In this document: positions 1-64,000 of the stretch, in pieces
How positions within the stretch are numbered: the first letter of the stretch is position 1
Layout: each line of letters starts with the position of its first letter
Assembly (NCBI GenBank): GCA_036821485.1
Contig: DAISJM010000002.1
Location: 3,771-67,770 of the forward strand
Direction: 5' to 3'
Length of the DNA stretch: 64,000 nucleotides
From: Verrucomicrobiota bacterium
GTDB taxonomy: Bacteria > Verrucomicrobiota > Kiritimatiellia > CAIQIC01 > JAGNIJ01
Notes under the pieces: model-generated
Told to the model about the DNA's origin: nothing
What the model saw: the letters and a program-made list of their open reading frames with translations, nothing else
Database searches by the model: none
Program-made: the position numbers and the translations under genes

Positions 1-597
1 AAGTTCAATGATCTCCTGACGGGCCGCAAACATGCCCGGCGCGTAGATGAGACCCGTGCTGAGCCCCGCGCCGCCTTCATCCAGCGCCTTCTCCAGCAAC
101 GCCGCCATACCTTTCAATTCGTCGGGTGTCGATTCCCTCGCCTCGTAGCCCACCACACCCGCCCGAATGCTGTTGTGACCGATCAGCAGAACGATATTCA
201 CGCCGGGCTGAACCTGCTCCAGCAGCGCGCGATATTCGGCCACGCTGCTCCACGCGCCGGGGTATTTCTTTGCACGCCAATCCGAGGGCATCTGGTAGGC
301 GCCCACTCGCGGCGCGGCCGATGCCCCACAGTTGCCCACCACTTCCGTGGTTACACCCTGGAAGACCTTGCTCGCCGCGGAGGGCTCGATGAGGATGTAG
401 CCGTCGGAATGGGAATGTACGTCGATGAAGCCGGGACAGACCGTCTTGCCGCGGGCATCCACAACCCGGGCCGCTGCGGAACCCGCCAGATCGCCCATCG
501 CTTCGATGCGGTCGCCTCGGATGCCGACGTCCGCGCGGACCACCGGCTTGCCCATACCGTCCAGCACCAGTCCGCCTGCTATAAGCACATCGAACAT
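1..597 (-). CDS. N-acyl-D-amino-acid deacylase (D-aminoacylase) family amidohydrolase; N-terminal part only, 3' end runs off the window start
   Basis: Minus-strand translation from the ATG at 595-597 (GTG at 601-603 is an alternative) reads MFDVLIAGGLVLDGMGKPVV...TVCPGFIDVHSHSDGY...GNCGASAAP, which is a typical D-aminoacylase N-terminus. It is missing from the ORF track because it is cut by the window edge. Confidence 0.75.
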   Translation of the reverse strand, partial: MFDVLIAGGLVLDGMGKPVVRADVGIRGDRIEAMGDLAGSAAARVVDARGKTVCPGFIDVHSHSDGYILIEPSAASKVFQGVTTEVVGNCGASAAPRVGAYQMPSDWRAKKYPGAWSSVAEYRALLEQVQPGVNIVLLIGHNSIRAGVVGYEARESTPDELKGMAALLEKALDEGGAGLSTGLIYAPGMFAARQEIIEL

Positions 598-636
598 GGC
601 CACTCCATCGGAATGTCCGCGAGTACCCGCGCAGCC

Positions 637-1200
637 CTAAGCCGGCGCGGAATCGGCTGCCGGGGCCTGGGGAACCGCCTGCGGTGCAGCGGCGGCCGGT
701 TGATTACCCAACAGCTCAAGTACCTCACGCTGAACGTGCTCGAGATCCGTCAGCTTCAACCCCGGGTCCGGCACCGTGAAACTCTCGCCCGTGCCACGGT
801 GTTCGTACACGTGGATTCGGGCGCCATCCTCCCGCACCTGCACATCGCGCTCAACCAGAACACGCCGCCGCTCCAGCATGACGGCGAGGATGAAGATGGC
901 ATTCCCGCGTGAAGGATCATTCGTCGCCATGAGTTCGCGGAGCAGCGACTCAGCCGTCTCTTTCTTGAGCGGTTCCGGAGCCGGCGGAGGTGGAAGCTTG
1001 AAGACGGATTTCCACGTGCTCTGCGCCCCCGCCTTGGACTGCGGCTTCTCCCAGCAGGTGCCGCAATAGTCGCCTCTCACGTATTCGCCCTGCTCGAAGC
1101 TCAACTGTGAGAAGAATGTCTCCAAATCAACAAAACCGCGGTTACAGCCCTTGCAGACGTCACTGCGAGCCCTGATGTTCCATTCCTGGTTTGTACTCAT
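637..1200 (-). CDS. hypothetical protein with N-terminal CxxC...CxxC zinc-ribbon-like motif
   Basis: The real product probably starts at the internal Met MSTNQEWNIRARSDVCKGCNRGF...CGTCW. The 401-aa track ORF is a GC-rich N-terminal extension that overlaps pgsA in another frame. Start 1200 lies 24 nt after the pgsA stop. Confidence 0.5.
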   Translation of the reverse strand: MSTNQEWNIRARSDVCKGCNRGFVDLETFFSQLSFEQGEYVRGDYCGTCWEKPQSKAGAQSTWKSVFKLPPPPAPEPLKKETAESLLRELMATNDPSRGNAIFILAVMLERRRVLVERDVQVREDGARIHVYEHRGTGESFTVPDPGLKLTDLEHVQREVLELLGNQPAAAAPQAVPQAPAADSAPA

Positions 1201-1223
1201 GAAGATCGCTCCGGCACGCGGGA

Positions 1224-1811
1224 TCAGTCTTTGCCCTGCAATAGATCCCGATGCTCCTGGAAGTAAAGAAGGCCCGAGGCAAGCGTGATGGCCGCCACAG
1301 CGGCCGAAATTGCGAGCGAAATATAGCCGAAACAGAAATCGTAGTTCTGCAGGAGCTTCTCCGGCGACCCGCGAAGCACATCGTGGCGAACCGCCGTCCC
1401 CAGCAGCAGCGCCACGATCGCCACGATCTGCCAGACGGTCTTGTGTTTGCCCCACTTGCCGGCGGAAACGATCTCGCCCTTGCTCGCCGCCAGCAACCGG
1501 AGACCCGTCACCAAAAATTCGCGGGAAATAATGACCACCGCAATCCATGCCGGCACGAGACGGAGTTCGACGAAGCTGACAAAGGCCGCGCAGACCAACA
1601 CCTTGTCCGTCAGCGGATCCATCAGCCTGCCGAACGCAGTGACGCCGTGACCACTGCGCGCGAGATAGCCATCGAGGTAGTCGGTGATCCCCGCGATGAC
1701 AAAAACCAGAAGTGCGAGACTCTTGGCGAAGGGGAACGAGATGGTCAGCAACGCCATCATGATCGCCGCAAGACCGAGGCGGCTCAGCGTAAGCATGTTG
1801 GGCACATTCAC
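1224..1811 (-). CDS. pgsA: CDP-diacylglycerol--glycerol-3-phosphate 3-phosphatidyltransferase
   Basis: 195 aa; CDP-alcohol phosphatidyltransferase motif DYLDGYLAR...G...G...D and multiple TM segments; 4-nt overlap with the upstream gene. Confidence 0.88.
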   Translation of the reverse strand: MNVPNMLTLSRLGLAAIMMALLTISFPFAKSLALLVFVIAGITDYLDGYLARSGHGVTAFGRLMDPLTDKVLVCAAFVSFVELRLVPAWIAVVIISREFLVTGLRLLAASKGEIVSAGKWGKHKTVWQIVAIVALLLGTAVRHDVLRGSPEKLLQNYDFCFGYISLAISAAVAAITLASGLLYFQEHRDLLQGKD

Positions 1812-2404
1812 GGCTTGCTCTCCGACGTCGAGCCACCCTCAATGTAGGAATCCGGCGGATCCATCACCACGGGCAGCGGCCCCCGTTCAACGTCCGCTGC
1901 AGGCGCCGGGGCCGACACGGTCTGAACCTTCTCGCCCTGTTCAACGGTACGCGCCGCACAGCGGCTGAGGGAAAGTCCCAGGATAACAACCAGCAACAAG
2001 ACTCCCCCGCCGATCGCGGCCGGGCGCTTCCAATTCCTCTGCGTGACAAACAACGTGGCCCACGGACGCCGGGGTATGACGGGCGCGGAATCGTCTGCAG
2101 GCATGTCCTCATCCGGAGGCGGCGGCACAGGCACCGGGCCCTCCGGCGGAATGAACTGCGGCCGCTCCTTCGGCGCATACGTGTCCATGTACTCGCGAAT
2201 GAGCGGCGCGGCATCGAGAGCCAGATACTCGGCATACAGCTTGAGAAAGCCCTTGGCGTAGATCGGCGCGGCCACGCGGCTATAGTCATCCCGCTCCATC
2301 GCCTCGATGGTCTGGATCTTCATACGCGTCGCGGCGGCCGCCTGCGAACAGGTGACCTTCTTGCGCTCGCGCGCGGCTTTGAGTGTTTGTCCCAGCGTGG
2401 GCAT
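1808..2404 (-). CDS. RodZ-like helix-turn-helix (XRE) membrane protein
   Basis: N-terminus MPTLGQTLKAARERKKVTCSQAAAATRMKIQTIEAMERDDY is an HTH_XRE/RodZ-type domain, followed by a Pro-rich linker and one TM segment. Start chosen at the internal Met at 2404; the track ORF extends to 2491 and would overlap ftsK. Confidence 0.7.
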   Translation of the reverse strand: MPTLGQTLKAARERKKVTCSQAAAATRMKIQTIEAMERDDYSRVAAPIYAKGFLKLYAEYLALDAAPLIREYMDTYAPKERPQFIPPEGPVPVPPPPDEDMPADDSAPVIPRRPWATLFVTQRNWKRPAAIGGGVLLLVVILGLSLSRCAARTVEQGEKVQTVSAPAPAADVERGPLPVVMDPPDSYIEGGSTSESKP

Positions 2405-2409
2405 GTTTC

Positions 2410-4839
2410 TTAAACTTCCGTCTCGTCGGTCGGATTCTGCGGAATCTCTCCGTCGAGGTCGATCAGAATTTCCCGCGGATCCGAACCACACGGCGGGCCA
2501 ACAACCCCGCGCTGCTCCAACAGGTCCATCAACCGCGCCGCCCGCGTGTACCCAATCCGCAGCCGCCGCTGCAGCGACGAGGTGGACGCCCGCTTCGTCT
2601 GGCGGATAATCTCGATTGCCGAATCAAGCAGGTCATCCTCCCCCATATCGGGCAAGTCGGGGGCGTTGCTGTCCATCTTGTCCTTGATGGTGTTTTCGTA
2701 CTGCGGCTGCCCCTGCTTCTTGATGAAATCGACGATTCTCCGCATCTCCGCGTCCGTGGTCATCGTGCCCTGCGCGCGGGTCAACTTGCCGCTGCCCGGC
2801 GGCAGAAAGAGCATATCGCCCTTGCCCAGAAGCTTGTCGGCACCGTTGGCATCGAGGATCGTGCGGCTGTCCACCTTCTGCGCCACCTGGAAGGAAATAC
2901 GCGCCGGGAAGTTCGCCTTGATCGTGCCGGTGATGACATTCACCGACGGCCGTTGTGTGGCGAGGATCATGTGGATGCCCACCGCACGCGACAACTGCGC
3001 GAGCCGGGCAATCCCGGTCTCGATTTCCGCCTGCGCCACCAACATCAAGTCCGCCAGCTCGTCCACCACGATCACGATGTATGGCAGCCGGTCCGGCGGC
3101 TCATCGCTCGGCTTCTCAGCCTCGCCCGGCGCGCCCTCGAAAAGTTCGGTCTGCTTCAGAATCGGCCGGGTGTTGTAACTCTTGATGTTGCGCACACCGA
3201 CCTTCGCGAAAAGCTTGTAGCGCTTCTCCATCTCGTTGATCGCCCAGCGCAGTCCGATGCTGACCTTCTTCGGATCGGTGATGACCGGAACGACCAGGTG
3301 CGGCAGGTGGTTGTAGGTGGAGAACTCGACGATCTTCGGGTCGATCAGCATGAGGCGCAGCTCGTCAGGCGTGCGCGACATCAGCAGGCCCGTCAGGATG
3401 GAGTTCATGCAGACCGTCTTGCCGGAGCCGGTCGCACCCGCGATCAGCATGTGCGGCATCTCCGCCAGGTCCGCCACAATCTCGTGACCGCCCACGTCCT
3501 TGCCGATGGCCAGCGGCAACGCGGCCTTCCCGCTCTGCCACGTTGCGCTCTCGATGAGCTCGCGCAGGAACACCACCGTCGTCTTCGAATTCGGCACCTC
3601 GATGCCGACCACGCCCTTGCCGGGAATCGGCGCCTGCACGCGGACGCTCTCCGCCTTCATCGCCAGCGCGATGTTGTTGCCGAGCGCGACGATCTTCTCC
3701 AGCCGCACGCCCGGCGCCGGCAAGAGCTCGTACCGCGTAACCACGGGGCCGCGCTCGACATTCGTCACGTCGACCTCGATACCGAACTCTGCAAAAGTCT
3801 CCTTCAGCACCACCGCACTGGCTTGGAAATCGCCGCGAATTTCCCGGTCCTTTTCAGGCGGTAACGGGTCCAGCATGGAGACGGGCGGCAGTTTGAAGGC
3901 AGAATTGGTCTGGCTGAAGAGGGGCTCCGGGTTGACGGGTTCCGGCGCGCGGACCGGCTTCGGACGTTCCTTCTTCGGCGGAGGCGGCAACTCCTCGACC
4001 TCTTCCTCCACCTCGGGAATCTCCGGCTCGGGCACCGCTCGCGCACCCCGTCCGGGCGTGATGATAACCGCCGGCCGAATGGCGGGTTTTTGCACAGCCG
4101 CCTCGCGCTCAGCCTTCTCCTGCTCTTGCTCGCGCATGACGTCTTCCAAACGCCGGCGCTGCTTCTCAACCTTGCGCTGCTCCCGCTCAATCTGCGACCG
4201 TTCATCGCGGTGCTCCGCGATCTTCTCATCCACCTTCTTAAACAGCGCCACGGCCAGCACCCCAATCGCGTGCGCAATCTGGAGAGGATGAATCTCGATG
4301 AAAAGAATCAGGCTGATCGCCAACAACGACGCCGCGATAATGCCCGTGCCCACCGTACCCAGCCACCGCACCAGCATTTCATCGGTCAGAAAGGACCCCA
4401 CCACACCACCCGGCCCGCAGGTGTTAAGCTTCTCCACAACCCCTTCCCACGCACCGGGTTGTAAATCGAAGATACAAAGCAGCGCCAAGAGCATCACGGT
4501 CAGCCAAACCGCCTTCGGCCAAACGCGCCCCTCGCGTTTGAAAATGAGGAGCAGGCCGATGATCATCAGCCCCGCCGGCAACAGATAGGCCCCAATGCCG
4601 AGGGCCATGAAGAAGAAGAAGGCAGTCCACGCGCCCACAGGACCGATGAAATTCTCGGCAGGCCGGTTTGGCGGCGATTTCAGCAGGGGAATATCGCCCG
4701 GTGCATAGGAAAACAGGCTGAGAAGAAACAGGAGGGCCACCGTCACCAGCAAAATGCCCCAAGCCTCCCGCCACCCGGTTCTAGCTATTTCCTTCCTTAC
4801 CGCCATGGCCGTACAAAATAGCAGTACCCCACGCCTCAA
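2410..4839 (-). CDS. ftsK: DNA translocase FtsK (FtsK/SpoIIIE family)
   Basis: 809 aa; N-terminal polytopic membrane domain, Pro/Glu-rich linker, ATPase core with Walker A GATGSGKT, and a C-terminal gamma winged-helix ...[29 protein letters not shown]. Confidence 0.96.
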   Translation of the reverse strand: [809 protein letters not shown]

Positions 4840-4940
4840 GCAAGCGCGACCGCAACGACCGTTGGGGCTTCAGTATGGCAGACTTCGATGCCAAGACCTT
4901 CGACCATTACGACAGGGTCAATAGCGGCTTGGCGCGACGA

Positions 4941-5228
4941 TTACCCGAAGGACGGAGCTGTGGCAGTCGTCCACAGGAATCCGCCTGATGGATTGATGCA
5001 TGAGAAGTAGATGAGGAAGGACCGCAGGAGGCTGACATCGGTGATGGCCATGTACTCATCCAAGTTCCCCGCCGCATCGTAGGAACAGAGGACCTTTGAC
5101 TCACCGCCGTAGTCGGCCTGCACCAACCGGTATTGAGCGTCGTAGCTATACTTGACCGTTGTCCCCGCCTCCGCGGCAAGAACACAACCTAGCAGCACGA
5201 TCCCCACTAACCACCAACGCTTGTTCAT
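4941..5228 (-). pseudogene. signal-peptide plus YD-repeat N-terminal fragment (RHS/YD family gene remnant)
   Basis: MNKRWWLVGIVLLGCVLAAEA (signal peptide) followed by two YD repeats (YSYDAQYRL..., SYDAAGNL), then unrelated low-complexity sequence and a stop after about 95 aa. Far too short for an intact YD-repeat protein. The upstream in-frame extension to 5360 is unlikely to be coding. Confidence 0.5.
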
Positions 5229-5310
5229 GAACCCCCCTTCGCAAGCTTCATGCTTCTCTTTTTTTTGCAGGCTAACTTCGCCTATTCGACATCCAAGGAC
5301 CGCCCCCGCA

Positions 5311-5883
5311 CTAGAGAGGGATGCAAAAGGGTATGAAGTGCCGGTACTTCTTTTCTTCAAACTTCAACGTCTTCTTCTCCCCCCAACATGACAGCTCTAC
5401 CTCAAGTCTCCCGTCCCGGACTACACCACCCTCAAGCCTCACTGACAATATTGTGCCGCGGAAGATCTCTGTCTCTTGAACGGATGACGGAGCGACAGCA
5501 GCCCCATCAATCTTTTCAAAGATGACATCTCCCAGCCCACCGGAATGCACAAGCTTGAGGATATTCGTTTCGTGAGGGGGATACAGAGCCTTATCGGTCA
5601 TCGGCACAATCGGTATGAAAGCAGGCCCCACCCAACTCATACGATCAGCCAGAACAGGATACACCACAACCTCATTGGTTGTCCCCATAACGAATTCATA
5701 TAGAGGAGGCTTATACTGCCCAAATGAGGGCTCTCTGCTGCGAGTATGCCACCCCCCTTTTTCCACCACATGAAAGCCATCCTCTAAATGCACAAGCGTC
5801 AGGTAATCGGCCGAATCCACGACAGAACACCCGCCCACCAAGCAAACCAGTACACAGGCCGCAGCCAGAACGAGTCTATTCAT
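5311..5883 (-). CDS. hypothetical lipoprotein
   Basis: MNRLVLAAACVLVCLVGGCS has a lipobox LVGGC; about 190 aa with no recognisable domain. The apparent upstream extension in the ORF track is encoded by the transposon inverted repeat and is rejected. Confidence 0.6.
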   Translation of the reverse strand: MNRLVLAAACVLVCLVGGCSVVDSADYLTLVHLEDGFHVVEKGGWHTRSREPSFGQYKPPLYEFVMGTTNEVVVYPVLADRMSWVGPAFIPIVPMTDKALYPPHETNILKLVHSGGLGDVIFEKIDGAAVAPSSVQETEIFRGTILSVRLEGGVVRDGRLEVELSCWGEKKTLKFEEKKYRHFIPFCIPL

Positions 5884-5905
5884 CACCACCACCCTGACAC
5901 CCTTT

Positions 5906-5931
5906 GGGGTCAGACCTACAAATAACAAATA
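5906..5931. repeat. left terminal inverted repeat of the transposase element
   Basis: Exact reverse complement of 6988-7013. Confidence 0.85.
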
Positions 5932-5934
5932 GGC

Positions 5935-6945
5935 TCATTCCAGCACCCCGAGGCTTCTCTCCGCCTGCTCCAACTTCCGCCGCAGCCCCTTGTCTGTCTT
6001 GACCAGCCGATCCGTTCGCCTCACCTGCCAACTGACCGCCGATCCCCACTGGAGCCCCAGCTCCCGCGCCACCTCCCGTTGCGTCAACCCGCTATGCCGA
6101 CTCAGCAACAGCGCCGCCAGCCCCCGCGCGCCCTGCCCCCTGCTCCGACAGCCAATCTCCTCGACAGGCACCCCCATCACCTGCGACACCGTCTTCAGGA
6201 CTCTCCTCGGCGCCACCGCCACCACCTGCCTTCGAAACGTCGTATCCTCCGGCCTCTTCAACCTGCCAACCTGTTCCGCCCCCACCTCCCGCATTCTCTC
6301 CATGAATCCCTCTCCGCCGATCCCCTCACTCGCCCCCTTCACCAACTTCTGGACTTCCTCGTCCGTCTTTGCCAACCCCTGTTCCACATACTTCCGGTAC
6401 GCCGAAGGCCTCCGCCCTTTCTGCCCCGCCAACTGTGCCAGCACCGGCCCCATCTCCAATCCCTCAATCGCCCTTGCCCTCCCCGCATAGGCCGGGTAGC
6501 TGCTCCAGCGATAGCCCCGCAAATACCGAACCTGCTCTTTTAGCGGCCTTTTCTCGATCTCCCCGACATGCACCGGGTTCAAGTGTACATACCGGCTCAG
6601 TTTCAGCAGGTACTCATCCCCCTCCACCGGCTTTCCCCCAAACCGACCCTGCAACAGATGTCCCACCCGCCGGTGCCTCTTGTTGAAGTACATCGTATAC
6701 GCCGTCATCAGCGACTGCATGAATCGGCTGATATTGGCCCCCGGTGTCTCCACCAGCAGATGCACGTGATTGTTCATCAGGCAGTACAGGTACAGCCTCA
6801 CCCCGTGCTTCCCTGCCTGCTCGCTCAACTGATCTAGGAACCGCCCACGATCCCCGTCATCCCGAAAGATATCCTGCCTCCCGTTCCCCCGAACGGTCAC
6901 GTGGTAGATCGCCCCCTCGAACACAATCCTTAGTTTTCTCGCCAT
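5935..6945 (-). CDS. IS200-like HUH (Y1) transposase fused to a DnaA C-terminal-like HTH domain
   Basis: 336 aa; the HUH motif is NHVHLLV; the catalytic Tyr helix AYTMYFNKRHRRVGHLLQGRF fits the IS200/RayT pattern; the C-terminal ~90 aa (SQVMGVPVEEIGCRSRGQGARGLAALLLSRHSGLTQREVARELG) resembles DnaA domain IV. Confidence 0.85.
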   Translation of the reverse strand: MARKLRIVFEGAIYHVTVRGNGRQDIFRDDGDRGRFLDQLSEQAGKHGVRLYLYCLMNNHVHLLVETPGANISRFMQSLMTAYTMYFNKRHRRVGHLLQGRFGGKPVEGDEYLLKLSRYVHLNPVHVGEIEKRPLKEQVRYLRGYRWSSYPAYAGRARAIEGLEMGPVLAQLAGQKGRRPSAYRKYVEQGLAKTDEEVQKLVKGASEGIGGEGFMERMREVGAEQVGRLKRPEDTTFRRQVVAVAPRRVLKTVSQVMGVPVEEIGCRSRGQGARGLAALLLSRHSGLTQREVARELGLQWGSAVSWQVRRTDRLVKTDKGLRRKLEQAERSLGVLE

Positions 6946-6986
6946 ACCCGCCTTCCTACCACCCCTTGCCCTCTCCGTCCACCCTC

Positions 6987-7466
6987 TTATTTGTTATTTG
7001 TAGGTCTGACCCCGGAAAGATCGGAAAGATTGCTTGCAGATCTACTCCCAAAGCTACTGAGTATCAGGCGCCCAAGGGAGGTCATCGTGGCCCACCCAAC
7101 ACCAAGAATGAAAATATTGCTGACAGCAGCATTCACGTAATCGAACACGTTGAAGTTCACAAAATCCTTGCTGTTCACCGGATTGGCAAGGAGAGCTAGA
7201 AGGCATAGCGGAGGAAAGCCCAGGAAAAGAACAAGCCCTGTTACGGCACCGACCGCGCGCTGTGCGAATGATGCAACTCTGAGAGAACAGAATATGAACA
7301 CGAGTCCCGACAACGCGGCGAAGTACAGGAAAACGGGATATCCTTCGGCAAAGAAGAACCCGATCGCGTTCTCTCTTTGGCTTTGCAGCGGGATGCTGGC
7401 AACGACGGAGATAGACGCCACACAACACACAATCGCAGAACCCAGTCTTAGCCTTTCAGTACTCAT
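6987..7466 (-). CDS. small 4-TM membrane protein, candidate RHS immunity protein; 3' end modified by the transposon insertion
   Basis: Starts 10 nt after the stop of the RHS C-terminal gene on the same strand. Four predicted TM helices. The final codons GVRPTNNK and the stop are encoded by the right inverted repeat. Confidence 0.55.
   Translation of the reverse strand: MSTERLRLGSAIVCCVASISVVASIPLQSQRENAIGFFFAEGYPVFLYFAALSGLVFIFCSLRVASFAQRAVGAVTGLVLFLGFPPLCLLALLANPVNSKDFVNFNVFDYVNAAVSNIFILGVGWATMTSLGRLILSSFGSRSASNLSDLSGVRPTNNK
6988..7013. repeat. right terminal inverted repeat of the transposase element
   Basis: Exact reverse complement of 5906-5931; it overlaps the last 8 codons and stop of the upstream 4-TM ORF. 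Confidence 0.85.
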
Positions 7467-7475
7467 CTCAGCACT

Positions 7476-8903
7476 CTATGGGAAGGAAGCCCGAATCACG
7501 GTGTTGGCGCTCGAAGTTGAGGATACGGAACCCCTCGATCCACGGGCTCCAATCGATATTGCTCCGCCATTCACTGGCGCGAGAAACACGCTGCGGGATA
7601 TTTCATTGGGGGTCGTCTGGGAGTCATGAACAATGGGCACCCCCGCAGCACGCAGACCGTCCGCCACAAGAGAACCACAGGTATACTCACTGCCATCAGA
7701 GGACTGAATACCGACTATCGCACCATAGTCATACCCGCCGAAGGTGCCTCCAACAAGAGCCTGCCCCGCAAATTTAAGAAGCCCAGCTTCATCAACCGCG
7801 CCGTTTGGTCGCATGATTTGGAATGTCTTCCCGTCCAGACTGTCCGGGGCATCAATAACAACACCGTCGCCAGGACGAGCCGTTAGAATACCATCCTGCA
7901 CCCTAATGCCAACATGCCCATACACATCTCCGGGAGTATTTGCATCTGCAGTGAAAATAGCGATGATCCACTGAATGATATTGTTATCGACATAGAGATA
8001 CACATCCCCAACCCGTCCCTGCGCCCAACTCTCCCCCCACCCCCACGGGTCGATGAAGTTCACCGGATCGCCGTGGCAGTAGGCGTACAGATTCAACCCG
8101 CCCGGAAGGCCAATCGGATCTTTCGTGAGCCACCGTCTCAGGTCCGCCGCGTAGTACCGCGCTTTGATGTAGTACAGCGACCCACCCTCGTGATACGCCC
8201 CATACCCGCCCCCGAACGTATACGGCGTCTCCACCCCGCCTGCCTGATCCAGCACTTCTCCGTACGGCGAATAGGCGTACTCCGCCACCACCGCCCCGTT
8301 GGTGTCCGTCAGCGCCAGCGTCGACCCCTGCTCATCCGCGTGGAAGTAGTACACCGCTCCGTTTGTTTCCACCTGCGCCAGCAGCCCCCGCGCGCCCCAG
8401 ATGTAGTACCGCACCGGCAGCCCGTTCGTGTCCGCCTCCATCAGCACGTTGTGCAGCGCCGCGCCACGATCCAGCACGAAATGCCGGGTGCCTTGCAGGG
8501 AATGCCGGGTCACCCGATCCCCCAACCCGTCGTATTCATAGGCGCTGGCCGTTCCCTCGTTCACCACGTTCGTCATCCGATTGTCGTGGTCGTATCCCAT
8601 CGCCAGCCCCATCCCGTTGGAGACCAGGTTCCCATTCGGATCGAAGTAGAAGGCGTTGGTCGTCCACGCCTCATCACCCGGGGCCGCAACACGAAGCGTC
8701 TGCGAAAGCCGATCGGCCCCGTCGAAGGTCATGCACTCCACCTTCGGCTGCAGGTCCCCCACCCGCCCCGCCACGATCTCCTCTTCCATCTTAAGCCCCA
8801 GCCCGTCCCGCGTAAATACCCGTTCCAGAAATGCCGTGGCACCGAGAATATAGGAGAATCCCGCCAGCCTCTGTGTATCGTCCCATTCAAACACCCCGGC
8901 CAC
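7476..8903 (-). CDS. 5'-truncated RHS/YD-repeat protein (orphan C-terminal fragment) with a variable C-terminal toxin domain, possibly a permuted papain-fold (LRAT / NlpC-P60-like) enzyme
   Basis: Multiple YD repeats (YEYDGLGDRV, YYFHADEQGSTLALTD, YAYSPYGEV). RHS core end RYYAADLRRWLTKDPIGLPGGLNLYAYCHGDPVNFIDPWG (DPxGL-type). A ~190-aa C-terminal extension with GDVYGHVGIRVQDG (like the LRAT His box) and YTCGSLV (like the NlpC/P60 YDCSGLV Cys box). The ORF opens with GTG directly after an in-frame TAA, so the N-terminal ~1000 aa of a normal RHS protein are missing. Confidence 0.8.
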   Translation of the reverse strand: MAGVFEWDDTQRLAGFSYILGATAFLERVFTRDGLGLKMEEEIVAGRVGDLQPKVECMTFDGADRLSQTLRVAAPGDEAWTTNAFYFDPNGNLVSNGMGLAMGYDHDNRMTNVVNEGTASAYEYDGLGDRVTRHSLQGTRHFVLDRGAALHNVLMEADTNGLPVRYYIWGARGLLAQVETNGAVYYFHADEQGSTLALTDTNGAVVAEYAYSPYGEVLDQAGGVETPYTFGGGYGAYHEGGSLYYIKARYYAADLRRWLTKDPIGLPGGLNLYAYCHGDPVNFIDPWGWGESWAQGRVGDVYLYVDNNIIQWIIAIFTADANTPGDVYGHVGIRVQDGILTARPGDGVVIDAPDSLDGKTFQIMRPNGAVDEAGLLKFAGQALVGGTFGGYDYGAIVGIQSSDGSEYTCGSLVADGLRAAGVPIVHDSQTTPNEISRSVFLAPVNGGAISIGARGSRGSVSSTSSANTVIRASFP

Positions 8904-9231
8904 TTAGGGTCAGCCCTCACGGTCCCCCGCGGATGAATCCGACCGGGCGGGAGATGATGTTCTGTGCGAGAGAAGAAACGACGAGCAGTTCAAGAAGGCA
9001 GATACTTAGGAAAGAGAAATGAAACCCGAGTCGATGGACATGTTTCCGCGGCGCGAGACTCCGTCGCATGCGATGCTCCCCTTGGTGGGTCCTTTTCTAC
9101 ACCCAATCCCCGCTCTCTGACTAGGGGGGGTATCTTGTAGGATGTTCCTGACAAATGGTCCGCTCCATTCCGAGACTCGACAATCATCCCGGAAATCCGC
9201 ATTGTTCTGACAGGTGTAGCCCACAAGGAGC

Positions 9232-10080
9232 GTGGACATGATCAGAAGCATCCTCGTGTGTACGGACGGCTCGCCGCGCAGCGATGTCGCGGCCGATTAC
9301 GCCATCGACCTTGCCAAGCGTCTGAAAGCACGGCTCCTCGGACTCCACGTACTCGACCTGCGCCTCTTTGAGGGGCCTCTGCTGGCCGACCTCTCCGGCG
9401 CGATCGGCGCCCAGCCCTATTCCGACCAGATCGGCCGCTTCCGGGATTTCCTCACCCGGCGGGGTGAGGCGGTCATGACCGCCTTCGTCAGCCGCTGCAC
9501 CACCGCAGGTCTGCAAACCGAAAGCCTCATCCGTACCGGTCATCCGCCGCGCGTCATCCTTCAGGAGGAAGCCCACGCCGAATTGATCGTGCTCGGCCAG
9601 AAGGGCGAGCACGCGGATGTCATCGGCGAGATGATGGGGTCTACGGTAGAGCGCGTCATGCGCAACTCGGTCAAGCCCTGCCTCGTAACCCCGACCGAGT
9701 ACCAGCCGTTCTCGCGGATCCTCGCAGCCTTCGATGGAAGCACCCATGCAGGCCAAGCTCTCCGCGAAGCCGCCGAGCTGGCCATCGCCATGGATATCGA
9801 ACTTGTCGTGCTCACCGTGGGCGAGAATAGCCACGAGGGACAGACGGAGGAAATATCTCAGGACGCCAAGGATCTGGTGAAGCCCCACGGCGCGAAGGCG
9901 TCCTTCGTCACCGTGCACGGCAGGACCGCCGCCGCAATCCTGGAAACCGCGCGCAGCCACAAGTGCGGCCTGATTGCGTTGGGCGCGTACGGGCACAGCC
10001 GTATTCGCGAGATGGTGTTGGGCAGCACCACCACACAGGTGGTTTCACGGGCACACGTTCCCGTCTTAATCGTACGCTGA
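9232..10080 (+). CDS. universal stress protein, tandem UspA domains
   Basis: 282 aa with two Usp domains (ILVCTDGSPRSD..., ...HGRTAAAILE...GLIALGAYGHSRIREMVLGSTTTQVVSRAHVPVLIV). An AAGGAG ribosome-binding site lies 8 nt upstream. Confidence 0.85.
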   Translation: MDMIRSILVCTDGSPRSDVAADYAIDLAKRLKARLLGLHVLDLRLFEGPLLADLSGAIGAQPYSDQIGRFRDFLTRRGEAVMTAFVSRCTTAGLQTESLIRTGHPPRVILQEEAHAELIVLGQKGEHADVIGEMMGSTVERVMRNSVKPCLVTPTEYQPFSRILAAFDGSTHAGQALREAAELAIAMDIELVVLTVGENSHEGQTEEISQDAKDLVKPHGAKASFVTVHGRTAAAILETARSHKCGLIALGAYGHSRIREMVLGSTTTQVVSRAHVPVLIVR

Positions 10081-10089
10081 GATCGACCA

Positions 10090-11135
10090 TGCAGAACACA
10101 TTGTTCATCGTAATCCCGACCCTGGCCGTCATACTCGCCGCCGCATGGTGGATACGCCGCAGCATCCTGGCCGCCATCGCCAAGCCGCGCGACGACCAGT
10201 CGTTCGCCCTCCTCCAGAACCAGGTCAACGCCCTCAACACGCAGGTGGCGCAGGCCCTCGACAACACGCGGAAATCGATGGACGAGCGCCTCGACAACGC
10301 CGCGCGCGTCATCCAGGGCGTGAGCAAACAGCTCGGCCAACTCGACGAATCGTCCCGCCGCATTTTCGATATCGGCAAGGATATGGCCAGTCTGCAGGAA
10401 GTGCTCCGCTCGCCGAAGCTGCGCGGCAATATCAGCGAGCTGTTCCTCGAAGACCTCCTCGCGCAGATCCTGCCGCCGGACCATTACAAAATCCAGCACG
10501 CCTTCCGCGGCGGCGAAACCGTCGATGCCGCCATCGTACTGAAAGCCGGACTCGTTCCGGTGGACGCGAAGTTCCCCCTCGAGAACTTCCGGCTCGTGGT
10601 GGCTGCCGCAGACGATGAAGCGCGCAAGATCGCGCGGAAAACCTTCCTGCGCGATGTTAAAATCCACATCGATGCGATCGCCCAGAAATATATCCGGCCC
10701 GACGAGGGTACATTCGATTTCGCGCTGATGTACATCCCGGCCGAAAATGTCTACTACGAGACGATCATCAAGGATACCGACGGCACCGCGGACTTCTCCC
10801 TGTTCAACTACGCCCTCTCGAAACGCGTCATTCCCGTTTCGCCGAACAGCTTCTACGCCTACCTGCAGACCATTCTGCTCGGCCTGAAAGGCATGAAGGT
10901 GGAGGAAAGCGCGCGCGACATGCTCAACGCACTGGCCGCGTTGCACAAGGATTTCGAGCGGTTCGAGGAACCGTTCCGGCTCATCGGGAAGCATCTGGAG
11001 AACTCGCTCAAGCAGTTCGCCGACGCGGATAAGCGGCTCGGGAAACTCACGGGCCGCATGGAGCAAATCGACAGCGCCACCAAGGGCCTCAACGCACCAG
11101 AGGTTCCGCCTGCGATCCACGGCTCCCCGGAATGA
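10090..11135 (+). CDS. rmuC: DNA recombination protein RmuC
   Basis: Start at MQNTLFIVIPTLAVILAAAWW (N-terminal TM), coiled-coil region, and conserved RmuC C-terminal domain (...FDFALMYIPAENVYYE...). The track ORF has a spurious N-terminal extension to 9963. Confidence 0.85.
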
Positions 11136-13554
11136 TCGCCCCGGCCGACTCTGCATCGCGCCACGGTTTCGAGTCCTTGTAGCTCTCCACCATCTTCGCG
11201 AGCGTTGAGCCCGGCGCAAGCTCCTGCGCCCGCCCAGCCAGTTTCACAGCAGCTCCGAATTCGCCCACTTCGGCATGCGCCGCAGCTCGGACCGCCAGCA
11301 CCAGAGGATCCTTCTTATCGCTCAACCAGCCGGCCCGGTCCGCAAGTCGTACCGCCTCGGCGCCATTACGAACAGCGTCCTCCCGACACGTGGCGCGAAT
11401 CCACCCGAGAGCCACCAAGGCCGACGTCTGGTACGGAAGGTCCTGTAAGACATTCTCATACAGGTCGGCCGCTTCACGAAACTTGCCGCGCCGGACCAGG
11501 AGATCGGCCAACTTCTCCTTTGCACGCGCGAAGTGAGGCAACTCCTTCAACACAGCTTCGAGTCCATCACGCGCATCGTCCAACGCGCCCACGGCCAGCG
11601 CCAGCATCGCGCGGTTGTACAAGCCCTGCACGTTGCGTGGATGCTCGCGCACCACGCGCTCCAGCAAGGCGTAGGCATCGTCGAACCGGCTCATCGATGT
11701 GAAACTGCCCGCCAGGTTCACCTGCGCATCGACGTTCCGCGGATTAAGCTGCAGCGCGCGTTCGAAGAACGGCACGCTTGCGGGAATCGATCCAAGCCCC
11801 GCCAGCCTCGCCCCCACGCGGACAAAATCCCGATCGCGCCCACGCTTATCCACGCCCTCTTCCAAGGTTTGGAGAGCGGCGCCCCGGTCGCCCGCGCGCG
11901 CCTGCGCCTCCGCCAGTTGGAGCTTCAGATCGTGACACCACGGCGCGATTTCGCCGGCCGACTGCAGCACGGGTACCGCCGCCGCACCATCTCCGACGTC
12001 CATCAACAACCGCGCAAAATTCTGCCGCATCATCCAATCGTCGGGCCGCGCGGCCATCGCGCGTTGGTAAAGGTCCCTTACTTCATCGCCGCCCGCAGGC
12101 CGGGCCGCCCGCGCCTTCTCCTGCCACAGGTACACCGCTTCCTCGTTGAAGGCCTGCCGGATAAACGGCGCCCGCTTTGATCGCTCGCAAATCTCCAGGT
12201 ATGTCTTCGCTTCATCCGCGGCCGAAAACGCGATCTGTTCCTTGCACGCGTCCATCGACGGGACTGCATCCGACCCACCCAACCCCAACAGCAAGCCCAC
12301 GCCATCCAGCAGCCGCGATGCCACCCGGTAGTTGCCCTCGAACGAGAAATGTACGTGATCGAGGAAGACACCGTCCCCCAGCAACTCGGGGTCCTCGGTC
12401 AGGTTCAGCAAGGCGAATCGCGGCCGCGAGCAGTCGGACACCGCGAAGATGATCTCGTTGATCCGCGTATCGGCCCGAAACCGCAGCGCATCGAGATCAC
12501 GCGCCGCCTCATATTCCGCCATCGCGTCCTGCCCCAGTCGCTCCATGCACCGCGCACGACGATAGCGCAGCTCGGCATATTCATCATCCAAGCGACTCGC
12601 CTCATCATACGATTTCAGCGCGTCCTTCCAGTCGGCAGATGCCTCGCAGCTGGTTCCATCCGCCCACGCTTTTCCCCACGCCGCGAGGTCCGCTGCGGCC
12701 AGCCCGCGGCGATGCTGCGACGCAAACGGCGGACACACGCGCAGGTTCACCGCGACGGTGCACAGCAACACCCCTGCTTTTGCATCGCCGGCGAAACTCA
12801 TAATGTCGCGCAAGTTCGATTCAAAATGGCTGTAGGCCGCCTCCAACGCGGGATCGTCATGAGCCACCAGCGTCTGCGAAAACATCGAGAGCCCTTCCCA
12901 TTCCGGCAGGCCCCGATCGCCCTTCGCAAGCTGCACGCCGGCGTCGAGCAACTGCCCCACGCGCGTCGCGCGATAGAACATATTCGCGCGGATATACGGC
13001 AGGCTACCCGAGAACGTGCGGAACGTGGTCCCCGGCCCGTACGGCCCGAGGATCTCGTTGTTGCCCATGTAGATAACGAAGAGGTCCGGCTCCGCCTGGG
13101 CACAGGCACGCGCAATCTCACGCACCGCATGCGAGTTGATCGCCGTCATCGCGACATTGACCAGTTCCACCTGCGCGTCCGGATAACGCTCGCGGAGCAT
13201 CACGTCCAATATCCGCGTGAAACTGTAATTGCCGGCAGGGTCGCCAAGCGCCGCCGATTCGCCCAGCACAAAGACGCGGCGGACGCCTGCCGGTTTCGGG
13301 GTTTGCAGGGCCAAATCGAGCGGCGCGCGCGCAATGGCCCGCGGAAAGAACCGCCAGCCGAAACGCTCGTTGACGTGCAACACAGTCCTGCCGTCTGCCA
13401 GCCGCATCGGTACCAGAAAAGCCGAGGGATATCCCCATCCCGCGATGCGCAGCCCAATTTCGAGACAGCCCACCACCAAAGCCGGGGCGAGCAGCGCCAG
13501 AAGCGCCCGCTTGGCCCAAATTGCACCGCGTCCTGTCCGTCCGCCTGTCGTCAT
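11089..13554 (-). CDS. SGNH/GDSL-hydrolase-like N-terminal domain fused to a long TPR-repeat region
   Basis: 821 aa. N-terminal signal anchor, VFVLGESAALG and YMGNNE motifs typical of SGNH hydrolases, and many TPR-like repeats in the C-terminal two thirds. Its 3' end overlaps the rmuC 3' end by ~47 bp (convergent). Confidence 0.7.
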   Translation of the reverse strand: MTTGGRTGRGAIWAKRALLALLAPALVVGCLEIGLRIAGWGYPSAFLVPMRLADGRTVLHVNERFGWRFFPRAIARAPLDLALQTPKPAGVRRVFVLGESAALGDPAGNYSFTRILDVMLRERYPDAQVELVNVAMTAINSHAVREIARACAQAEPDLFVIYMGNNEILGPYGPGTTFRTFSGSLPYIRANMFYRATRVGQLLDAGVQLAKGDRGLPEWEGLSMFSQTLVAHDDPALEAAYSHFESNLRDIMSFAGDAKAGVLLCTVAVNLRVCPPFASQHRRGLAAADLAAWGKAWADGTSCEASADWKDALKSYDEASRLDDEYAELRYRRARCMERLGQDAMAEYEAARDLDALRFRADTRINEIIFAVSDCSRPRFALLNLTEDPELLGDGVFLDHVHFSFEGNYRVASRLLDGVGLLLGLGGSDAVPSMDACKEQIAFSAADEAKTYLEICERSKRAPFIRQAFNEEAVYLWQEKARAARPAGGDEVRDLYQRAMAARPDDWMMRQNFARLLMDVGDGAAAVPVLQSAGEIAPWCHDLKLQLAEAQARAGDRGAALQTLEEGVDKRGRDRDFVRVGARLAGLGSIPASVPFFERALQLNPRNVDAQVNLAGSFTSMSRFDDAYALLERVVREHPRNVQGLYNRAMLALAVGALDDARDGLEAVLKELPHFARAKEKLADLLVRRGKFREAADLYENVLQDLPYQTSALVALGWIRATCREDAVRNGAEAVRLADRAGWLSDKKDPLVLAVRAAAHAEVGEFGAAVKLAGRAQELAPGSTLAKMVESYKDSKPWRDAESAGAIIPGSRGSQAEPLVR

Positions 13555-13667
13555 GACGCCCTGTCAGTACCACATCCGGCACGCCAAGGTGAAGCCAAGG
13601 TTACGGCTCCAAACGCGAACTTTGTCGCTTGAGCCTGCCGGATTTACCCCCTATTCTACGCGCATTC

Positions 13668-14546
13668 ATGACGACTCCGATCATAGCTTTTGCAAATCAA
13701 AAGGGCGGCGTGGGCAAGACCACCACGGTCGTCAGCCTGGCCGCGTGCCTCGCCGAACGGCGCAAGAGGATACTCCTCGTCGACCTCGACCCGCAGGCCA
13801 ATGCCACCAGCGGCCTCGGCATGGAGAAGGTCGAGGGCCAAAGCATCTACCACGCACTCCTCGGCGAGAGCCCCGCGGAACCTCTCATCAAGTCCACCGC
13901 CATGGAGCGGCTCGACATCATCGGCTCGGAAGTCGATCTCGCCGGCGCGGAAGTGGATATCGCCCGCTCCGACCGATATCTGCATCGCTTCAAGGAAACG
14001 ATCACTCCTGTCGCCGACAGCGGCCGCTACGATTACATCTTCGTCGACTGCCCGCCCTCGCTGGGCATCCTGACCATGAACGCATTGACCGCCGCCGAGT
14101 CCATCATCATCCCTCTGCAGTGCGAATACTTCGCGCTCGAGGGCCTGAGCGTGATCACCCGACTCGCCGAGCGGCTGCGCGACAGCGGCGCCAACCCCGG
14201 GCTGCGCGTGGAAGGCATTGCGATGACGATGTACGACATGCGGACGAACCTCTCCCAGCAGGTCGTTCAGGAAGTGGTCTCCCATTTCGGCAATCTCGTC
14301 TACGAAACGCTCATCCCACGCAGCGTGCGCCTCAGCGAAGCACCGAGTTTCGGCAAGCCCATCATCCTCTACGACCGCAACTGCACCGGGTCCGCAGCCT
14401 ATCGCCAACTCGCCCGCGAATTTCTCGACCGTCGACGCATGGGAATCCCGGGCATGCCGGAAGAAGAAATCGTCGAGGAAGAATCCGAGCCCGTTGAGGA
14501 ACAGCCGGCAGAATCGCCGGCCGAAGACCAGCCGCCGGCGCAATAG
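13668..14546 (+). CDS. parA: ParA/Soj-family partition ATPase (orphan, no adjacent parB) with acidic C-terminal tail
   Basis: MTTPIIAFANQKGGVGKTTTVVSLAA... has the deviant Walker A KGGVGKTT. Soj-like throughout. The C-terminus is EEEIVEEESEPVEEQPAESPAEDQPPAQ. The alternative upstream ATG at 13629 is less likely. Confidence 0.85.
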   Translation: MTTPIIAFANQKGGVGKTTTVVSLAACLAERRKRILLVDLDPQANATSGLGMEKVEGQSIYHALLGESPAEPLIKSTAMERLDIIGSEVDLAGAEVDIARSDRYLHRFKETITPVADSGRYDYIFVDCPPSLGILTMNALTAAESIIIPLQCEYFALEGLSVITRLAERLRDSGANPGLRVEGIAMTMYDMRTNLSQQVVQEVVSHFGNLVYETLIPRSVRLSEAPSFGKPIILYDRNCTGSAAYRQLAREFLDRRRMGIPGMPEEEIVEEESEPVEEQPAESPAEDQPPAQ

Positions 14547-14566
14547 GCGGCCGCCGCGCCACACAT

Positions 14567-14647
14567 TTTTCCAATGATTGGAAAAATGGCATTCAGATTT
14601 TCCAACCCTTGGAAAAACAGCGACAGAATTTTCCAAGGGTTGGAAAA
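14567..14647. promoter_or_regulatory. three tandem copies of the 19-bp palindrome TTTTCCAA-N3-TTGGAAAA at 31-bp phasing
   Basis: 14567-14585 TTTTCCAATGATTGGAAAA; 14598-14616 TTTTCCAACCCTTGGAAAA; 14629-14647 TTTTCCAAGGGTTGGAAAA, which is the exact reverse complement of copy 2. They lie in the convergent gap between the parA stop (14546) and the def stop (14648). Confidence 0.6.
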
Positions 14648-15208
14648 TCAGCCCGTCTCGAGCGCCTCGCGCGTTTCCTTCTTCAGCCGCTTGAGTTGAC
14701 CGGACAACGCGATGCGCTTGATGCGCGACATGCGGTCCACGAGAAGCACGCCGTTGAGATGATCGATTTCGTGTTGCGCCACGCGGGCCACGAATTTCTT
14801 CAACCGCAGTTCCTGCGGCTTGCCTTTGAGATCCAGAAATTGAACCGTCACTTCGACCGACCGCGACACCGGCGCATATATATCGGGGAAGCTCAGGCAC
14901 CCCTCGTCGGCCACTTCCTTCTCGCCTGAAAAATCGGTGATCTTCGGATTGACCAGCACCAGCGGCATCGTCACGCCCGGATTGAGTACAACCCCATCTT
15001 CGGAACGATCCATCTCCAGCGGCACTTCGATGACGCAAATCGCGTCGGTACTTCCCACCTGCTGGGCAGCCAACCCGACTCCCCGCTCGAGCCGCATGGT
15101 CTCGATCATATCCTTCGCCAGCGTGCGAATGTTGTCGTCCACCTCGCGAACCGGGACCGCCGGCTCTCGAAGGACCTCGTCGCCATACGTATGGATAGCC
15201 TTCTTCAA
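14648..15208 (-). CDS. def: peptide deformylase
   Basis: 186 aa with the conserved motifs GVGLAAQQVG, EGCLSFP and QHEIDHLNG. Confidence 0.95.
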   Translation of the reverse strand: MKKAIHTYGDEVLREPAVPVREVDDNIRTLAKDMIETMRLERGVGLAAQQVGSTDAICVIEVPLEMDRSEDGVVLNPGVTMPLVLVNPKITDFSGEKEVADEGCLSFPDIYAPVSRSVEVTVQFLDLKGKPQELRLKKFVARVAQHEIDHLNGVLLVDRMSRIKRIALSGQLKRLKKETREALETG

Positions 15209-15304
15209 ATCGGTAAACCTTTCCCTGTCACAATACCTTTTCCATCGAGCAAATCAACCGGTTCCACTTGCCGTTTGCGGGGTCTTTCCATAGAGTATGG
15301 GCGC

Positions 15305-16069
15305 ATGAACCGCATCCTGATCGTCGTACCGACCTATAACGAGAAGGAGAACATTCGCGAGATCGCGCAGGCCATTCTGGCCGCCTGCCCGCAAGCCAAT
15401 ATCCTTTTCGTGGATGATAATTCCCCGGACGGCACCGGCCGCATGGCCGATGAGATGAGCCAGGCCGACCAGCGTATTCAGGTTCTGCACCGCAGTGGCA
15501 AGCAAGGTCTGGGCCGCGCCTACCTTGCCGGTTTCAAGTGGGCCCTTGAGCGTGACTACGAATTCATCTTCGAGATGGATGCCGATTTCTCCCACAACCC
15601 GGCCGACCTGCCCCGTTTGCTGGAGGGCGCTCAGTCGGCCGACCTCGCATTGGGCTCCCGCTACATCGGCGGCATCCGCGTCATCAACTGGCCCCTGAGC
15701 CGGCTCTTCTTGAGCAAAGGCGCCGCCGTCTATGTCAGACTGATCACGGGGATGCCGTTCACAGACCCGACCGGCGGATTCAAGTGCTATCGCCGCGCGG
15801 TGCTGGAGACCATCAACCTGGAACATATCAAATCCAACGGATACTCATTCCAGATCGAAATGACACACACGGCATGGCGCAAGGGCTTCCACATCGTGGA
15901 GGTTCCGATCACGTTCGAGGAACGTCGCTCCGGTTTTTCGAAAATGAGTTCGCATATCGTACGCGAAGCGTTGTGGATGGTGTGGAAGTTGCTCCTTCGC
16001 TCGGGATTCCGGCGCAGCCCCGGCCAGCGCAACGCCCGAAGCGCTATCGCCCACGGAGCCCCGTCATGA
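15305..16069 (+). CDS. GT2 family polyprenol-phosphate mannosyl/glycosyltransferase (Dpm1-like)
   Basis: MNRILIVVPTYNEKENI...FVDDNSPDGT...EMDADFSHNP; Dpm1/Ppm1-like. Start chosen at the internal Met at 15305. Confidence 0.8.
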   Translation: MNRILIVVPTYNEKENIREIAQAILAACPQANILFVDDNSPDGTGRMADEMSQADQRIQVLHRSGKQGLGRAYLAGFKWALERDYEFIFEMDADFSHNPADLPRLLEGAQSADLALGSRYIGGIRVINWPLSRLFLSKGAAVYVRLITGMPFTDPTGGFKCYRRAVLETINLEHIKSNGYSFQIEMTHTAWRKGFHIVEVPITFEERRSGFSKMSSHIVREALWMVWKLLLRSGFRRSPGQRNARSAIAHGAPS

Positions 16070-16968
16070 GCAAGCCCTGGCTTCTCAGTCTCTTCCAAGC
16101 GCTGCGCCCGAAACAGTGGACCAAAAACGCGGTCGTGTTTGCCGCATTCTTCTTCGCGCTCGGCGACCGCAACCAACAGGTCGGCCTCGCCGCTTTCTGG
16201 ATTGCCGTGCAAGCCACGCTGCTCTTCTGCGTGGTCTCAAGCGGAATCTACCTCATGAACGACGTCCGAGATGCGCCGTGGGATCGCGCACACCCGACGA
16301 AGAAGTTTCGCCCCATCGCTGCGGGCGAGGTATCGCCCGCCGCAGCTCTCGTCGCCGCCGCCCTGCTCCTCGCAGCAGGCATGACCGGCGCGTGGTTCCT
16401 GTCGCACAACTTTGCCGCCGTTCTACTGTCCTACATCGGTCTGCAAATCGTGTACACGCTGGTGCTGAAGCAGGTCGTTCTGTTGGATCTTTTCGTCATC
16501 GCGGCCGGGTTCGTGCTGCGGGCCATGGCCGGCGCCGTCGCTGTCAACGTCACTATCTCGCCCTGGCTCCTGCTGTGCGCCATGTTGCTGGCCCTGTTCC
16601 TGGCCCTGTGCAAACGCCGCCACGAGAAGGTGGTCGTGGGCGACACCGCCGGCGAAACCCGGGCCAATCTCGGCCGATACGATGAGCGACTGCTGGATCA
16701 GCTCATCGCCGTGGTCAGCGCCGCGACGCTGGTCTTCTACGCGCTCTACACGCTCTGGCCCGATACGGTACAGAAGTTCGGCAACGCCCGGCTGGCATTC
16801 ACCATCCCCTTCGTCATCTTCGGCCTCTTCCGCTACCTCGACCTGGTCTACCGGCACGACAAGGGCGGCCACCCGGAACAAATCCTGCTCACGGATGCCC
16901 CCCTTCTGGTGGACCTCCTGCTCTACGGCGCCACCGTCTTCGTGCTCCTCTTTGTCGCCCACCCGTAA
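16066..16968 (+). CDS. UbiA-family prenyltransferase (decaprenyl-phosphate phosphoribosyltransferase-like)
   Basis: MSKPWLLSLFQALRPKQWTKNAVVFAAFFFA...; polytopic membrane protein with UbiA-type Asp-rich motifs; 4-nt ATGA overlap with the upstream GT2 gene. Confidence 0.75.
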   Translation: MSKPWLLSLFQALRPKQWTKNAVVFAAFFFALGDRNQQVGLAAFWIAVQATLLFCVVSSGIYLMNDVRDAPWDRAHPTKKFRPIAAGEVSPAAALVAAALLLAAGMTGAWFLSHNFAAVLLSYIGLQIVYTLVLKQVVLLDLFVIAAGFVLRAMAGAVAVNVTISPWLLLCAMLLALFLALCKRRHEKVVVGDTAGETRANLGRYDERLLDQLIAVVSAATLVFYALYTLWPDTVQKFGNARLAFTIPFVIFGLFRYLDLVYRHDKGGHPEQILLTDAPLLVDLLLYGATVFVLLFVAHP

Positions 16969-17092
16969 GTTTGTTGAACACCCCCGTTCCCGCGTTGTCG
17001 AAGGGGTATAAGTTCTTGACGGTAGGGCACTAAAAGCCATACCTTCCTGTGCTCACGGACTCGAAATAAGGGCTCTTTATCAGGCAAAATCT

Positions 17093-20000
17093 ATGGCCGT
17101 GTCTAATGTGAAGTCAAAACCGGCGCCGGCACCCGTTTCCCCGGAGAAACCGGCAGTTCCCGATCAACAAACCGGCGCCTTCTTTCGGCGCGTGGACTGG
17201 GCAGCTTTCTGGACCACCTTTCTGATCACCCTGGCGGTCTATGTCTATACTCTCGCGCCCACCGTCACACTCGAAGACTCGGGCGAACTCGCCGTCGGTT
17301 CGGATTACCTTGGCGTCCCCCATCCTCCGGGCTACCCCATCTGGACGCTGATCACATGGTTCTTCCAGTGGATATTCGGCTGGGTCCGCTACTACGGCCA
17401 TCCCAATCCTGCCTGGTCGGTCGGCCTTGCCTCCGCCTTCTTCGGCGCGCTGGCTTGCGGGCTGCTGGCCCTTCTGGTCTGCCGATCCGGCTCGGATATG
17501 CTCCGCAGCCTGAAGCGCACCACGGAGGTGCTCGGGTACCAGACAGAGAACTTCCTCTGCTGGGTTGGTGGCGTCGCGGGCGGCCTGCTGCTTGCCTTCA
17601 GCCCCGTCCTCTGGTCCCAGTCCGTAATCGTGGAAGTGTATGCCCTGAACGCTTTCTTCCAGGGCTTGATCATTCTCCTGGTCTACCGATGGATGTGTCG
17701 CCCGCGCGAGGATAGCATCCTCTATGCGACCGCATTCATCTTCGGTCTTGGCCTTACGAATCACCAGACACTCCTCTTCGTTGCCCCCGGATTGCTCGTG
17801 GCCATCTGGTTCCGCGACCGCCCTCTCTTCCGCGATTGCCTCGCCCTCTTGTTCTGGGCCGTGGCCGGGCTGATGTTCTGGAAGTCTTCACAGATAACCG
17901 GCGGCAACCTGAGCCCCGAGGCCCTGCGCGACAAGCACACGCAGATGACGCTCGGCCTGCTCTTCCTCGTCGCCCCGGTCGGCCTGTTCCTCATCGAACG
18001 CAAGCTTTTCACCGAGTGGAAACGCGTCATCATCGCTGCGCTACTGGTCGTGCTCGGCGTCTCCTTCTACGCCTATCTGCCGTTCTCGTCGGAACAGAAC
18101 CCGCCCATCAACTGGGGCTATCCCCGCACCCCCGAGGGTTTCTGGCATGCCCTCAGCCGCGGCCAGTATGAGAAAATCACCCCGGCCGACATCTTCACCA
18201 AGAAATTCCTTCTACAGGTGTCGTCCTACCTGGGCGACTTGCGCCAGCAGTTCACATTCCCCATCACACTGATCGGCCTCGTGCCCTTCTTCTTTATCCA
18301 CAAGATCGATCGGAAGACACGGACGTGGCTCTTCACCACGCTGATTTCATTCTTCTCGCTCGGCATCGTGCTCATCACCTTCCAGAACCCGCAGTTGGAT
18401 ATCCAGACGCTCTTCATCGGTCGCGTGCAATTCATCCAATCCCACGCCGTGTACGCCATCTGGCTGGGCTATGGCCTGCTGTTCGGGCTGGCCTTCGCCG
18501 AAGCCGCCCTTGGCGGACGCTTCGGTCAGGGCGAGAAGGCTCGGAAGCCGTGGGTCTTCGGCATCAGCCTCGCCTACCTCGTGCTGGGCACGCTGCTCAT
18601 CCTTAAGATCAGTGCTGCCGACGTCGCCGCGATCTGGACGATCTTCTTCATCCTGCTCGGCCTCACCATCATCGTGATCGTTTTCGGTCACCGCCAGGCC
18701 GCCCGTATCGCAGCCGTGGGTCTGGCCCTGCTCATTCCTCTCACGCTCATTTTCCAGAACGCCTACGATGAGGAGCAGATCAAGATCGTCGGCGGCGCCG
18801 AGCAGAATGGCCATGACTTCGGTTGGCAGTTCGGAAGCTGGGAACTCCAGGGCGAAGAAGGTATCCGCGAAAGCCTCAGCTACAAACGCTCGCCCGAGGA
18901 GTTCGAGAAGATCTGGGCAGACTATCCCACGCCCGGGTACCCGTTGCCGATGGACACCAACGCCATCTTCTACGGAGGCACCGATCCCGGCCGTTTCGTG
19001 CCGACCTACATGATCTACAGCGGCAAAGTCCGTCCGGACGTCTACCTCATCACGCAGAACGCGCTCGCGGACAACACCTACATGAGCGTCATGCGCGACC
19101 TCTACGGCGATACCATCTGGATACCCTCCCAGCAGGACAGCAACTACGCGTTCCAGAAATACGTCGAGGATGTGCAGTCAGGGCGCATCCCCGCCGGCGC
19201 CGAGGTACAGTTTGAGAACGGTCGCGTCAGCGTGCAGGGCGTGCAGGGCGTGATGATGATCAACGGCATCCTTGCCAAGATGATCTTCGAGGCCAACCGG
19301 CACAAGAACACCTTCTACGTCGAGGAAAGCTACGTCATTCCGTGGATGTACCCCTACCTCGAACCCCACGGCCTGATCATGAAGATCAACAACGAACAGC
19401 TCTCCAGCCTTACGCCGGAAATGGTGAACAACGACCGCAAGTTCTGGGACTGGTACACCAAGTATCTCATGGACAACCCCAAGTTCCTGCGCGACGTCGT
19501 TGCCCGCAAGACCTTCTCCAAGCTGCGCGGCGCCATCGCCGGTATCTATGCCTTCCGGCGCATGTTCCCCGAAGCCGAATATGCCTTTGTGCAGGCCATC
19601 GAGCTCTACCCGCTCAGCCCCGAAGCCAATTTCCGTCTCGCCGATGTTTACATGCAGCAGCGCAAATTCACCCAGGCGCGCGAACTCATTGAGCGCTTCC
19701 TCAAGGAAGATCCGGGCAACGACAAGGTCGAGGGGTTCCTCAACCAGATTCGTGAAACAGAAAATGCTGACGGCCGCCGTCAGGAACTCGAGCAGAAATT
19801 CTCCAGCGGTCAGGCCGACCTCAATGTCGCGCTGGAACTTGCCGACCTCTATCGCAAGCTCGCCATGGACGGCCCCTTCCAAGGGCTGACGACCAGCATC
19901 CTGAACGATACCAATGTTCCGGCCAACGTGTATCTCGCGGTGGCCAAACTGTTCGCAGACGCGAAGCGCGGCGACCTGCTCATCAATGCGCTACAACGCT

Positions 20001-20254
20001 ACCTCGCACGCGAACCGGCCAACCCGCGCGTGTGGATTGACCTTGCGGCGATCCAAGCCGGCATGCAGAAACCTGACGATGCGATTCAGTCTATTTCGCG
20101 CGCAGTCGAAATTGGCGGGGAACCCGCACGGGATATGGTTCGCAAGGATCGGCGGTTTGACGGGCTGCGCGACAACCCGAGATTCAAGGCCTTGGTGCCA
20201 CAGGCGGCGCAGTCTTTGCCCATCAGCCTCCCGGGCAATCTGCCGCTGTTCTGA
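17093..20254 (+). CDS. GT-C-fold membrane glycosyltransferase-like protein (DUF2723 / PMT-2-like N-terminal domain) with C-terminal TPR repeats
   Basis: 1053 aa. N-terminal half has 11 or more TM segments with YPIWTLITWFFQW and DxD-like motifs; C-terminal ~300 aa are TPR repeats. Paralogous to the gene at 23107-26322. Confidence 0.7.
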   Translation: MAVSNVKSKPAPAPVSPEKPAVPDQQTGAFFRRVDWAAFWTTFLITLAVYVYTLAPTVTLEDSGELAVGSDYLGVPHPPGYPIWTLITWFFQWIFGWVRYYGHPNPAWSVGLASAFFGALACGLLALLVCRSGSDMLRSLKRTTEVLGYQTENFLCWVGGVAGGLLLAFSPVLWSQSVIVEVYALNAFFQGLIILLVYRWMCRPREDSILYATAFIFGLGLTNHQTLLFVAPGLLVAIWFRDRPLFRDCLALLFWAVAGLMFWKSSQITGGNLSPEALRDKHTQMTLGLLFLVAPVGLFLIERKLFTEWKRVIIAALLVVLGVSFYAYLPFSSEQNPPINWGYPRTPEGFWHALSRGQYEKITPADIFTKKFLLQVSSYLGDLRQQFTFPITLIGLVPFFFIHKIDRKTRTWLFTTLISFFSLGIVLITFQNPQLDIQTLFIGRVQFIQSHAVYAIWLGYGLLFGLAFAEAALGGRFGQGEKARKPWVFGISLAYLVLGTLLILKISAADVAAIWTIFFILLGLTIIVIVFGHRQAARIAAVGLALLIPLTLIFQNAYDEEQIKIVGGAEQNGHDFGWQFGSWELQGEEGIRESLSYKRSPEEFEKIWADYPTPGYPLPMDTNAIFYGGTDPGRFVPTYMIYSGKVRPDVYLITQNALADNTYMSVMRDLYGDTIWIPSQQDSNYAFQKYVEDVQSGRIPAGAEVQFENGRVSVQGVQGVMMINGILAKMIFEANRHKNTFYVEESYVIPWMYPYLEPHGLIMKINNEQLSSLTPEMVNNDRKFWDWYTKYLMDNPKFLRDVVARKTFSKLRGAIAGIYAFRRMFPEAEYAFVQAIELYPLSPEANFRLADVYMQQRKFTQARELIERFLKEDPGNDKVEGFLNQIRETENADGRRQELEQKFSSGQADLNVALELADLYRKLAMDGPFQGLTTSILNDTNVPANVYLAVAKLFADAKRGDLLINALQRYLAREPANPRVWIDLAAIQAGMQKPDDAIQSISRAVEIGGEPARDMVRKDRRFDGLRDNPRFKALVPQAAQSLPISLPGNLPLF

Positions 20255-20375
20255 GAGAAGTTGTCATTCTGATGCCGCTCTTGCGGCAGAAGAATCTCGT
20301 CTTCGGATCTGGGCAACACGCCCTCGAGAGTGTCTTCTGTGGCCGCGACCGTGGGTCGCGGTTCGGCAGGACCGG

Positions 20376-21191
20376 TCACTCGCCCTGATGAATTTGCCGA
20401 CGCGGCATCACCATGCGCCGGCCCGCGTCAAGACTGACCACATCCACCGGGTGGGCATACACGCGCGACAGTTCCGCCGCTTCCATGACTTCTGCTGCCG
20501 CACCACGCCGCACCACACGGCCGTGATCCAGCAACACCAGATCGGAGCAGAACTCGGCCGCCAGATTCAGGTCATGCAGCGACATGACCACCGTGACGCC
20601 ATGGTTACGATTGAGATCACTGATGATTTCTGCCAGGTGCCACGCATGCTGGATATCAAGGTGTGCCGTGGGTTCGTCGAGCAACAGCATGGATGGTTCC
20701 TGCGCCAACGCCAACGCCACCAGCGCTCGCTGCCGCTCACCAGCACTGAGTTCGTCGACAAGCCGATCCTCAAACCCGATGAGGTCGGCCATTTCCAATG
20801 CCCGATGCACGGCTGAAACATCCTCCGGGGAAAGACGCTGCCAGCCCGAAAGGTAGGGAGTCCTCCCAAGCGCAACCAACTCTCCCACGGTGTACGCCAC
20901 AGGGATATCCACTCCCTGCGGAACCACCGCCAGCATCTGCGAGACCCCTCGCCGCGAGATATCGTCCAACAGCCTGCCGCAAATCATCACTCGCCCTTCT
21001 GACGGTCGGATGGACCCGCAGAGCACCCGCAGGAGAGTAGTCTTCCCGGCGCCGTTCGGACCTATGATGCCGGTCATCCCGCCAGCGGGAAGACACAACG
21101 ACACGCCCGTGAGCGCCTCGCGCTCTCCGTATAGCACGCGCACGCCACACGCTTCCATGGCTGCACCGCCATCCGTTGACATCACGTCCAT
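20376..21191 (-). CDS. ABC transporter ATP-binding protein (FecE/BtuD-like, iron-chelate/cobalamin type)
   Basis: Walker A GPNGAGKTT, signature LSAGERQR, Walker B LLLDEP. Start placed at MDVMSTDGG (21191); the longer track ORF has an Arg/Cys-rich N-terminal extension that looks like a GC artefact. Confidence 0.85.
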   Translation of the reverse strand: MDVMSTDGGAAMEACGVRVLYGEREALTGVSLCLPAGGMTGIIGPNGAGKTTLLRVLCGSIRPSEGRVMICGRLLDDISRRGVSQMLAVVPQGVDIPVAYTVGELVALGRTPYLSGWQRLSPEDVSAVHRALEMADLIGFEDRLVDELSAGERQRALVALALAQEPSMLLLDEPTAHLDIQHAWHLAEIISDLNRNHGVTVVMSLHDLNLAAEFCSDLVLLDHGRVVRRGAAAEVMEAAELSRVYAHPVDVVSLDAGRRMVMPRRQIHQGE

Positions 21192-22157
21192 ATTTCCCTC
21201 TGCTTGCGCCGTAGAAGAAGAAGAAAGAACGGGCCGCCCACGATGGCCGTAATGACACCCACGGGCACTTCCACCGGATAGAAGAGCGCACGGCCGAGAC
21301 CGTCGGCCAACACAAGAAAGGCCGCACCGAGAAACGCGGAGGCAATAATCAGGCGCCGATGCTCCGGGCCCACCAGGGCGCGGGCGGCATGGGGCACCGT
21401 CAGCCCCGCAAACGCAATGAGCCCGCTCACGCACACCGAGGCCGCCGTCATCAGCGCCGCCAACGCCAGCAGGATGATCTTCGTCTTCTCCGCATCCACA
21501 CCCGCATGTCCCGCCACCTCATCCCCCAACACCAGCACGTTCATTTCGCGCGCCAGGAAACTGCAGGCCAGCAGACTGAACAGCACCACGCCGCCCGCCC
21601 ACCCGACAAGCCGCGTGTCGAACACCTGCAGGTCGCCCAGAAACCACCAGAGAATCGCATGCAACCCTTCGGCTGAAGATTGGGAAACCAGGAACATCAG
21701 TATACTGCCGCAAAGAGAACTCCACACGACACCGGCAAGAATCAACGTCTGGGGTGCCGTGCGCCGCCCCACGCGGGCAAGCTGATAGACCGCCATGAGA
21801 CTCGCCACAGCCCCGACAAATCCTGCCGCCGGCAACGCCAACGCCCCCAGCGCCATACCCCCGCTAATGATCATCAGCGCAGTTGCAAGCCCTGCTCCGG
21901 AGGAGATGCCCAACACGTAGGGTTCGGCCAGGGGATTCCTCAGCACCGCTTGAAGGACGGCGCCGGATACCGCCAGCGAAGCACCAACCATGGCCCCCAG
22001 TGCTACGCGCCACAGACGTATGGCAAGAATACCACGATGTGCAGGCTCCAGAAGGGAAAGCGGATGCCTCCAACCCTCGCCGAGGAACACCCCCGCCCCC
22101 ACAACAAGCGGGCAAATCACCATCAACGTCCAGAACCATGTTGTACGTTCAGCTCTC
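21182..22157 (-). CDS. FecCD-family ABC permease (iron-chelate/cobalamin type)
   Basis: Polytopic; LGISSGAGLATALMII..., typical of BtuC/FecCD. Start placed at MRAERTTWFWTLMVI (22157). Confidence 0.85.
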
Positions 22158-22199
22158 ATGCGTATCACGGAATCAAAATCACGGAGACGGCGCGCCGAC

Positions 22200-23066
22200 C
22201 TAAGGGCTGTGCTGCATGAGCCAATCCGCAAAGGCCTCCGCGCCCTCGATCATGCGCGGCCCCGGCCGAAGCAGCCAATCCGGCGGTATCGTAGTGCAGA
22301 CCTTCCCGCTTTGCACAGCCCGAATCCTGTCCCAGCCCGGTCGCCGGGCAAGCCGTTCCGGTGCCGCCATCCCCGGCAACATGTAGGCCAGCAGGATCAC
22401 GTCAGGATCCTCGCGAATGACCCACTCCGAACTGATATGCACGTAACGACCCTTCAGGCCTTCCGCAATATTGTGCCCGCCGGCAAGCCCCACGAGATCG
22501 TGAACAAACGTCGCCCCGCTGACCGTAGTCAACGGATCGCCCCATACTTCCACGTACACCCGTAACTTCTCACGCCCGACAAAATACTTGGCCGTCCTGG
22601 AGGAGAGCGTGTCTCGCCGCGTCTCCATTTCCTTAACCCACTCCTCGCCGCGCGCGGGTTGTCCGAGTTCGCGACTGATCTCCCGCGCGGCGCTCATGAG
22701 GTCGGTCCACCCCTCGCACGGCAGGATGAGCACCCGGACCCCCATCTTCTCCAGCCGGTGAAGCGCCCCCGGCTTCTCAACATCCGTAGCGAGCACCACA
22801 TCAGGTTTGAGATTCTCCACCATTTCGAGCTGCGGCCGTCCGAACCCCCCCGCGATCGGAAGTTGGCACACCGACGGCGGGTAATCGCAGGCACTGGACC
22901 GGCCGACCAGGTGATCACCCAAACCGAGGGCGCACACAAGCTCCGTCAGGCTCGGGGCCAGGCTGACCACGCGAAAACAAACAACGTTCGTTTCGGCTTT
23001 GGAAACAACCGGCGGGAAAAGGCAGGCAAGAAGCAGCGCAAGAAAAAGCTGACGCACCAGGATCAT
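22200..23066 (-). CDS. periplasmic substrate-binding protein, BtuF/FhuD-like (class III SBP)
   Basis: Signal peptide MILVRQLFLALLLACLFPPVVSKA, then VVSLAPSLTELVCALGLGDHLVG, characteristic of cobalamin/iron-siderophore binding proteins. Confidence 0.8.
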   Translation of the reverse strand: MILVRQLFLALLLACLFPPVVSKAETNVVCFRVVSLAPSLTELVCALGLGDHLVGRSSACDYPPSVCQLPIAGGFGRPQLEMVENLKPDVVLATDVEKPGALHRLEKMGVRVLILPCEGWTDLMSAAREISRELGQPARGEEWVKEMETRRDTLSSRTAKYFVGREKLRVYVEVWGDPLTTVSGATFVHDLVGLAGGHNIAEGLKGRYVHISSEWVIREDPDVILLAYMLPGMAAPERLARRPGWDRIRAVQSGKVCTTIPPDWLLRPGPRMIEGAEAFADWLMQHSP

Positions 23067-23106
23067 AGAAGCCCAGCCACCCCAAGACTCCGGCGCGAAG
23101 AAGGCA

Positions 23107-26100
23107 TCAGGCCCCGCCGCGCAGGCGCTTGACCAGATTACGCAGTTCGTCGTACGACTCCGGCCTCAGCTGGCCAGGCCGCGCAAGAAGAGGATCCGCC
23201 AGCCGCAAAGCCTCCTCCTTCATGCCCCGCTTTTCATAGACTTGAGCCATGTGGAGATTGAACTGTGGATCTTCGGGCCGGAACGAAAGGGCCTTCTGAA
23301 TCGCCGCCTGTGCTTCGTCAGCCTTCTCCAGCTTCAACAGTACCATGCCCAGCGTATCCCACGCGGCCATGTGGCGATCATTGACCACGACGGCCTCACG
23401 TGCCAGCGCCAGCGATTCTTCGTAGCGGCCCTTGAGCAGAAGGAGCCAAGCCAAATCGTTGAGCGCGTCGGCGCTACGCTGCTTCTGCAGGCTGGCGCGG
23501 TAGGACGATTCGGCCAGCTCATATTCCTGACGCGAAAACTGAATGGATCCGAGGATATAGTTGGCCAACGCATTGTGCGGGTCCAACGTCAGCAAACGCT
23601 CGACGTGCTCTTCCGCTTTCTGACGAACGCCTTGGGTGACGTCGAGCTGCAGGAGCCACTCAAGTGCTGTGCGATTGTTCGGCTGAATACGCAACACGTT
23701 ATCGAGGTGCTTTCGCGCCCCGTCAAAGTCACGCTGCGCAAGCGCCAGTTGTGACAAGGTCAGCAGAATCTGCGGAGACTCGGTCGCCGCCGGTGTCAGA
23801 ACCGACAGGCATCTGTTTACCGTCTTTTCGTCGTTATCCTCGCTGGCCACCGCCGCAAGCAGCGTCCACGCCGACAAGTTCTTGGGATCTTCCTCAACGA
23901 GCTTCTGCAAGGTCGCTTTGCCGGCAGCTATATCTCCGGAAAGGACCTCAACCATGGCCTCGCGCAGGCGGATCAGTGCGGTAGGCGCGCCAATTTCCTT
24001 CAGCTTGGCGATTGTAGCACGGGCACTGTCGAAATCGCCTTTGCGCATGGCCACATCCAACAACCCGACAAGGGCCGTAGGATTCTCCGGATTGTCCTCC
24101 AGCACCTTGCCGTACAGATCACCGGGCTCGTCCTTCATGCCCTGCATAAGATAGAAGGATGCCATCGCCAGCGACGCCAGTTCCTTGTTGGCCCCCATAG
24201 CCACCGCACGCTGCATTTCGCTGATGGCCATGTTCGGCTTGCCCGACATAGCCCATGCCCAGCCGCGGTTCACAAACGCCTCCGGATTGCGAACATAGCC
24301 GTACGTCTGCGCAAGCGACCAAATGCGCAACCGCGAGCGAAGGCGGCCGGAGAAGTCATCGAACTCGGTCTTCAGCTCTTCCAACTCGGGCCGCGAATCC
24401 CTCTGCGCCACAGAGACCATGTTGAGCAGCGCGCTGACGTTATTCGTGTCGAGTTCCCGCGCTTGATGATAGGCTTCGAAGGCGAGATCGTTGCGGCCAC
24501 TATCCTCCAATGCTACCCCGAGGTTATTGGCCACCTTGCTGATGTGTCCAAGCGCCCAGCGACTCCAATCCGACACTGCACTGTCGGATGCAGCCGAAGC
24601 CTTCAGTTCTGCTCCGCACGTGTTCCAGAACTTCTCATGCTGAGAGAGCGCGGCCTCAGGATCAGGCAGTGTGGCGCTGGGAGCTCCAAGGAAGAGCACC
24701 TCCGCGGGGATGGGCACCTTGTTTCCTCCAAACCACAAATCGCTGGCCGCCAAGACCGCCAACTCATTCTCAACACCAGGTCGGCTCATCCATTCCGAGA
24801 CGAGGGGAATCATTCCCACCTGCGCAAGCCCTCTTAGCCGCGTGTCGTCCAGAAGCGAGGCCACGTAGCGGAGATAGGCGCCCAACCCCTGACCCATGTT
24901 GATGACATGAACCGGCACGTTCTGCTCATGCGCCGAAAGCACGATGAGATCATCCAACACCCCGTTGGAGAGCAGCCAAGTCCGCCCGCCGAGGCGCTCC
25001 ACAACCGCATCTGCAAAATCAGTCAAGGCGCGGCCCGTCCGACCATCAGCCGCTTTGACATTCAGCACAGCGCTCGCCGCAAAGAGCACAAGCAGCATGG
25101 GTATCAGCAGGGCTCGGCCCACACCTCGCAGAATCGATGCCGACCGCGCGTCAAACCGGCTGCGCTGCGCAAGGATGATGTACCAGTAGCCCACCAGGTA
25201 ACCTGTCCAGCAGGCCATGATGACATATGGCGTCACCAGCAGCGGGCGAAAGTGAAGCAGCGGCCACGGAGCGATGGGAATGTTGAACATCACAAGCACA
25301 GACAGAATACTCAGTAACGCGTGCAGAAACTGCGAGCCGTACACGGTGCTCCGCGTCATTGCGCGCTTGGGCGAGCCCACCACGATCATCCATGGAATCA
25401 CGCTCACCAACAGCACCATCAACCAGCCGATCTGCGGCATGCTGAACATGATCGTCCGGTACTGCTCCCTCCAGATGAACCAGAGGACCATGAAGTAGGA
25501 GTTAAATGCGCGCCACTCATAGGCCGGGTGCAGCCGATAAAGCCACGCGTGAATGAAGTAGACGGATAGACCCAACACGTAGAGCAGGACACACCGCGTC
25601 ACCGTGCCCGCTGTCAACGTCTTGGTTCGCCACATCGCCAACGCGAGCACAAACGCCATGAATGGAGCCAACACGATGAAGGTCGCAAACTCCGTGGTCG
25701 CCAAACCGTACAGCAATACGAATGCATTGAGATGACTGCTCTTCCCTGTCTCCTGAAAACTCATCAGCAGGCGAACGCTGAGCAGGAGCAGAAACACATC
25801 GAATGCCGCCGTATGTGCGCGGGTCGATACAATCCAGAACGGAACACAAAGGGCCAGATACAAGCCGGCGACAAGGCCGGAGATCGTGGCGGGAGCATCC
25901 GCAGGAAACCGCGATTCCACTTCTTCGGCCGTGCGGTTGTGAGGAATACGGGAGACGATTCCGTAGAGCAGCCAAACAGCACCCGCTCCGCAAAGCGCGC
26001 TGAAGAAGTTCAGACGCAACGCGATATCGAAGATCGGGATTACGCCGAGAAGCCGCACCGCCAGGAAATACAAAGGATGCGACATCGGGGGGAACGGATC

Positions 26101-26322
26101 CAGCCCCAGATGCTGCACCATCAGGCGGGCTGATTCACCGGGCGCAGCCGTACGGCTCAACGTCAACAAGTAGACCACCAGCGAAAGCGCAAACAGCCAC
26201 ACGCCGGCCGACCTACGCGAGTTCTTCAGAATACGGTCAATCTTATCGAACATGGCTGCACATGTTAAAGGAAGAGGCCCAATGAGGCAACGCTCATGTG
26301 TGAGGACAGACGCGGGCCGCAC
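23107..26322 (-). CDS. GT-C-fold membrane glycosyltransferase-like protein (DUF2723-like) with C-terminal TPR repeats; paralog of 17093-20254
   Basis: 1071 aa; N-terminal polytopic domain, C-terminal ~450 aa of TPR repeats. The true start may be the internal Met MFDKIDRIL. Confidence 0.7.
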   Translation of the reverse strand: MRPASVLTHERCLIGPLPLTCAAMFDKIDRILKNSRRSAGVWLFALSLVVYLLTLSRTAAPGESARLMVQHLGLDPFPPMSHPLYFLAVRLLGVIPIFDIALRLNFFSALCGAGAVWLLYGIVSRIPHNRTAEEVESRFPADAPATISGLVAGLYLALCVPFWIVSTRAHTAAFDVFLLLLSVRLLMSFQETGKSSHLNAFVLLYGLATTEFATFIVLAPFMAFVLALAMWRTKTLTAGTVTRCVLLYVLGLSVYFIHAWLYRLHPAYEWRAFNSYFMVLWFIWREQYRTIMFSMPQIGWLMVLLVSVIPWMIVVGSPKRAMTRSTVYGSQFLHALLSILSVLVMFNIPIAPWPLLHFRPLLVTPYVIMACWTGYLVGYWYIILAQRSRFDARSASILRGVGRALLIPMLLVLFAASAVLNVKAADGRTGRALTDFADAVVERLGGRTWLLSNGVLDDLIVLSAHEQNVPVHVINMGQGLGAYLRYVASLLDDTRLRGLAQVGMIPLVSEWMSRPGVENELAVLAASDLWFGGNKVPIPAEVLFLGAPSATLPDPEAALSQHEKFWNTCGAELKASAASDSAVSDWSRWALGHISKVANNLGVALEDSGRNDLAFEAYHQARELDTNNVSALLNMVSVAQRDSRPELEELKTEFDDFSGRLRSRLRIWSLAQTYGYVRNPEAFVNRGWAWAMSGKPNMAISEMQRAVAMGANKELASLAMASFYLMQGMKDEPGDLYGKVLEDNPENPTALVGLLDVAMRKGDFDSARATIAKLKEIGAPTALIRLREAMVEVLSGDIAAGKATLQKLVEEDPKNLSAWTLLAAVASEDNDEKTVNRCLSVLTPAATESPQILLTLSQLALAQRDFDGARKHLDNVLRIQPNNRTALEWLLQLDVTQGVRQKAEEHVERLLTLDPHNALANYILGSIQFSRQEYELAESSYRASLQKQRSADALNDLAWLLLLKGRYEESLALAREAVVVNDRHMAAWDTLGMVLLKLEKADEAQAAIQKALSFRPEDPQFNLHMAQVYEKRGMKEEALRLADPLLARPGQLRPESYDELRNLVKRLRGGA

Positions 26323-26461
26323 GCCTTTCGCACCTCCCTGCCGCCTTGCGCGGCGGGAGACGGAATCCTGACTCCCGCGACGCGGGGTCGCCGAGAGCCT
26401 GCAGACTGTAGGGCCGCTGCTTGTCGGCGGCCAATTCTATGACCCAACGGCGATAGTGCGA

Positions 26462-26507
26462 GCCACAAAAGCAAGAGCCCCGCCCTGCGTTAGCAGGACA
26501 GGGCTCT
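26462..26507 (-). terminator. putative rho-independent terminator downstream of the PEP-CTERM gene
   Basis: Imperfect 15-bp stem AGAGCCCCGCCCTGC/GCAGGACAGGGCTCT (13 of 15 pairs) with a GTTA loop at 26474-26507. On the minus strand it is followed by CTTGCTTTTGTGG. Confidence 0.5.
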
Positions 26508-26526
26508 CAGATCACTTTGGTTCAAA

Positions 26527-27102
26527 TTACTTGGCAAAGCGGCGACGGAGGACCATCACCAACGCGCCAAGACCCATGAACGCCCACGTAGCCGGCTCAG
26601 GAACCGCTTCATACGAATTCGCATTCAATGTCTCGCCAAAACCTGTGGTCGTAACATCGATGTTGTAATCGATCGGAGTATATGGCGCCGTCATGTCCGT
26701 AGTATTTGTCGTATAACCATTGAAATACCACATGCCCTGTGTAACGGCTGTGGGGCTTCCAACATCGAATACGCGGACATAGTAGTAGCCGGAAACGAAG
26801 GATTGCGTGTACTGCGGCGCGATGAAATTGGCCCAGGGACTGGCCGTAATGGTGAAATCCGCCCACCACTGATCATCGCCACCGACATAATGCGGATCGG
26901 AGGCATCCGGCAAATCAATGGTCCCATTAGCCCCGCAGAAGATCAACTGAGCCAAAGCCGATCCGCCAGCGTTCAGCAAGCCATTCGGATAACTTGTGTG
27001 CCCAAAAAAACCATCAAGGGACATCCATGTCGTCCCAATTTCGGCCGTCGCAAGCGAGGCCCCCACCGCCACAATCAACGCCACCAGAGCGATCTTCTTC
27101 AT
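26527..27102 (-). CDS. PEP-CTERM sorting-domain secreted protein
   Basis: N-terminal signal peptide; C-terminus VPEPATWAFMGLGALVMVLRRRFAK matches the PEP motif, TM helix and basic tail of PEP-CTERM. Confidence 0.85.
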   Translation of the reverse strand: MKKIALVALIVAVGASLATAEIGTTWMSLDGFFGHTSYPNGLLNAGGSALAQLIFCGANGTIDLPDASDPHYVGGDDQWWADFTITASPWANFIAPQYTQSFVSGYYYVRVFDVGSPTAVTQGMWYFNGYTTNTTDMTAPYTPIDYNIDVTTTGFGETLNANSYEAVPEPATWAFMGLGALVMVLRRRFAK

Positions 27103-27161
27103 CTAATCTCCTCCTGTACTTTACGTTCTCGCCATTATGCGCACAAATACCAGCCAGCCTG

Positions 27162-27869
27162 TTACGGCCAAGTGTAAGGTTTGCTTTCGACCCAATCAAC
27201 CGACTGCGTCGTCCTCACCCAGAAAGCCTGCCCAGGATGTATCACCAAATCAGCCGCCCCATCCCAGACGCCACCGCGAGGATTCTTGGCGTATGGTCCC
27301 AAATACTTATTTGATTCAGAAGACCAAATATAGAGCAGCGAGTTAGCGGGCAACTTCTTGGCCAAATCTGTGTTCGTCCAAGCGGTGTCCACGGGATAAG
27401 GATACCCCAATATGTTCAGTCCAAAGATGCCATCCACCGTGGTGGTGGGAGCTGTGCTCCTGTCGGGAACTTCACCCATCATGAAGACGGGGTAGCTGTT
27501 GGAGGCCGCGCTCTCTGGAATCTTAATCCAAAATCCTTCGCCACGGCACAGGAGATTGGATCCCCCAACACCCCAGCCGCCACGTGGATCGCGAGCAACA
27601 GTCGTCTTATATGTCCTGGTGTCGTAGTTCCAAAGATAGAGGAGCGTCGCAGACGGAAACTGAGTTGAATCAAGCAGGTTTGACAGCACTGTGCAACCAC
27701 CTTGACTGCCATCCATGGATTCAAAATCGAGCCGAACAAGGGCAAACTTGCCTCTCTCTGCATCGACCTTCACGTACCCCACCGCGTTGCGGCTGAGTAC
27801 TTGGGTCTGACCAAAGGCCAGCGTACCAGTCACGACCACCGCCAGCATCACCAGAACCATTCTTTTCAT
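27162..27869 (-). CDS. hypothetical secreted protein
   Basis: Start at MKRMVLVMLAVVVTGTLAFGQ (signal peptide); no recognisable domain; upstream of and co-oriented with the PEP-CTERM gene. Confidence 0.55.
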   Translation of the reverse strand: MKRMVLVMLAVVVTGTLAFGQTQVLSRNAVGYVKVDAERGKFALVRLDFESMDGSQGGCTVLSNLLDSTQFPSATLLYLWNYDTRTYKTTVARDPRGGWGVGGSNLLCRGEGFWIKIPESAASNSYPVFMMGEVPDRSTAPTTTVDGIFGLNILGYPYPVDTAWTNTDLAKKLPANSLLYIWSSESNKYLGPYAKNPRGGVWDGAADLVIHPGQAFWVRTTQSVDWVESKPYTWP

Positions 27870-27984
27870 GACGAGCCTCCCAATGGTGAATTCAGTTTTG
27901 CCGATATTCTTACACCCTGTCGAGAGCAAAGTATAGAACACCCGCGTTTATCCACTCATCGACAGTAGTAAGTTACCCATGCGC

Positions 27985-28008
27985 CATATACGTGTCAACA
28001 CGTATATG
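27985..28008. promoter_or_regulatory. perfect 10-bp inverted repeat CATATACGTG-N4-CACGTATATG followed by a T-run, in the divergent intergenic region upstream of the sensor kinase
   Basis: Seen directly; followed by TCTTTTTCT. It lies ~108 bp upstream of the histidine-kinase ATG and ~115 bp upstream of the divergent secreted-protein gene. Confidence 0.45.
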
Positions 28009-28115
28009 TCTTTTTCTAACGAAACATCCAACGCCACGCAAAACACCAGCACCTTGCAGGGCAATTCTTCGTTTTTCCGTGAATTGCACTCCATCGCTGT
28101 TTATCCTACATAGCC

Positions 28116-29879
28116 ATGACTCCGGCGCCTGTCTCACATTCCACACGATGGCCATGGGTGGCAGCCGCCCTCACTGCAGCATTCGGGTTCTCCATCACTA
28201 CTGTCCTTTGGAGAGCACGTATCCACCTGGAGGATACAACTGCCACCGACGAGTTCCGCGCAGAAGCCGACAGCTTGCACCAGCGAGTGAATCGCGAAGT
28301 TCGTCTCTTCACCGACGTCTTGGATTCCATCCGCGATTTGCACAGTATCTCCACGCGCATCACACCCGATGAACTCGAGGAGTTTGTCGGCAAGGGCATG
28401 CTTCACCAGAAGGAAATCCTCGGCTCGTTCGGATTCGCCCAACGGATCGCGCGCGATGTGCGAGGCGCTTTCGAGGCCTCTTCGACGGAGGCTGTCGGCG
28501 CAGGACCGAAGATTGTCGAACAGGATGCCGAGGACTCCTTCCGCCCAGCAGGCGACAGACCCGAATATTATCCGCTCACCTATCAGACACCATCGAACGG
28601 CTTATCCCTGCCCATTGGTTTCGATTTTGGCTCGCGTGCCGACGATCGCGCCGCCATCCAGCACATGCTGGACACTGGGCTCTTCTCACAGGGACATCGC
28701 TTTGCAGCGAACGATCGCTTCGTCGGTGTGTACGTCTTCGCCCCTATCATCTCTCCTGCGGATAACACACCTCCGCCCCCACGGCTCTACATGGCCGGTT
28801 TCGCGGTCGCAATCTTCCAGCCATCACTGATTCTCGACCGCGCTGCAACTGGATTGAATGTTCCCCATTTTCGCGCCGAGTTTGCTGAACCACCCCCCAC
28901 CTTCCATGCATCCACTCCCGTCGTAACAACCATCGGCTCTCCTTCCACAGCCCTTCGATTTGAGGCGCCGGTACGGGTGGCTGATCATACGTGGCTACTC
29001 CGTTGCGAAGCGGGTCCCGAATACCTGCTCGCCAAGCGGTCTGGGCAACCGCTCCTTCTACTGGTCGGCGGCAGCGTCATCACCGTGCTGCTGGCCACGC
29101 TTCTCTTCACACTCGTCAGTCGTACGCGCCGCACGGAGAAGATTGTCCAAACGCGCACCGCTGCCCTGCGCGAGGCCCACGAACACCTCCGCCGGGAAAT
29201 GGCGGAGCGCGGCCGGCTTGAGCATGAACTCCTGGAAATCAGCGAGCGCGAACAGCACCGCGTAGGCCGCGACCTCCATGATTCGCTCGGCCAGAAACTT
29301 ACCGGTGCCGTCTATCTCAGCCGCGCCCTGCTCAGCCAACTGGCCGACGCCGGCGACGAGACCCGCGAAAGCGCGGAGAAGATCAACGGCATTCTCAAGG
29401 ACGCTGTCACACAGGTCCGACGCATTGCGCGCGGCCTTGCCCCCGTCGAACTCGAGGAGGGCGGCCTCGCCTACGCGCTGCGCAAGCTGGCCGAGGAAGC
29501 GCGCGAACTCTATAACGTGTCGTGTGAGTTCACCTCCTCCAACCTCCGCCTCCCCGGCAAGACATCGCTGCACCTCTACCACATCACCCAGGAGGCGATC
29601 CACAATGCCGTCCGCCACGGAGGCGCCACGCACATCCGCATCGGCCTCAGCGAAGCCGGCGGCAACGGTGTGCTTACGGTCGAGGACGATGGCCGCGGCA
29701 TCCCCGATGCGGCGGAGCGGAAGAGCGGCATGGGCCTCCACATCATGGGCTACCGGGCCGAGTCCATCGGCGGAACGTTCGACGTGAGGCGGAAGAGCGA
29801 TCGAGGGACCGTGTTGACATGTCGGTTCAGAATTGGCAACCAATCAGGTGCCGGCGGCACGCCGAGCAAGGACACGTGA
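28116..29879 (+). CDS. sensor histidine kinase, NarX/DesK-type (HisKA_3) with a periplasmic CHASE-like sensor domain
   Basis: Two TM segments bracket a ~270-aa extracytoplasmic domain. HisKA_3 box EREQHRVGRDLHDSLGQ; HATPase_c motifs (HNAVRHGGA, VEDDGRGIP, GMGL). Confidence 0.85.
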   Translation: MTPAPVSHSTRWPWVAAALTAAFGFSITTVLWRARIHLEDTTATDEFRAEADSLHQRVNREVRLFTDVLDSIRDLHSISTRITPDELEEFVGKGMLHQKEILGSFGFAQRIARDVRGAFEASSTEAVGAGPKIVEQDAEDSFRPAGDRPEYYPLTYQTPSNGLSLPIGFDFGSRADDRAAIQHMLDTGLFSQGHRFAANDRFVGVYVFAPIISPADNTPPPPRLYMAGFAVAIFQPSLILDRAATGLNVPHFRAEFAEPPPTFHASTPVVTTIGSPSTALRFEAPVRVADHTWLLRCEAGPEYLLAKRSGQPLLLLVGGSVITVLLATLLFTLVSRTRRTEKIVQTRTAALREAHEHLRREMAERGRLEHELLEISEREQHRVGRDLHDSLGQKLTGAVYLSRALLSQLADAGDETRESAEKINGILKDAVTQVRRIARGLAPVELEEGGLAYALRKLAEEARELYNVSCEFTSSNLRLPGKTSLHLYHITQEAIHNAVRHGGATHIRIGLSEAGGNGVLTVEDDGRGIPDAAERKSGMGLHIMGYRAESIGGTFDVRRKSDRGTVLTCRFRIGNQSGAGGTPSKDT

Positions 29880-29886
29880 CCATCGT

Positions 29887-30570
29887 ATGAAGAAAACCGA
29901 CTCACATGACAATCGGAAGGCGCGCATCCTGGTGATCGACGATCACTCCGTCGTCCGTCACGGCCTGGCTGCCCTGCTCGCCGGAGAAAAGGATATGACC
30001 ATCTGCGGCGAGGCGGCTACCTACGAAGAAGGACTCGCCGCTGCGCTGGAACTGCGGCCCGACATGATGCTGGTCGATATCGTACTCAAGGACCGCAGCG
30101 GCCTGGATCTGATCCGCGACGCGCGCGAGAAGGGTTTCGAAGGCTATTCGCTTGTACTCTCCATGCACGACGAGACCACGCACGCGGAGAAGGCGCTACG
30201 CGCCGGCGCGCAGGGCTACGTGATGAAGGAAAACGCCGACGAGGTCATCGTGGGAGCCATCCGCGAGGTGCTGCGCGGCGAACTCTATTTCAGTGAGCGT
30301 GCCTCGGAACAAATTCTGCGGCAAATGATCGAGAACCCGCCGGGCGAAACGCCGGAGCATGGCGTGGAGAGCCTGACCGCGCGCGAAAAGGAAGTTTTCG
30401 TTTGCATCGGCGAAGGTCTATCCACAAAGAAGATCGCGGAGAAACTCGAATTGAGCGCGCGGACCGTGGAAGTGCACCGCGCACACATCAAGCACAAGCT
30501 GCAGTGCGAAGATGCGGCACAGGTGTTCCGCGAGGCCGTACGCTGGGTCGAACAGCAGGCCGGGAATTGA
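29887..30570 (+). CDS. response regulator, NarL/FixJ (LuxR-type HTH) family
   Basis: REC domain (ILVIDDHSVVRHGL...D...K) plus a C-terminal LuxR HTH (LTAREKEVFVCIGEGLSTKKIAEKLELSARTVEVHRAHIKHKL). Confidence 0.9.
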   Translation: MKKTDSHDNRKARILVIDDHSVVRHGLAALLAGEKDMTICGEAATYEEGLAAALELRPDMMLVDIVLKDRSGLDLIRDAREKGFEGYSLVLSMHDETTHAEKALRAGAQGYVMKENADEVIVGAIREVLRGELYFSERASEQILRQMIENPPGETPEHGVESLTAREKEVFVCIGEGLSTKKIAEKLELSARTVEVHRAHIKHKLQCEDAAQVFREAVRWVEQQAGN

Positions 30571-30577
30571 TGTCCAT

Positions 30578-31243
30578 ATGAACCCGATTATCCTCAAGTC
30601 GCTATTGATCCTCGCCGCCTATCTCCTGGGCGCCGTCCCAATCGGGCTGCTGCTCGCACGCATGAAAGGCGTGGACATCCGTACCGTGGGCAGCGGCAAT
30701 ATCGGTGCAACCAATGTATTCCGATCCGTCAGCAAAGGATTGGGCATCCTGACGTTCGTGGGTGACGCCGTGAAGGGCTTTGTGCCAGCGTTCGTTTTTC
30801 CAATCCTTGGAAAATACCTCTTCGGAACTCTCCAAGGTTCGGAAATCGGCATCCTGTGCGGGTTCGCCGCCATCGCCGGACACAACTGGCCCGTCTTCCT
30901 TCGCTTCAAGGGCGGCAAAGGCATCGCCACCAGCGCCGGAGTACTGCTTGGCATCGCTCCTGCCGCCGTCGGCATCGGTCTCGCTGCGTGGATACTCCTC
31001 TTTGTCATCAGCCGGTATGTGTCCGTGGCGTCCATCGGCGCTGCCCTTGCCGTGCCAGCCGCATCGTGGATCATGTATCTCCCCCGGGGGCTTTTGCTCC
31101 CCTCTGTCCTGACCCTGCTGGGCTTGATCGCCGTGTGGCGTCACAAATCCAACATCCAGCGGCTCCTCAACGGCACCGAGCATCGGTTCCAGTTTGGGAA
31201 GAAGCCCAACGAAAGCACATCTGGATCAACACATCAGAACTGA
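30578..31243 (+). CDS. plsY: glycerol-3-phosphate acyltransferase PlsY
   Basis: MNPIILKSLLILAAYLLGAVPIG...GSGNIGATNV...GHNWPVFLRFKGGKGIATSAG. Confidence 0.9.
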   Translation: MNPIILKSLLILAAYLLGAVPIGLLLARMKGVDIRTVGSGNIGATNVFRSVSKGLGILTFVGDAVKGFVPAFVFPILGKYLFGTLQGSEIGILCGFAAIAGHNWPVFLRFKGGKGIATSAGVLLGIAPAAVGIGLAAWILLFVISRYVSVASIGAALAVPAASWIMYLPRGLLLPSVLTLLGLIAVWRHKSNIQRLLNGTEHRFQFGKKPNESTSGSTHQN

Positions 31244-31256
31244 TCATTGGAGCTCT

Positions 31257-32249
31257 ATGAATATATCCATCATCGGTGACGGAGGTTGGGGTACAGCCCT
31301 GGCCATGGTACTCCACGAGAATCAACATGCGGTCCGCATCTGGGGTCCCTTCGAGGAATACATCGACCAGATCCGGCGCACCGGCGAGAACACCAAGTTC
31401 CTTCCCGGCGTCAAGTTGCCGCACGGTCTACGCTGGACCTCCGACCGCCGTGAGGCCACGGCATCTGCCGATATCGTGGTCTTCGCCGTCCCATCGCGAT
31501 TCTTCCGCGCGGTGGTGAAGTCGTTTGCGGCCGACATCCCCAAGACCTGCCCCGTCGTTAGCGTGACCAAGGGTCTCGACAAGGATACCTGTCATCGCAT
31601 GACCGACGTTGCCGCCGAACTGCTCGGCCGCGGCCCCATCGCCGCGCTCTCCGGACCCAGCCACGCGGAGGAGGTTGCCCGCGGCGTACCCACGGCCGTG
31701 ACGATCGCCTGTGAGGACCACGGCGTTGCAGAGCAGCTTCAGAAGGCCTTCATGCAACCGGCGTTTCGTGTGTACACGTCGGACGACGTGATCGGTGCCG
31801 AATTGGGTGGCGCGTTGAAGAACGTCGTCGCCATCGCTGCCGGCGTGTGCGACGGCATCGGCTTCGGCGACAACACGAAGGCCGCCCTGATGACGCGCGG
31901 CCTTGCAGAAATCGGCCGGCTCGGCTGTGCACTTGGCGCGCATCCCGCCACCTTCGCCGGCCTGAGCGGCATGGGCGATCTTGTCGTTACCTGCTTCAGC
32001 CGCCACAGCCGCAATCGCGCCGTGGGCGAACGGCTCGGGCGCGGCGAGCCGATCCAGAAGATTCTCGACAGCATGGAGCAGGTGGCCGAGGGCGTGTGGA
32101 CCTGCGCCACGGCCCGCGCGTTGGCGGCGCAACAGAACATCCCCGTGCCGATCACAGACGAGGTGTATGGGGTGATCTACGAGGGCAAGGATCCGCGGGC
32201 AGCCGTGCAGGCGCTGATGACGCGCGACCCGCGGCCCGAAAGGGATTAG
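31257..32249 (+). CDS. gpsA: NAD(P)H-dependent glycerol-3-phosphate dehydrogenase
   Basis: MNISIIGDGGWGTALAMVL...; GpsA motifs throughout; directly downstream of plsY. Confidence 0.92.
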   Translation: MNISIIGDGGWGTALAMVLHENQHAVRIWGPFEEYIDQIRRTGENTKFLPGVKLPHGLRWTSDRREATASADIVVFAVPSRFFRAVVKSFAADIPKTCPVVSVTKGLDKDTCHRMTDVAAELLGRGPIAALSGPSHAEEVARGVPTAVTIACEDHGVAEQLQKAFMQPAFRVYTSDDVIGAELGGALKNVVAIAAGVCDGIGFGDNTKAALMTRGLAEIGRLGCALGAHPATFAGLSGMGDLVVTCFSRHSRNRAVGERLGRGEPIQKILDSMEQVAEGVWTCATARALAAQQNIPVPITDEVYGVIYEGKDPRAAVQALMTRDPRPERD

Positions 32250-32264
32250 TCCGTCCCGGTGCGC

Positions 32265-35207
32265 TTACCAGGGCGGTGTGGCTTCGATCCGCTGCACTTC
32301 CTGGATCGCCATCTGCATGGTCAGCATGTCACCCGCTTCCTTTGCCACCACCGCGTAGTCGCGCCAAAGATCCGCCTTCCAAGGTGCCAAGTCGGTCGCT
32401 TTTCTGAGCCATTCCTTGGCCGATGTCCAGTCGCCCTTGACCGTGCCGACATACTTGCCCTTGAGGGCCATGAAGAGCGGCGCCTCGGGATAGAACGACA
32501 TGGCGCGGTCGATAAGCTGACCAGCAAATTCCTGGTTCCCAGCCTGCATGGCCAACACAGTCAGCCGGTGAAGCGACCAGAAATCATCCTGATTCAGCCG
32601 CAGCACCAACTGGTATTGGTACGCCGCGTCCTGCAGATTCCCCATCCCCTGTAGCGTCTCTGCGGAAGACCGGAGCAGCCGCGTGAAATCATCGCGGATC
32701 ACGGGGTTGCGCGGCGCCAGCGCAGATGCCTTCTCCAACAGGTCATACGCCATCTGATTCTCACCGGCCGTCTTCCGAGCATTGGCCTCCAGCGCGACCT
32801 TCAAACCCTCATGTTCATCCAGAACTGTCTTTGCCGCGGCCTCGTCGAGTCCCTCGAGAAACGACTGTGGCAAGGCCGTGAAATTCTGCAGCAGCAGTTC
32901 CATGTTGTCGTTGCTGGTGTAGCGCAGCGCATTCTTCGGCGCAGAAAACTCTACGTAAGGATGCGCGTCCGTGTTCAGCGCTCCCTTGCCGAATAACGCG
33001 TCGGACTTGGACAGGTCCGCCACGAACATGCCAAGAATCAACTCCGGCGCTTCGATACCAATGCCTGCAAGCGACGCTTTCACTTCGGGAATCGCGAACC
33101 GTGAACGAAGCACGGCCGGGTCGAGTTTCATCTCGCCATTGAAGCCGAGAAGCAGCGTGTCATCCCCCGTATAGAACATCGCGCACTTGGGGAACACCAT
33201 CACAAAGGACCTCACGATCATCGAAAAGTCTTCCTTCGACAACTCGTAGAGCGGGAGGTACTGGCACATGATGCCGCCCTCAGCCAGCCTCATCCGGGCC
33301 TGGCGGAAGTGCTCCACCGTGTAGAGATTGTTGGCGCCCGAATAGACGGGCTCAAAAGGATCCGACGTAATCACGTCGTACTTCATCGTTGTGCAAAAGA
33401 GATGATTGCGCCCGTCGCCCATCGTCACGTGTGCGCGAGGCGACGCCAGCACGTCGTGATTCCAACGGGCAAAAGCCTTGGCCACAGCGCGAACCGCCGG
33501 CTCAATCTCGACGACCTCGAGATGATCGACCGGATAACAGCTCAGCGCACCGAAGGTCACCCCGGCACCCAGACCGATGTTGACCACCCGCTTGGGGTTG
33601 GGATGGAAGAGCATCGGCAGGTGCCCCATCATCCGCTGCAGCATCATGCTGCGCGAGGTCGTGTCAGCCTCCACCTTGCCATCGCTCGAGAAGTAAAGTG
33701 CCTGATCGTCCGACCGCGTCACCGCCACGTTGGCCAAGAGCCCTTCCTTGTAGAGCAGCACTTCCTCGGAGTCCATGCGCTCGCGCAACACGATATCGCC
33801 GTCCTTAAGGAAACCCCATGGAGCGAAATAGGGTCCAACCGCCATCAGCTTCTGATTCCACCCTGGATGTGTCGCATAGCCCCATGTGCCAAGCAGCAAC
33901 ACCATGGCCAGAGCAATACCGACCGGCTTCACCGCCGCACGTGAGGTCAACACCAGCAGCGCGCCAACCACGAGCGCCAATCCGGCTAACACCAGCAATG
34001 ACCGCTCTGCACCCAGCATGGGCAGGAGCAGGAATCCCCCTGCGCAGGAACCCAACACGCCGCCGATGGTGTTCAGCGTGTAGGCCCGGCCAACCGCACG
34101 GTGCGAGACGCCGAGCGCGCGGCGCACCGTCTTGGTCGCCGCCGTAAACGAAAGCCCCATGAATATCGACGGAACCAGTAGGAAGAAGGTCGTGATAAGG
34201 AACCGTGCTCCGGTGATCGCCTCCCACGTAAGCGACTCCCGCTTCAAGTACTCAAGCAGGAATATCGGCATGCGGTTAAACCAACGAAGCGACAACACGG
34301 TGAAGAGGCCAATCGCAATCTGTGCGCCGCCGAACACGAGCACCGGGAACCGGCTCCGGTCCGCCAACCAGCCGAACGCCAGCGAACCCAATGCCATACC
34401 AAACAGCATGACGGACAGCATTGCGCTGAACGAGTACGTCGTCGATCCGAACACCAGCACAAGCGCACGGAACCAAACGACCTCCAGCGCCAGCGCCACG
34501 AAGCCGGAGAGTAACACCGCCGCGGCCAACCCGGTCCCCACGTTCGGCATCCCAACCTCCAACGCATCCCGGGTACCCGGCACCGGCTCGTCGACCTTCC
34601 CCGTGGCACCCAGCATCAACGCTCCGCCTGCAACCAGCAGGTTCAACAACACCGCCACCGTGTTTGCCCCGGACACACCAATGCGCGCGATCAGGATGAA
34701 TCCACTGGCCAGCAATCCCGCCACCGCACCCAGCGTGTTGATCCCATACAACCAGCCCAGTCGCGACCCAAAGCGCTCATCTTTTCGCAACAATGCACGG
34801 GCGAGTACGGGCAACGTGCCGCCCATGCACATCGTCGGCACCAGCATGACCGCAATGGCCAGCGTGAAGCGGAGCGGTGTCAGCACCCAAAGCGAGTCGG
34901 ACATGTGCTGGTACGCAGCCCGGTAAGTAATCCGCATGAGAGAGAACAGCACCGGCATCGCGAGCGCATAAAGGCCAATCACGAGATTCAACAGACCGAA
35001 CAGTCGGACAGGCCGCCAACTGCGTCCCGCCTGTTTGCCAAAGAGATGGGCGCCGAAAGCCAGCCCTCCCATGTAGGCCGTGAAGACCGTCGTTGCCGCA
35101 TAAACCGTGTTGCCAAAGATGAGCCCAAGCTGCCGCATCCAAAGCAGCTCGTATACCAACGCGGCAAACCCCGAGCAGAAGAAGAGCAGACTAACCACAA
35201 TCGTCAT
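32265..35207 (-). CDS. fused MFS-like membrane domain / spermidine-synthase-like (class I SAM-MTase fold) protein with C-terminal TPR repeats
   Basis: N-terminal ~480 aa with 12 or more TM segments; central VVNIGLGAGVTFGALSCYPVDHLEVVEIEPAV...DVITSD (spermidine synthase / PABS-like); C-terminal TPR repeats. Start placed at MTIVVSLLFFCSG (35207). Confidence 0.75.
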   Translation of the reverse strand: MTIVVSLLFFCSGFAALVYELLWMRQLGLIFGNTVYAATTVFTAYMGGLAFGAHLFGKQAGRSWRPVRLFGLLNLVIGLYALAMPVLFSLMRITYRAAYQHMSDSLWVLTPLRFTLAIAVMLVPTMCMGGTLPVLARALLRKDERFGSRLGWLYGINTLGAVAGLLASGFILIARIGVSGANTVAVLLNLLVAGGALMLGATGKVDEPVPGTRDALEVGMPNVGTGLAAAVLLSGFVALALEVVWFRALVLVFGSTTYSFSAMLSVMLFGMALGSLAFGWLADRSRFPVLVFGGAQIAIGLFTVLSLRWFNRMPIFLLEYLKRESLTWEAITGARFLITTFFLLVPSIFMGLSFTAATKTVRRALGVSHRAVGRAYTLNTIGGVLGSCAGGFLLLPMLGAERSLLVLAGLALVVGALLVLTSRAAVKPVGIALAMVLLLGTWGYATHPGWNQKLMAVGPYFAPWGFLKDGDIVLRERMDSEEVLLYKEGLLANVAVTRSDDQALYFSSDGKVEADTTSRSMMLQRMMGHLPMLFHPNPKRVVNIGLGAGVTFGALSCYPVDHLEVVEIEPAVRAVAKAFARWNHDVLASPRAHVTMGDGRNHLFCTTMKYDVITSDPFEPVYSGANNLYTVEHFRQARMRLAEGGIMCQYLPLYELSKEDFSMIVRSFVMVFPKCAMFYTGDDTLLLGFNGEMKLDPAVLRSRFAIPEVKASLAGIGIEAPELILGMFVADLSKSDALFGKGALNTDAHPYVEFSAPKNALRYTSNDNMELLLQNFTALPQSFLEGLDEAAAKTVLDEHEGLKVALEANARKTAGENQMAYDLLEKASALAPRNPVIRDDFTRLLRSSAETLQGMGNLQDAAYQYQLVLRLNQDDFWSLHRLTVLAMQAGNQEFAGQLIDRAMSFYPEAPLFMALKGKYVGTVKGDWTSAKEWLRKATDLAPWKADLWRDYAVVAKEAGDMLTMQMAIQEVQRIEATPPW

Positions 35208-35253
35208 GTTGTATCCGTTATGCGGCCGGCTCGAAGAATCCCCGCGCGCGGGA

Positions 35254-37086
35254 TCAGAGATCGGGCAGCACCCTTGTTTCCTTGAGATAACCAATCACCC
35301 GCGACACAGCTTGAGCCGCTACGCATGGAGCGTCGAACTGCAGGTCCGCCTCTCCCTCCGCGCGCGACCCTATACGAATCGAAACCATTTTCGCAGGGCT
35401 TACCAACGTCTCGATGTCCTTGAGATTCTTGTCGGTAAGCAGTTGCGCTGTGCAAATGACGAGGAGCCCGGCGTCAAGCAGCACGTGCAGCATTTCGCCG
35501 AGCCGGCGGACCTGCTCGCGTGCCAGGCGATCATCCCCAAGACTCTCGGCATGGATATCCGCATCCAACCCGTGCACCACACTGCCCATGCCCAGGAAAT
35601 ACACCACGCGGCCCATGTTGAAGAGTTCCTGCTCCAGCGTCCGGGCCAGTTCCTTCCGGCCGACGCCAAGCTTGCCGGTGATGACGATCAGCGCCGCCTG
35701 TTGGGCAAAACGCTCGGCCCGCAATTCGGGCGATATGCGACTGCGCACCCATTTCTCGTCGCGGACGAAGGCCTCCCGCCGGAGATCCGACTCCTCATCC
35801 GGTAACGCTTCGCGAATGATCCCGCCGCCGGCAATGTTGTAGTTGTCGACGATGACAAACCGTCCGGTCCGCGGCGATTCCGTAATAATGTCGAACGCCG
35901 CCGGACGACGCGTCCTGAGTACGCACTCGGCCACTTCGTGCCGGTTCACCGACTTCCGCTCGCGATCCACCCCCAAGGTCGAGGCATCCAGCACCCACGA
36001 CACTTCCTCGACTTGCACGGGCAAATCCATCGCGCCGAGCTTGAACTTATAAGTCTTCTCCGGCGTCATCGGCTGCCGCGCCAACCAGAAAAGGTCCACG
36101 CGAAACCGCGATGTGACCTTTGGCGGTGGCTCGCCTTCGCGCGAGATCATCTCCCCGCGCGCCACGTAAATCTGTTCCGTCAGCGTGATGCCGACCGGCT
36201 CGCCCACCGCCGCCGACTGCGGTGCAGTCCTGTTGAATGCTTCAATACTCTGGACCACTGCGCGCTTGTTGGACGGCGAAAAGAGAACCGCGTCCCCCAC
36301 GCGAATCGTGCCGGCCTCGACGCGACCGGCCACAATCCGCCGCTCGTCGCCGAGCGCGGTGAACTTGTAGACATCCTGCACCGGCATACGCAGAGGCTTG
36401 TCGACATCCAACCGGCCGAGCTCGAAGCGATCAAACGTCTCCAGCACCGTAGGGCCCTTGTACCACTTCATCTTTTCCGAGGCTGCGGCCACATTAAAGC
36501 CGTTCCGTGAGTCCACCGGGATGAAGGCCACCGGCTTGGCTTTGATCTGCCCGAGGAACTGTCGGTACTCGCGCTCGATCTGTTCAAAAGCCTCCTGCCG
36601 GTAGTCCACAAGATCCATCTTGTTGATCACCACCACGAATTGGTCGATGCCCAGGATAGAGAGGAAATAGCCGTGCCGCCGCGAATTCTCGCGCACACCT
36701 TCGTGTGCGTCGATCAGGAGCAGCGCCGCGTCCGCGCGGGCCGCGCCCGACACCATGTTCTTCAGAAATTCGATATGCCCGGGCGCATCGATGATGATGT
36801 AATCGCGTTTGGCCGTCTTGAAGAAGCACCGCGCGGAGTCGATGGTTATGCCCTGCGACTGCTCATCCTTCAGTGCATCCAGCAGGTAGGCGTATTCCAG
36901 CGGCTTGGAGTTCCGCTCGCACTGCGCGCGGATCGCCTCCAGCTTGCCCTCGGGCAGATTCCCTGTGTCGGCCATGAGCCGCCCCACCAGCGTGCTCTTG
37001 CCATGGTCCACATGCCCGACCACCACCACACTCAGCCGCTCGCGGGTGTTGGTCTCGGCGCTTCTTGTTGGAGAGTCAGGGTTCAA
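35254..37086 (-). CDS. cysN: sulfate adenylyltransferase subunit 1 (CysN) fused to a degenerate APS-kinase-like C-terminal domain
   Basis: GTPase motifs [22 protein letters not shown]. The C-terminal ~170 aa align to the APS kinase fold, but the P-loop reads GKLGVGRKE instead of G(L)SGSGKST. Confidence 0.85.
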
Positions 37087-37127
37087 TGGATTCCAAGTTC
37101 CAGGTTCCTAATTTCAAGTTCTGCCTG

Positions 37128-38009
37128 CTACATGTAGCCTTCTCTTCGCAAGGTCTCGAGGCCACCGCCGTCTTCCTTGTCCTGTGCGCGACCGGATCGT
37201 TCCGCGATGCGCGCGAACTTGCCGCTGCGCAGTTCCTCCACAATGTCGCGCGGACACTTCGCGGTCGACGCCACCGGCTTCGTGCAGGGCGCACAGCCAA
37301 GCGAGCGGTAGCGTTGTCCGTTGCCCTGGTCGAAGTAGAGTGACGTCACCGGCACCTTCTCGCGGTCGATGTATTCCCAGATGTTCAGCTCCGTCCAATC
37401 GAGCAACGGGTGCACGCGAATGTGGGCGCCCGGTGGAAAATCGGTATTGAACTGGTTCCAGAATTCCGGCGGCTGGTCGCCGATATTCCAGTCGTTGTTC
37501 CGGTCGCGCGGCGAGAAGTAACGCTCCTTCGACCGGCTCCCCTCCTCGTCCGCACGAACGCCGACGATGACCCCCGTGTAGGGCTCCGGGTTGCTCTCCA
37601 CCTCGTACTGCCCCGTGCGATGGTTCAAGCGGTAACGCGGCCACTCGCCGGACAACGTCTTCTTCAGCGCCTCGGTCTTCAGACTCGCGCAACACTCCAG
37701 CCGCGTCGCCATCCCGTCTGGAAAAGTCTGCTTCGCCTCAAGCGCCTGCCGGTTCATGCCGTAGACCATGATCAGTTTCATCTCGCGCGCCAGCCGGTCG
37801 CGGTAGGTGATCATCTCCGGGATCTTGAAGTGGGTATCGACGTGCACCAGCGGAAATGGCACGTGACCGAGAAAGGCCTTGCGCGCGAGCCACAGCATCA
37901 CGGTGCTGTCCTTGCCGATGGACCAGAGCATGCAGAGGTTCTTGAACTTCGCGTAGGCCTCGCGAAGGATGTAGACGCTTTGACTTTCCAGTTGCTCGAG
38001 ATGATCCAT
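37128..38009 (-). CDS. cysD: sulfate adenylyltransferase subunit 2 (CysD)
   Basis: [22 protein letters not shown]...[12 protein letters not shown] (PAPS reductase / ATP sulfurylase small subunit family). Start at the internal Met at 38009; the long upstream extension is rejected. Confidence 0.88.
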
Positions 38010-38026
38010 GACGACGCTCCGACGGG

Positions 38027-38641
38027 CTACGCGGACTTCCCGCGCGCCCCACGGTTCGCGCCCATCATACCGTGCTTTTTCAGCAACGCAACCAGATCGG
38101 TCACGCAGGATTCGACGGAACGGCCGGCCGTGTTGATCCGCAACGCAGGCTTGCGCGGAGGCTCGTAGGGCGCGCTGACTCCCGTGAAATCCCGCACCGC
38201 GCCCGCCCGCGCCTTGCGATACAGCCCCTTCACGTCGCGTCGCTCGCACACTTCGAGCGCCGTCGCCACATGAATCTCAAAGAAGCGGTCGCGACCGATG
38301 ATCTGCCGCGCGCGGTCGCGCGCTGCCCGATACGGCGAAATGAACGCCGTGATGCAAATCACGCCCGCCTTCGCGAAGAGCGCCGCCACCTCGGCCAGCC
38401 GGCGAATGTTCTCGTCGCGGTCGCGAGCCGAGAACCCGAGGTCGCTGCACAGCCCCGTACGAATAATATCTCCATCCAACACGAAAACGTTGCGACCCAA
38501 TCGAAGCATCCGCTGCTCCAACGCCTCCGCCAGCGTGGACTTGCCCGACGACGGCAGCCCCGTGAACCACACAACGCAACCGCGCGGCCGCACGGCCCCT
38601 GCAGATCCTGATTTTGTTTTAGCGGTGCGACGCTTCATCAT
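38027..38641 (-). CDS. cysC: adenylyl-sulfate kinase (CysC)
   Basis: Intact P-loop [13 protein letters not shown], then DGDIIR and the rest of the APS kinase fold. Confidence 0.88.
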
Positions 38642-38645
38642 GAAA

Positions 38646-39407
38646 TCAGCTCGCGTGAATCAATCCCCACTGACGACGAATGCGATGCTCGATTCGACCG
38701 AAAACCAACCGGTCCACCAACAGGCCGATCACGATGGTCATCAGCATGATGCCGATGACCTGCGCGACATCGTTCAACTCGCGCCCCATGTGCAGCAGGA
38801 AGCCAAGGCCGATCGAGGACTTGATCAACTCCGCGGAAACCGCGCCATGCCAACCCATCGTCCACCCCAGCTTGATCCCGGTGACGATGCTTGGCAGTGC
38901 AGCAGGCATGATCACGCGATACCACATCTCACGGCGCGGCGTCCCCAGCGTCTGGGCGGCGCGCAGGTACGGCGGCGGGATGTGCCCGATTCCGTCGGCC
39001 GTCGCAATCGCCACCGCAGCCATGGAACTCATCACGATGACGAAGTAGATGCCCGTATCCTTCAATCCAAAGATCAGCAACGAGATCGGCACCCAGGCTG
39101 CCGACGGCAGTGTCTGCAGGCCCAGGAACAAAGACCGCAACGCCTCCGCGACCGTCCGATTCATTCCCATCATCAGCCCAAACACGAGGCCGATGACCGC
39201 CGAAAGCCCAAAGCCTATCCCCATGCGGAGCAATGTCGTCCGAATGCTCGGCCACAGAAACCCGTCCGCGGCCAACTCCCGCAGGCGGCTCAACACGATC
39301 AGGGGCGATGGCAACATGTACTTCGGCGCCACACCGAGGTCGAACACCGCCTGCCAGATCGCCAGCAAGAGGACATAGAACAACAGTATCTTAAGCTTCC
39401 GTTTCAT
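38646..39407 (-). CDS. ABC transporter permease (SsuC/TauC/NrtB family)
   Basis: MKRKLKILLFYVLLLAIW...; six TM segments; EAA-like loop ...AAQTLGTPRREMWYRVIMPAALPSIVTG. Confidence 0.85.
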   Translation of the reverse strand: MKRKLKILLFYVLLLAIWQAVFDLGVAPKYMLPSPLIVLSRLRELAADGFLWPSIRTTLLRMGIGFGLSAVIGLVFGLMMGMNRTVAEALRSLFLGLQTLPSAAWVPISLLIFGLKDTGIYFVIVMSSMAAVAIATADGIGHIPPPYLRAAQTLGTPRREMWYRVIMPAALPSIVTGIKLGWTMGWHGAVSAELIKSSIGLGFLLHMGRELNDVAQVIGIMLMTIVIGLLVDRLVFGRIEHRIRRQWGLIHAS

Positions 39408-40209
39408 GATTCGTATCGCCCGTCGGCGGCAGTTCACTCCGGAGTTCGCCCAGAATCTGGCCCGCGAGACGGCTCACGTCCGGATCGTAGAAATCCCTCG
39501 GTCGCGCCAGCGGGACCGCGATCTCGCGCTTGATTCGCCCCGGCCTCGAAGTCAAGACCACCACGCGATCCCCCAGGCACGCCGCCTCGCGCACGTTGTG
39601 CGTCACAAATACACCCGTCTTCTTCGTACGCAGGAAGATTTCCTGGATCTGCGCGTAGAACCGCTCGCGCGTCAACGCGTCGAGCGAGCCAAAGGGCTCG
39701 TCGAACAGGATGATGTCCGGCTCGGGTGTGAGTGCGCGCGCCAACGCAACCCGCTGCCTCATGCCACCCGACAACTCGTGAATGCGCGACTTCTCGAAGC
39801 CGCTGAGCTGGACCATGTCGAGGTAGTGCCGCGCGCGCTCGAAACGCTCCTTGCGGTTAAGCTGTCGCTGATGCTCGATGCCGAAGAGCACATTGCCGAT
39901 GACCGAGCGCCACGGAAAGAGTGCGTGCTCCTGGAACATCATCATGCGGTCCGAGCCGGGCCCCTTCACCGGCTTGCCATCCACCAACACCTTGCCCGTC
40001 GTTGGAAACTCCAGCCCTGCGATCAGGTTGAGCAACGTCGTCTTGCCGCAGCCCGACGAGCCGACCATGCAGAGAAACTCGCCCGCGGCCACATGGAGCG
40101 TGATGGCCTGAACGGCCTCGACCACCTGCGTGTTGGAGGTGAAGACCTTCGTCACGCCCTCGAGGCTGAGCTTCGGGGTTGCCCCCGTCTGTGCAACGGT
40201 ATCCGCCAT
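39391..40209 (-). CDS. ABC transporter ATP-binding protein (SsuB/TauB/NrtD family)
   Basis: GSSGCGKTTLLN, LSGGMRQRVALARAL, ILFDEP. Confidence 0.9.
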   Translation of the reverse strand: MADTVAQTGATPKLSLEGVTKVFTSNTQVVEAVQAITLHVAAGEFLCMVGSSGCGKTTLLNLIAGLEFPTTGKVLVDGKPVKGPGSDRMMMFQEHALFPWRSVIGNVLFGIEHQRQLNRKERFERARHYLDMVQLSGFEKSRIHELSGGMRQRVALARALTPEPDIILFDEPFGSLDALTRERFYAQIQEIFLRTKKTGVFVTHNVREAACLGDRVVVLTSRPGRIKREIAVPLARPRDFYDPDVSRLAGQILGELRSELPPTGDTNHETEA

Positions 40210-40210
40210 T

Positions 40211-41263
40211 CTACTTCACTTCAGGCAGGCCCTTTTCCTTCAGGACTTCGTTCAGAATCGACAGGCTGTAGATGCCATCCAACTTGGGGGATTCCTTGAG
40301 AAACCCGGCTTCAAAGGCGTCCTGCGCGGACTTGAAGAGCGAGCTGGAAACAGGATCCCAAGTGAACTCGACCCGCTGGAACGCCTTCTGGATCACTTCG
40401 GGATCCAACGCCTTACCCGTATCCTTCTTGATCTGTTCATTGACCACGGCCGCAGCGACCGCCTTGTCCGCGTTCAGCTTCTGCGTAATTTCAACATGCG
40501 CCTGCAGCAATTTCTTCACAAGCTCGGGATTCTTCGCGAGGAATTTCCGGCTGACAATGAGATGCGTCGTGACATACCGGCCTTCCGGCCAGAGCGAACT
40601 CTCTTCCAGGAACACCTTGCCTCCCCCATCCTTCTCCAGCCGCGACACCCAAGGCTCCACCGTCCACGCGCCATCGATTTCCTTCTTCTGCATCATCAAG
40701 AGCTGGTCGGGATTGGCCAGCGGCATAACCGTGAGCGTGCCCCCTTTTTCGGCGAATTTGTAGCCGTGCTTGGCAAACCACGCGCGCGCTGCCACATCCT
40801 GCGTATTGCCGAGCTGCGGCGTGGCGATGGTTTTGCCGTCGAAATCCTTGTCGGTTGCGATGTTCGAATCCGGCCGGACGACCAGCGCCGCGCCGCCGCT
40901 CGCACCGCCCGCCACAATGACGAAGCTCTCCCCCTCCGACTTGATGAACCCGTTGACGGCAGGATTCGGGCCGATGAAGGTCGCATCAATTGCGTCTGCA
41001 AACAACGCCTCGACGGCGGAAGGTCCGGCGTTAAACACCGTCCACTTGATCGGCACGCCGACGGCTTTCTCAAACTCACCCGACGCCTTGGCCATCAAGG
41101 CCTGCGCGTGCGTCACGTTGGGGAAATGGCCCAATCGCAATTCCGTGGCCTGCTGCCCGAACACCGCCGATGCACCCAGCACGCTCAACGCCAGAAGACA
41201 ACCCACCCATGTGCGCGACTTCACCGAAGCCCTCCTTGTTTGGACCTGAATCGCAGCCGCCAT
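40211..41263 (-). CDS. ABC transporter substrate-binding protein (SsuA/NrtA/TauA-like aliphatic sulfonate/nitrate family)
   Basis: Signal peptide, then LRLGHFPNVTHAQALMA...; NMT1/SsuA-like periplasmic binding fold. Confidence 0.8.
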   Translation of the reverse strand: MAAAIQVQTRRASVKSRTWVGCLLALSVLGASAVFGQQATELRLGHFPNVTHAQALMAKASGEFEKAVGVPIKWTVFNAGPSAVEALFADAIDATFIGPNPAVNGFIKSEGESFVIVAGGASGGAALVVRPDSNIATDKDFDGKTIATPQLGNTQDVAARAWFAKHGYKFAEKGGTLTVMPLANPDQLLMMQKKEIDGAWTVEPWVSRLEKDGGGKVFLEESSLWPEGRYVTTHLIVSRKFLAKNPELVKKLLQAHVEITQKLNADKAVAAAVVNEQIKKDTGKALDPEVIQKAFQRVEFTWDPVSSSLFKSAQDAFEAGFLKESPKLDGIYSLSILNEVLKEKGLPEVK

Positions 41264-41334
41264 GTCTAATCCAAGGAAAAGGGTTAGGCAACGCTATTCT
41301 GGGTACGGCCGGGCACGCCGGGCTCTGGCCAGCC

Positions 41335-41766
41335 TCATCCAGCGGACGGCAACCCCGTACGCCAGAGAATTCCGGGAATCCCGGCAAAGTGCCGGTCGTG
41401 GCTGATGATCTCTGCGTGGATCGATTGCGCGCAGACGGCAATGGCGAGATCGGTAAGCGGCAACACCCGGCCCTTACGGTCCAACTTCCACGCCAGATTC
41501 GCCACAGCTTCCCAAATAGCCGCGGTGGTCTCCACGGAGGGAATGAGATCGAAGAACTCCTCCATCTCCGACCGGACTGCCGGGTTAATGACCCCCCGGA
41601 TGACTTCCGCCCGGATCAGGCCGCAAGACGCCAGCGCCCCGGACTGGACATAGGGCGCCAGCATTCTGACGGGACTGTGACCACGCCTCATCCAGTCGAT
41701 ATAGACCGTGGAATCAACGAGCAGAACGGCCACGAGGCGTCTCCCGGTTGCGCATGGCGACCACAT
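41335..41766 (-). CDS. vapC: type II toxin VapC (PIN-domain ribonuclease)
   Basis: ...VAVLLVDSTVYIDW...PLTDLAIAVCAQSIHAEIISHDRHF. The true start is probably a few codons inside and overlaps the vapB stop. Confidence 0.8.
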   Translation of the reverse strand: MWSPCATGRRLVAVLLVDSTVYIDWMRRGHSPVRMLAPYVQSGALASCGLIRAEVIRGVINPAVRSEMEEFFDLIPSVETTAAIWEAVANLAWKLDRKGRVLPLTDLAIAVCAQSIHAEIISHDRHFAGIPGILWRTGLPSAG

Positions 41767-41953
41767 CGTACTTCGGGTCCACGGCGGACTTGTATTCCGT
41801 TTCGCGGACCGCGCAGGTCAGCAGCTTCTTCAACCGTGCCGCGCGCTCAGCTTCGGTCAACGCGTAATCCACCGCGGCCTTACGCGTCTTGAGACCCGCC
41901 ACCTGCATCACGCGCTTGAGCTTGGCCTCATCGATATCAATCGTGGTCTTCAT
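41714..41953 (-). CDS. vapB: type II antitoxin VapB (DUF2191 / RHH-like)
   Basis: MKTTIDIDEAKLKRVMQVAGLKTRKAAVDYALTEAERAARLKKL...; overlaps vapC. Confidence 0.8.
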   Translation of the reverse strand: MKTTIDIDEAKLKRVMQVAGLKTRKAAVDYALTEAERAARLKKLLTCAVRETEYKSAVDPKYDVVAMRNRETPRGRSAR

Positions 41954-42028
41954 ACGGGAAATGATACGGCAGATGCTGCCGTACTTCAAGCCGTATTACG
42001 GAGTCTCGCGACGGTTACTGCGGATGGC

Positions 42029-42847
42029 TCAGAACCGATACGTTCCGGTAAGCTCCACGTTCTGCCGGTCGCCAAATCCGCCTTCAAGCGAAATTTCGAC
42101 GTTCCGACCGACGCACAGGGCCACCCCCGCAAGGTAATTCCAAGGGGTGTCATCCTTAAGGCGCACGTTGTAATCCACCGGGCCAAGGCCGGTGATATTG
42201 ATCGAGCCCTTGTGCTCTTCCGTCACCTGCTGGTACATCGCGCCGAGCCAGAGAATCACGTTGTTCTTCTCGCCCGGCCCCTTGAGCTGCGCGCCCACGC
42301 GGGGCTGCAACACCCAGGCATTGATCGTGGAATCCTGCTCGTCCAACTCCGTGCCGGTGTAGATGCCGGTCAGCGAAGCAAAGTATTCTTTCCAGCCGCC
42401 GGCCAACACCGCGCCACCGCCGTACACAATGCCGTTGTAGTCCACCTCGATCTTCGGCAGCGGCGGCATCATCTTGATGTCGGTCTGGCCGTCGATATTC
42501 CCCAGCAGCGCAAAGACGTTAAGGAAGGGAAGCAGCCAGACGTCGAACTTCACATTCTCTTCAATGGTCTCATTCTCAATACTCAGCGCGTCTACGCCTG
42601 CGCTGAGTTGCGCGATCATGGCGTTGACTTCCGGAATCGGCGAACTCGCCTGCCAGCGGTCCAGTGAGTAGTCCTGGCTTTGCCAGTAGAAGGTCAGCCC
42701 CACCCCCATCGGCAGCGGCATCTCTTCATTCTTCGCGGCAGGACGCCCCCATGGCAGAACGTCGCCCGGTCCCCCAGCCCATGCCGCACCCACGCCCGCA
42801 AGAACCACAACCAGAAGAATGAAGAATAAGCCTCTCTTCACAATGCT
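42029..42847 (-). CDS. putative outer-membrane beta-barrel protein
   Basis: GTG start preceded by GGAGGA; signal peptide KRGLFFILLVVVLAGVGAAWA; alternating amphipathic strands; C-terminal ...LTGTYRF with the terminal Phe typical of outer-membrane proteins. The long track ORF extension to 43177 is rejected. Confidence 0.55.
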   Translation of the reverse strand, partial: SIVKRGLFFILLVVVLAGVGAAWAGGPGDVLPWGRPAAKNEEMPLPMGVGLTFYWQSQDYSLDRWQASSPIPEVNAMIAQLSAGVDALSIENETIEENVKFDVWLLPFLNVFALLGNIDGQTDIKMMPPLPKIEVDYNGIVYGGGAVLAGGWKEYFASLTGIYTGTELDEQDSTINAWVLQPRVGAQLKGPGEKNNVILWLGAMYQQVTEEHKGSINITGLGPVDYNVRLKDDTPWNYLAGVALCVGRNVEISLEGGFGDRQNVELTGTYRF

Positions 42848-42979
42848 CCTCCACGTTTGGGTTGCGAGGCACGTTCGCCTCTTGGCTGAAGGGTAGCCGG
42901 TAGCCCGATACGCGACAATCATGAATTCACGTCCAAATGTCTTGAGACCACGCCGGGGTTGAATCACATTGTCCGCAGC

Positions 42980-43561
42980 ATGAAACACGCGGGCATCGTT
43001 CTGGCGGCGGGCGCTTCGTCGCGTATGGGTCAACCCAAGGCACTCCTGCCCACACCCGGCGGCGTGCCGCTTGCGATTCACCAGGCGCGACTCCTCCAAG
43101 CCGCCGGCTGCGCACCCGTCATCATCGTCCTCGGTGCCCAAGCCAACCGCATCCGCCCACAACTCGCCGGCTTCCAAGTCGCCCTTAATAAGGAATGGGG
43201 AACCGGCCGGGTTTCATCGGTCCAGACCGGCCTGCGCGCGGCCGCGGCAGACGGCTACATCATTCTTCCCGTCGACACTGTGGGCGTTCAAGCCGGCACC
43301 CTGAAGCGACTGCGCGAAACGGCCGACACCACCACCGCCCACGCAATCCGACCGACGTTCGGCGGCAAGGAAGGCAAGGTGATGTGGATCTCCGCCACAC
43401 TCGCCGCCACTATCCTCCAGCTCGACCCCAAAAACGAAAACTCCCGGCTCGACCACTTCTTCCGCACCCAGTCCGAGCAACTCCCCTGCCCCGACCCCGC
43501 TCTCCTGAACAATGTGAACACACCGGAGGATTGGGAAAAGGCGCGTGGAACGCTAAGGTAA
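42980..43561 (+). CDS. MobA-like NTP-transferase (molybdenum cofactor cytidylyltransferase MocA-like)
   Basis: MKHAGIVLAAGASSRMGQPKALL...; GT-A-like nucleotidyltransferase fold; convergent with the molybdoenzyme operon. Confidence 0.75.
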   Translation: MKHAGIVLAAGASSRMGQPKALLPTPGGVPLAIHQARLLQAAGCAPVIIVLGAQANRIRPQLAGFQVALNKEWGTGRVSSVQTGLRAAAADGYIILPVDTVGVQAGTLKRLRETADTTTAHAIRPTFGGKEGKVMWISATLAATILQLDPKNENSRLDHFFRTQSEQLPCPDPALLNNVNTPEDWEKARGTLR

Positions 43562-43564
43562 GCC

Positions 43565-44437
43565 TTACCCGCACACGTGCGCGAGTTCTTCGAGGAAGCC
43601 GCGGACCAACCGGCCCGACACCCACCCGCGATATTCTGCAGTTGAACGGATGTCGTCGATCGGTTTGAGGGACGCCGTCACCTTCGCTTCAACTTCGTCG
43701 AGCAGCTTCTTGTTGATCTTCTTCCCGGGCAGCCACGCCTCCAAGTCGCCCAAGCGAACCGCCGTCGGCGCCATGCTGCCCAGCGCGACGGCAAACGATT
43801 CCACAACGCCCGCGGACGCCTTTCCGCGCCACGCGCCCATCACTTTGGAAATCGCCTGCGCCGCACGCGGCCCAAGTTTCGTGAAGCCTTCCCGGAAACC
43901 ATACGGCAGTTTGGGCAGCACAAAACGGACAATCAATTCCTCGGGCTTGAGGTCGATCTTCCGGTAGCCAAGGAAGAATTGCGCCAGCGAAATCGTGCGC
44001 TCGCCCGCTACCGACGCCACCACCACGCTCCCGCCGGTCACCAGCAGTGCGGGCGCGAGATCGCCCGCCGGACTTGCATTGGCCACGTTGCCCGCAATCG
44101 TGCCGAGCGATTGAATCTGCACACCGCCGACCGTCGCCGCCGACGCGGCCAGCGCGGGCGCGAATTGCCGAACCAGCGCCGACGTGTGAAGCTGCCAGTG
44201 CGTCGTTGCCGCGCCTACAACGATCGCGTCGTCTTCCTCGCGGATACCGCGGAGCTCCGGCACGCCAAGGATGCCGACGACACGCTCCGGCGCAGGCTGC
44301 AGGCCCGACTCCCATTGCACCATGAGGTCGGTGCCGCCTGCGAGGATGCGGCCGCGCCGCTTCTCATCGGCCTGAATCTCCAGCGCCTCCTTGAGGCTGG
44401 CCGGAAACACGCACGCTATGTCTTCGACGCTTCGCAT
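43565..44437 (-). CDS. molybdopterin dehydrogenase FAD-binding subunit (CoxM/XdhB-like)
   Basis: ...ILAGGTDLMVQWESG...; FAD_binding_5 plus CO-dehydrogenase flavoprotein C-terminal-like domain. Confidence 0.85.
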   Translation of the reverse strand: MRSVEDIACVFPASLKEALEIQADEKRRGRILAGGTDLMVQWESGLQPAPERVVGILGVPELRGIREEDDAIVVGAATTHWQLHTSALVRQFAPALAASAATVGGVQIQSLGTIAGNVANASPAGDLAPALLVTGGSVVVASVAGERTISLAQFFLGYRKIDLKPEELIVRFVLPKLPYGFREGFTKLGPRAAQAISKVMGAWRGKASAGVVESFAVALGSMAPTAVRLGDLEAWLPGKKINKKLLDEVEAKVTASLKPIDDIRSTAEYRGWVSGRLVRGFLEELAHVCG

Positions 44438-44440
44438 CGG

Positions 44441-44920
44441 TCACGCACGCTTCCACTTCGTAGCCGCCAACTCCACTGCTTCAACAATCTTCTGATAGCC
44501 CGTGCACCGGCAGAGGTTACCCGCGTGCGCCGTGCGGATCTCGGCCTCGTCCGGATGCGGATTCCGCGTCAGCAACGCGTAGGACGACATGATCATGCCG
44601 GGGATGCAGAACCCGCACTGCGCGGCGCCCTTCTCGACATAGGCCTCCTGCAACAGCCGGCCGTTTTCGGTCTTCTCCAAACCCTCCACCGTCATCAGCT
44701 CCGATCCGTCGGGCACGTGACCCGCGGCCATGAGACAGGAAACCACGGGCTGGCCGTTCAGCAAAATCGTACACGCACCGCACTCGCCCTCGCCGCAACC
44801 TTCCTTGGTTCCGGTGAGCTTGAGTTCAACCCGCAACACGTCGAGCAGCCGCCGCGCGGGCGGCACATCCACTGTCCGACTCTCGCCATTCACGACCCAG
44901 GTTCGTTTGACCGTTTTCAT
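44441..44920 (-). CDS. (2Fe-2S)-binding subunit of xanthine dehydrogenase/CO dehydrogenase family (CoxS-like)
   Basis: CGEGECGACTILLNG...C...; second cluster QCGFCIPGMIM...CRCTGY. Confidence 0.9.
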   Translation of the reverse strand: MKTVKRTWVVNGESRTVDVPPARRLLDVLRVELKLTGTKEGCGEGECGACTILLNGQPVVSCLMAAGHVPDGSELMTVEGLEKTENGRLLQEAYVEKGAAQCGFCIPGMIMSSYALLTRNPHPDEAEIRTAHAGNLCRCTGYQKIVEAVELAATKWKRA

Positions 44921-47238
44921 TTCGTGTCTTTCGCGCTCAGGGCCCGCAGCAATTTCTCGGGCGTGATCGGGAGGTCGGTCATCCGCACGCCCGTCGCCTG
45001 GAACACCGCGTTGGCAATCGCCGGCGCAAGGCCATCCATCGGCATCTCGCCCACACCCTTCGCGCCGGGCGCGGCAAATTCGTAGGGGAACTCGACAAAG
45101 TGAATATCGTACTCGGGCACGTCAAGCATGGTCGGAATGATGTAGGTCTGCATGCGGTCGGCGTCGAACCGGCCGTTGCGGATGCCCATCTTCTCCATCA
45201 CCGCGTAGCCCAGCGCCTGCGTCAGCCCACCTTCGATCTGGCCTTTCGCCAGCACCGGGTTGATCAGGCGACCGATATCAAACACCGCCGTAACTTTCCT
45301 CACGCTCAGCGCAAGCGTGCGTGGATCGATCTCAACCTCGGCAATGTTGCAGCCCCATGCGAACGCGGGATACGCATCGCCGCGGAACGTCTTTTGATCC
45401 CACTTGATCTTGTCGGGCAGCTTGAACCCATTTTCCACGCGGGTGGGTCCGTGCTGCTGCAGGTACTTGTCGGCCACGCTGTCGAATTGGCGCGCGCTGG
45501 TGATCGGCTTGCCGGCGAATTCCTCCAGCATGGCGCGGAGTTTCTGAGCCGCACCAAAAAGCGTCGCGCCGACCACCATCGTCGTGCGGGATGCAACCGT
45601 CGGCCCGCTGTTGGGCGCGAGCGATGTGTCCGGCAGCGGATAGCGCACCTGCTCGATCGCGGCGCAGAGCCCGTCGGCGACAATCTGCGAAAGCACGGTG
45701 AACGCGCCCTGCCCCATATCGGTGGAGCTGACGCGAATGGTGACGCCGGGCCGGCCGTTCTCAAACCAGCCGAGCTCGAGCAACACCTTTGTGCCGATCT
45801 TCGATTCGCCGTCGCCGGTGAAGCCAGAACCGTGCGCGAAGAACGAAAGGCCAATGCCGTACCACGATTTGGCGCCGGGCTTGCCGTGCGTACAACGCTT
45901 GAGTTTCTGGTCGAACTTCGCGCGCTGTAGCGCTTCGGTGAGGACGGTCGGCGAGCCCACGCTGTCGATCAACACCATGCCCGTCGGCGTCGTATCGCCA
46001 ACCTGCAGACAGTTTTTCAGCCTGAACTCGTGCGGGGCAACACCGAGAGCTTCGGCGCAGCGGTCAATCTGCGACTCCATACCCCACGTCGCCTGCGGCG
46101 CGCCGAAACCACGGAACGCGCCCGACGGAAAAACATTCGTGCGACCGGTCAGCCCGTTGACGTCAACATTCGGGCAGCGGTAACCCATCGCCGCGTGGAG
46201 GATGCCGCGGTACATCACGACATCGCTCAACGTCAGGTACGCACCGCCGTTGAGCAGGAAATCGACCTTGATCGCGGTGATCGTGCCGTCGCGCTTGAGG
46301 CCGGTCTTGTGGCGAACCCAGACGGGGTGGCGCTTGGTGGTGAAGAGAATGTCCTGGTGGCGGTCGTAAATCAGTTTCACCGGTTTGCCGGATTTCAGCG
46401 CCGGAAGCGCGCAGTAGCCGGCGACCATCGACGGGAATTCCTCCTTGCCGCCAAACGCTCCGCCCACGGCTTCCTGTCGCACGCGCACCTTGTCCGCCGG
46501 CAGGCCGAGCGCTTCATGAAGCTCATGCACCACATAGTACGGACACTGCAAGCTGCCGCGCAGGAACACGCCGCCGTCCTTCTGCGGAATGGCAATCATG
46601 CCCTGCGGTTCGATATAGAGCTGCTCCTGGTATCCGGCGGTGTACTCGCCCTCGACGACAAGGTCCGCTTCGGCCAGCCCCTTCTCGACATCGCCCTTGA
46701 TGATGGACTGACTGCAGAGGACGTCACCCGACGCGGGCGTACCCCCGGCAAATCCGCCGACGCCCGCAGGCGCCTGCTGTTCGACGCCGGTCACCAGCTT
46801 CCCGTCCTTGAACAGCGCCACGAGTTCTTCCAGCGTGAGGATGGGCGGCAGTTCCTCGATATCGGCCTTGATATGCGCGGCGGCTTCCTTCGCTTGTGCG
46901 AGCGTCGGCGCGGCGACGAGTGCCATCGGCTCGCCAATGTAGCGCACGGTGTCGGCCGCGAGCACGGGCATGGAGCGGTCGTGCATCACGAAGAGATTGG
47001 GGCCGGGAATGTCGGACGCCGTGACGACGACAACCTTGGACCAGTCGAAGGCGGGGTCGAGTTGCAGGCCGCGGAGCTTGCCATGAGCCACGGGCGAGCG
47101 AACCACGAACGCATGCCAGCAACCCGGCATGTCGAGATCATCCACGTACTGGGTGATTCCGCGCACCTTCTCAAGGCCATCCACGCGTGCGATGCCCTTG
47201 CCGATGATGCCCTTGCGATGTGTCACGCCTGTGGTCAT
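44917..47238 (-). CDS. molybdopterin-binding large subunit of xanthine dehydrogenase/aldehyde oxidase family
   Basis: a/b-hammerhead domain GKGIARVDGLEKVRGITQYVDD..., then the Mo-pterin binding domains. Start at MTTGVTHRKG (47238). Confidence 0.88.
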   Translation of the reverse strand: MTTGVTHRKGIIGKGIARVDGLEKVRGITQYVDDLDMPGCWHAFVVRSPVAHGKLRGLQLDPAFDWSKVVVVTASDIPGPNLFVMHDRSMPVLAADTVRYIGEPMALVAAPTLAQAKEAAAHIKADIEELPPILTLEELVALFKDGKLVTGVEQQAPAGVGGFAGGTPASGDVLCSQSIIKGDVEKGLAEADLVVEGEYTAGYQEQLYIEPQGMIAIPQKDGGVFLRGSLQCPYYVVHELHEALGLPADKVRVRQEAVGGAFGGKEEFPSMVAGYCALPALKSGKPVKLIYDRHQDILFTTKRHPVWVRHKTGLKRDGTITAIKVDFLLNGGAYLTLSDVVMYRGILHAAMGYRCPNVDVNGLTGRTNVFPSGAFRGFGAPQATWGMESQIDRCAEALGVAPHEFRLKNCLQVGDTTPTGMVLIDSVGSPTVLTEALQRAKFDQKLKRCTHGKPGAKSWYGIGLSFFAHGSGFTGDGESKIGTKVLLELGWFENGRPGVTIRVSSTDMGQGAFTVLSQIVADGLCAAIEQVRYPLPDTSLAPNSGPTVASRTTMVVGATLFGAAQKLRAMLEEFAGKPITSARQFDSVADKYLQQHGPTRVENGFKLPDKIKWDQKTFRGDAYPAFAWGCNIAEVEIDPRTLALSVRKVTAVFDIGRLINPVLAKGQIEGGLTQALGYAVMEKMGIRNGRFDADRMQTYIIPTMLDVPEYDIHFVEFPYEFAAPGAKGVGEMPMDGLAPAIANAVFQATGVRMTDLPITPEKLLRALSAKDTK

Positions 47239-47356
47239 CGAATAGCGAACCCGTGTCCTCAGAATACGCACCGCCACTGAATAAATCAAACGCTTCGGCC
47301 CCGCTCCACTCACCTTCTTCCTTGTTAACCTTCAGATGCAATGGCAACGTAGCAAG

Positions 47357-48350
47357 CGTGACACGCTATTGGGCATATGGGTTGGGCGCTGTTGTGATGA
47401 TACTGGCCGCCGGGTGCCAATCCCCGCAGGAAATCCGCCCGTTTACAGACGCGCAGCTTCGCGGCTTCTATTCGCGCGCCAAGGACCCGCGCCAATTCTG
47501 GCTTACGCCGTACGAATCGAATGACGGCCCCGTGTATTCGGGCGCCAACCGGCTGCACCCGGAAAAGATGGCCCAGTTCCAGTTCCGCGGCAACAGCCGT
47601 TCCACAGCGCCGATCATCCCCTTCAAGGCCGAACGGCCGGAAAATGAATTCCTGGCCCTGGTCGACACGTCCTCCAAGGAAAGCTGGCTGGACCTCAACA
47701 CGGCACGGGGAGTCGGCGTGACCCCCATCGCACCGCCGCCGGCAAGAGTCATACCGGAACATGTTCAGGAAACTATCACCGGCTACGCCACGGTGGCGAG
47801 GCAGCTTCTCCTGGATAAGTGCCCCATCGAGATGGCGCTGCTATTCACCCGCGGCGCAACCGGCCCGCTCGGCGCGCTCGCCCGCGGCGAGGAACACCCC
47901 AGGCCCGGCGCCGTGTTCGGCTACGACCTCCTGCGCCAGTTTGCCTTCGTCCAATTCGATTTTGCCCTGCGAACGATTACCTTCTCGTCCAGCATCGACT
48001 ACAACCCTGAACCGGAAGTACTGGTCGCCAGCGTCCCCTTCTTTCTGCAGGACGGGGCACTGGCAGTGCGGGGAACCGTGGAGGGTGAGCCGACCACGAT
48101 CCTGCTCGACACGGCGGGCGATTTTGAACTGGCCCTGAAAGAACCCCGGTTGGACCCCGTGCGAAGGCTCGGGCTGGGCAGCCTTGTGATCATGAACGTC
48201 AACCCGGCCATCCACCAGGATTTCAATCTGGGCCTGACGGACTACCCGCGTGTCGGACGGAAACTGCTCGCGCGATACAGGATCACCATTTCCAATAAGC
48301 AGCGCAGGATATTCTTCGAACGACCAAGCCGCCTGCCAAAGGCGAAGTGA
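47357..48350 (+). CDS. lipoprotein with two retropepsin/pepsin-like aspartic protease motifs
   Basis: Likely GTG start giving MTRYWAYGLGAVVMILAAGC (lipobox); the alternative ATG is at 47396. Motifs ALVDTSS and LLDTAGD in separate halves. Confidence 0.6.
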
Positions 48351-48365
48351 TCGACCGGGGGAGCA

Positions 48366-49430
48366 ATGAATCAACGGCTGCCCGTTATGTTCCTGGCCTT
48401 GTGCGCCGCCACGCTCGCAGGCTGTAGCACGCTGCCGCCACCGGGCGAGCCGCTCGCACCCCGACAGAAGACTGCGCTGGAGCGGCGGGCCCGGCAGCCC
48501 GAAGCCCTGGGCGTAAGCGCGCGCGTGGAAAATGGAAGCCTGAAGCTCTCCAACATCCGCGAAGTGGATTCGCTTGCACTGCCGATCTCGCTCCTCCTCA
48601 ACACCGAATTTCTCCAACCCGCCCGCTTCCCGGTCGTTCGCATGCGGATCAATGGACATCTCGTCTTCGGCCTGCTGGATACCGGCTCCTCGCTCTCGCT
48701 GATCGAATACGGTGCTACGATGCGGGCGCGCGTCGCGCCCCTCGGTCCACCACTGGTCGCTTCGCGCGGCCAGGGACTCGGCGGCCGTCTGCGCTGTTAC
48801 GTCGGCATCGCAGAATCCGTAATGCTGGATGAGTTGCAACTCCGGCGTGTACCTTTCGGCATCGTGGACGATGCATGGGGCCTCACTCCGCTGTGGTGGC
48901 TGGAGGGTCACCGCGTCGAAGCGATACTGGGCAACGACTTCCTCCAACCACTGGGATATCTGTCCATCAACCTGCCCGGCGAAAGAGCAACCCTGGGTGG
49001 CGACGGGCCATACACACCCAATCCCGACCGCCTCGCTGCCGCACTGCCCTTTTCCATGGAGAACGGCGTGCCGGTAATCAATGCCGATGTGGACGGCATC
49101 GGGCGGCTGCGCATAGTCATCGATTCGGGTGGCGATTTCGGCCTGTGGATCCCGCGCGGGATTGCAGGTCAACTTAAGCTTTCAGTCCTGAACGACACAA
49201 CGCGCGTCAGCATCGGGTCCGGTGTCGGCGGCGAAAGTGTATGGAAGGACGCCGGTCCGCACGTCGTCAGCCTCGCAGGCCTTGAGCTTGCAAACGTGGA
49301 GACACACGTTTCCATGATCAATTTCGGCGAACAGGATCCGCCCTTTGCGCTCATGGGTCTGCAGGCTCTGCAGAATTACCTCATCACCTTTGACTACCGG
49401 TATCACACGGTGTACTTAGAATACCCTTAA
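48366..49430 (+). CDS. lipoprotein with two aspartic-protease-like motifs (paralog of the upstream gene)
   Basis: MNQRLPVMFLALCAATLAGCS (lipobox); motifs LLDTGSS and VIDSGGD in two pseudo-symmetric halves. Confidence 0.65.
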   Translation: MNQRLPVMFLALCAATLAGCSTLPPPGEPLAPRQKTALERRARQPEALGVSARVENGSLKLSNIREVDSLALPISLLLNTEFLQPARFPVVRMRINGHLVFGLLDTGSSLSLIEYGATMRARVAPLGPPLVASRGQGLGGRLRCYVGIAESVMLDELQLRRVPFGIVDDAWGLTPLWWLEGHRVEAILGNDFLQPLGYLSINLPGERATLGGDGPYTPNPDRLAAALPFSMENGVPVINADVDGIGRLRIVIDSGGDFGLWIPRGIAGQLKLSVLNDTTRVSIGSGVGGESVWKDAGPHVVSLAGLELANVETHVSMINFGEQDPPFALMGLQALQNYLITFDYRYHTVYLEYP

Positions 49431-49495
49431 GGGTGTATCAGATCGCGGCGGGCGCTCTTTGCAGGCGAAACCGCGTTAGCGGGGAGGGTTGTAGC

Positions 49496-50626
49496 ATGAC
49501 TCCATCCAGCGTAGATCGTTCTTCGCTCGTCACGCGCGGAGCGCGCGTTCAATTCGCCACCGGAGTCGCCTTGGTGTCCATCATCCCGCTGCTGACCTTT
49601 CTATATCTCTACCTCAACCGTACCGCTTTCGGTGCCGACACGCTGGTCGTCGTGCTGCTGCTCGCGGTCACCGGATTCGGCGGCTATGGCATCCTTCGCA
49701 AATATCCCGTCAACATCGTGCGGCTGCGCGGCTACCTCGAACACATGATCTACGGCGAGTTGCCCGAACAGGTGCAACTGCTCAAGGCCGAGGATGACAT
49801 CGCGGCCGTCGAGCGCTGCTTGAACCTGATTGTCGACCAGCTTCGCGAGCGGCTGGGCATCCTCCAGCAGGAAAAGAAGAACCTGCAGCAGCAGCTCTAC
49901 CAGATGCAGAAGATGGAAAGCCTCGGCGTGATGGCAGCGGGCGTTGCCCACGATTTCAACAACCTGCTGACCGGTATCCTCGGCAACGTCAACCTCCTCT
50001 CTGAACGCGTTCGCGACAATGCCGAGGTGCGCCGGAACATCAAGGATATGGAAGACCTCGTCATGCGGGCCTCCGAGCTGACACACCAGATGCTCACTTA
50101 CTGCGGCAAGGCCCAGAGCGTCATGGTTCCGGTCGACGCCAACATGATCGCCCGCGATATGGATGCGCTGCTCTCCGCCGCAGTGGCCAAGGGCGTACAT
50201 CTCCAGTGTGACCTTGCCGGCGACCTGCCCAAGGTCCACGCCGACCCCACCCAACTCCGGCAGGTTATGATGAATCTCGTCATCAACGCTTCCGATGCCA
50301 TCGGTGCGCGCGGCGGCAAGATCACGGTCGCCACGCGGGCAATCCACTGCGATCGCAACGACTTCCTTGGCGCCTGCATCAACGGCAAGCTCCCCGAGGG
50401 CGAATGTGTTTGCATAGAGGTCGGGGACAATGGCTGCGGCATCGATGCGGACAAGCAGGCGAAGATATTCGACCCCTTCTTCTCCACCAAGCCGAGGGGC
50501 CGTGGGCTCGGCCTCGCGGTGGTCCTCGGCATCATCGTGGCGCACAAGGGCGCTGTCGTACTCGAGAGCGAACCCGGGAAGGGAACGATGTTCCGGATCC
50601 TGCTCCCCGCTGTGAAGGCGGCCTGA
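49496..50626 (+). CDS. sensor histidine kinase (HisKA + HATPase_c), no adjacent response regulator
   Basis: Two N-terminal TM segments, coiled coil, H-box ESLGVMAAGVAHDFNNLLT, N/G1/G2 boxes (NLVINASDA, DNGCGID, GRGLGLAV). Confidence 0.85.
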   Translation: MTPSSVDRSSLVTRGARVQFATGVALVSIIPLLTFLYLYLNRTAFGADTLVVVLLLAVTGFGGYGILRKYPVNIVRLRGYLEHMIYGELPEQVQLLKAEDDIAAVERCLNLIVDQLRERLGILQQEKKNLQQQLYQMQKMESLGVMAAGVAHDFNNLLTGILGNVNLLSERVRDNAEVRRNIKDMEDLVMRASELTHQMLTYCGKAQSVMVPVDANMIARDMDALLSAAVAKGVHLQCDLAGDLPKVHADPTQLRQVMMNLVINASDAIGARGGKITVATRAIHCDRNDFLGACINGKLPEGECVCIEVGDNGCGIDADKQAKIFDPFFSTKPRGRGLGLAVVLGIIVAHKGAVVLESEPGKGTMFRILLPAVKAA

Positions 50627-50681
50627 TGCCGAGTGTTTTCATCATTGACCCGCGGCGGGTTGAGAAGAACAATCCCCTCAC

Positions 50682-51761
50682 ATGACTGTTGCGGTCCACA
50701 TCCGAGACGTCACGAAGACTTTTGAGAATACGCGGGCGGTAGATCGCATCACGCTCGACATCGCCCCCGGTGAGCTCTTCTTCCTGCTCGGACCCAGCGG
50801 CTGCGGCAAGACCACCCTCCTGCGCTGCATCGCGGGCTTCTACACGCCGGATACAGGCTCCATCTCTTTCGACAATCGCGATATCACCCGGCTGCCTCCG
50901 CACGAGCGCAACACGGGCATGGTCTTCCAGAGCTACGCGCTCTGGCCTCACATGACCGTCGGCGAGAACGTAGCCTTCGGCCTTGAACTCCGGGGGCTAC
51001 CCAAGGCGGACATCCGCCGCCGGGTTGGCGAGGCGCTCGATATGGTACGCATGGGCGACCGCGCCGACGGCAAGCCCAACGAGCTGTCCGGCGGGCAGCA
51101 GCAGCGCATCGCGCTGGCCCGCGCGCTGGTAATCCGCCCGCTCTGCCTGCTCCTCGATGAGCCCCTCTCCAACCTCGACGCCAAGCTGCGTCTCGAGATG
51201 CGCGCGGAAATCCGCCGCATCTGCAAGGAAGCCGGGCTCACCGCCATCTACGTCACGCACGATCAGAAGGAAGCCCTCTCCATCGCTGACCGCCTCGCCA
51301 TCCTCGAAAGCGGAGCCATACGCCAGTGCGGCCGGCCGCAGGATGTCTACCTCCGCCCCAACAGCCGTTTCGTCGCCGGCTTTATCGGCGAGACCAATCT
51401 CGTTGACGGCGTTGTCCGGAACGCCACGGCGGGCAAGCTCGTCGTTCGCACCGCGTTCGGCGACGTAACCAGCACGGCATTGACCGACGAATCACCCGCG
51501 AACGGGACCGCCGTAACCTTGTCGCTCCGGCCGGAAGTCATCCGGCTTGGGACACCGCCCGCCGGGACGGTCAACGTGTTTGATGGCGAAATCCACGACA
51601 CGAATTACCTCGGCGAAATCGCCCAGCACCAGGTCCGGCTCGGACCATCCGGTACGGAATTCAAAGTCTTTGAGATGCATCCGAAGTTCGTCGCACGGGA
51701 TCACGTTGAACGGGCGCAGGCATGGATCGATGCCGCGGACGTCATCGTGTTGACCAGGTAG
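50682..51761 (+). CDS. ABC transporter ATP-binding protein (PotA/FbpC/MalK-like)
   Basis: GPSGCGKTT, LSGGQQQRIALARAL, LLLDEP; C-terminal TOBE-like domain. Confidence 0.9.
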   Translation: MTVAVHIRDVTKTFENTRAVDRITLDIAPGELFFLLGPSGCGKTTLLRCIAGFYTPDTGSISFDNRDITRLPPHERNTGMVFQSYALWPHMTVGENVAFGLELRGLPKADIRRRVGEALDMVRMGDRADGKPNELSGGQQQRIALARALVIRPLCLLLDEPLSNLDAKLRLEMRAEIRRICKEAGLTAIYVTHDQKEALSIADRLAILESGAIRQCGRPQDVYLRPNSRFVAGFIGETNLVDGVVRNATAGKLVVRTAFGDVTSTALTDESPANGTAVTLSLRPEVIRLGTPPAGTVNVFDGEIHDTNYLGEIAQHQVRLGPSGTEFKVFEMHPKFVARDHVERAQAWIDAADVIVLTR

Positions 51762-51821
51762 TAGCATGCACAGGGATGAGGAAGCGTAAACGGCCGGCGG
51801 CGCCCGACCAGAGAGTGAAAT

Positions 51822-53168
51822 ATGACAGATGCCATTATCGACGACGGTCAGGACAAGGCCGTACATCATTACCCCCGCGGCTTTCGTCCGCGACGCGGGC
51901 TCAACTGGGGATTCGTGGGCTTCAGCTATGCCTCGTTCTACCTCTGCCGCTACAACTTGTCGTTCGCCAACAAGGCGATCTGCGATGAGTTCGGTTTCTC
52001 GAAGGACCAGTTCGGCTGGGTGCTGACGGCCTTCTTCTGGGCCTACGCCATCGGCCAGATGGTAAACGGCCTCATCGCGGACCGCATCGGCGGCAAACAG
52101 GCCCTCGCGATCGGCGCATTCGCCACGGTCGTGCTGAATATTCTTTTCGGTGTAGCCTCGTTCTGGGGACTGTTGAGCGTGTTTGTGCTCATCTGGCTGT
52201 TGAACGGGTTCATGCAGGCCTTCGGCGCGCCGGGCATGATCAAAACCAACACCGCCTGGTTCAGCCAACGCGAACGCGGCAAGTTCGCCGGCATCTTCGG
52301 CTTCATGATCCAGCTCGGACGATTTGTCATCACGAAGCTGGCACCAACCCTGATGGCAGGTTTCACCATTCTGTGGTGGACCGTCGAGCCTCTTCACTGG
52401 CGCTATGTCTTCTGGGTGCCCGCGGGCATTGCCTTCATCGTGACCCTGCTCATGCTGGTGTTTGTGAAAAACACGCCGGAAGAGGCCGGGTTCCACAACA
52501 TGCATCCGGGCGAGGAAGACCACGCCGAGAACGAACGTGCAGGGCTCCTGGAGAGCTTCAAGGTCATCTTCAGCAACCGCTACATCTGGATCTTCGCCGG
52601 CGCCTACGCGTGCACCGGCGTTGTGCGTCAGGGCATCGACCAGTGGTTCCCCCGCTACATGCAGGAGGTCTACAACGTCTCGCTCAAGTCTGCGGAGTTC
52701 GGCTGGGTCGCTTTCGGCATCCCCCTGGTCGCCGTGCTGGGCGCACTGTCGGCCGGCTTCCTCTCGGACACCGTGTTCAAGGGACGTCGCGCACCGGTCG
52801 CCGCGATCTTCTACTTCGTGGAGACGGTTATCATCGTTGCGGCGTTCTTCTTTGCCAAGTCGCTGGTCAGCACGTCCATCTTCCTCATCCTGATTTCCTT
52901 CACTGTCAACTCGACACACTCCATCCTCGGCACCGCCGCGGCCATGGACATCGGCGGCCGTCGCATGGCCGGCACGGCATCAGGTGTAATCGATTCATTC
53001 CAATATTACGGCGGCGGCATCGCGGGCTTTTTCCTCGGCTGGCTGCTGGAAAAGTACGGCTGGAATTCCTGGCTGATCAGTCTGGCGGGCTTTGGCATCA
53101 TCGGCGGCTGCCTGATGCTGTCGATTTCGAAAAAGGCCAATCTGAAGGCAGGCACCCAGGAGGCGTGA
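51822..53168 (+). CDS. MFS transporter, organophosphate:phosphate antiporter-like (GlpT/UhpC family)
   Basis: 12 TM segments; SYASFYLCRYNLSFANKAI and GLIADRIGGKQ motifs typical of the OPA family. Confidence 0.75.
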   Translation: MTDAIIDDGQDKAVHHYPRGFRPRRGLNWGFVGFSYASFYLCRYNLSFANKAICDEFGFSKDQFGWVLTAFFWAYAIGQMVNGLIADRIGGKQALAIGAFATVVLNILFGVASFWGLLSVFVLIWLLNGFMQAFGAPGMIKTNTAWFSQRERGKFAGIFGFMIQLGRFVITKLAPTLMAGFTILWWTVEPLHWRYVFWVPAGIAFIVTLLMLVFVKNTPEEAGFHNMHPGEEDHAENERAGLLESFKVIFSNRYIWIFAGAYACTGVVRQGIDQWFPRYMQEVYNVSLKSAEFGWVAFGIPLVAVLGALSAGFLSDTVFKGRRAPVAAIFYFVETVIIVAAFFFAKSLVSTSIFLILISFTVNSTHSILGTAAAMDIGGRRMAGTASGVIDSFQYYGGGIAGFFLGWLLEKYGWNSWLISLAGFGIIGGCLMLSISKKANLKAGTQEA

Positions 53169-53214
53169 GGCATCCAGTCCTCCGTCGAACGTCGGGTCGT
53201 AGACGCGTGGCGCT

Positions 53215-54972
53215 TTGGTCATGTTGAAGAACATCTCCATCCTGGTCCTGGCAGCACTTGTCATCGCCCTGCCTTTCCTGTTCCGCAGCCCCACAACCCG
53301 TGCTGATTGGCGGCCGGGCGACCCGGTCGTTGTCATCATCACGCCGATGAACGAGGCGATCCGTTACGAATTCGGCCGGGCCTTCTCCGCCTGGCATCAG
53401 CAGAAGTATGGCCGCCCGGCCCTCGTCGACTGGCGCGCCATCGGCGGCAGCACGGAGATCAGCCGTTACCTCACCTCGGAAATGGTCAATGCCGTCCGCG
53501 CGTGGTGGACCGGCCAGGGCAAGTCATGGCCCCGCGGCACCGGCGAGGCAATCCTCGACGCAAAGTTCGAGGCCAACGCGCCCGCGCCCGAGGCCCGCGC
53601 CGCGTGGGACCAGCAGCATGCCGCATGGCTCGCCTATCGCGCGACGGATGACCCCGCCGCTTTCACGTGCCGCATCGACCTTCTCTTCGGCGCGGGCGAG
53701 TACGACCATACCGATGCGCAACGCAAGGGCCTCACCGTTCCCGCGTGGCCACCGGGCGGCGCGCCGACAGGACTCTTCGCCCGTGAAGACGGCGCCATGC
53801 TCATCCCGGAAAGACTCAGCGGCGAAACATGGCGCACCCCGAACATGTTCGGTACCGTGCTCAGTACGTTCGGCATCTGCTACAACACCGATCGTCTCGC
53901 CGATCTCGGCATCACCCATCCACCGCTGCAGTGGGATGACCTCGCCGATCCCGCCTACTTTCGCCAGGTCGGCGTCGCCGACCCGACGAAGAGCGGCAGT
54001 ATCGCCAAAGCCTTCGAAATGATCATCCAGCAGAAGTGCCGTCAGGCCGTCGGCGCAGCCGGATTTGACGAGACGGCGATCGACCGCTTTGAGGCCCTCT
54101 TCAAGAAAGCCGGCCTGCCCCCCGGCGAAGTACCCGAAGGCGTGCCCGCGATCTACCAGGCCGCCGTCGAGCGCGGCTGGGAGGATGGCCTGCACCTTGT
54201 CCAACTCATCGGCGCCAACGCGCGCTACTTCACCGACTCGGCCAGCAGGGTGCCCATCGATGTCGGCGCGGGCGATGCCGCGGCCGGCCTCGTGATTGAT
54301 TTCTATGGACGCTACCAGGCCCAGTGCAGCCGTCCCGCCGATGGTCGCGATCGCATGTTCTACGTCACCCCGATCGGTGGCTCGAGCGTGAGCGCCGATC
54401 CTCTCGGACTGATCCGCGGCGCGCAGCATCGCGAAACCGCCCTGCGATTCATCGAGTTCACGCTCAGCGAGGAAGGTCAGCGACTTTGGACCTACGCGCC
54501 CGGCACTCCCGGCGGCCCGGAGAAATACGCCTTGCGACGACTGCCCATCCGCCGCGATTTCTACCCGTCGGACGACCCCGCCATGAATGCCGCGGCGGTC
54601 GCGAACATGAAGTACGCCACGGACGACTTGGCAGACCCGGACATCAACCCGTACACGCTGGCCACGAATTTCACCTACCGCAGTCGCTGGACTGGCTCAC
54701 ATTTTGGCGTCCAGCGCGACTTGATCCGGGCCATGTGCCTCGACTCGGCCGACGAACTTCGCGCAGCATGGGAAGCCATTCTCCGGCACGGAGGACCCGC
54801 CGCACAGCCGGAGGCCATGGAACTTCTCGGCCGCTTGCCGGATGCGCCCGAACAGCTGTCATGGCACAACGCCACCGCCATCGCAAAGAAGTATGATGCG
54901 ATGGAACGCATGCGCACGTGGACAGCCTTCTATCGGGGCAACTACAGGAAAGTGAAGGAGCTGTTGGAATAA
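53215..54972 (+). CDS. ABC transporter substrate-binding protein (family 1; Fe3+/polyamine/thiamine type), unusually long
   Basis: N-terminal signal anchor MVMLKNISILVLAALVIALPF; 585 aa; bacterial extracellular solute-binding protein fold. Confidence 0.65.
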   Translation: MVMLKNISILVLAALVIALPFLFRSPTTRADWRPGDPVVVIITPMNEAIRYEFGRAFSAWHQQKYGRPALVDWRAIGGSTEISRYLTSEMVNAVRAWWTGQGKSWPRGTGEAILDAKFEANAPAPEARAAWDQQHAAWLAYRATDDPAAFTCRIDLLFGAGEYDHTDAQRKGLTVPAWPPGGAPTGLFAREDGAMLIPERLSGETWRTPNMFGTVLSTFGICYNTDRLADLGITHPPLQWDDLADPAYFRQVGVADPTKSGSIAKAFEMIIQQKCRQAVGAAGFDETAIDRFEALFKKAGLPPGEVPEGVPAIYQAAVERGWEDGLHLVQLIGANARYFTDSASRVPIDVGAGDAAAGLVIDFYGRYQAQCSRPADGRDRMFYVTPIGGSSVSADPLGLIRGAQHRETALRFIEFTLSEEGQRLWTYAPGTPGGPEKYALRRLPIRRDFYPSDDPAMNAAAVANMKYATDDLADPDINPYTLATNFTYRSRWTGSHFGVQRDLIRAMCLDSADELRAAWEAILRHGGPAAQPEAMELLGRLPDAPEQLSWHNATAIAKKYDAMERMRTWTAFYRGNYRKVKELLE

Positions 54973-54974
54973 CC

Positions 54975-56681
54975 ATGCAGCGCCGCTTGCACAGATTCAT
55001 CTTCGGCTTTGCTCTCGTCACGCTCGGCGTGCTCTTCATCGCGCCGCTGTCCATGGTGATCAGCGGCGGTTTCCACGTCGGCGGCCGCTTCACGCTGAAA
55101 TATCTCGCGGGCGTCTTCCAAAACCCGATTTACGCCGAGGGCCTGGTGCGCAGCGTGATGATTGCCATTGGCACAACGACGCTGGCCACACTCGTCGCCA
55201 TTCCGCTGGCATGGCTCTCGAACCGATTTGAGTTCGCGGGCAAGAAATGGATCAACGGACTCGTTCTCATACCGATGATCCTGCCGCCCTTTGTCGGCGC
55301 CATCGGCTTCCAACAGATCCTCGGCCAGTACGGCGTCCTGAACGCCCTGCTCGGACTCGGCCCGATCGACTGGCTTGGACGCGGGCGCTACTTCGGCGTG
55401 ATCCTGCTCCAGGCACTCGCGCTCTATCCCATTCTCTATCTCAACGTCACCGCCGCGCTGGCCAACATCGATCCCGCGATGGAGGAGGCTGCCGAGAATC
55501 TAGGCTGCCGGGCCCTGCGCCGGTTCACGCGTATCACGCTGCCGCTCATGATGCCCGGCCTGTTCGCCGGCGGCACCATCGTCTTCATCTGGAGTTTCAC
55601 CGAACTCGGCACACCACTGATCATGAACTACACGCGTTGTGCGCCGGTCCAGGTATTCGATGCGCTGAAGGAAATCGGCACCAACCCGTTTCCCTACGCG
55701 CTCGTCTGCGTGATGCTGACGGCCAGCGTCGGGCTGTACGCGGTAAGCCGGTTTGTGTTCGGACGGAAGGCCTACGCGATGCAGAGCAAAGCCGCCACGG
55801 CGTCCACCGCAGCGCGCGTGCACGGCCCGCGTGCCATGCTGGTGGCCCTGCCGTTTCTCGTCGTCATCGGCCTCGCTATCCTGCCCCACATCGGCGTCAT
55901 CCTCACCAGCTTTTCGGAACCCGGAAGCTGGTATCGATCCGTCTTGCCCGCCCGATTCACCACGGAGAATTACATCGAGGCGCTGGGGCACAGCATGACG
56001 GTCAGCAGTATCCGCAACAGCCTGCTCTATTCATCGCTCGCCGTCTTCGCAAACGCGATCCTCGGCATTGCCATCGCCTTCGTTGTCGTCCGCTCCGATA
56101 TCCGCTGGCGCGGCGCGCTGGACACGCTTGCCATGCTTCCGCTGGCGGTACCCGGCCTTGTCATGGCCTTCGGGTACCTCGCCATCAGTTCGCGGTTGTC
56201 GAATCTCGATGCCGTGAAGGATTCGCCCCTGCTCCAATCCCTGGTCGATGTCCGCGTAAACCCGACCCTGTTTCTCGTCATCGCCTACAGCGTTCGACGC
56301 CTTCCCTACATGGTGCGATCTGCGGTCGCCGGATTGCAACAGACCTCGGTGACGTTTGAGGAGAGCGCGGCGAATCTCGGCGCGGGACCCATGACAACAC
56401 TGCGGCGGATCACCCTGCCGCTGATCTCGGCCAACCTCATTGCGGGCGCACTGCTCGCCTTCGCGTTCAGCATGTTGGAAGTGTCGGACAGCCTGATGCT
56501 CGCGCAGCGATCCGATTTCTATCCGATCACGAAGACGATCTATGAACTCTTCGGCCTCATCGGCACAGGCAAGTACGTGGCCGCTGCGCTCGGTGTCTGG
56601 GCCATGGCCTTCCTGACCGTCACCATCCTCGGGAGCAGCCTGATCCTTGGCCGCAAACTCGGCGCCCTCTTCCGGGCTTAA
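54975..56681 (+). CDS. ABC transporter permease with duplicated permease domains (FbpB/PotBC-like, 12 TM)
   Basis: Two EAA-loop-containing permease modules in a single polypeptide; start MQRRLHRFIFGFALVTLGVLF directly after the binding-protein stop. Confidence 0.8.
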   Translation: MQRRLHRFIFGFALVTLGVLFIAPLSMVISGGFHVGGRFTLKYLAGVFQNPIYAEGLVRSVMIAIGTTTLATLVAIPLAWLSNRFEFAGKKWINGLVLIPMILPPFVGAIGFQQILGQYGVLNALLGLGPIDWLGRGRYFGVILLQALALYPILYLNVTAALANIDPAMEEAAENLGCRALRRFTRITLPLMMPGLFAGGTIVFIWSFTELGTPLIMNYTRCAPVQVFDALKEIGTNPFPYALVCVMLTASVGLYAVSRFVFGRKAYAMQSKAATASTAARVHGPRAMLVALPFLVVIGLAILPHIGVILTSFSEPGSWYRSVLPARFTTENYIEALGHSMTVSSIRNSLLYSSLAVFANAILGIAIAFVVVRSDIRWRGALDTLAMLPLAVPGLVMAFGYLAISSRLSNLDAVKDSPLLQSLVDVRVNPTLFLVIAYSVRRLPYMVRSAVAGLQQTSVTFEESAANLGAGPMTTLRRITLPLISANLIAGALLAFAFSMLEVSDSLMLAQRSDFYPITKTIYELFGLIGTGKYVAAALGVWAMAFLTVTILGSSLILGRKLGALFRA

Positions 56682-56691
56682 CAGCAGCCGG

Positions 56692-57477
56692 TCAAGTGCG
56701 CATGCGGTGCCAGACCAGTAACAGTCCGCCCAGCAGAAGCATCAGCGCCGTTGGCTCGGGGATTATTGCAATCCGCGAGAAGGTCACGGTCTCCTCGGGG
56801 CCCAAATCCGAGCCCGTGCCGTTGATGACTCCGACGTAGAACCTGGTGTCCTGGTTGAAGGGGGTAGTGGCAACCGTCATGCCCGAAGTCACGATCCTGC
56901 CCGAACCCGCGTCATACCAAAGCGCCGCCGTCGTCCCGTTGAGGTCCATGCCAAAGGTGAATCCATCGACTGACGAGCCGACATTGAGGAAACCTAGCTT
57001 GTAGCTCTCATTGTTGTAAGACGTGTGGTCCGCGTCTGTTTTCTCAAACAGGTTGAACCAGAAGGTACCGTCGTTCAAACTGAGTTCGGCCATAACCCCG
57101 TTGGAGTTGTTGTAGTCATCCCACGGCTCGGGATCTGTGTTCCCGTCCGTGGTCGAGAGATACATACGCGCAGCCACGCTATTGTTGCTTGTAAGGTCCC
57201 AGCTCTGAACGGTCATCTGGTAGGATACAAGGCCATTCGCAACCCAGGAATTCGACGAACCTTCGGTGACGATGCCCGACTGCCGCCAGCCGGAAGAACC
57301 ATCTGATGGATTCAGAATCAATGCCCCGTTCACGCTTCCCTGACAGGATCCCATATGGTTCCACTGCCAGTTCGTACCCAAGCTCGTACCCGGGAATGTG
57401 TCCACCAAAGCCGGAGCCAAAGTAGCTCCCAGAATCAGACCAACGATCACCATCCCAATAGTTGCCGCCCTCTTCAT
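56692..57477 (-). CDS. PEP-CTERM sorting-domain secreted protein
   Basis: Signal peptide; C-terminus IPEPTALMLLLGGLLLVWHRMRT. Confidence 0.85.
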   Translation of the reverse strand: MKRAATIGMVIVGLILGATLAPALVDTFPGTSLGTNWQWNHMGSCQGSVNGALILNPSDGSSGWRQSGIVTEGSSNSWVANGLVSYQMTVQSWDLTSNNSVAARMYLSTTDGNTDPEPWDDYNNSNGVMAELSLNDGTFWFNLFEKTDADHTSYNNESYKLGFLNVGSSVDGFTFGMDLNGTTAALWYDAGSGRIVTSGMTVATTPFNQDTRFYVGVINGTGSDLGPEETVTFSRIAIIPEPTALMLLLGGLLLVWHRMRT

Positions 57478-57600
57478 ACGCCCTCCCCTTTATTGATGAA
57501 ATACGGGCACATCCTATTACGCAAACGTTTGCTGTCAACAAGGAAAACTTAGCGCACGACACATAGCAGGAGGACTTGTCCCGTCAGACAAGGCGAGACT

Positions 57601-58146
57601 TCAGACGTTACCAATATTGTCTGCGTCGAGTGCGGCATCGGATACGGCATTGGCCGCATCGGGCTGACCTTGGCCGGCCAGGGAAATCACAACGCATTTC
57701 TGGCCGTGCTCGTCAGGCACCCCCGACTGTGTTTGCACCGCCGTATTCTCTCTGAGCGCCTGGTGAATAACGCGCCGGTCAGAAGCCCCCATCGGCGGCA
57801 GCGTCACTGCGCGGCCTGTTTCCCGTACTTCTTCCGCTGCTTCCAGCGCCTGTTGCACAAGGCGATCCTTTTTCCGCTGGCGGTAGCGCTCGATATCCAC
57901 AACACAATGCGGAGCGGCCTCAACCTGCCGCAGCATCATCCGGTTCAACAATAGTTGGAGAGCGTCCAGCACCTGCGCGCCACGCCCAATCAGACGCGCG
58001 GCATCCGGGGATTCGATTTGCAGAAGGATTTCGTCCTCCTGAACGCCGGCTTCAATCTTGCCCTCGAAACCGATCTGGCGAAGCAGCTCGCCAAGCACCT
58101 CGGCGGCTTTTTCTTTCGCCTTGTCCACGGATCCCTGCTCACTCAT
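57601..58146 (-). CDS. jag: Jag/KhpB-like RNA-binding protein (KH + R3H domains)
   Basis: KH-like LLQIESPDAARLIGRGAQVLDALQ and R3H LPPMGASDRRVIHQAL; directly downstream of yidC. Confidence 0.8.
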   Translation of the reverse strand: MSEQGSVDKAKEKAAEVLGELLRQIGFEGKIEAGVQEDEILLQIESPDAARLIGRGAQVLDALQLLLNRMMLRQVEAAPHCVVDIERYRQRKKDRLVQQALEAAEEVRETGRAVTLPPMGASDRRVIHQALRENTAVQTQSGVPDEHGQKCVVISLAGQGQPDAANAVSDAALDADNIGNV

Positions 58147-58174
58147 GGCAGCCCCCGTCGTTGCGCGCCGGACA

Positions 58175-59947
58175 TCAGGCTCCGGCTGCTTTCTTCTTCC
58201 GATGCATCATCAATTGCTGTGCAATCATCAGGCACTGGTTCGTCGTCCAGTAAAGCGCCAGGCCCGCCGCAAAGTTGTAGAAAATCACCAGCATCATCAC
58301 CGGCATGACCATCATCATCTTCTGCTGGCTGGCATCGCCGGCCGAAGGCGTCAGCTTCTGCTGCCAGACCATCGTCACCGCCATGATGATCGGCAAGATG
58401 TTCAACGGAATCGGCAGCAGACCCGCCAACAGATTCTCCGGCTGGCTCAAATCGCGCACCCACAGGAACGGCGCGAAACGCAGTTCGATCGCGCTCCGCA
58501 GCACGACAAACAGGGCAATAAACACCGGGATCTGAATCAGCGTCGGCAAGCAGCCGCCCAGCGGGTTGACCTTGTGCTCCTTGTAGAGCGCCATGATCTC
58601 CTGCTGCTGCTTCTGGGCATTGTCTTTGTATTTTTCACGCACCGCGGCCACGAGAGGCTGAATCTCCGACATCTTCTTCATGCTCTCGGTGCTCTTGCGC
58701 GTGATCGGCCAGAAGACAACGCGAATGATGATCGTCAGCAGCATGATCGCCACGCCGTAGTTCCGGAACACCCTGTGCAGCGCATTGAGCGTCGCCAGCA
58801 GCACCTTGCCGACCGGCGCCCACATCCCGAATTCCATCACATCCACAAACCGCTGCCCATACCGGTTCAGCTCCGAGTACTTCTTCGGCCCCACGTAGTA
58901 TTCCATCGGCAGCGTGAACGTCGTGCCCGGCTCTACGTTGAACTCCGGCAGCAGGATGCGGGAGGAGACTTCCTTGACGACCGCAGTCTTCACGCGCGCA
59001 GCCGGATTGGCCATTTCCTGCGGCGAGACATCGCGCACAGCGTGGATGACACTGTTCTCGCCGCCATTCTCGGGGGCAAGAATCTGAACGAAATACTTGT
59101 TCTTCGCCGCCGCCCAGTGCACGGGCTTCGCGAGCGACCAGTCCAACGTGACCGGCGGCTTCGCCAGATTGCGCTCCTTGCGCTCCACATCAAACTGCTT
59201 CACCAGTTTGTTGCCCCAGTACTTCACACCCTCGCCTCCCGGCGAAAGGGTGTCCACGCCGAGGAACGCGATGCCCCGCACGGAACCATCACCCACCAGG
59301 CTCTGCATCATGCCCGTCTGGATAAATCGTGCGGGCAGGCGAACGGCCGCGGCTGACTCGTTGGCCATTTCGTCCGTAACCTTCGCCATGTAGCGATCAT
59401 CCAGGCTGATCGTGCGGACAAACTTGAGCCCGTCGGGCGTGGCCCGCTCGAAGCGGACCGACCGGCCATCTTCCGCCACCGTCATGGCGAACTGCTGCCG
59501 CGCGCTCAGCCCAGCCCAATCCACATAGGCCAAGGCGGGCACACCGTCAAAATCCAACACCAATGGGCCACTGTCCGGGTCCACCGTCTGGCGATAGTCC
59601 CGCTCCTTGAACTCAACTGATTTCACCGATGCGCCGCGCGAAGAAACGGTAAGCTTGATCGCCTCATTCTCCAGCACCGCGGTCTCTTCCGGCAGAGCGT
59701 CTTCTTCCGGTTCAGCCTCCACCTTGGCCGGAGCGGCTTCGGTGGTCTCGTCAGCAAGCAGCGTCGCCGGCGCCTCGCCCAACGCGGCATCAGTCACCGC
59801 GCCCGGAACGTCCGATGCAGGCTCCGCAGCGGCTGGAACCGCACTGTCATGGAAGAAGTATTTCTTGATGACCTGACGGTCGATGATGGGCCATGCCAGC
59901 CAAAGAGCGAACAAGGCTACGAGTATGATGATGTCTTGTTTCTTCAT
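58175..59947 (-). CDS. yidC: membrane protein insertase YidC
   Basis: 590 aa; N-terminal TM, large periplasmic domain, and conserved C-terminal five-TM YidC/Oxa1 core (...GCLPTLIQIPVFIALF...). Confidence 0.93.
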   Translation of the reverse strand: MKKQDIIILVALFALWLAWPIIDRQVIKKYFFHDSAVPAAAEPASDVPGAVTDAALGEAPATLLADETTEAAPAKVEAEPEEDALPEETAVLENEAIKLTVSSRGASVKSVEFKERDYRQTVDPDSGPLVLDFDGVPALAYVDWAGLSARQQFAMTVAEDGRSVRFERATPDGLKFVRTISLDDRYMAKVTDEMANESAAAVRLPARFIQTGMMQSLVGDGSVRGIAFLGVDTLSPGGEGVKYWGNKLVKQFDVERKERNLAKPPVTLDWSLAKPVHWAAAKNKYFVQILAPENGGENSVIHAVRDVSPQEMANPAARVKTAVVKEVSSRILLPEFNVEPGTTFTLPMEYYVGPKKYSELNRYGQRFVDVMEFGMWAPVGKVLLATLNALHRVFRNYGVAIMLLTIIIRVVFWPITRKSTESMKKMSEIQPLVAAVREKYKDNAQKQQQEIMALYKEHKVNPLGGCLPTLIQIPVFIALFVVLRSAIELRFAPFLWVRDLSQPENLLAGLLPIPLNILPIIMAVTMVWQQKLTPSAGDASQQKMMMVMPVMMLVIFYNFAAGLALYWTTNQCLMIAQQLMMHRKKKAAGA

Positions 59948-59953
59948 AATAAA

Positions 59954-60172
59954 TCACTTTCCTGCCGGAACAGGATCCAAGCCACCCGGATGAAATGGAT
60001 GGCAGCGCAGCAGTCTCCGCACACCCAACCAGAGACCGCGCAGAAACCCATGTTTCTCAAGCGCCTCGATCCAGTAGGCTGAACACGAGGGATAGAATCG
60101 GCAACACTGACCAACAAACCGTGAAAGGGTCAACTGGTAGAGACGAATCAACGCTATAAGCAATCTCGTCAT
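59954..60172 (-). CDS. yidD: membrane protein insertion efficiency factor YidD
   Basis: [35 protein letters not shown]. Confidence 0.9.
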
Positions 60173-60573
60173 TCCCGCCGCTCTCCCTGCGCGCCCGACT
60201 CCAGCAGCCCGGCAAACTTCGCCAACTCCAGAAGCTCGCCCTCGATGTCATTCCACGGCGCCGCAAGAATGTCGCGGCGCGCCACAATGACCACATCGAA
60301 CGGGCCCGCCATCCGAAAGCGATTGCGCCGGTAGGCCTCCCGAAGGAGCCGCTTGGCCCGGGCACGGGCGACGGCGTTTCCGACCTTCTTGCTCGCAACA
60401 ACGCCCAGCCGCAGCGAAGCGTCATCCCCCGAGCGCAACCACAGGACCATGAAACGGCCGATCCAGCGGCGACCTTGGGCGTAGGTCTGGCGGAACAACG
60501 CCGTTCGAGTCAGACGCTGGCTTCGCCTCAAGCCCTGATCGGGCTTCGCGCCTTCCCCGCTGCCCCCCGCCAT
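60169..60573 (-). CDS. rnpA: ribonuclease P protein component
   Basis: [22 protein letters not shown]...[23 protein letters not shown]; 4-nt overlap with yidD. The true start may lie inside the annotated ATG. Confidence 0.85.
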
Positions 60574-60584
60574 GACGACTCCTT

Positions 60585-60719
60585 TTACAGCGAAACTCTC
60601 TTGCGGCCCTTGCGCCGGCGGCGTTGCAAGACTTCGCGCCCCTGCTTCGTAGACATGCGCTTCCGATAACCATGTGACCGGCTGCGTTTCCTCTTTGACG
60701 GCTGATAAGTTCTCTTCAT
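60585..60719 (-). CDS. rpmH: 50S ribosomal protein L34
   Basis: Hand translation gives [44 protein letters not shown]. Not in the ORF track because it is under 60 aa. Confidence 0.92.
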
Positions 60720-60834
60720 TTTGTCTTCCTTACATCGTGGAACTGGCCTTTTCTAACAGCTTCCCCCCGGAAGTCAAATCCGGAAGGACACCTCGCGACC
60801 CCAGTCCATGGGGCGAGAAATCGTTGGATTTCGG

Positions 60835-61737
60835 TCAAAACGGCGCGGCCGTACCGATCTTGCCGCCAAGGGCCGCCTCTGCAATCGAGCGGCCGTCGGC
60901 CAGCACCGGCGTGCGGCGCGGAATCCATTGCCGACGCTTGCCCCGCGCTACCAGGTGGTATCCGCGGGTGAAGAACAGCAGGCCGTCGAGCTGCGCGGCC
61001 AGCCAAAAGACAGGATAAAGAAAGGAATACACCCGAAAGGCCTTCTCGATCTTGCGGAAGTCCTGCTCGTCGGCCAGCATCCCCGCGAAGTCGGCGGACG
61101 AACGGTCTTTGTTGACCTGCCGCACCACGAACCGGCCCAGCGTATCCACCAGTTCCACGAAGAAACGCGAGTAGGTCTTCGCGTCCTGAACGTCAAACCC
61201 GTCCTTGAGCAGCGTGAACAGTTGCGGTTCGGTATAACCCGGCCGCAGGCGGCCGTAGCGCTCATCCGTCAACCCCAGCATCTGCCGGAGCGGCGGCAAC
61301 AAGCCCCACGATTTCACCAGCGGAACCGTGAAAATCAGCCACCCCTTCGGCTTGAGTACCCGGTGACACTCCGCCACAAAAGCCGACTCGTCGGCCACGC
61401 GCTCGAGCACATCGATCGCCACAACCACGTCGAAACTCGCGTCTTCAAAGGGAAACTTTCCGTCGCTGCCGATCTGCGCGCCATCCCCCACCAGCGCCGC
61501 GCAGGCCGCGGCAGACTTCGCATCCAGCTCCAAACTCCGCCACGTACCGCCAAATCGCCGGAGATTCTGGCTGAAAACACCGGAGTGACCGCCAATATCC
61601 AGTCCACGGCGCCCCTCAATGGAACCGCCCAGCAGGGCGGCAATCGACCTGAGCTTCAATTGCCCGGCCAGGGACTTGCTGAAAAGCCTGAGCCTCCATT
61701 CCTGGCTCGAACCGGCCTGTGTCGTTTCTTTCTGCAT
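60835..61737 (-). CDS. class I SAM-dependent methyltransferase
   Basis: MTase motif I LDIGGHSGVFSQNL..., post-I acidic residue, and VVAIDVLERV (motif II/III). Start at MQKETTQAG (61737); the longer track ORF would translate through the palindromic repeats. Confidence 0.75.
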   Translation of the reverse strand: MQKETTQAGSSQEWRLRLFSKSLAGQLKLRSIAALLGGSIEGRRGLDIGGHSGVFSQNLRRFGGTWRSLELDAKSAAACAALVGDGAQIGSDGKFPFEDASFDVVVAIDVLERVADESAFVAECHRVLKPKGWLIFTVPLVKSWGLLPPLRQMLGLTDERYGRLRPGYTEPQLFTLLKDGFDVQDAKTYSRFFVELVDTLGRFVVRQVNKDRSSADFAGMLADEQDFRKIEKAFRVYSFLYPVFWLAAQLDGLLFFTRGYHLVARGKRRQWIPRRTPVLADGRSIAEAALGGKIGTAAPF

Positions 61738-61815
61738 CGGACCCGGATTGTAGCACGCGGAAACGGCGTGTCGCTGAAAAAAAGCCCCGGCCAGATGGCG
61801 CGGCGGGGTATCAAA

Positions 61816-61864
61816 ACTCCCGGGTTTGCGGTATATTTCCAATGCTTGGAAAAAAGGAGGCGGG
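61816..61864. promoter_or_regulatory. two copies of the TTTCCAA-N3-TTGGAAAA palindrome at 30-bp spacing in a divergent promoter region
   Basis: 61816-61834 TTTCCAATGCTTGGAAAA; 61846-61864 TTTTCCAACCATTGGAAAA; these end ~45 bp upstream of the ATG at 61911. Confidence 0.6.
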
Positions 61865-61910
61865 GTTTTCCAACCATTGGAAAATCCGTCGCCCACGGCA
61901 GCAGGTGACT

Positions 61911-63620
61911 ATGAATCACAATCCGATGGATGTAACCGTCACGTTCGAGGACGGCCGCAAGACAACATGCCCGGCCGGTACGCCGCTCAAGGTGCTCATG
62001 AAGGAGCGCCGCACGCCTCAAGGCCTGGATTACCTCGGCGCGCTGGTGAACAACGATGTGGTCTCCCTCTCCTACCCGCTCGAAGTCGACAGTGAAATCA
62101 AGTTCCTCACGCTGGCCGACTCCCACGGTCAGCGCATCTATCGCCGCTCCGCCTCGTTCATCCTCGCCAAGGCCGTGCGCGAGCTTTATCCGCAGGCCCG
62201 CTTTTCCGTCGAGCATTCGCTGGGCGATAGCTTCTACTGCAGCTTTGACATGAACGGCTCGGTGGCCAACCACAACGGCAACAATCACAACGATCATCCC
62301 GTCACCCAGGAACAACTCGACGCGATCGAACGCCGCATGCGCGAACTGGTCACACGCAACATTCCCATCGAGCGCCGGAAAATATCCTTCACCGAGGCAA
62401 TGAAGCAGTTCGAAACCGAGCAGCAGATGGACAAGTACAACTTGCTGCGCTTCCGCAACCCACCGAAGATCGTGATCTTCTGGTGCGAGGGATTCTCCGA
62501 TCTCGGTCATGGCCCGCTCGTCGAAAGCACCGGCGCCGTCCGCACCTTCAAGCTCATCCCCTACCCGCCCGGTTTCGTCATCCAGTTCCCGGAAAAGGAA
62601 AAGCCGGCGGAGCTTTCCCCGTTTGAGCCGCAGCCGTACCTGTTCCACATTTTCAAGGAACACAAGGAATGGGGCCGCATTCTCGGCGTCAACACCGTCG
62701 GCCGCCTGAACGAAATCATCGCGAATCGAGAGATCGGCGACTTCATCAAGATCGCCGAGGCGTTCCACGAGAAACGCATCGCGCGCATTGCGGACGACAT
62801 CCAGGGCAACCGCGACCGGATCAAGTGGATCCTCATCGCCGGGCCTTCCTCCTCAGGCAAAACCACGTTCGCCAAGCGGCTTGCCGTTCAGCTCCGCGTC
62901 AACGGCCTGCAGCCGGTCACGATCTCCGTCGACAACTACTTCGTGAACCGCGAGCAGACGCCGCGCGACGAAAAGGGCGATTACGACTTCGAGAACATCG
63001 AGACGATCGATCTCGCCCTCTTCAACGACCACCTGAAGCGTCTCGACGAGGGCGGCGAAGTCGACGTGCCGCACTACGATTTCGGAACAGGCACACGCGA
63101 ATATCGCGGCGAGAAGCTGCACATCGCCCACGGCCAACTCGTGCTGGTGGAAGGCATTCACGCGCTGAACCCGAAACTGACGGAGTCGGTGCCCACCGAA
63201 CACAAGCTGCGGATTTATGTCAGCGCGCTGACCCAGCTCAACCTCGACTTCAACAACCGGATATCTACCACCGACAACCGGCTCGTGCGGCGGCTCGTGC
63301 GCGACAACGCCTTCCGCGGCAACTCGGCGCTGACCACGCTCTCGATGTGGCCCAATGTGCGCCGCGGCGAGAAGACGTGGATCTTTCCGTTCCAGCAATA
63401 TGCGGATATCGCCTTCAACTCGGCGCTGGACTACGAGCTCGCGGTGCTGAAGCCTTCGGTCGAACCCCTGTTGGCAGAAGTGAAGCCCAACCAGCCGCAA
63501 TACGCGGAAGCGCGGCGCATGCAGGATTTCCTCGCGAGTTTTCTGAGCGTGTCGGACCACCTGGTTCCGCCGACGTCGATCCTGAGGGAATTCATCGGCC
63601 GCAGCAGTTTCCGCTACTGA
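61911..63620 (+). CDS. TGS-domain (ThrRS N-terminal-like) protein fused to a uridine kinase / phosphoribulokinase-family nucleoside kinase
   Basis: N-terminal TGS-like domain (MNHNPMDVTVTFEDGRKTTCPAGTPLKVL...); C-terminal P-loop kinase ILIAGPSSSGKTTFAKRL...VSVDNYF...LVLVEGIHAL, typical of Udk/PRK. Confidence 0.8.
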   Translation: MNHNPMDVTVTFEDGRKTTCPAGTPLKVLMKERRTPQGLDYLGALVNNDVVSLSYPLEVDSEIKFLTLADSHGQRIYRRSASFILAKAVRELYPQARFSVEHSLGDSFYCSFDMNGSVANHNGNNHNDHPVTQEQLDAIERRMRELVTRNIPIERRKISFTEAMKQFETEQQMDKYNLLRFRNPPKIVIFWCEGFSDLGHGPLVESTGAVRTFKLIPYPPGFVIQFPEKEKPAELSPFEPQPYLFHIFKEHKEWGRILGVNTVGRLNEIIANREIGDFIKIAEAFHEKRIARIADDIQGNRDRIKWILIAGPSSSGKTTFAKRLAVQLRVNGLQPVTISVDNYFVNREQTPRDEKGDYDFENIETIDLALFNDHLKRLDEGGEVDVPHYDFGTGTREYRGEKLHIAHGQLVLVEGIHALNPKLTESVPTEHKLRIYVSALTQLNLDFNNRISTTDNRLVRRLVRDNAFRGNSALTTLSMWPNVRRGEKTWIFPFQQYADIAFNSALDYELAVLKPSVEPLLAEVKPNQPQYAEARRMQDFLASFLSVSDHLVPPTSILREFIGRSSFRY

Positions 63621-64000
63621 AGCCAGGCGGTTTCGTAGGGCTCGAGCCGAAGCTTTCCGCCGGAACTCCCGGCGGGACGCCCCGTCAGCAGATTCAGCGC
63701 GTAGCTTCCCGGGACGGTCGCCTCCTGCGCCTCGGCCGTGCAATTGCTCACAGCCAACACCGCCGCTCCGTCCTTGGTTCTGCGTTCTACGGCGAACAGA
63801 GCCGGACCCAGATCCAGGATGCGCTGCGCGGCGGCGGGATGAAACACCGGGTGTGCGGCGCGCAACGCGAGCACACGCGTGTACTCGGCGAACACCCGCG
63901 AGGTGGCGGCCGACTCGCCACCGATGGCCTTCTCAAGCTCATCTTCCGTCCAGCGCCCGCGGTTGATGGATCGCGCGCGCCCGGTCTCCTTCAACCCGGC
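63614..64000 (-). CDS. C-terminal end of a GH13 (alpha-amylase / sucrose-phosphorylase-like) protein; 5' part lies beyond the window end
   Basis: ...RVLALRAAHPVFHPAAAQRILDLGPALFAVERRTKDGAAVLAVSNCTAEAQEATVPG...LRLEPYETAWLQ resembles the C-terminal beta-sandwich of amylosucrase/sucrose phosphorylase. Weak; based on the tail only. Confidence 0.4.
   Translation of the reverse strand, partial: AGLKETGRARSINRGRWTEDELEKAIGGESAATSRVFAEYTRVLALRAAHPVFHPAAAQRILDLGPALFAVERRTKDGAAVLAVSNCTAEAQEATVPGSYALNLLTGRPAGSSGGKLRLEPYETAWLQ

Follow-up and report, generated by a model that had tools for sequence, protein, structure and literature searches.

Several families of short repeated sequences bear comparison with a palindrome lying inside the plsY gene of a Verrucomicrobiota bacterium. 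REP/BIME sequences, which accompany RAYT genes in Enterobacteria and Pseudomonas, are short palindromes found in hundreds of copies, mostly intergenic, often located after stop codons and often arranged in clusters of fixed spacing. HIP1 (GCGATCGC) is a palindrome over-represented lineage-wide in cyanobacteria and kept in coding sequence against codon preference, its function and reader being uncertain. The uptake sequences of Neisseria (DUS) and of the Pasteurellaceae (USS) are oriented and non-palindromic; they occur about once per 1-10 kb across a family or class, lie in coding regions in several frames and impose particular peptides. Sites of the ParB family, such as parS, the Noc site (ATTTCCCGGGAAAT) and the KorB operator (TTTAGCSGCTAAA), are dispersed palindromes that are often intragenic. 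Finally, Lrp/AsnC, NrdR boxes, Fis and BvgA provide arrays of palindromic dimer sites located on a single face of the DNA at intervals of two or three helical turns, with spacings of 31-32 bp for NrdR boxes, about 30-32 bp for Lrp and 22 bp for BvgA dimers.

We examined the plsY palindrome within a 64-kb window, that is, the whole stretch of 64,000 nucleotides analysed here (contig DAISJM010000002.1 of assembly GCA_036821485.1), which has a G+C content of 61%. The nearest named homologues of the window's PlsY belong to Kiritimatiellia, and an identical protein is encoded in GCA_964523715.1 (uncultured bacterium) and in JGI metagenomes. The gene is preceded by a pair encoding a CHASE histidine kinase and a NarL/FixJ-type response regulator and is followed directly by gpsA, the start of which was taken from the public gene call in L002. 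This gene order is kept in most relatives, with 8 genomes sharing it. In the plsY frame, the palindrome (site 1) reads G/TT TTT CCA ATC CTT GGA AAA and encodes V-FPILGK. PlsY matched the solved Aquifex PlsY 5XJ5 (E=7.5e-41), and in this alignment FPIL occupies a 4-residue gap between catalytic motifs 2 and 3, the segment at the site having 4 + 2 residues more than Aquifex PlsY. The initial annotation, which had placed the site in a poorly conserved loop, was thus broadly right on this point. A decayed second copy (site 2) lies 32 bp downstream of site 1 and is read in a different frame, as LQGSEI in the window's plsY.

Table 1. Features of the 64-kb window referred to in the text (positions are those of the window).
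Feature	Position	Strand	Remarks
Y1 transposase gene, DnaA-domain-IV-like tail	5938-6945		TIRYT-type mobile element
parA	13629-14546		convergent with def
Array of three exact copies, 31-bp spacing	14567-14647		gap between convergent parA and def
def	14648-15208		convergent with parA
CHASE histidine kinase gene, upstream of plsY	28116-29879	+	start of upstream pair 28116-30570
NarL/FixJ-type response regulator gene, directly upstream of plsY	29887-30570	+	
plsY, glycerol-3-phosphate acyltransferase, hosts sites 1 and 2	30578-31243	+	Pfam PF02660 G3P_acyltransf, E=3e-53
Palindrome site 1 in plsY	30796-30814	+	TTTTCCAATCCTTGGAAAA, exact match; arms TTTTCCAA-TCC-TTGGAAAA
Site 2, decayed copy in plsY	30828-30846		CTCTCCAAGGTTCGGAAAT, 4 mismatches, 32 bp downstream of site 1
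gpsA, NAD-dependent glycerol-3-phosphate dehydrogenase, directly downstream of plsY	31257-32249	+	Pfam
Pair of copies (1 and 0 mismatches), 31-bp spacing	61835-61884		divergent methyltransferase / TGS + uridine-kinase-like genes

A search of the window for the pattern TTTTCCAANNNTTGGAAAA (TTTTCCAA-N3-TTGGAAAA) with up to two mismatches returned six matches, starting at 14567, 14598, 14629, 30796, 61835 (one mismatch) and 61866, when only 0.01 was expected from dinucleotide-preserving shuffles. Furthermore, all six TTGGAAAA octamers of the window fall inside palindrome sites, for an expectation of 0.28. These results confirmed the exact sixth copy in plsY and bore out the view that a 16-base match of this kind exceeds chance. 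The five copies outside plsY form two arrays with a spacing of exactly 31 bp; neither this spacing nor the degenerate copy at 30828-30846 had been noted in the initial annotation. The first array begins 20 nt past the stop codon of an orphan parA, ends one base before the def stop and fills most of the 101-bp gap between the two genes. The second lies between divergent genes, and the L076 homologue of the TGS + uridine-kinase-like gene also has two sites just upstream.

To define the palindrome beyond the window, the exact pattern was scanned in species-representative genomes, which yielded at least 120 loci. Among the matches listed, these loci belong overwhelmingly to Kiritimatiellia, with many contigs per genome, and include Pontiella sulfatireligans, Pontiellaceae, Tichowtungia and MAGs labelled Kiritimatiellae, Lentisphaerae or Verrucomicrobia. 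Among these matches, all Kiritimatiellia genera have the same 16 arm bases. In 0.9 Mb of listed loci we counted 161 exact copies along with 76, 68 and 80 copies bearing one, two and three mismatches, respectively, compared to expectations of 0, 0.002, 0.06 and 1 in the same sequence. The consensus, (T)TTTTCCAA-[T/G]-[G/C]-[A/C]-TTGGAAAA(A), spans 19 bp with 16 fixed bases. Its dyad base is G or C in 156 of the 161 exact sites, and the spacer bases on either side favour T/G and A/C. Arm variability is highest at the outermost T/A and innermost A/T and lowest at TTCC/GGAA, and exact sites share no conserved flank outside the palindrome. The density differs more than five-fold between genomes, from 6 per 64 kb in the window to 12 per 20 kb in L211 (DP16D_bin.41). 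The plsY copy is no oddity of plsY: it is a typical member of this family, albeit one conserved to an unusual degree. Matches on viral contigs were AT-rich, chance-like singletons with an unbiased central base, on which ground a viral origin or a phage-shared self-marker was rejected. Searches of the full-text literature for the motif and for palindromes or inverted repeats in Kiritimatiellia returned nothing relevant, and the family is apparently undescribed.

We then compared the plsY DNA of nine relatives with PlsY identities of 65-91%. Site 1 was found in all nine with at most one mismatch, while its peptide took the forms FPILGK, FPILGQ, FPILVK, FPMFGK, FPIIGK, FPMLGK and FPMIGK. The replacements of IL by MF, II, ML or MI correspond to the codon positions of the 3-nt spacer. 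Three relatives carry a single arm mismatch each, two of these being replacements (K to Q and G to V). At the position orthologous to site 2, a copy with 0-2 mismatches is present in L211, L209 and L207, exactly 32 bp downstream of site 1 and read in the other frame as the peptide FQ-x-LE-N/I; the copy of L125 has 3 mismatches. Furthermore, in L125 and in L207 the spacer is the same at both plsY sites despite their differing reading frames. A metagenome scan for plsY relatives recovered mostly distant PlsY genes, L125 being the only close one.

Given the peptide and the codon usage of the window, the probability of obtaining the arms is 6.4e-6, the codons involved having frequencies of 0.28 (TTT), 0.08 (CCA), 0.11 (CTT), 0.13 (GGA), 0.18 (AAA) and 0.10 (GTT). 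Across nine aligned genes, 91 degenerate amino-acid columns are invariant and 10 of them use a single codon throughout; the rare-codon columns among these 10 number three (F74 TTT, P75 CCA and E89 GAA), all located in the two palindromes. The frozen rare synonymous codons, the replacements centred on the spacer and the out-of-frame second copy together indicate a constraint on the DNA and not on the protein. The plsY site is thus very probably a family member under DNA-level constraint. Conservation of FPILGK and its codons had been proposed as a sign of protein-level constraint; both are indeed conserved in the relatives, but the way in which they are conserved points to the DNA.

FPILGK-like peptides are kept in most PlsY homologues of at least 70% identity. 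In contrast, the motif is absent from PlsY genes of 57% identity or less, and plsY loci of other bacteria, 362 kb in all, contain no member of the motif family. This comparison of orthologues upholds the suggestion that the site is lineage-specific, and its nucleotides are kept by selection, or by a drive. Insertions of the Rickettsia RPE type are discrete in-frame repeats that add a peptide segment absent from homologues. In PlsY homologues, loop length varies continuously and no insert boundaries are visible around site 1. The left arm of the site reuses FP codons that are present in most PlsY homologues, including those devoid of the motif, so that formation of the site in situ is more likely than its insertion. 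Spread by insertion, which the initial annotation had considered, is accordingly unlikely for the plsY copy.

Placement of the other copies was assessed with a crude ORF call, in which ORFs were unverified and 5' ends over-extended, and a stricter definition of intragenic sites was applied. Intergenic sites were distributed between convergent (18), divergent (17) and tandem (51) gaps. Sixty sites lay within 240 nt of the longest possible start of an ORF, most of them probably upstream of the true start, and 48 lay deep inside ORFs, often as 31/32-bp pairs and with all three frames represented. About 22% of the copies are intragenic in this deep sense. Among the clusters facing the 3' end of a gene, about 19% start 0-4 nt past the stop codon. 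The flanking genes have no common function and encode sulfatases, glycoside hydrolases, DnaJ, PstS, PurM, MreC, RuvA, a P-type ATPase and large adhesin-like proteins, among others. Clustering of 219 flanking ORFs and Pfam scans revealed no recurrent DNA-binding family beside the sites. A regulon or an autoregulated regulator was rejected, as the 219 flanking ORFs, the 5'-adjacent genes and the largest arrays gave only sulfatases, an abundant family, and unrelated housekeeping genes. The palindrome family thus has no coherent regulon. The equal frequency of convergent and divergent gaps and the more than five-fold range of density are more in keeping with a nucleoid protein, or with a repeat maintained by a drive, than with a classical regulator. 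Origin-proximal parS-like sites were also rejected: GC skew does not switch within the window, no parB-like gene was found among its annotated genes, and the sites occur on many contigs per genome.

The spacing of neighbouring copies follows the helical repeat of DNA. All spacings of up to 140 bp deviate by no more than 1.5 bp from a multiple of 10.5 bp, the commonest being 31 (76 cases), 32 (27), 22 (11) and 30 bp (4), along with 42, 53, 63, 74, 125/126 and 136/137 bp. Clusters contain 1-6 units, and within each unit the half-sites of the core TTCCA...TGGAA are separated by 10 bp from centre to centre. A CRISPR array was rejected: CRISPR repeats measure 23-47 bp and are separated by unique spacers of 21-72 bp, usually in many units and with cas genes usually near, whereas the repeats described here measure 19 bp, have 12-bp spacers and occur in arrays of 1-6 units, as hundreds of singletons and as intragenic copies.

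Comparison of loci indicates how the arrays evolve. The parA-def gap contains 3 copies in the window and 2, 1 and 1 in the other genomes of a set of four syntenic ones, and the remaining gap sequence is unconserved. Spacers were identical or reverse-complementary in 54% of neighbouring pairs, compared to 27% of distant pairs from the same locus. In some arrays, units of 31 or 62 bp have recently been duplicated in tandem, and many others have unrelated 12-bp spacers with an unchanged period. These observations suggest that arrays grow by local duplication, after which palindromes and register are retained while spacers drift. The 31-bp period could thus be partly inherited rather than selected.

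Several tests addressed the form in which the palindrome is recognized. Double arm mismatches compensated in the Watson-Crick sense numbered 7, compared to 7.2 expected for independent half-sites. A finer test revealed a small compensated excess at the innermost pair only (AG/CT, 3 versus about 0.3 expected), which would accommodate some effect of a hairpin or cruciform. Relative to the direction of transcription, the dyad base was C in 85 cases and G in 71, with no strand bias, as expected of a G:C pair in duplex DNA and not of a base in an RNA loop. A single copy folds as a hairpin of -5.9 kcal/mol (z = -2.9 versus shuffles) with an AU-rich stem, and two copies of the parA-def array can fold, by computation, as a hairpin of -43.5 kcal/mol. 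No Rfam family matched at its gathering score within the 64-kb window. A terminator scan made no call at the plsY site, where a U-tract is absent and A residues follow the stem; an intrinsic (Rho-independent) terminator was rejected given this weak, AU-rich stem devoid of a U-tract. Together, the dyad G:C, the independence of the half-sites, the phasing and the weakness of the hairpin favour recognition by a dimer on duplex DNA.

Based on these comparisons of sequence, the family probably consists of phased binding sites for a putative conserved dimeric DNA-binding protein. The two TTTCCA half-sites of a palindrome, one helical turn from each other, would each be read by one monomer. Dimers on adjacent sites, separated by two or three turns, would share one helix face, and their binding would be cooperative. 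An ancestor of the lineage would have acquired a two-site array with a 32-bp spacing within plsY, in a part of the coding sequence where the protein is variable. From then on, selection acting on the nucleotides would hold the arms and force rare codons, permitting the peptide to change mainly at the spacer. The plsY sites would have been inherited vertically, with site 1 alone remaining intact in the lineage of the window. Locally, a nucleoid-architecture site, a roadblock or control of the downstream gpsA are possible roles, the last two having been suggested in the initial annotation. More tentatively, the reader may be a class-specific global DNA-binding protein of Kiritimatiellia, nucleoid-organising or silencer-like, with high-affinity 19-bp sites placed chromosome-wide on one helix face in a two- or three-turn register, and for which selection would, over long periods of evolution, overwrite codons, and even amino acids, in plsY and other essential genes.

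Among the alternatives, the one that survives best, although we consider it unlikely, is a selfish or drive-maintained repeat, whether mobilised by a transposase in the manner of REPs, of the uptake type, or spread by gene conversion or templated correction, in which case the plsY copy would persist by drive. Such a process would explain the sharing of spacers between neighbours. It is also consistent with the very high and variable density, with sites in every type of intergenic region and in three frames of ORFs, with the enlargement of arrays by tandem duplication, with the plsY site pairs of L125 and L207 that have the same spacers in different frames and with the compensated AG/CT excess of the inner arms. 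Moreover, Y1 transposase genes occur in these genomes. However, the 16 arm bases are uniform across the class among the matches listed, unlike species-specific REPs, and the positions of the sites are stable in orthologous coding and non-coding DNA, which drive does not explain. Strict helical phasing is not expected of a drive either, and uptake sequences lack the symmetry of the palindrome and have an orientation.

Candidate mobilising enzymes also failed to associate with the palindrome. The genuine RAYT of L213 (NF047646, 122.9 bits) is bordered by a different repeat, a GC-rich REP of the TGTAGCCGCGG type with a GTAG foot, and a REP/RAYT origin was rejected on this basis. The Y1 element of the window has its own perfect 26-bp terminal repeats, beginning GGGGTCAG, with no palindrome nearby. 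This element matches the TIRYT class described previously (PMC6006769). Its transposase was considered as the reader, given that the half-site resembles a DnaA box, and was rejected since the element uses its own terminal repeats and is not flanked by the motif, and since homologues of the transposase are not found near sites.

A hairpin in RNA or single-stranded DNA, serving in mRNA 3'-end stabilisation, in processing or in translational pausing, for example, would turn the plsY copy into an intragenic RNA structure. A palindrome folds alike in either orientation, some clusters begin within 4 nt of a stop codon, the single hairpin folds better than shuffled sequences, two copies of the parA-def array can pair into the stronger hairpin given above, and a few inner-arm changes are compensated. 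Nevertheless, this explanation is improbable. All 16 arm bases are conserved in sequence, beyond what pairing would require, and compensated changes show no overall excess. The unbiased central G/C is a property of duplex DNA, the spacings track the helical repeat of B-DNA, and the weak stem has neither a U-tract nor an Rfam match in the window.

Another possibility is that the plsY sites are operators of the upstream NarL/FixJ-type regulator, tuning plsY or gpsA by a roadblock or by control of an internal promoter. Palindromes of about 20 bp are common targets of LuxR/NarL-type dimers, and the BvgA heptads (TTTCCTA) resemble the half-site. The regulator has the right kind of HTH, and its gene stands in the same order with plsY and gpsA in the 8 genomes mentioned above. 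Furthermore, its recognition helix (RTVEVHRAHIK-KL) is invariant despite an overall identity of 60-67%, and in five relatives no copy other than the plsY site occurs in the 10 kb to either side of it. Invariance of this helix is, however, normal among orthologous regulators of any kind, and the motif occurs hundreds of times beside unrelated genes. L211 has both plsY sites but lacks the upstream two-component genes, the kinase-regulator operon of the window has no palindrome upstream of it, and no sigma-70-like promoter was predicted near the plsY site. The genome-wide spread and the retention of the sites in L211 make a purely local operator very unlikely.

Constraint on the protein or its codons only (FPILGK itself, or a rare-codon pause for membrane insertion) with a palindrome formed by chance is effectively refuted: FPILGK-like peptides are kept in many relatives and rare-codon pauses are plausible at a site located between transmembrane segments, but the peptide varies mostly at the spacer while the arms stay within one mismatch, the arms are highly improbable given the peptide, the out-of-frame second copy fits the same genome-wide motif, and chance predicts almost no copy in the window.

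If recognition of the palindrome by a dimeric protein is correct, plsY would offer a clean natural case of dual coding, in which protein-coding nucleotides are held by a second function at the DNA level, and the evidence for it would come from comparative sequence alone. It would also reveal a previously undescribed sequence system, genome-wide in extent, in a PVC phylum that has received little study and that has cultured members in Pontiella, Tichowtungia and Kiritimatiella. The sharpness of the motif, with its 16 fixed bases and strict phasing, would make it usable as a bait for its reader, as a marker for taxonomic binning and as a probe of chromosome organisation.

Compared to the described systems, the family has some features in common with each of REP/BIME, HIP1, uptake sequences and phased operator arrays (Lrp, NrdR, Fis and BvgA), yet it fails testable defining features of each. 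It shares with REP/BIME the copy number, the mostly intergenic placement and the fixed-spacing clusters. However, REPs are imperfect palindromes with a GTAG-type foot that are extragenic, species-specific and flank their RAYT gene, whereas the family is a perfect AT-rich palindrome common to a class and found inside ORFs in about 22% of cases. HIP1 is only 8 bp long, has no helically phased arrays and is linked to DNA methylation, whereas the family spans 19 bp with 16 fixed bases and is phased at 31, 32 or 22 bp. Like DUS and USS, it is widespread and enters coding regions, but it is palindromic and helically phased. Lrp, NrdR, Fis and BvgA arrays have defined regulons or degenerate sites, in contrast to the near-perfect copies of the family, which lack a regulon and also lie between convergent genes and inside genes; no Lrp-, NrdR- or Fis-type gene was linked to the sites among the flanking genes examined.

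ParB-family sites resemble the palindrome in a TTTCC-type half-site (Noc) and a central G/C (KorB), and one array of the family directly follows an orphan parA. The organisation differs, being 8-3-8 in the family and 7-0-7 or 6-1-6 in ParB-type sites, and the copy number of the family is far higher. With transcription-factor operators the family has in common half-sites one helical turn apart that mutate independently, but it lacks the concentration at promoters of a coherent gene set that marks a regulon. With sites that organise the nucleoid or chromosome (Noc/ParB/SlmA-like or Lrp/Fis-like) it shares many dispersed copies, independent of gene function and tolerated within genes, with a phasing inferred from their spacing.

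Across all arrays, we observed that identical or reverse-complement spacers are twice as frequent in neighbouring as in distant palindrome sites. The preferred spacer varies by genome (T[C/G]A or G[C/G]C). Both palindromes within plsY carry the same spacer in two relatives, TGT/TGT at L125 332-382 and TCA/TCA at L207 10207-10257, despite lying in different reading frames, and the shared spacers therefore entail concerted amino-acid changes. These sequence patterns suggest conversion between neighbouring palindrome copies within the plsY coding sequence of L125 and L207.

The window has no counterpart between plsY and gpsA of the small PDDEXK_3 or 23S_rRNA_IVP gene that is inserted there in three relatives (L207, L209 and L211; see table). 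In two others, the response-regulator gene and the start of plsY share 4 nt (L328 2743-2746, L327 2791-2794), which suggests a single operon of two-component genes, plsY and gpsA in the L327/L328 lineage.

parB usually lies beside parA. No parB adjoins the Soj-like parA of the window; the slot expected for it holds a three-copy palindrome array followed by a convergent def, a layout that is kept in three relatives. Copies 2 and 3 of this array (window 14598-14647) are exact reverse complements of each other, including their spacers (CCC, GGG), and could pair as a 21-bp hairpin or cruciform with a predicted energy of -43.5 kcal/mol.

Elsewhere, the palindromes punctuate gene junctions at L009, a locus of a related genome, where copies at 3698, 5211 and 6718 each precede one of three tandem sulfatase paralogues. 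Two GC-rich viral contigs, L267 and L320, also carry phased arrays, in contrast with about 100 other viral matches that are AT-rich and chance-like, and may represent Kiritimatiellia prophages or host fragments.

Features located in the window and at compared loci
Feature	Location	Description
ftsK	window 2413-4839	
Low-GC (0.57) region	window 4941-8903	encodes Rhs / YD-repeat core proteins
TIRYT-type mobile element, complete	window 5906-7013	26-bp terminal inverted repeats around 336-aa gene
parA, Soj-like	window 13629-14546	acidic C-terminal tail
rnpA-yidD-yidC-jag/KhpB-like cluster	window 57604-60573	
Small gene between plsY and gpsA	L207 10661-11035	PDDEXK_3 or 23S_rRNA_IVP four-helix-bundle family
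Small gene between plsY and gpsA	L209 10671-10811	PDDEXK_3 or 23S_rRNA_IVP four-helix-bundle family
Small gene between plsY and gpsA	L211 10699-11061	PDDEXK_3 or 23S_rRNA_IVP four-helix-bundle family
RAYT gene, genuine	L213 981-1559	relative's locus
GC-rich REP doublets flanking RAYT gene	L213 1003-1089 and 1580-1639	GTAG foot
Palindrome array, 31-bp-phased	L267 3427-3507	GC-rich IMG/VR contig
Palindrome array, 31-bp-phased	L320 10587-10636	GC-rich IMG/VR contig

Since GC skew is negative throughout the 64-kb window, all of it lies within one replichore, and any origin would be to the right. The window also encodes rmuC besides ftsK and the rnpA-yidD-yidC-jag/KhpB-like cluster, the latter being typically origin-proximal.

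The TIRYT element is inserted within the Rhs / YD-repeat region and is bounded by perfect terminal inverted repeats, GGGGTCAGACCTACAAATAACAAATA. Its product contains a RAYT-like Y1 transposase domain and, at the C-terminus, a weak match to a DnaA-domain-IV-like HTH. The element is probably multicopy within genomes, as suggested by homologues found mostly on contigs of 1.1-1.7 kb. The RAYT gene of the related locus L213 is flanked by REP doublets with a canonical GTAG foot, TGTAGCCGCGG..., and these REPs bear no relation to the AT-rich palindrome and constitute a second family of repeats in these genomes.

Follow-up and report, generated by a model that had tools for sequence, protein, structure and literature searches.

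A conserved, apparently inactive APS-kinase-like domain on the CysN subunit of bacterial ATP sulfurylase: a possible assembly module

The locus described here raises the question of why CysN, the GTPase subunit of ATP sulfurylase, ends in a domain that resembles APS kinase and has apparently lost its activity, when an intact APS kinase gene, cysC, is located two genes upstream. The window, i.e. the whole stretch of DNA that was analysed, comprises 64,000 nucleotides of contig DAISJM010000002.1 from a Verrucomicrobiota bacterium. The gene order on its minus strand is SsuA-family binding protein, ABC ATPase, permease, cysC, cysD and cysN, at the following positions.

40211-41263, minus strand: SsuA-family binding protein
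39391-40209, minus strand: ABC ATPase
38646-39437, minus strand: ABC permease
38646..41263, minus strand: the three preceding genes together, a NitT/TauT-family ABC importer in the same operon (TIGR01728)
38027..38641, minus strand: cysC, intact stand-alone APS kinase, 204 aa
37128..38012, minus strand: cysD, catalytic ATP sulfurylase subunit, 294 aa from ATG (NF003587)
35254..37086 (stop codon within the coordinates), minus strand: cysN, GTPase subunit of ATP sulfurylase with a C-terminal APS-kinase-fold domain predicted to be dead, 610 aa (TIGR02034)

The predicted product of the operon is activated sulfate: CysD and the GTPase CysN would form APS, which the separate CysC would convert to PAPS. 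CysD scored 344 bits with NF003587 (cut-off 195), and its gene lies upstream of cysN, ending 41 nt from it. CysC covered the full Pfam APS_kinase profile with an E-value of 3.5e-63 and contains both the P-loop GLPSSGKST (38534-38560) and the lid FTGVSAPYE, so the first-pass annotation was right in placing an intact CysC two genes upstream of cysN. The N-terminal NxxWH segment is missing from this CysC. The importer was determined to be of the NitT/TauT type (TIGR01728, 188 bits, cut-off 163.5), in agreement with the sulfonate/nitrate-type ABC importer proposed earlier. The six-gene block of importer and cysC-cysD-cysN recurs in locus L084, of a relative with 71% identity; the importer was absent from the P0012 and P0010 loci and from 80 genome loci. 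As a part of a conserved unit the importer was rejected, since it was seen only in this closest lineage.

The cysN product was divided into the following segments.

35797..37086, minus strand: CysN body, G domain and EF-Tu-like domains II and III, residues 1-430
35698..35796, minus strand: linker, residues 431-463, a homologue of the segment 'NxxWHxxxVxxxxR' found at the N-terminus of plant, fungal and E. coli-type APS kinases
35257..35697, minus strand: pseudo-APS-kinase core, residues 464-610, a P-loop-NTPase fold of five strands that has no lid
35653..35676, minus strand: degenerate P-loop GKLGVGRK, residues 471-478
35584..35595, minus strand: LGMG in place of the catalytic LDGD, residues 498-501, both Asp replaced with Gly
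35491..35517, minus strand: EQVRRLGEM, residues 524-532, start of helix alpha2, the dimer-interface helix

The body is that of a regular CysN. It scored 343.3 bits with TIGR02034, above the family cut-off of 336.1, matched Pfam GTP_EFTU (2.6e-43), GTP_EFTU_D2 and GTP-eEF1A_C and the CysN chain 1zun_B (E 1.6e-72), and its G motifs, NKMD among them, are intact. The start codon is uncertain: TTG at 37086 was used, and the 99%-identical homologue P0003 has 601 aa. The mean pLDDT of the full-length AlphaFold model was 85.9.

The assignment of the C-terminal domain was approached at three levels. Residues ~464-610 matched Pfam APS_kinase with an E-value of 2e-07 and 31.6 bits (gathering threshold 21.1), the match being confined to profile positions 2-80 of 152. 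In profile-profile alignment (hhalign) with canonical CysC of the same loci (52 sequences), the probability was 99.3% and the E-value 1e-20. The AlphaFold model of the domain (pLDDT 83.7) was compared with the PDB by Foldseek, and each of the top 50 matches was either an APS kinase or an APS-kinase-like domain in fusion with ATP sulfurylase, the best having an E-value of 6e-09. The linker aligned with residues 4-25 of 3uie (domain profile, E 4.7e-22), and its R442, W446 and R456 are nearly invariant. Taken together, the profile, profile-profile and Foldseek matches put the resemblance to APS kinase far beyond chance, and an APS-kinase fold is clearly predicted. In the model, only a short loop is found between strands 4 and 5, where the lid would be.

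The first-pass annotation had described this domain as an APS-kinase fold that was probably dead, and both motifs it quoted, GKLGVGRK and GLPSSGKST, were recovered exactly. The alignment it called for revealed a loss of Walker A and of the DGD motif, and of more than that: Walker A Lys and Ser, LDGD, the APS-binding Arg and Phe, FISP and the lid. The roles of the residues were taken from the M. tuberculosis CysC structures (PMC4373884), and their fate was followed in the best 120 full-length homologues (52-99% identity). A word-seeded search with the C-terminal domain alone gave 2 matches, and exhaustive HMMER and full-length searches were needed to collect the family. The 120 homologues all share the degenerate patterns TGxxxxx[RK]K and Y[FY]LG[IM]G[SN]V[LV][YH]G[VL]DADL. 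Walker A (GxxxxGK[ST]) is missing in the cysN product, and P0077 is the only one of the 120 in which GK[ST] is kept. The catalytic Lys of the P-loop is Arg or Lys across the family, the Mg-binding Ser/Thr is replaced with Lys in 116/120, and 52/120 (~43%) carry Asp or Glu in place of the second P-loop Gly. The first Asp of LDGD is Gly in 118 and the second in 93 of the 120. The APS-binding Arg that follows LDGD (Arg483-equivalent) is Leu, Val or Ile in 120/120, Val in the window, whereas the second APS-binding Arg (Arg497-equivalent) is kept in 82/120, about two thirds of the family. The position of the stacking Phe is variable, and Ser-Pro of FISP is changed to Glu/Leu. The lid motif CExRDxKGLY...FTGxxxPYE, which includes the catalytic Lys and the Arg that stacks on adenine, is lost, as the lid is covered by a 32-residue gap in the alignment to canonical CysC and is thus gone entirely. 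With the ATP and Mg sites, the base, the lid and the greater part of the APS/PAPS pocket lost, neither APS phosphorylation nor canonical binding of sulfonucleotides would be expected, and the domain is, as judged from its sequence, catalytically dead.

Public records name these proteins 'bifunctional enzyme CysN/CysC', 'adenylyl-sulfate kinase' or 'GTP-binding protein', and the first two names would suit a non-canonical APS kinase that is still active, i.e. a bifunctional enzyme of the NodQ type. That the domain is such a kinase is extremely unlikely: it is missing the base Asp, the Mg-binding Ser and Asp, the Lys and Arg of the lid and the Arg and Phe that bind APS, the score with the bifunctional model NF004035 was 429.2 bits against a cut-off of 715, that with the kinase NCBIfam model 49.7 against 163, and most of the genomes retain a separate cysC.

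The first-pass annotation had implied a peculiarity of this genome, which was not borne out: the degenerate domain is the rule in a large family. Besides the 120 homologues, 388 loci with the same degenerate motifs were found in species-representative genomes of a dozen or more phyla, including Verrucomicrobiota, Planctomycetota, Chloroflexota, Bacillota, Spirochaetota, Calditrichota, Gemmatimonadota, Acidobacteriota, Thermotogota and others. Columns with at least 90% conservation make up 19% of the pseudo-kinase core and 23% of CysN domains II and III, and 11 residues of the 175-residue C-terminal region are invariant. In P0184 (771 aa), CysN, the degenerate domain and a live kinase domain form a single chain, which suggests that the degenerate domain is not redundant with the kinase; fusions of dead and live domains are also present in P0139 and P0183.

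These data bear on the reading that the domain is a functionless relic of a former CysNC fusion, the deletion of which would be neutral or destabilising. The catalytic function does appear to be gone, and intermediate states of degeneration exist in which Walker A is kept and LDGD lost (P0175, P0077 and others). However, the same motifs are shared by at least a dozen phyla, 11 residues are invariant and many others nearly so, the fold is confidently predicted, and the conservation is comparable to that of CysN domains II and III, whereas a neutral remnant would be truncated or scrambled at such divergence. A relic is therefore very improbable, and the pattern of conservation indicates a domain under selection, not one in local decay.

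What has been preserved is best seen at the dimer interface. Helices alpha2 and alpha3 make up the dimer interface of M. tuberculosis CysC, and for Entamoeba APS kinase eight interface residues have been listed (PMC13213808). Mapped via alignment, the latter correspond to V495, Y496, G506, D510, R528, E531, the aliphatic residue 535 and D538. Four of these positions belong to the 11 that do not vary within the 175-residue region (hypergeometric P = 5e-4). E524, R527, R528 and E531 are invariant in 70/70 aligned sequences. The interface positions of the APS-kinase homodimer (alpha2/alpha3) are thus conserved in the degenerate domain. The domain also does not depend on the kind of kinase encoded beside it: the accompanying kinases differ in architecture and at their interface residues, and some loci have no cysC nearby. 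Since the fold, the cross-over segment and the interface residues are preserved, the most likely function is that of a pseudo-kinase assembly module derived from a NodQ-type ancestor and dimerising CysD-CysN, an account to which somewhat better than even chances are given. The domain would go back to the kinase portion of a fused protein of the NodQ/CysNC type, of which selection would have kept the central fold, the cross-over segment at the N-terminus and the residues at the two-fold interface of the APS-kinase dimer. By self-dimerisation, the domain would join two CysD-CysN heterodimers as (CysD-CysN)2, and it probably also stabilises CysN. The dimerisation and its effect on the enzyme are inferred. 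Of the two roles suggested earlier, PAPS feedback or scaffolding, scaffolding fits better, as the conserved residues coincide with the dimer interface; feedback fits less well, most of the pocket being lost.

There is also evidence against the assembly module. Active kinases, too, conserve several of the residues assigned to the interface (Y, G, D, RR, E), which lie near the active-site loops there, so their retention could reflect the stability of the fold instead. The family-specific charges K478 and D508 are conserved and the Arg497-equivalent is kept in most members, which would be compatible with a ligand site that has escaped recognition. The CysN of E. coli and other plain CysN proteins function without such a domain, and the gain from dimerisation is therefore left unexplained.

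A ligand site is central to the proposal of an allosteric sensor, in which the binding of PAPS, APS or some other nucleotide to the domain would feed back on CysDN. The ATP sulfurylase of Penicillium sets a precedent (PMC3734648, PMC13213808), and the fold of its kinase-like domain is the same; 1m8p and 1i2d were found at Foldseek ranks 31 and 35. The basic pair R/K477 and K478 in the old P-loop is conserved, and most members retain an Arg at or beside the second phosphosulfate-binding position. Against this, apart from the second Arg in about two thirds of the members, the residues of the fungal pocket are lost, the Asp or Glu at the second P-loop Gly in 52/120 should repel phosphate, and the loss of the lid deprives the site of a second stacking Phe and of the means to close over a ligand. 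A sensor of this kind is considered quite unlikely.

The gene neighbourhood suggests a different use of the interface, in which the domain would be an adaptor: by pseudo-dimerisation with one subunit of the separate CysC through the old kinase interface, it would tether the kinase to ATP sulfurylase and allow a direct transfer of APS. As APS formation is disfavoured thermodynamically and ATP sulfurylase is subject to product inhibition by APS, the coupling of kinase and sulfurylase would pay. A canonical separate cysC was found within the fetched locus (~8 kb on either side) in 38/44 full-flank loci, usually directly before cysD or after cysN; the fusions of dead and live domains are a Rosetta-stone hint, and the CysC of the window is without the cross-over segment which the degenerate domain keeps. 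However, the neighbouring kinases are of several unrelated architectures (plain CysC, CysQ-CysC, DUF2061-CysC or Sat-CysC fusions) and vary at the interface positions (Y/E/T, G/H, E/Y/F, D/K/R), whereas the interface of the degenerate domain is invariant. No cysC was found nearby in 6 of the 44 loci, two of which are assimilation operons with APS reductase, where no kinase is needed; in some of the cysC-less loci cysD and the extended cysN are paired with an Fe-S type APS reductase and a sulfite reductase. The N-terminal segment is missing from CysC in the window and in Verrucomicrobiota and Chloroflexia loci, but many partner kinases, among them those of Halanaerobium and Calditrichota, have their own. 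The complementation of segment-less CysC partners by the WH...R segment of the degenerate domain was accordingly rejected as a general rule. The comparison of charge and shape between the interfaces of the degenerate domains and of the neighbouring CysC gave no consistent pattern of complementarity, the partner residues being heterogeneous. Docking of CysC is considered unlikely.

A broader proposal is offered tentatively and with low expectation: an adaptor for APS hand-off that recruits CysC, CysQ-CysC, membrane-anchored DUF2061-CysC or APS reductase, or else a ligand sensor at K478/D508/D510. Recruitment would use the old dimer interface and the cross-over segment. If either the adaptor or the sensor with a remodelled site were true, the fate of APS would be controlled at the branch between reduction and sulfation.

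The result matters for annotation, as this arrangement is present in hundreds of bacterial species and is regularly misannotated as a functional enzyme with both activities. Because of the record names, metabolic reconstructions may credit the extended CysN with PAPS synthesis that the domain is predicted to be unable to perform, among others in uncultured Verrucomicrobiota, Planctomycetota, Gemmatimonadota, Chloroflexota, Spirochaetota and Halanaerobiales; the error weighs most where there is no separate cysC. No dedicated model of the domain was found in Pfam or NCBIfam, and one could easily be built from TGxxxxx[RK]K ... Y[FY]LG[IM]G[SN]V[LV][YH]G[VL]DADL ... EHxRRLxE. A description of a dead kinase domain on CysN was not found in the searchable full-text literature, including PMC1780047, PMC4373884, PMC3734648, PMC13213808, PMC6286981, PMC5498476 and PMC3141025, a scope that leaves out subscription journals and does not prove absence. 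The family would represent a natural pseudo-enzyme domain kept for a non-catalytic purpose in a CysDN-type ATP sulfurylase, and provides a handle on the assembly of the sulfate-activating complex and on APS channelling.

Among known systems, the closest are NodQ/CysNC proteins (Rhizobium NodQ, M. tuberculosis CysNC, Pseudomonas CysNC), which have the same order of CysN GTPase, 'WH...R' linker and APS-kinase-fold domain, the CysD partner and the cysD-cysN operon. This architecture is the likely ancestor of the extended CysN, in which, in contrast, the kinase half is without Walker A Lys/Ser, LDGD, the lid and FISP, the kinase step belongs to a separate cysC, and the score is well below the NF004035 cut-off. 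The fungal ATP sulfurylase (Penicillium chrysogenum, 1I2D, 1M8P) likewise carries an inactive C-terminal APS-kinase fold on a sulfate-activating enzyme, with a separate active APS kinase in the same organism, and its domain also forms kinase-type dimers inside the enzyme (PMC13213808). The match to this domain claimed by the first-pass annotation held for the architecture and failed for the rest. The Penicillium domain (residues 396-573) keeps the P-loop Lys, the second Asp, both phosphosulfate Arg, the stacking Phe and the full lid, and it binds PAPS, whereas the CysN domain is without the lid and most of the pocket. The fungal host enzyme, a homo-oligomer of the Sat type, has no relation to CysDN. 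With the CysN-domain profile, true APS kinases were found at E 5e-22 and the fungal domain only at E 0.01; the two domains therefore arose independently, as parallel cases in which different features were retained. In Thiobacillus denitrificans (3CR8) and Entamoeba histolytica APSK, half of a bifunctional enzyme is also kept in a non-catalytic, structural or regulatory role, but as a mirror image: the Sat-type sulfurylase half is dead and the kinase alive. The dead domain of T. denitrificans is thought to stabilise the oligomer. Finally, plain CysN of the E. coli type (TIGR02034) shares the GTPase body and the CysD partner and likewise scores above the family cut-off; it stops after domain III, whereas the extended CysN continues for ~180 residues.

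The degenerate APS-kinase domain reported on CysN was confirmed. The gene, here cysN*, belongs to six closely packed minus-strand genes which form one operon (35254-41263):

40211-41263, minus strand, SsuA-family periplasmic binding protein (TIGR01728, 188 bits against a cut-off of 163.5)
39391-40209, minus strand, ABC ATPase
38646-39437, minus strand, permease
38027-38641, minus strand, cysC (Pfam APS_kinase, E 3.5e-63, whole profile)
37128-38012, minus strand, cysD
35254-37086, minus strand, cysN* (TIGR02034, 343.3 against a cut-off of 336.1)

CysN scored above the TIGR02034 cut-off and had normal G motifs, and about 180 residues (the tail) extended past domain III. The tail matched Pfam APS_kinase above the gathering score, but the match (E 2e-07) ended about halfway along the profile, covering only positions 2-80 of 152, and the NCBIfam APS-kinase model was missed (49.7, cut-off 163). 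The whole protein missed the NCBIfam bifunctional CysN/CysC model widely (429 bits, cut-off 715). The AlphaFold model of full-length CysN* (pLDDT 85.9) contained a five-stranded alpha/beta domain past residue 464. Modelled by itself, this domain reached a pLDDT of 83.7, and its best 50 PDB matches in Foldseek were all APS kinases or APS-kinase-like domains fused to ATP sulfurylase (best E 6e-09). A profile built from 120 CysN* domains aligned over its full length with a profile built from 52 canonical CysC proteins of the same loci (probability 99.3%, E 1e-20). The only gap, of 32 residues, takes out the entire lid (CExRDxKGLY...FTGxxxPYExP). The linker (R442, W446, S449, R456) was homologous to the N-terminal segment that APS kinases of plants, of fungi and of the E. 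coli type carry (3uie, domain profile E 4.7e-22), a further sign that the tail derives from a complete kinase domain.

The P-loop motifs given in the first-pass annotation were exact: that of CysN* is GKLGVGRK (35653-35676), and CysC carries GLPSSGKST (38534-38560). In CysN*, LGMG replaces LDGD (35584-35595). The separate CysC, described there as intact, was indeed a complete APS kinase with the expected stretch (33 protein letters not shown) and FTGVSAPYE all present. It begins only about 20 residues ahead of its P-loop and lacks the N-terminal NxxWHxxxVxxxxR segment of many APS kinases, which the linker of the dead domain keeps.

Table. Ligand and catalytic positions of M. tuberculosis CysC (roles from PMC4373884) and their state in the 120-member CysN* domain family.
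P-loop Lys456: Arg or Lys
Ser457, binds Mg: Lys, 116/120
Asp478, binds Mg-water: Gly, 118/120
Asp480, catalytic base: Gly, 93/120
Arg483, binds phosphosulfate: Leu, Val or Ile, 120/120
Phe492, adenine-stacking: variable
Ile-Ser backbone site within FISP: TAxxL
Arg559 and Lys562 of the lid: lost by deletion
Arg497: retained, 82/120
Second P-loop Gly: Asp or Glu, 52/120

The proposal of a catalytically dead domain was upheld by the alignment with canonical CysC, in which the losses of Walker A and DGD were accompanied by those of the lid and most of the APS site. These losses predict with high confidence a domain without kinase activity and make a still-active kinase, one of the alternatives, very unlikely. 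As a family, the domains are unlikely to bind ATP, APS or PAPS in the canonical way, and a ligand sensor, another alternative, would be a remodelled one.

The best 120 full-length homologues (52-99% identity) came from Verrucomicrobia, Planctomycetes, Gemmatimonadetes, Calditrichia, Bacillota and other assemblies. LDGD was found at the kinase position in none of the 120, and Walker A was absent from the tail in all except P0077; TGxxxxx[RK]K and Y[FY]LG[IM]G[SN]V[LV][YH]G[VL]DADL were present in nearly all. The exhaustive HMMER search with the tail alone collected 671 cluster representatives up to E 1e-3, of which 134 reached E 1e-10 or better; true kinases emerged only at about 1e-10. When one genome for each species was scanned for the peptide pattern G[SN][VLI][LV][YH]G[LV]D[AV]D, 388 CysN* loci were confirmed. 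Among their hosts are cultured strains of Halanaerobium, Halanaerobacter and Frackibacter as well as Candidatus Uabimicrobium amorphum, whose genome is complete. In several cultured Halanaerobiales there are two such loci, apart from each other: Halanaerobium kushneri (L048 and L049), H. saccharolyticum WC1 (L047 and L080) and Frackibacter WG13 (L046 and L062).

A minority of the sequences were intermediates. P0175 and P0077 retained Walker A and had lost LDGD and the lid. In P0235 (832 aa), a half-degenerate middle domain with GLPGCGKE and LDAAT, which kept SPF and part of the lid, was followed by a live kinase domain. The intermediates suggest a stepwise loss from a NodQ-type ancestor.

In a 70-sequence alignment, 11 tail residues were invariant (R456, G471, E485, L488, G506, D510, E524, R527, R528, E531, G540) and many more nearly so. 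Columns conserved to at least 90% made up 19% of the CysN* core and 23% of CysN domains II and III, i.e. the conservation was about equal, which speaks against a functionless relic, a further alternative. The dimer interface of M. tuberculosis CysC is formed mainly by helices alpha2 and alpha3, and that of the Entamoeba APS kinase by I334, Y335, N345, E349, R363, F366, L370 and R373, where Gly at the N345 position marks the 'open' dimer type (PMC13213808). Transferred through the printed alignment of the Entamoeba chain, the CysN* equivalents are V495, Y496, G506, D510, R528, E531, the aliphatic position 535 and D538. Four of the eight belong to the 11 invariant residues (enrichment P = 5e-4), and the remaining ones were either uniformly aliphatic or conserved at 89-96%. 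In the true kinases encoded nearby, in contrast, the interface positions were variable. The survival of these residues favours the reading of the CysN* domain as a self-dimerising assembly module, which would join two CysD-CysN heterodimers and would owe its dimerising ability to an ancestral CysNC, whose kinase half was dimeric.

Of the 44 CysN* loci flanked by 4 kb or more on both sides, 38 contained a canonical kinase gene (Walker A and DGD), usually directly ahead of cysD or directly after cysN*; a separate intact cysC is therefore the rule for the family. An adaptor that docks CysC is another alternative to the assembly module. The partner kinases were heterogeneous: besides plain CysC, there were fusions of CysC next to cysD-cysN* with CysQ of the inositol-monophosphatase family (L043 9317-10678, L065 8435-9832; Gemmatimonadota, Acidobacteriota), with a DUF2061 membrane domain (L015 4883-5665, L063 2376-3101; Spirochaetota, Myxococcota) and with Sat (L021, L057). 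P0184 (771 aa; L083 107-2422, followed by cysD) combines the CysN body, the dead domain and a canonical live kinase domain in a single chain, which indicates that the two domains are not redundant; P0139 and P0183 have the same three parts.

Five of the six loci without a nearby kinase were inspected. L018 (6657-11883) and L055 (1-8546) are assimilation operons without cysC, whose CysH has the CC...CxxC cysteines typical of Fe-S APS reductases; judged from this gene content, no APS kinase is needed there. The former also contains a PLP-dependent enzyme and an aminotransferase, and the latter a sulfite reductase, a ferredoxin-type oxidoreductase and an unannotated 380-aa ORF. L019 and L044 were located in polysaccharide clusters. 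In several relatives (L081 11834-21833; L084 6954-14929; flanks of L044 and L019), cysC-cysD-cysN* lies beside genes for the biosynthesis of polysaccharides or nonulosonic acids (NeuB, CMP-sugar synthetase, glycosyltransferases, dTDP-sugar enzymes). This neighbourhood hints that PAPS feeds glycan sulfation; no sulfotransferase was identified.

In the window, the co-operonic importer (38646-41263, minus strand) is of the NitT/TauT (SsuA-like) type, and its matches to the NCBIfam SaoX/P/A models were under the cut-offs. The importer-cysC-cysD-cysN* block was also present in a 71%-identical relative (L084 844-3470), with a MarR-type regulator ahead, and absent from more distant relatives. An importer for sulfonates would be unusual beside sulfate-activation genes, so what it carries may instead be sulfate or a sulfate ester. 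After cysN*, a 1009-aa ORF (32265-35294, minus strand) encodes an MFS-like membrane region, a spermidine-synthase-like domain and TPR repeats; it overlaps the cysN* end by 41 nt if the first TTG is the start, and is not conserved downstream of cysN* in relatives. Upstream of the operon, at a distance of 71 nt and likewise on the minus strand, is a PIN-domain gene (41335-41766), and beyond it a 382-aa ORF (42029-43177, minus strand) without a Pfam match.

The CysN* family is real and widespread; it is apparently undescribed, its misannotation is systematic, and it is easy to test. Its proteins are publicly named 'bifunctional enzyme CysN/CysC', 'adenylyl-sulfate kinase' or 'GTP-binding protein', and neither Pfam-A (2025) nor NCBIfam 20.0 has a dedicated domain model. 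In the openly available full-text literature, a dead kinase domain on CysN was not found described: a survey of translational GTPases called NodQ simply from the Pfam kinase domain (PMC1780047), and a review remarks in general that some sulfurylases carry kinase-like domains (PMC3734648).

The first-pass annotation had likened the domain to the PAPS-binding regulatory domain of fungal ATP sulfurylases, with PAPS feedback or scaffolding as a plausible role. The Penicillium domain, whose sequence (residues 396-573) is identical to that in 1M8P and 1I2D, was put into the same residue table. Its P-loop Lys, second Asp, two arginines, stacking Phe, FISP Pro and entire lid are retained, consistent with its binding of PAPS (PMC3734648), whereas almost none of these pocket features are left in CysN*. 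To the CysN-domain profile, true kinases were much the closer match (E 5e-22, against E 0.01 for the fungal domain), and the fungal host enzyme is of the Sat type, unrelated to CysDN. Taken together, the residue losses, the profile scores and the different host indicate convergent architecture and no shared mechanism. The fungal-type PAPS sensor is thus unsupported, and PAPS feedback, a possible but unlikely role, has no residue-level support; the dead kinase stands, and the scaffold is plausible and favoured. The concept has precedents, and the function of the CysN* domain is one that we infer. Dead halves of sulfate-activating fusions were already known; apparently new is their occurrence on the CysDN type, in a lid-less form.

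Follow-up and report, generated by a model that had tools for sequence, protein, structure and literature searches.

Two adjacent lipoprotein genes followed by a sensor kinase gene raise the question of whether this locus encodes aspartic proteases and, if so, whether the kinase belongs with them. We analyzed the locus within a 64-kb stretch of Verrucomicrobiota DNA (the window), in which the three genes lie co-directionally on the forward strand with gaps of 15 bp between the first (P1) and the second (P2) and 65 bp between P2 and the kinase. We favor, with moderate confidence, a reading in which P2 is a lipid-anchored endopeptidase of clan AA, P1 is its impaired paralog, and the kinase stands outside the conserved unit.

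The P2 gene (48366..49430, +) encodes a 354-aa predicted lipoprotein that is a candidate single-chain, two-lobed, retropepsin-like aspartic protease of clan AA. Its lipobox L-A-G-C (48414..48425, +) ends in Cys20, which follows the signal peptide, and the lipobox Cys is found in 57 of 63 members of the P2 family. The putative catalytic motif of the N lobe, D105-T-G-S (48678..48689, +), is invariant in seven close orthologs, and among the 63 family members the Asp is kept in 55, Thr or Ser in 62, and the Gly in 56. The putative catalytic motif of the C lobe, D253-S-G-G-D (49122..49136, +), likewise has an invariant Asp and Gly in the close orthologs, with family counts of 52, 61, and 54 for Asp, Thr/Ser, and Gly, respectively. 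Each lobe also contains a flap-like hairpin. The N-lobe hairpin S-R-G-Q-G-L-G-G-R (48762..48788, +) has glycines that are kept in 45/63 (G139) and 51/63 (G140) family members and matches the GxGG segment of the C lobe in a lobe-to-lobe hhalign comparison; the C-lobe hairpin V-S-I-G-S-G-V-G-G-E-S (49206..49238, +) matches the GVG flap segment of the Ddi1 retropepsin domain. The hydrophobic-hydrophobic-Gly motifs of both lobes are invariant (G189 and G331, 63/63). P2 matched the Pfam family Asp_protease_2 (PF13650) in two stretches with 46.3 bits (cut-off 24.3; E = 7e-12), and an NCBIfam scan gave a sub-threshold match to clan_AA_DTGF. A catalytic Asp or Gly has been lost in 15 of the 63 full-length family members, suggesting that non-catalytic roles readily evolve in the P2 family.

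The predicted structure of P2 agrees with this domain layout. An AF2 model built from 63 diverse sequences was confident (pLDDT 92.3, pTM 0.89) and bilobed, with one motif Asp in each lobe; an alignment of the seven close orthologs gave a pLDDT of 47. The two lobes of P2 aligned with each other at 99% probability (hhalign, E = 3.8e-18) over 120 columns that cover the DTG, flap, and LG motifs, and a whole-chain superposition of the model on pepsins was obtained. Together, the model and the lobe alignment support P2 as a pseudo-dimeric, pepsin-like bilobed protein made from two retropepsin-like lobes. From the pepsin superposition and the motif alignment we infer that D105 and D253 would be apposed. 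By our own estimate, a lone D-[TS]-G motif occurs by chance about 0.17 times per 350-aa protein; the P2 motifs exceed this expectation, given the Pfam E-value, the family-wide conservation of both motifs, and the confident bilobed model.

The P1 gene starts with a GTG codon at position 47358, one base from the 47357 given in an earlier note on this DNA, and encodes a 330-aa predicted lipoprotein (47358..48350, +) that appears to be a degenerate, two-lobed, retropepsin-like paralog of P2. The lipobox of P1, L-A-A-G-C (47403..47417, +), places Cys20 after the signal peptide, and this Cys is kept in 30 of 30 family members; P1 and P2 both conform to the rule [LVI][ASTG][GAS]C, in keeping with the lipoprotein assignment that the note had made for the two. 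The same note had credited each protein with two DTG/DSG motifs. All four strings that it quoted are at the expected places (VDTSS and LDTAGD in P1, LDTGSS and IDSGGD in P2), and the claim stands for P2 (DTG at 105-107 and DSG at 253-255) but not for P1, which has DTS and DTA instead. In the N-lobe motif D103-T104-S105 (47664..47672, +) the Gly of DTG is replaced; across 30 family members the Asp and Thr are invariant, and the third residue is Ser in 24, Thr in 6, and Gly in none. The C-lobe motif D251-T-A253-G-D (48108..48122, +) has Ala for the DTG Gly, with D251 and G254 in 30/30 members and A253 and D255 in 29/30. Just 3' of this motif, hhalign revealed a deletion of ~28 residues that correspond to the C-lobe flap of P2, and the N-lobe flap is remodeled around a conserved H135-V136...G142-Y. 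The hydrophobic-hydrophobic-Gly motifs are retained (G188 and G300, both 30/30), and R65, R176, R298, and H135 are invariant in the family alignment. P1 scored below the PF13650 cut-off (13.2 vs 24.3 bits, E = 0.15), almost none of its homologs (n = 31) has any Pfam domain, an NCBIfam scan returned no family for it, and a Pfam scan found no PF00026 match at E ≤ 1 for either P1 or P2. Replacement of the motif Gly is known to inactivate pepsin-fold proteins, as in the cockroach allergen Bla g 2 (DST/DTS) and bovine PAG-1 (Gly to Ala). The DTS/DTA motifs, the loss of the C-lobe flap, and the sub-threshold Pfam score indicate that P1 is probably not a canonical protease. As a separate observation, both P1 Asp residues are invariant, which would not usually be expected of a dead enzyme and may point to an altered activity.

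P1 and P2 are 23% identical over 255 aa by BLASTP (E = 3e-13), and their profiles align at 100% probability over 316 columns (hhalign, E = 3.8e-49), which identifies them as ancient paralogs and bears out the paralogy proposed earlier. The profile-profile homology to P2, the sole link of P1 to clan AA, makes P1 assignable to that clan and supports the same two-lobe architecture for it; the pseudo-dimeric pepsin-like fold claimed for both proteins thus holds for P2 and, by homology and with degenerate motifs, for P1. Their description as a tandem duplication was not upheld, since the paralogs are ancient and P1-type genes also occur alone elsewhere. The P1-P2 pair is kept at 11 loci (L001-L011) in MAGs of Verrucomicrobiota and Lentisphaerae, with 44% identity at L001 and 31-36% at L008-L011. 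P1-type genes are often found without P2 and in varied contexts, so P1 is not solely a P2 accessory. In L015 and L024, the genes 3' of a lone P1-type gene were considered as cryptic P2 homologs, which hhalign ruled out. The most consistent downstream gene of the pair encodes an ABC-transporter ATPase (PhnT2/PotA-like; 50682..51761, +; NCBIfam TIGR03265, E = 8.5e-106, below the cut-off of that model), which follows the kinase gene in L003 and L004, a gene for an OPA-family MFS transporter in L001 and L008, and the pair directly in L009-L011.

The third gene encodes a membrane histidine kinase of 376 aa (49496..50626, +), whose ATG start is preceded by the SD-like sequence GGGGAGGG and agrees with the gene callers; a longer reading from a GTG at 49433 is less likely. 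Two TM helices joined by a loop of ~8 aa are followed by a coiled coil, a HisKA domain (E = 4.2e-8) and a HATPase_c domain (E = 7.4e-22), and the H-box AHDFNN (49946-49963) contains the phospho-acceptor His (49949-49951). A UhpB-like partnership with the UhpC-like MFS transporter was rejected on this architecture of two TM helices and HisKA; UhpB-type kinases combine MASE1 with HisKA_3. The Pfam scan found no receiver domain in the kinase, and the sole receiver-like ORF in the window (29818-30567) lies ~19 kb away, as expected from the earlier description of a kinase without an adjacent response regulator; none is found beside the kinase in L003, L004, or L007 either. These features would suit one regulated envelope-processing module of P1, P2, and the kinase, as the note had proposed. 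In such a module, P1 and P2, or fragments cleaved from them, would provide the input to the kinase, whose output would go to a response regulator encoded far away. The short loop between the TM helices would call for an accessory sensor, and no terminator-like site separates the three closely spaced genes, although the promoter/terminator scan was at or below shuffle expectation. The kinase gene lies next to the pair in L003, L004, L007, and the P0002 contig, and L005 and L006 have truncated copies of it; in relatives that are 77-98% identical, the three genes stay together. However, adjacency is confined to relatives at least 77% identical, where shared ancestry alone would give such conservation, and the kinase is missing from L001 and L008-L011, all of the more distant loci that retain P1-P2. 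The phyletic pattern therefore marks the kinase as a lineage-specific, recent neighbor outside the conserved P1-P2 unit, and we regard a three-gene module as quite unlikely.

Three further readings concern the function of the pair itself. P1 and P2 could both be non-protease binders with a pepsin fold (inhibitor, receptor, or scaffold), the DTG/DSG motifs of P2 being a structural relic; such proteins exist, for example the wheat xylanase inhibitor TAXI-I, soybean Bg7S, and Bla g 2. Both D-T/S-G motifs, both hydrophobic-hydrophobic-Gly motifs, and both flap glycines of P2 are nevertheless conserved down to 31-44% identity, the pattern expected under selection for catalysis, and we consider this reading unlikely. 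Least probable of all is that P1, with or without P2, is accessory to organophosphate/glycerol-3-phosphate uptake or lipid metabolism, serving GlpT/UhpC-like MFS and PhnS2T2U2-like ABC transporters. An OPA-family MFS gene is a near neighbor of the pair in the window, L001, and L008, and in L012-L014 such a gene and the stop codon of a lone P1-type gene overlap by 4 nt; genes resembling gpsA, plsY, or glpD flank other copies, and the invariant R65, R176, R298, and H135 of P1 could bind an anionic ligand. Yet lone P1-type genes also adjoin the unrelated GDT1, GDSL lipase/TPR, BON/MscS, and TrkA genes, the association could be inherited synteny, and we know of no pepsin-fold protein that binds organophosphates. 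The invariant D-T-[ST] and D-T-A-G-D motifs, the His-Val flap, the three Arg residues, and the recurrent transporter and G3P-metabolism neighbors also raise the idea that the P1 family has gained a new role in ligand binding or catalysis (for example, with an anionic organophosphate or lipid head-group) or modulates P2 by gating it, which we rate as improbable.

Under the favored reading, in which P2 is the protease and P1 its impaired paralog, the two fused retropepsin-like domains would let one P2 chain make the pseudo-dimer that retroviral proteases build from two. Each lobe would contribute one catalytic Asp (D105 and D253) from the psi-loop of its D-T/S-G motif, held by the hydrophobic-hydrophobic-Gly motif (G189 and G331). 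If P2 works like pepsin and HIV protease, water in the inter-lobe cleft would be activated by the Asp pair while the flaps close over the peptide. The lipobox Cys would anchor P2 in a membrane, exposed to the periplasm or at the cell surface, where envelope or external proteins may be its substrates for processing or degradation. P1, encoded immediately upstream, would most likely have impaired catalysis and act as a binding or regulatory partner, not as a second protease. The P1-P2 unit would then be a conserved gene pair of a PVC-superphylum clade, to which a kinase was recently added in one sub-lineage.

Comparison with known proteins placed P2 in a large but little-described class. The P2 profile matched 2,422 cluster representatives at E ≤ 1e-3, of which 269 reached E ≤ 1e-10, and 9 of 10 sampled representatives contain at least two Asp_protease_2 stretches. 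A cluster look-up gave no name other than "hypothetical protein". P2 alone had no match among PDB sequences (phmmer); the P2-family profile was required, and it matched single-lobe retropepsin-type proteins and 9iy9, with a plasmepsin marginal (E = 0.014). In the profile alignment, D105 and D253 of P2 fall opposite the two DTG motifs of 9iy9, and the D105 region also aligns to residues 8-34 of HIV-1 protease. The closest solved homolog of P2 is 9iy9, an "Exported protein / putative endopeptidase" of Bacteroides fragilis released on 2025-08-06, which differs from P2 in its 12% identity, its length of 420 aa with ~150 extra N-terminal residues, and its phylum, and is also uncharacterised. These proteins had been called rare and uncharacterised: the number of clusters and the deposited crystal structure of a homolog contradict the former, whereas the latter still holds for the literature that could be searched, in which we found no characterised close homolog of P2 and nothing relevant on 9IY9, PF13650, or a retropepsin-type structure from Bacteroides fragilis.

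Pepsins have a single flap, on the N lobe, whereas both lobes of P2 contain a flap-like GxGG segment. Like pepsin family A1 (pepsin, renin, plasmepsins, and the bacterial shewasins A and D; PMC2761423, PMC4814920), P2 is bilobed and has one Asp in each lobe, but, as noted, it does not match PF00026. The lobes of P2 are still homologous in sequence, whereas lobe similarity in A1 amounts to two short motifs (PMC2761423). P2 is also a predicted lipoprotein, in contrast to the bacterial A1 homologs, for which an intracellular location is predicted (PMC2761423). The P2 fusion is most likely independent of A1. Single-lobe retropepsin-like proteases that work as homodimers include HIV-1 protease (A2), Ddi1 (A28), ASPRV1, Rickettsia APRc (PMC4140852), and Pseudomonas aeruginosa enzymes (PMC12239564). 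For the C-terminal aspartic-protease-like domain of mycobacterial PE-PGRS proteins (Rv0977, PDB 4ehc, PF20729), the PF20729 score was 11.5 bits, far under the cut-off of 33; this domain also differs in export route and domain context, with a PE/PGRS N-terminus rather than the lipobox of P1 and P2. The inactive pepsin-fold proteins (Bla g 2, pregnancy-associated glycoproteins, and TAXI xylanase inhibitors) are eukaryotic A1 derivatives, whereas P1 descends from the double-retropepsin proteins of bacteria and has also lost one flap. By sequence comparison, P2 is a new member of a catalogued, widespread, two-lobed PF13650 class, and P1 represents a new degenerate partner family.

According to a textbook hypothesis, pepsin arose when a retropepsin-like half was duplicated and fused. 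It is still debated whether intermediates of this kind ever existed in bacteria (PMC2761423). With clearly homologous halves that both have flaps, P2 and its relatives look like a living "tethered retropepsin dimer" independent of A1, in a two-lobed class that is abundant in metagenomes. The practical impact would be modest until the activity and substrates of P2 and P1 are established. The pair sets an intact active site against a degenerate one on a shared scaffold, which could help in studying the origins of pseudo-proteases, and P1-type proteins, now annotated as "hypothetical", can be placed in clan AA. If P1 did prove to have a new function or to gate P2, it would represent a new functional class on a bacterial acid-protease scaffold.

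Two adjacent genes, P1 (47358-48350, + strand; 330 aa, GTG start) and P2 (48366-49430, + strand; 354 aa), are followed in the same direction by a histidine kinase gene of 376 aa that likely extends from the ATG at 49496 to 50626 (+ strand); GGGGAGGG precedes this ATG and the gene callers agree, and a longer reading from the GTG at 49433 is less likely. The P1 start differs by one base from the position given in the earlier note, 47357. Both genes encode lipobox proteins, as had been proposed, with a short basic/hydrophobic N-terminal signal sequence followed by LAAGC in P1 and LAGC in P2, Cys20 being the lipobox cysteine in each. This cysteine is conserved in 30/30 P1-family and 57/63 P2-family sequences, and the four protein strings quoted in the note were all found in the translations.

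P2 is a member of the retropepsin-like family PF13650 (Asp_protease_2) with a two-copy architecture, matching it in two stretches (46.3 bits versus a Pfam cut-off of 24.3) with additional support from Pfam matches to gag-asp_proteas and RVP. A profile built from P2 together with its orthologs and searched against representatives of 50%-identity clusters matched 2,422 of these at E ≤ 1e-3; the number fell to 269 at ≤ 1e-10 and to 62 at ≤ 1e-30. Among 63 full-length family members, both D-T/S-G motifs are well conserved (D105, 55/63; T/S106, 62/63; G107, 56/63; D253, 52/63; T/S254, 61/63; G255, 54/63), and the glycines of the two hydrophobic-hydrophobic-Gly motifs, G189 and G331, are found in all 63. 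Each lobe also contains a GxGG hairpin resembling the retropepsin flap. Alignment of the N and C halves by hhalign (probability 99%, E 3.8e-18, 120 columns) paired DTG with DSG, flap with flap, and LG with LG. The AF2 model of P2 obtained from the 63 sequences had a pLDDT of 92.3 and a pTM of 0.89, compared with a pLDDT of only 47 from a shallow alignment, and the 579 Foldseek matches of this model at E ≤ 1e-3 are consistent with the fold. By sequence, the P2 profile matches the crystal structure 9iy9 (E 2.9e-11), where the alignment brings D105 and D253 onto its two DTG motifs, as well as DDI1/DDI2, HIV-1 protease, and ASPRV1. The predicted pepsin-like pseudo-dimer of two retropepsin-like lobes is thus borne out for P2, and whole-chain superposition together with the motif alignment suggests that D105 and D253 are apposed. 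P2 does not belong to pepsin family A1, since it has no Pfam match to PF00026, its lobes are mutually homologous, and it has two flaps; the likeness to A1 would lie in the outline of its working.

P1 and P2 are, by sequence comparison, genuine and ancient paralogs (23% identity, BLASTP E 3e-13; profile-profile probability 100%, E 3.8e-49, 316 columns). P1 scores under the Pfam threshold for Asp_protease_2 (13.2 bits) and has no NCBIfam family, and nearly all of its 31 detectable relatives lack a Pfam domain, 'hypothetical protein' being the best name given. The P1 family retains both aspartates, whereas the motif glycine is missing from every sequence (N lobe, D103-T104-[S24/T6]-[S/A]; C lobe, D251-[T/S]-A253-G254-D255), so the statement that each protein carries two DTG/DSG motifs was half right, holding for P2. 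The C-lobe flap, ~28 residues in P2, is missing from P1, and its N-lobe flap region has a different conserved signature (H135-V136...G142-Y143). In pepsin folds, substitutions of the motif glycine, as in Bla g 2 (DST/DTS) and bovine PAG-1 (Gly to Ala), abolish or cripple catalysis while the binding cleft is retained. In light of these precedents and of its motif and flap changes, P1 is best taken as a degenerate paralog that is probably non-proteolytic. Residues R65, R176, R298, and W110 are invariant, and the very high conservation of P1 as a whole shows that it is under selection for a function in its own right.

The P1-P2 order was found in near-identical metagenome contigs (L003-L006), at L007 (77% identity), at L001/L002 (44%), and in four GTDB genomes (31-36%) labeled as uncultured Verrucomicrobiota (L008-L010) and Lentisphaerae (L011). 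In the contig of P0002, another relative (79%), the P1 position is occupied by a gene of ~358 aa that has no Pfam match. From this distribution, a bacterium of the PVC superphylum is the most likely source of the window. Lone P1-type genes overlap a GlpT/UhpC-like MFS gene (L012-14, by 4 nt at the P1-type stop codon) or adjoin GDT1 (L016), a GDSL-lipase/TPR protein (L018), a GlpD-like dehydrogenase and YidC (L019/20), or BON/MscS (L021); another lies downstream of plsY and gpsA (L015). P1 can clearly function alone, and its occurrence without P2 in such varied settings indicates that the pair is not a recent tandem duplication. Divergent from P1, the window carries a three-gene xanthine-dehydrogenase-family molybdoenzyme cluster (43565-47313, - strand) with FAD-binding, 2Fe-2S, and PucD/XdhA-like Mo subunits, all under equivalog cut-offs; this synteny is kept in L001, L003, L007, and L008 and not in L009-L011.

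With its fold and motifs established, P2 would act as a lipid-anchored, single-chain clan-AA aspartic endopeptidase, in which D105 and D253, one per lobe, would activate water in the cleft that separates the lobes, and the substrate would be covered by two closing flaps. While tethered to the membrane, it may act on envelope or extracellular proteins. P1 would be a catalytically impaired paralog, probably a binder rather than a cleaver, that may cooperate with P2 where the two are paired. That both are non-enzymatic binding proteins seems unlikely, although it draws support from the P2-family alignment (A2), where, in 15/63 full-length proteins, one D-T/S-G motif or both have lost an Asp or Gly (e.g., ATA/ATA, ATS/ATS, DTA/DSG); these losses indicate recurrent pseudo-protease evolution in the bacterial two-lobe family.

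A module regulated by the kinase is quite improbable. The kinase (two TM helices, an ~8-residue link, a coiled coil, HisKA, and HATPase_c, with no receiver domain) is accurately called an orphan, the sole receiver-like ORF of the 64-kb window lying 19 kb away. However, it follows P2 only in relatives at least 77% identical, as shared ancestry alone would yield, and is missing at L001 and L008-L011, which keep P1-P2; it is thus a recent neighbor, and its functional tie to the lipoproteins is unsupported. The receiver-like ORF (~29818-30567, + strand; phmmer E about 1e-7 against PhoB and NtrC receivers) directly follows a 587-aa ORF (28116-29879) that may be its kinase.

A role linked to organophosphate transport appears very doubtful. 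A PhnT2/PotA-like ABC ATPase is the most consistent downstream neighbor of the pair, and an MFS gene of the OPA family (GlpT/UhpC/PgtP-like) often occurs nearby. The organophosphate/G3P theme is treated here as an unexplained association, not a function. Downstream of the kinase, the gene group at 50682-56681 (+ strand) begins with a PhnT2-like ABC ATPase and includes the MFS transporter (51822-53168, + strand), an unusually long substrate-binding protein (585 aa) that matches PhnS2 only faintly, and a PhnU2/ModB-like permease in which two domains are fused. The MFS gene recurs by P1/P2-type genes at L001, L008, and L012-L014, accompanied by a small membrane protein at L008 (9019-9492, - strand; DUF805-like by eye only, with a GGNRYP-like C-terminal motif) and L012 (8799-9311, + strand; weak DUF805 match). 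G3P genes repeatedly flank P1-type genes across lineages (gpsA and plsY upstream at L009-L011 and L015; a GlpD-like DAO+DAO_C dehydrogenase at L019/L020), which may reflect inherited synteny or a functional hint.

The two-copy PF13650 architecture is common rather than rare, with at least two stretches in 9/10 sampled distant matches, some of which add PDZ or TPR domains; 9iy9 is its one deposited crystal structure. Among these matches, Asp_protease_2 occurs as two or three stretches in P0086, P0096, P0113, and P0120 (660-1,180 aa), with PDZ domains added in P0096 and no more than a sub-threshold DUF4292 match in P0120, and TPR repeats occur in the 468-aa P0137; these architectures appear uncharacterised. 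The searchable literature yielded no biochemical study of the double-retropepsin class, in agreement with the earlier note. Characterized bacterial relatives are the single-lobe APRc (PMC4140852) and P. aeruginosa retropepsin-like enzymes (PMC12239564), and shewasins are true bacterial A1 homologs (PMC2761423, PMC4814920). The P2 class is already catalogued, with nothing mechanistically unexpected here, and the more original element is the Pfam-invisible P1 family. The finding bears on the old question of the origin of pepsin from retropepsin-like halves.

Follow-up and report, generated by a model that had tools for sequence, protein, structure and literature searches.

The window (the whole 64-kb stretch of DNA analysed here) carries a divergent gene pair: a class I SAM methyltransferase (Methyltransf_11), as the initial annotation had it, and a gene that we call udk, which combines a ThrRS-N-terminal-like region with a PRK/uridine-kinase domain. 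The latter had been described as a TGS-uridine-kinase-like gene; the kinase part of this description stands, whereas the TGS part found no Pfam match at E ≤ 0.001. Between the methyltransferase ATG (61737, minus strand) and the udk ATG (61911, plus strand), about 1.1 kb from rpmH (60585–60719), lie two copies of the palindrome TTTTCCAA-N3-TTGGAAAA (Table 1). The two copies, the flanking starts and the distance to rpmH had all been recognised before, but the interval then given, 61816–61864, sits about 20 bp too far left and takes in the first copy only, and the start-to-start distance is 31 bp rather than 30 bp. The only mismatch of copy 1 is its first base, A, at the weakly conserved position 1. 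The 12-bp spacer sets the 31-bp phasing, which amounts to three helical turns. A Shine-Dalgarno-like sequence (AGGTGA) precedes the udk ATG, which lies 27 bp past the end of copy 2.

Table 1. Palindrome copies of the window and the genes beside them (positions are those of the window).
Feature	Position	Strand	Remarks
Weak single site	11858..11876		TCTTCCAAGGTTTGGAGAG, 13.8 bits; inside a TPR gene; family membership uncertain
Orphan parA/soj-type ATPase gene	13629..14546	+	No parB nearby; stop codon 20 bp before the three-copy array
Three-copy array	14567..14647		Copies at 14567, 14598 and 14629; 31-bp phasing
plsY doublet	30796..30846		Perfect copy 30796–30814; degenerate partner 30828–30846; 32-bp spacing
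Class I SAM methyltransferase gene (Methyltransf_11)	60835..61737	-	Divergent from udk; ATG 61737 is the supported start
Palindrome copy 1	61835..61853		ATTTCCAATGCTTGGAAAA (begins ATTTCCAA); 1 mismatch, 34.8 bits
Spacer	61854..61865		12 bp; length conserved, sequence unconserved
Palindrome copy 2	61866..61884		TTTTCCAACCATTGGAAAA; perfect, 34.0 bits
ThrRS-N-terminal-like/uridine-kinase (PRK) fusion gene (udk)	61911..63620	+	Follows the pair, also in at least 5 related contigs

An extended methyltransferase start at 61896 (a 353-aa form beginning with GTG) had also been envisaged. It was not borne out: five of six strain-level gene calls use the 61737 start (300 aa), and the alignment with the orthologue at locus L121 begins at residue 1 of the 300-aa form. 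Gene calls and alignment together indicate that the repeats upstream of udk are non-coding. A sigma-70 scan around the two genes returned one weak match in all, on the methyltransferase side (GCGACA, 16 nt, TG-TACAAT; 61774–61747), between the start codon and the array. What holds of the proposal that the pair occupies an operator-like position overlapping both promoters is the operator-like position in the divergent region, where the pair forms a phylogenetic footprint.

The window holds six matches to the palindrome with at most two mismatches, against 0.01 expected from 100 dinucleotide shuffles, which excludes chance. A position-weight scan gave the same picture, with six sites at 33.7 bits or more, everything else at 13.8 bits or less, and 12 bits as the best score in 20 shuffled windows; the half-site TTTTCCAA has no occurrence outside the palindromes within the window. 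Three of the strong copies lie just after parA, one lies inside plsY, and the udk pair completes the set. parA and def converge, and the 101-bp gap that separates their 3' ends is filled by the three-copy array. In plsY, the degenerate partner at 30828 surfaced in the weight-matrix scan, and the perfect copy encodes VFPILGK with rare codons at six of seven positions (P ~4e-6 given the codon usage of the window), so that it is the DNA sequence that is being kept, not the peptide. The density in the genome of the window is about 0.4 loci per 10 kb.

Conservation of position was examined at both udk and parA. A palindrome lies directly upstream of udk in 6 of 48 metagenome loci encoding udk relatives (64–76% protein identity), namely L119 (one copy, at a contig edge), L121, L125, L157, L134 and L148; L125 and L157 are near-identical in the region shown, and the count of related metagenome contigs is five or six. 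Both copies of the pair are conserved at orthologous loci. The site upstream of udk is the only one in 9.6 kb in L134 and in L148, and the upstream neighbour differs in L134, which indicates that the site follows udk. When five udk-upstream regions are aligned, 22 of the 27 invariant columns fall inside the 38 palindrome columns, and neither of the two SNPs that strain-level contigs carry in the 180 bp upstream of udk falls in a palindrome. Most udk loci at ~70% identity have no site anywhere. Judged by these alignments, the udk pair is old within its family and has kept its position.

For parA, ten loci were compared: the window and nine fetched with ±10 kb. The palindrome adjoins parA in five of them (the window, L187, L189, L190 and L191), at ~1–54 bp past the stop codon in four and ~135–200 bp before the start in L189, where two copies lie between rmuC and parA. 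L187 has three copies, 1 bp past the stop; L190 has one copy, 2 bp past it; L191 has one copy and a degenerate partner in the parA-def gap. At the four fetched loci that bear the motif, these parA-adjacent sites are the only ones in ~21 kb (±10 kb). The other five parA loci have no site, including three from close relatives, ~21 kb each, and such site-less relatives show the system to be lineage-patchy and dispensable.

One genome per species (185,579 species) was then scanned for two TTCCAA-N3-TTGGAA cores separated by a gap of 10–26 bp. Tandem copies were found at no fewer than 118 loci in 46 assemblies, with fewer than 0.1 chance matches by our own estimate. All matches listed come from Kiritimatiellia-type MAGs, which are labelled Kiritimatiellia, Kiritimatiellales or Pontiella and, inconsistently, Lentisphaerae, Verrucomicrobiota or Spartobacteria; ParA orthologues (61–99% identity) show the same mix of labels. 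A logo built from 347 sites (the 118 listed loci plus the window) gives T1 65%, T2 88%, T3–T4 98–99%, C5–C6 100% and A7–A8 97–99%, mirrored after position 11, with T or G at position 9, C or G at position 10 in 99%, and A or C at position 11. The family consensus is a dyad-symmetric 19-mer, TTTTCCAA-K-S-M-TTGGAAAA, of 8-3-8 and effectively 9-1-9 shape, and one helical turn (11 bp) separates the centres of its half-sites. The core is nearly invariant although GC content spans 49–73% in the 46 assemblies, among the matches listed.

Neighbouring copies at the 118 listed loci are 31 bp (n = 95), 32 bp (n = 47), 30 bp (n = 5), 21–23 bp (n = 12) or 62–64 bp (n = 4) apart, so that 31 or 32 bp accounts for 142 of 163 neighbour pairs among the matches listed; spacings of 24–29 or 33–41 bp are absent from these matches, the search having allowed 25–41 bp. 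Arrays comprise one to six copies. Their spacers are unconserved save for A/T-rich edges, and the flanks show an A/T preference only.

About 90% of the listed loci are intergenic. These intergenic loci lie between tandem genes in 58% of cases, divergent genes in 27% (background 18%) and convergent genes in 15% (background 18%), percentages that are approximate, the gene maps coming from a crude GC3-based ORF caller. No function is shared among the neighbours: BLAST clustering of 284 flanking proteins yielded no recurrent family, and none of the 172 Pfam families in 133 downstream genes occurs more than three times. Downstream of the largest arrays lie mreC, purM, kpsF-like, lysA-like, sulfatase and P-type ATPase genes. 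We therefore rejected a specific regulon, the ten largest arrays adjoining unrelated housekeeping genes with no recurrent family, and also a fixed position relative to promoters or stop codons, tandem gene pairs showing no preferred distance to starts or stops.

The gene neighbourhoods were also searched for a protein that could bind the arrays. No family of DNA-binding genes recurs beside them. A LuxR-type response regulator adjoining plsY was set aside as a binder, with homologues at only 4 of the 118 listed loci. The small HTH proteins of an array-rich viral contig were likewise discarded; no host homologue was found in the related DNA searched, and their tblastn matches were mostly translated arrays. 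Four to five IMG/VR contigs carry bona fide arrays, among them UViG_3300035698_006241, with 10 sites in 18.8 kb at gene-module boundaries. These viral-contig arrays fit either a host factor exploited by phages or host DNA wrongly classed as viral. The plasmid and phage collections contained no match to the motif, and in the collections of literature that we searched nothing relevant appeared on the motif or on a Kiritimatiellia palindrome or ParB. This class-wide family of helically phased palindromes is apparently undescribed so far.

Copy number differs widely between genomes. Density was estimated from further loci in blocks that had been fetched for holding one tandem array. Seven assemblies with several such blocks (CAIVKH, CAISWQ, SCQF, CAYYYX, JAIPIO, JAEIOF and JBFWJN) have 1.7–5 further loci per 10 kb, which extrapolates to ~1000 loci in a genome of a few Mb if that density held throughout; in most other assemblies the fetched blocks contain no further loci. 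Spacers within 3 mismatches of each other (Hamming distance) make up 5.5% of pairs within an assembly versus 1.0% between assemblies, several genomes have a unit consensus of their own (RZZM and CAISWQ, for example), and two copies at locus L052 share 31 of 40 flank bases. Taken together, the similar spacers and flanks and the genome-specific consensus indicate that the element has been amplified within genomes.

What the palindromes do can be approached from several sides. The initial annotation had raised an origin-related role, in which they would be DnaA-box-like sites tied to oriC or to a DnaA-titration cluster beside rpmH. The udk pair does adjoin an rpmH-rnpA-yidD-yidC-jag block, in which rnpA, yidC and a jag-like KH/R3H gene are supported by Pfam and rpmH and yidD come from ORF translations only. 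Half-site and DnaA box have TT.TCCA in common, and the earlier count of 6 of 9 positions was right, but the mismatches fall at near-invariant positions of the family: T3 (99%), A8 (97%) and K9 stand against A/W, C and A in the DnaA box, and T3 and A8 contradict TTATCCACA. All 2-kb bins of the 64 kb have a negative GC skew, so that the skew minimum looked for at this locus is not there. With the sequence to the right of the window taken from JGI contig Ga0116242_10000103 (180,751 bp, of which the window corresponds to ~2801–66800), all 1-kb bins between 10 kb ahead of udk and 9.3 kb beyond its end are negative as well, and neither the window nor the next 10 kb shows a sign change. The absence of dnaA is confirmed for the 46 window ORFs scanned with Pfam and for the next 10 kb, which encodes glycosyl-transferases, an amylase and an MscS channel. 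A scan for DnaA boxes (TTATCCACA or TTWTNCACA, at most 1 mismatch) found 12 near-matches scattered over the 64 kb and none in the intergenic region (61738–61910), the nearest being at 62186, inside udk. The motif, moreover, is present at dozens of loci per genome and, by extrapolation, at up to ~1000, and the dyad symmetry of the 19-mer suggests a dimeric binder, unlike DnaA, which occupies each 9-mer box as a monomer. Skew, absent dnaA, box scatter and copy number led us to reject this role; the origin idea is largely refuted, and its probability is negligible. Alternatively, the palindromes might be RNA elements, hairpins within 5' leaders and 3' ends with a function in termination, processing or transcript stabilisation. 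An 8-bp stem closed by a 3-nt loop is possible in each copy, arrays often begin a few bases past a stop codon, only ~5% of the 3' ends scanned in these genomes have a classical terminator, and the motif-less locus L185 has a classical bidirectional intrinsic terminator at the very parA 3' position where the window has its array. The stem, however, is AT-rich (6/8 A-T) with no U-tract after it, the udk leader folds with no unusual stability (z = -1.5), Rfam holds no matching family, and 27% of the loci lie between divergent genes. No terminator was found in 60500–62300, and the scan of 13400–15400 gave no match with its stem inside the array; it contained one short minus-strand hairpin (14663–14651), just inside def, whose T-run comes from the last palindrome. 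A general replacement of intrinsic terminators by arrays was rejected, L185 being a single suggestive case and the systematic scan having shown only that terminators are rare everywhere. Compensatory covariation is absent as well. Degenerate copies picked by phase alone, 31 or 32 bp away from a good copy, have 174 one-sided and 21 complementary double changes, where shuffling predicts 17 ± 4; complementary changes are thus no more frequent than in shuffled data, so that pairing is not what is conserved and a hairpin is unlikely. Helical-turn phasing and a fixed central base also have no RNA rationale, and we hold an RNA element to be highly improbable.

The amplification resembles that of the REP/BIME elements of Proteobacteria, which are likewise short intergenic palindromes in regular clusters, with few to ~1000 copies per genome and within-genome amplification. 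By this account the palindromes would be an interspersed repeat, selfish or semi-domesticated, that a Y1 (RAYT-type) transposase moves in the form of single-stranded hairpins, and the udk pair would be an old insertion with secondary effects at most. It gains from the intergenic placement and great abundance of the loci in some genomes, from the alike spacers, own consensus and shared L052 flanks described above, from the patchy distribution among close relatives, and from RAYT-like genes in the window (5935–6945), L083 and L188; at L188, which lacks the motif, a different palindrome flanks parA next to the Y1 gene. Yet REPs are usually species- or genus-specific, and here the same 19-mer is kept class-wide, in 46 assemblies at 49–73% GC among the matches listed. 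There is no GTAG-type flanking tetranucleotide, the covariation of a hairpin is missing, the central base and positions 9 and 11, where its loop would be, are constrained, and the phasing tracks helical turns. Old copies at conserved positions have kept the palindrome while spacers and N3 have wholly diverged. As for the Y1 genes, the one in the window has 'REP-associated tyrosine transposase' as its best NCBIfam match, below cut-off, and lies between perfect 26-nt inverted repeats of its own, which contain GTAG-GGTCTGACC and are absent elsewhere in the window; the one at L083 has no motif copy within 4 kb. A RAYT link was rejected, neither of the two genes examined being flanked by the motif. 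The 'DnaA-like' C-terminus ascribed earlier to the window transposase also fails, with a Pfam match of only E = 0.18 in a gene whose inverted repeats are unrelated. A classical REP/RAYT system fits poorly, and we regard the repeat as a whole as unlikely to be of this kind. The parA loci suggest yet another role, that of centromere-like or chromosome-organising sites working with the orphan ParA, a ParB/parS-independent analogue of parS or of F-plasmid sopC, with the udk pair as an origin-proximal member. F-plasmid sopC consists of 12 repeats of 43 bp, each with a SopB-binding palindrome, and a phased array of palindromes right after a partition ATPase gene resembles it. In line with this role, half of the parA loci have an adjoining palindrome, with no other site within ±10 kb in the four fetched ones; the coding-region copy in plsY is kept through rare codons, as parS sites sometimes are in coding DNA; three loci lie within 47 kb in a window that also holds ftsK and rpmH-rnpA-yidC; and no parB stands beside parA at any locus. 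ParB-type domains are absent from the gene tables of the nine fetched parA loci and from the scanned window ORFs, no ParB-like ORF was found in 1.57 Mb of related loci, and tblastn with an approximate Spo0J query found nothing in the related DNA searched. Canonical parS was rejected: its 16-bp consensus TGTTTCACGTGAAACA has no match with up to 3 mismatches in the window or with up to 2 in the 1.57 Mb, and TTTC and GAAA blocks are 9 bp apart in the palindrome versus 4 bp in parS. Against this role, the arrays are scattered over many large contigs, including all three scaffolds of the near-complete JAOSKE01 and at least 11 contigs of CAISWQ01, and extrapolate to ~1000 loci in some genomes. Five parA loci lack a site, none of the 118 tandem-array loci among the matches listed contains parA, and no candidate centromere-binding protein was found; a centromere function is thus very unlikely and is kept as a minority reading.

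We favour the reading that the palindromes are a cooperative binding array for a putative dimeric DNA-binding protein, to which we assign a probability of roughly 0.55. The symmetry at positions 9 and 11 (T..A or G..C) and the fixed central base argue for two-fold protein contacts rather than a 1-nt loop. Combined with the absence of covariation and with helical-turn spacing, these central constraints point to a two-fold symmetric protein that recognises duplex DNA. Each palindrome would bind one homodimer of a putative conserved double-stranded-DNA-binding protein; half-site centres one helical turn apart would suit an HTH-type dimer, and array centres separated by integral helical turns would place successive dimers on one face of the helix, where they could bind cooperatively. 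At the udk locus, with the array ending 27 bp before the start codon and ~60–110 bp upstream of the sigma-70-like match of the methyltransferase, occupancy would most likely hinder or shape udk transcription, as an operator or a roadblock, and might affect the methyltransferase too. Genome-wide, the behaviour of the sites fits a nucleoid-associated or global factor better than a pathway regulator.

Several known regulators have arrays of comparable build. NrdR boxes are two 16-bp palindromes 31–32 bp apart, the NtrC sites of glnAp2 are 32 bp apart, and Lrp arrays are phased at ~3 turns. The Kiritimatiellia arrays have in common with NrdR-, NtrC- and Lrp-type arrays dyad sites of 16–19 bp, at least two copies spaced by whole helical turns (usually three), unconserved spacers, phylogenetic footprints in intergenic DNA and placement upstream of orthologous genes. 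They differ in that the palindrome sequence is unrelated, no coherent regulon and no candidate regulator were found, and sites also lie between convergent genes and reach an extrapolated ~1000 loci in some genomes. Two of these traits count against a plain operator. Convergent loci (15%, including the parA-def array) have no promoter to control, and the extra loci, each with the unit consensus of its genome, look like the result of copy-and-paste rather than of site-by-site operator evolution. Family-wide, the palindromes behave like a global or architectural element with REP-like amplification.

A wider and more speculative version of the binding-array reading, which we consider possible but on the whole improbable, would make the phased palindromes and their putative dimeric binder a hitherto undescribed chromosome-organising system of Kiritimatiellia. 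Dimers would coat the phased arrays at transcription-unit boundaries in the manner of an insulator or nucleoid-associated protein, the ancient array beside the orphan parA would be a ParB-independent, centromere-like loading site, and the repeat would be able to multiply in some lineages, by extrapolation to ~1000 loci per genome, and be borrowed by their phages.

Kiritimatiellia are abundant polysaccharide degraders with almost no genetics, and to our knowledge no regulatory motif, nucleoid protein or partition site has been described in this class. For annotation, the present analysis settles the methyltransferase start, cautions against taking the arrays for coding sequence and removes a false origin call. 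A motif of more than 32 bits that has stayed intact in 46 species-level genomes of differing GC content implies a conserved putative protein partner, which could be fished out directly with motif DNA. The family joins features that are usually separate, namely operator-like symmetry with helical phasing, REP-like abundance and amplification, and a conserved place beside a parA with no parB close by. The identity of the binder would therefore inform both how repeats turn into regulatory or architectural elements and how chromosomes are segregated in Kiritimatiellia.

Palindrome arrays were also found in a contig filed as viral. The IMG/VR contig UViG_3300035698_006241 (loci L172 and L175, 18.8 kb) is phage-like, with a long co-directional gene module, and carries three arrays (3, 4 and 3 copies), each at a module boundary. 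Two small divergent genes with weak helix-turn-helix (HTH) similarity lie 310-500 bp away from one of these arrays, and the 64-aa product of one of the two has a homologue (44% identity) in L178, another array-bearing viral contig. Three further viral contigs (L168, L170 and L171; 47-48% GC) contain a doublet that shares the core TTCCAA-N3-TTGGAA; its centre is A/T-rich and its spacing is 28 bp. We consider this doublet related to the arrays yet distinct from them, and probably a separate element that simply fitted the search pattern.

Within the window, the RAYT-like Y1 transposase, a type associated with REP elements, has repeats of its own: the gene is bracketed by perfect inverted repeats that include GTAG and the palindrome GGTCTGACC, and no further copies of these repeats occur elsewhere in the window. 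The long C-terminal region of the protein shows merely weak similarity to HTH/Bac_DnaA_C (E=0.18). The gene lies in a lower-GC stretch, adjoining RHS/YD-repeat fragments. Between them, the two lower-GC islands of the window contain the Y1 gene as well as RHS fragments and PEP-CTERM genes. The source contig has a further PEP-CTERM-type gene, close to the jag-like gene, that contigs L180 and L181 lack although they are almost identical to it in other respects; judging from gene tables, this difference appears to be a strain-level insertion or deletion of roughly 0.9 kb.

Features of the window and of related parA loci
Feature	Location	Strand	Remarks
Lower-GC island	window 4-8 kb		55-57% GC
Lower-GC island	window 26-28 kb		55% GC
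RAYT-like Y1 transposase gene	window 5935-6945	minus	336 aa; Y1_Tnp domain
Perfect 26-nt inverted repeats	window 5906-5931 and 6988-7013		GGGGTCAGACCTACAAATAACAAATA; either side of Y1 gene
parA/soj-type gene	window 13629-14546		also at loci L185-L193
VapB-VapC (PIN) toxin-antitoxin pair	window 41335-41989		adjoins NMT1/ABC transporter operon
PEP-CTERM-type gene	window 56692-57477 (L179 4782-5543)		between ABC permease and jag-like gene
Classical bidirectional intrinsic terminator	L185 10930-10975		A8-GGCCGCG...CGCGGCC-T4; convergent gap after parA
HNH gene	L186		parA 3' flank
Y1_Tnp gene	L188		parA 3' flank
PDDEXK_3 gene	L189		parA 3' flank

The order of genes around parA (pgsA, rodZ-like HTH_25, ftsK, usp, rmuC, parA, def, GT2, ubiA, TMEM260-TPR) is mostly kept among relatives, and the insertions that interrupt it are lineage-specific. 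Immediately downstream of parA lies a hotspot of small selfish-looking genes that differ by genome. In L188, another palindrome, GCTGGACATAAGTCCAGC, flanks parA on both sides (9811 and 11579). In L185, a motif-less relative whose ParA is 78% identical, the terminator occupies the position that the three-palindrome array has in the window.

GC skew in 2-kb bins is negative everywhere in the window (1-64000; -0.02 to -0.25), though gene orientation is mixed. The leading strand is usually G-rich; if this holds here, the entire window would be replicated from the right. The parA/soj-type product has an acidic, proline-rich C-terminal tail. parB adjoins parA at none of the ten loci (the window and L185-L193), and neither a canonical parS nor a Spo0J-like ORF was found in 1.57 Mb of related loci. 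A ParB/parS system of the conventional kind may be lacking in this lineage, at least in the vicinity of parA.
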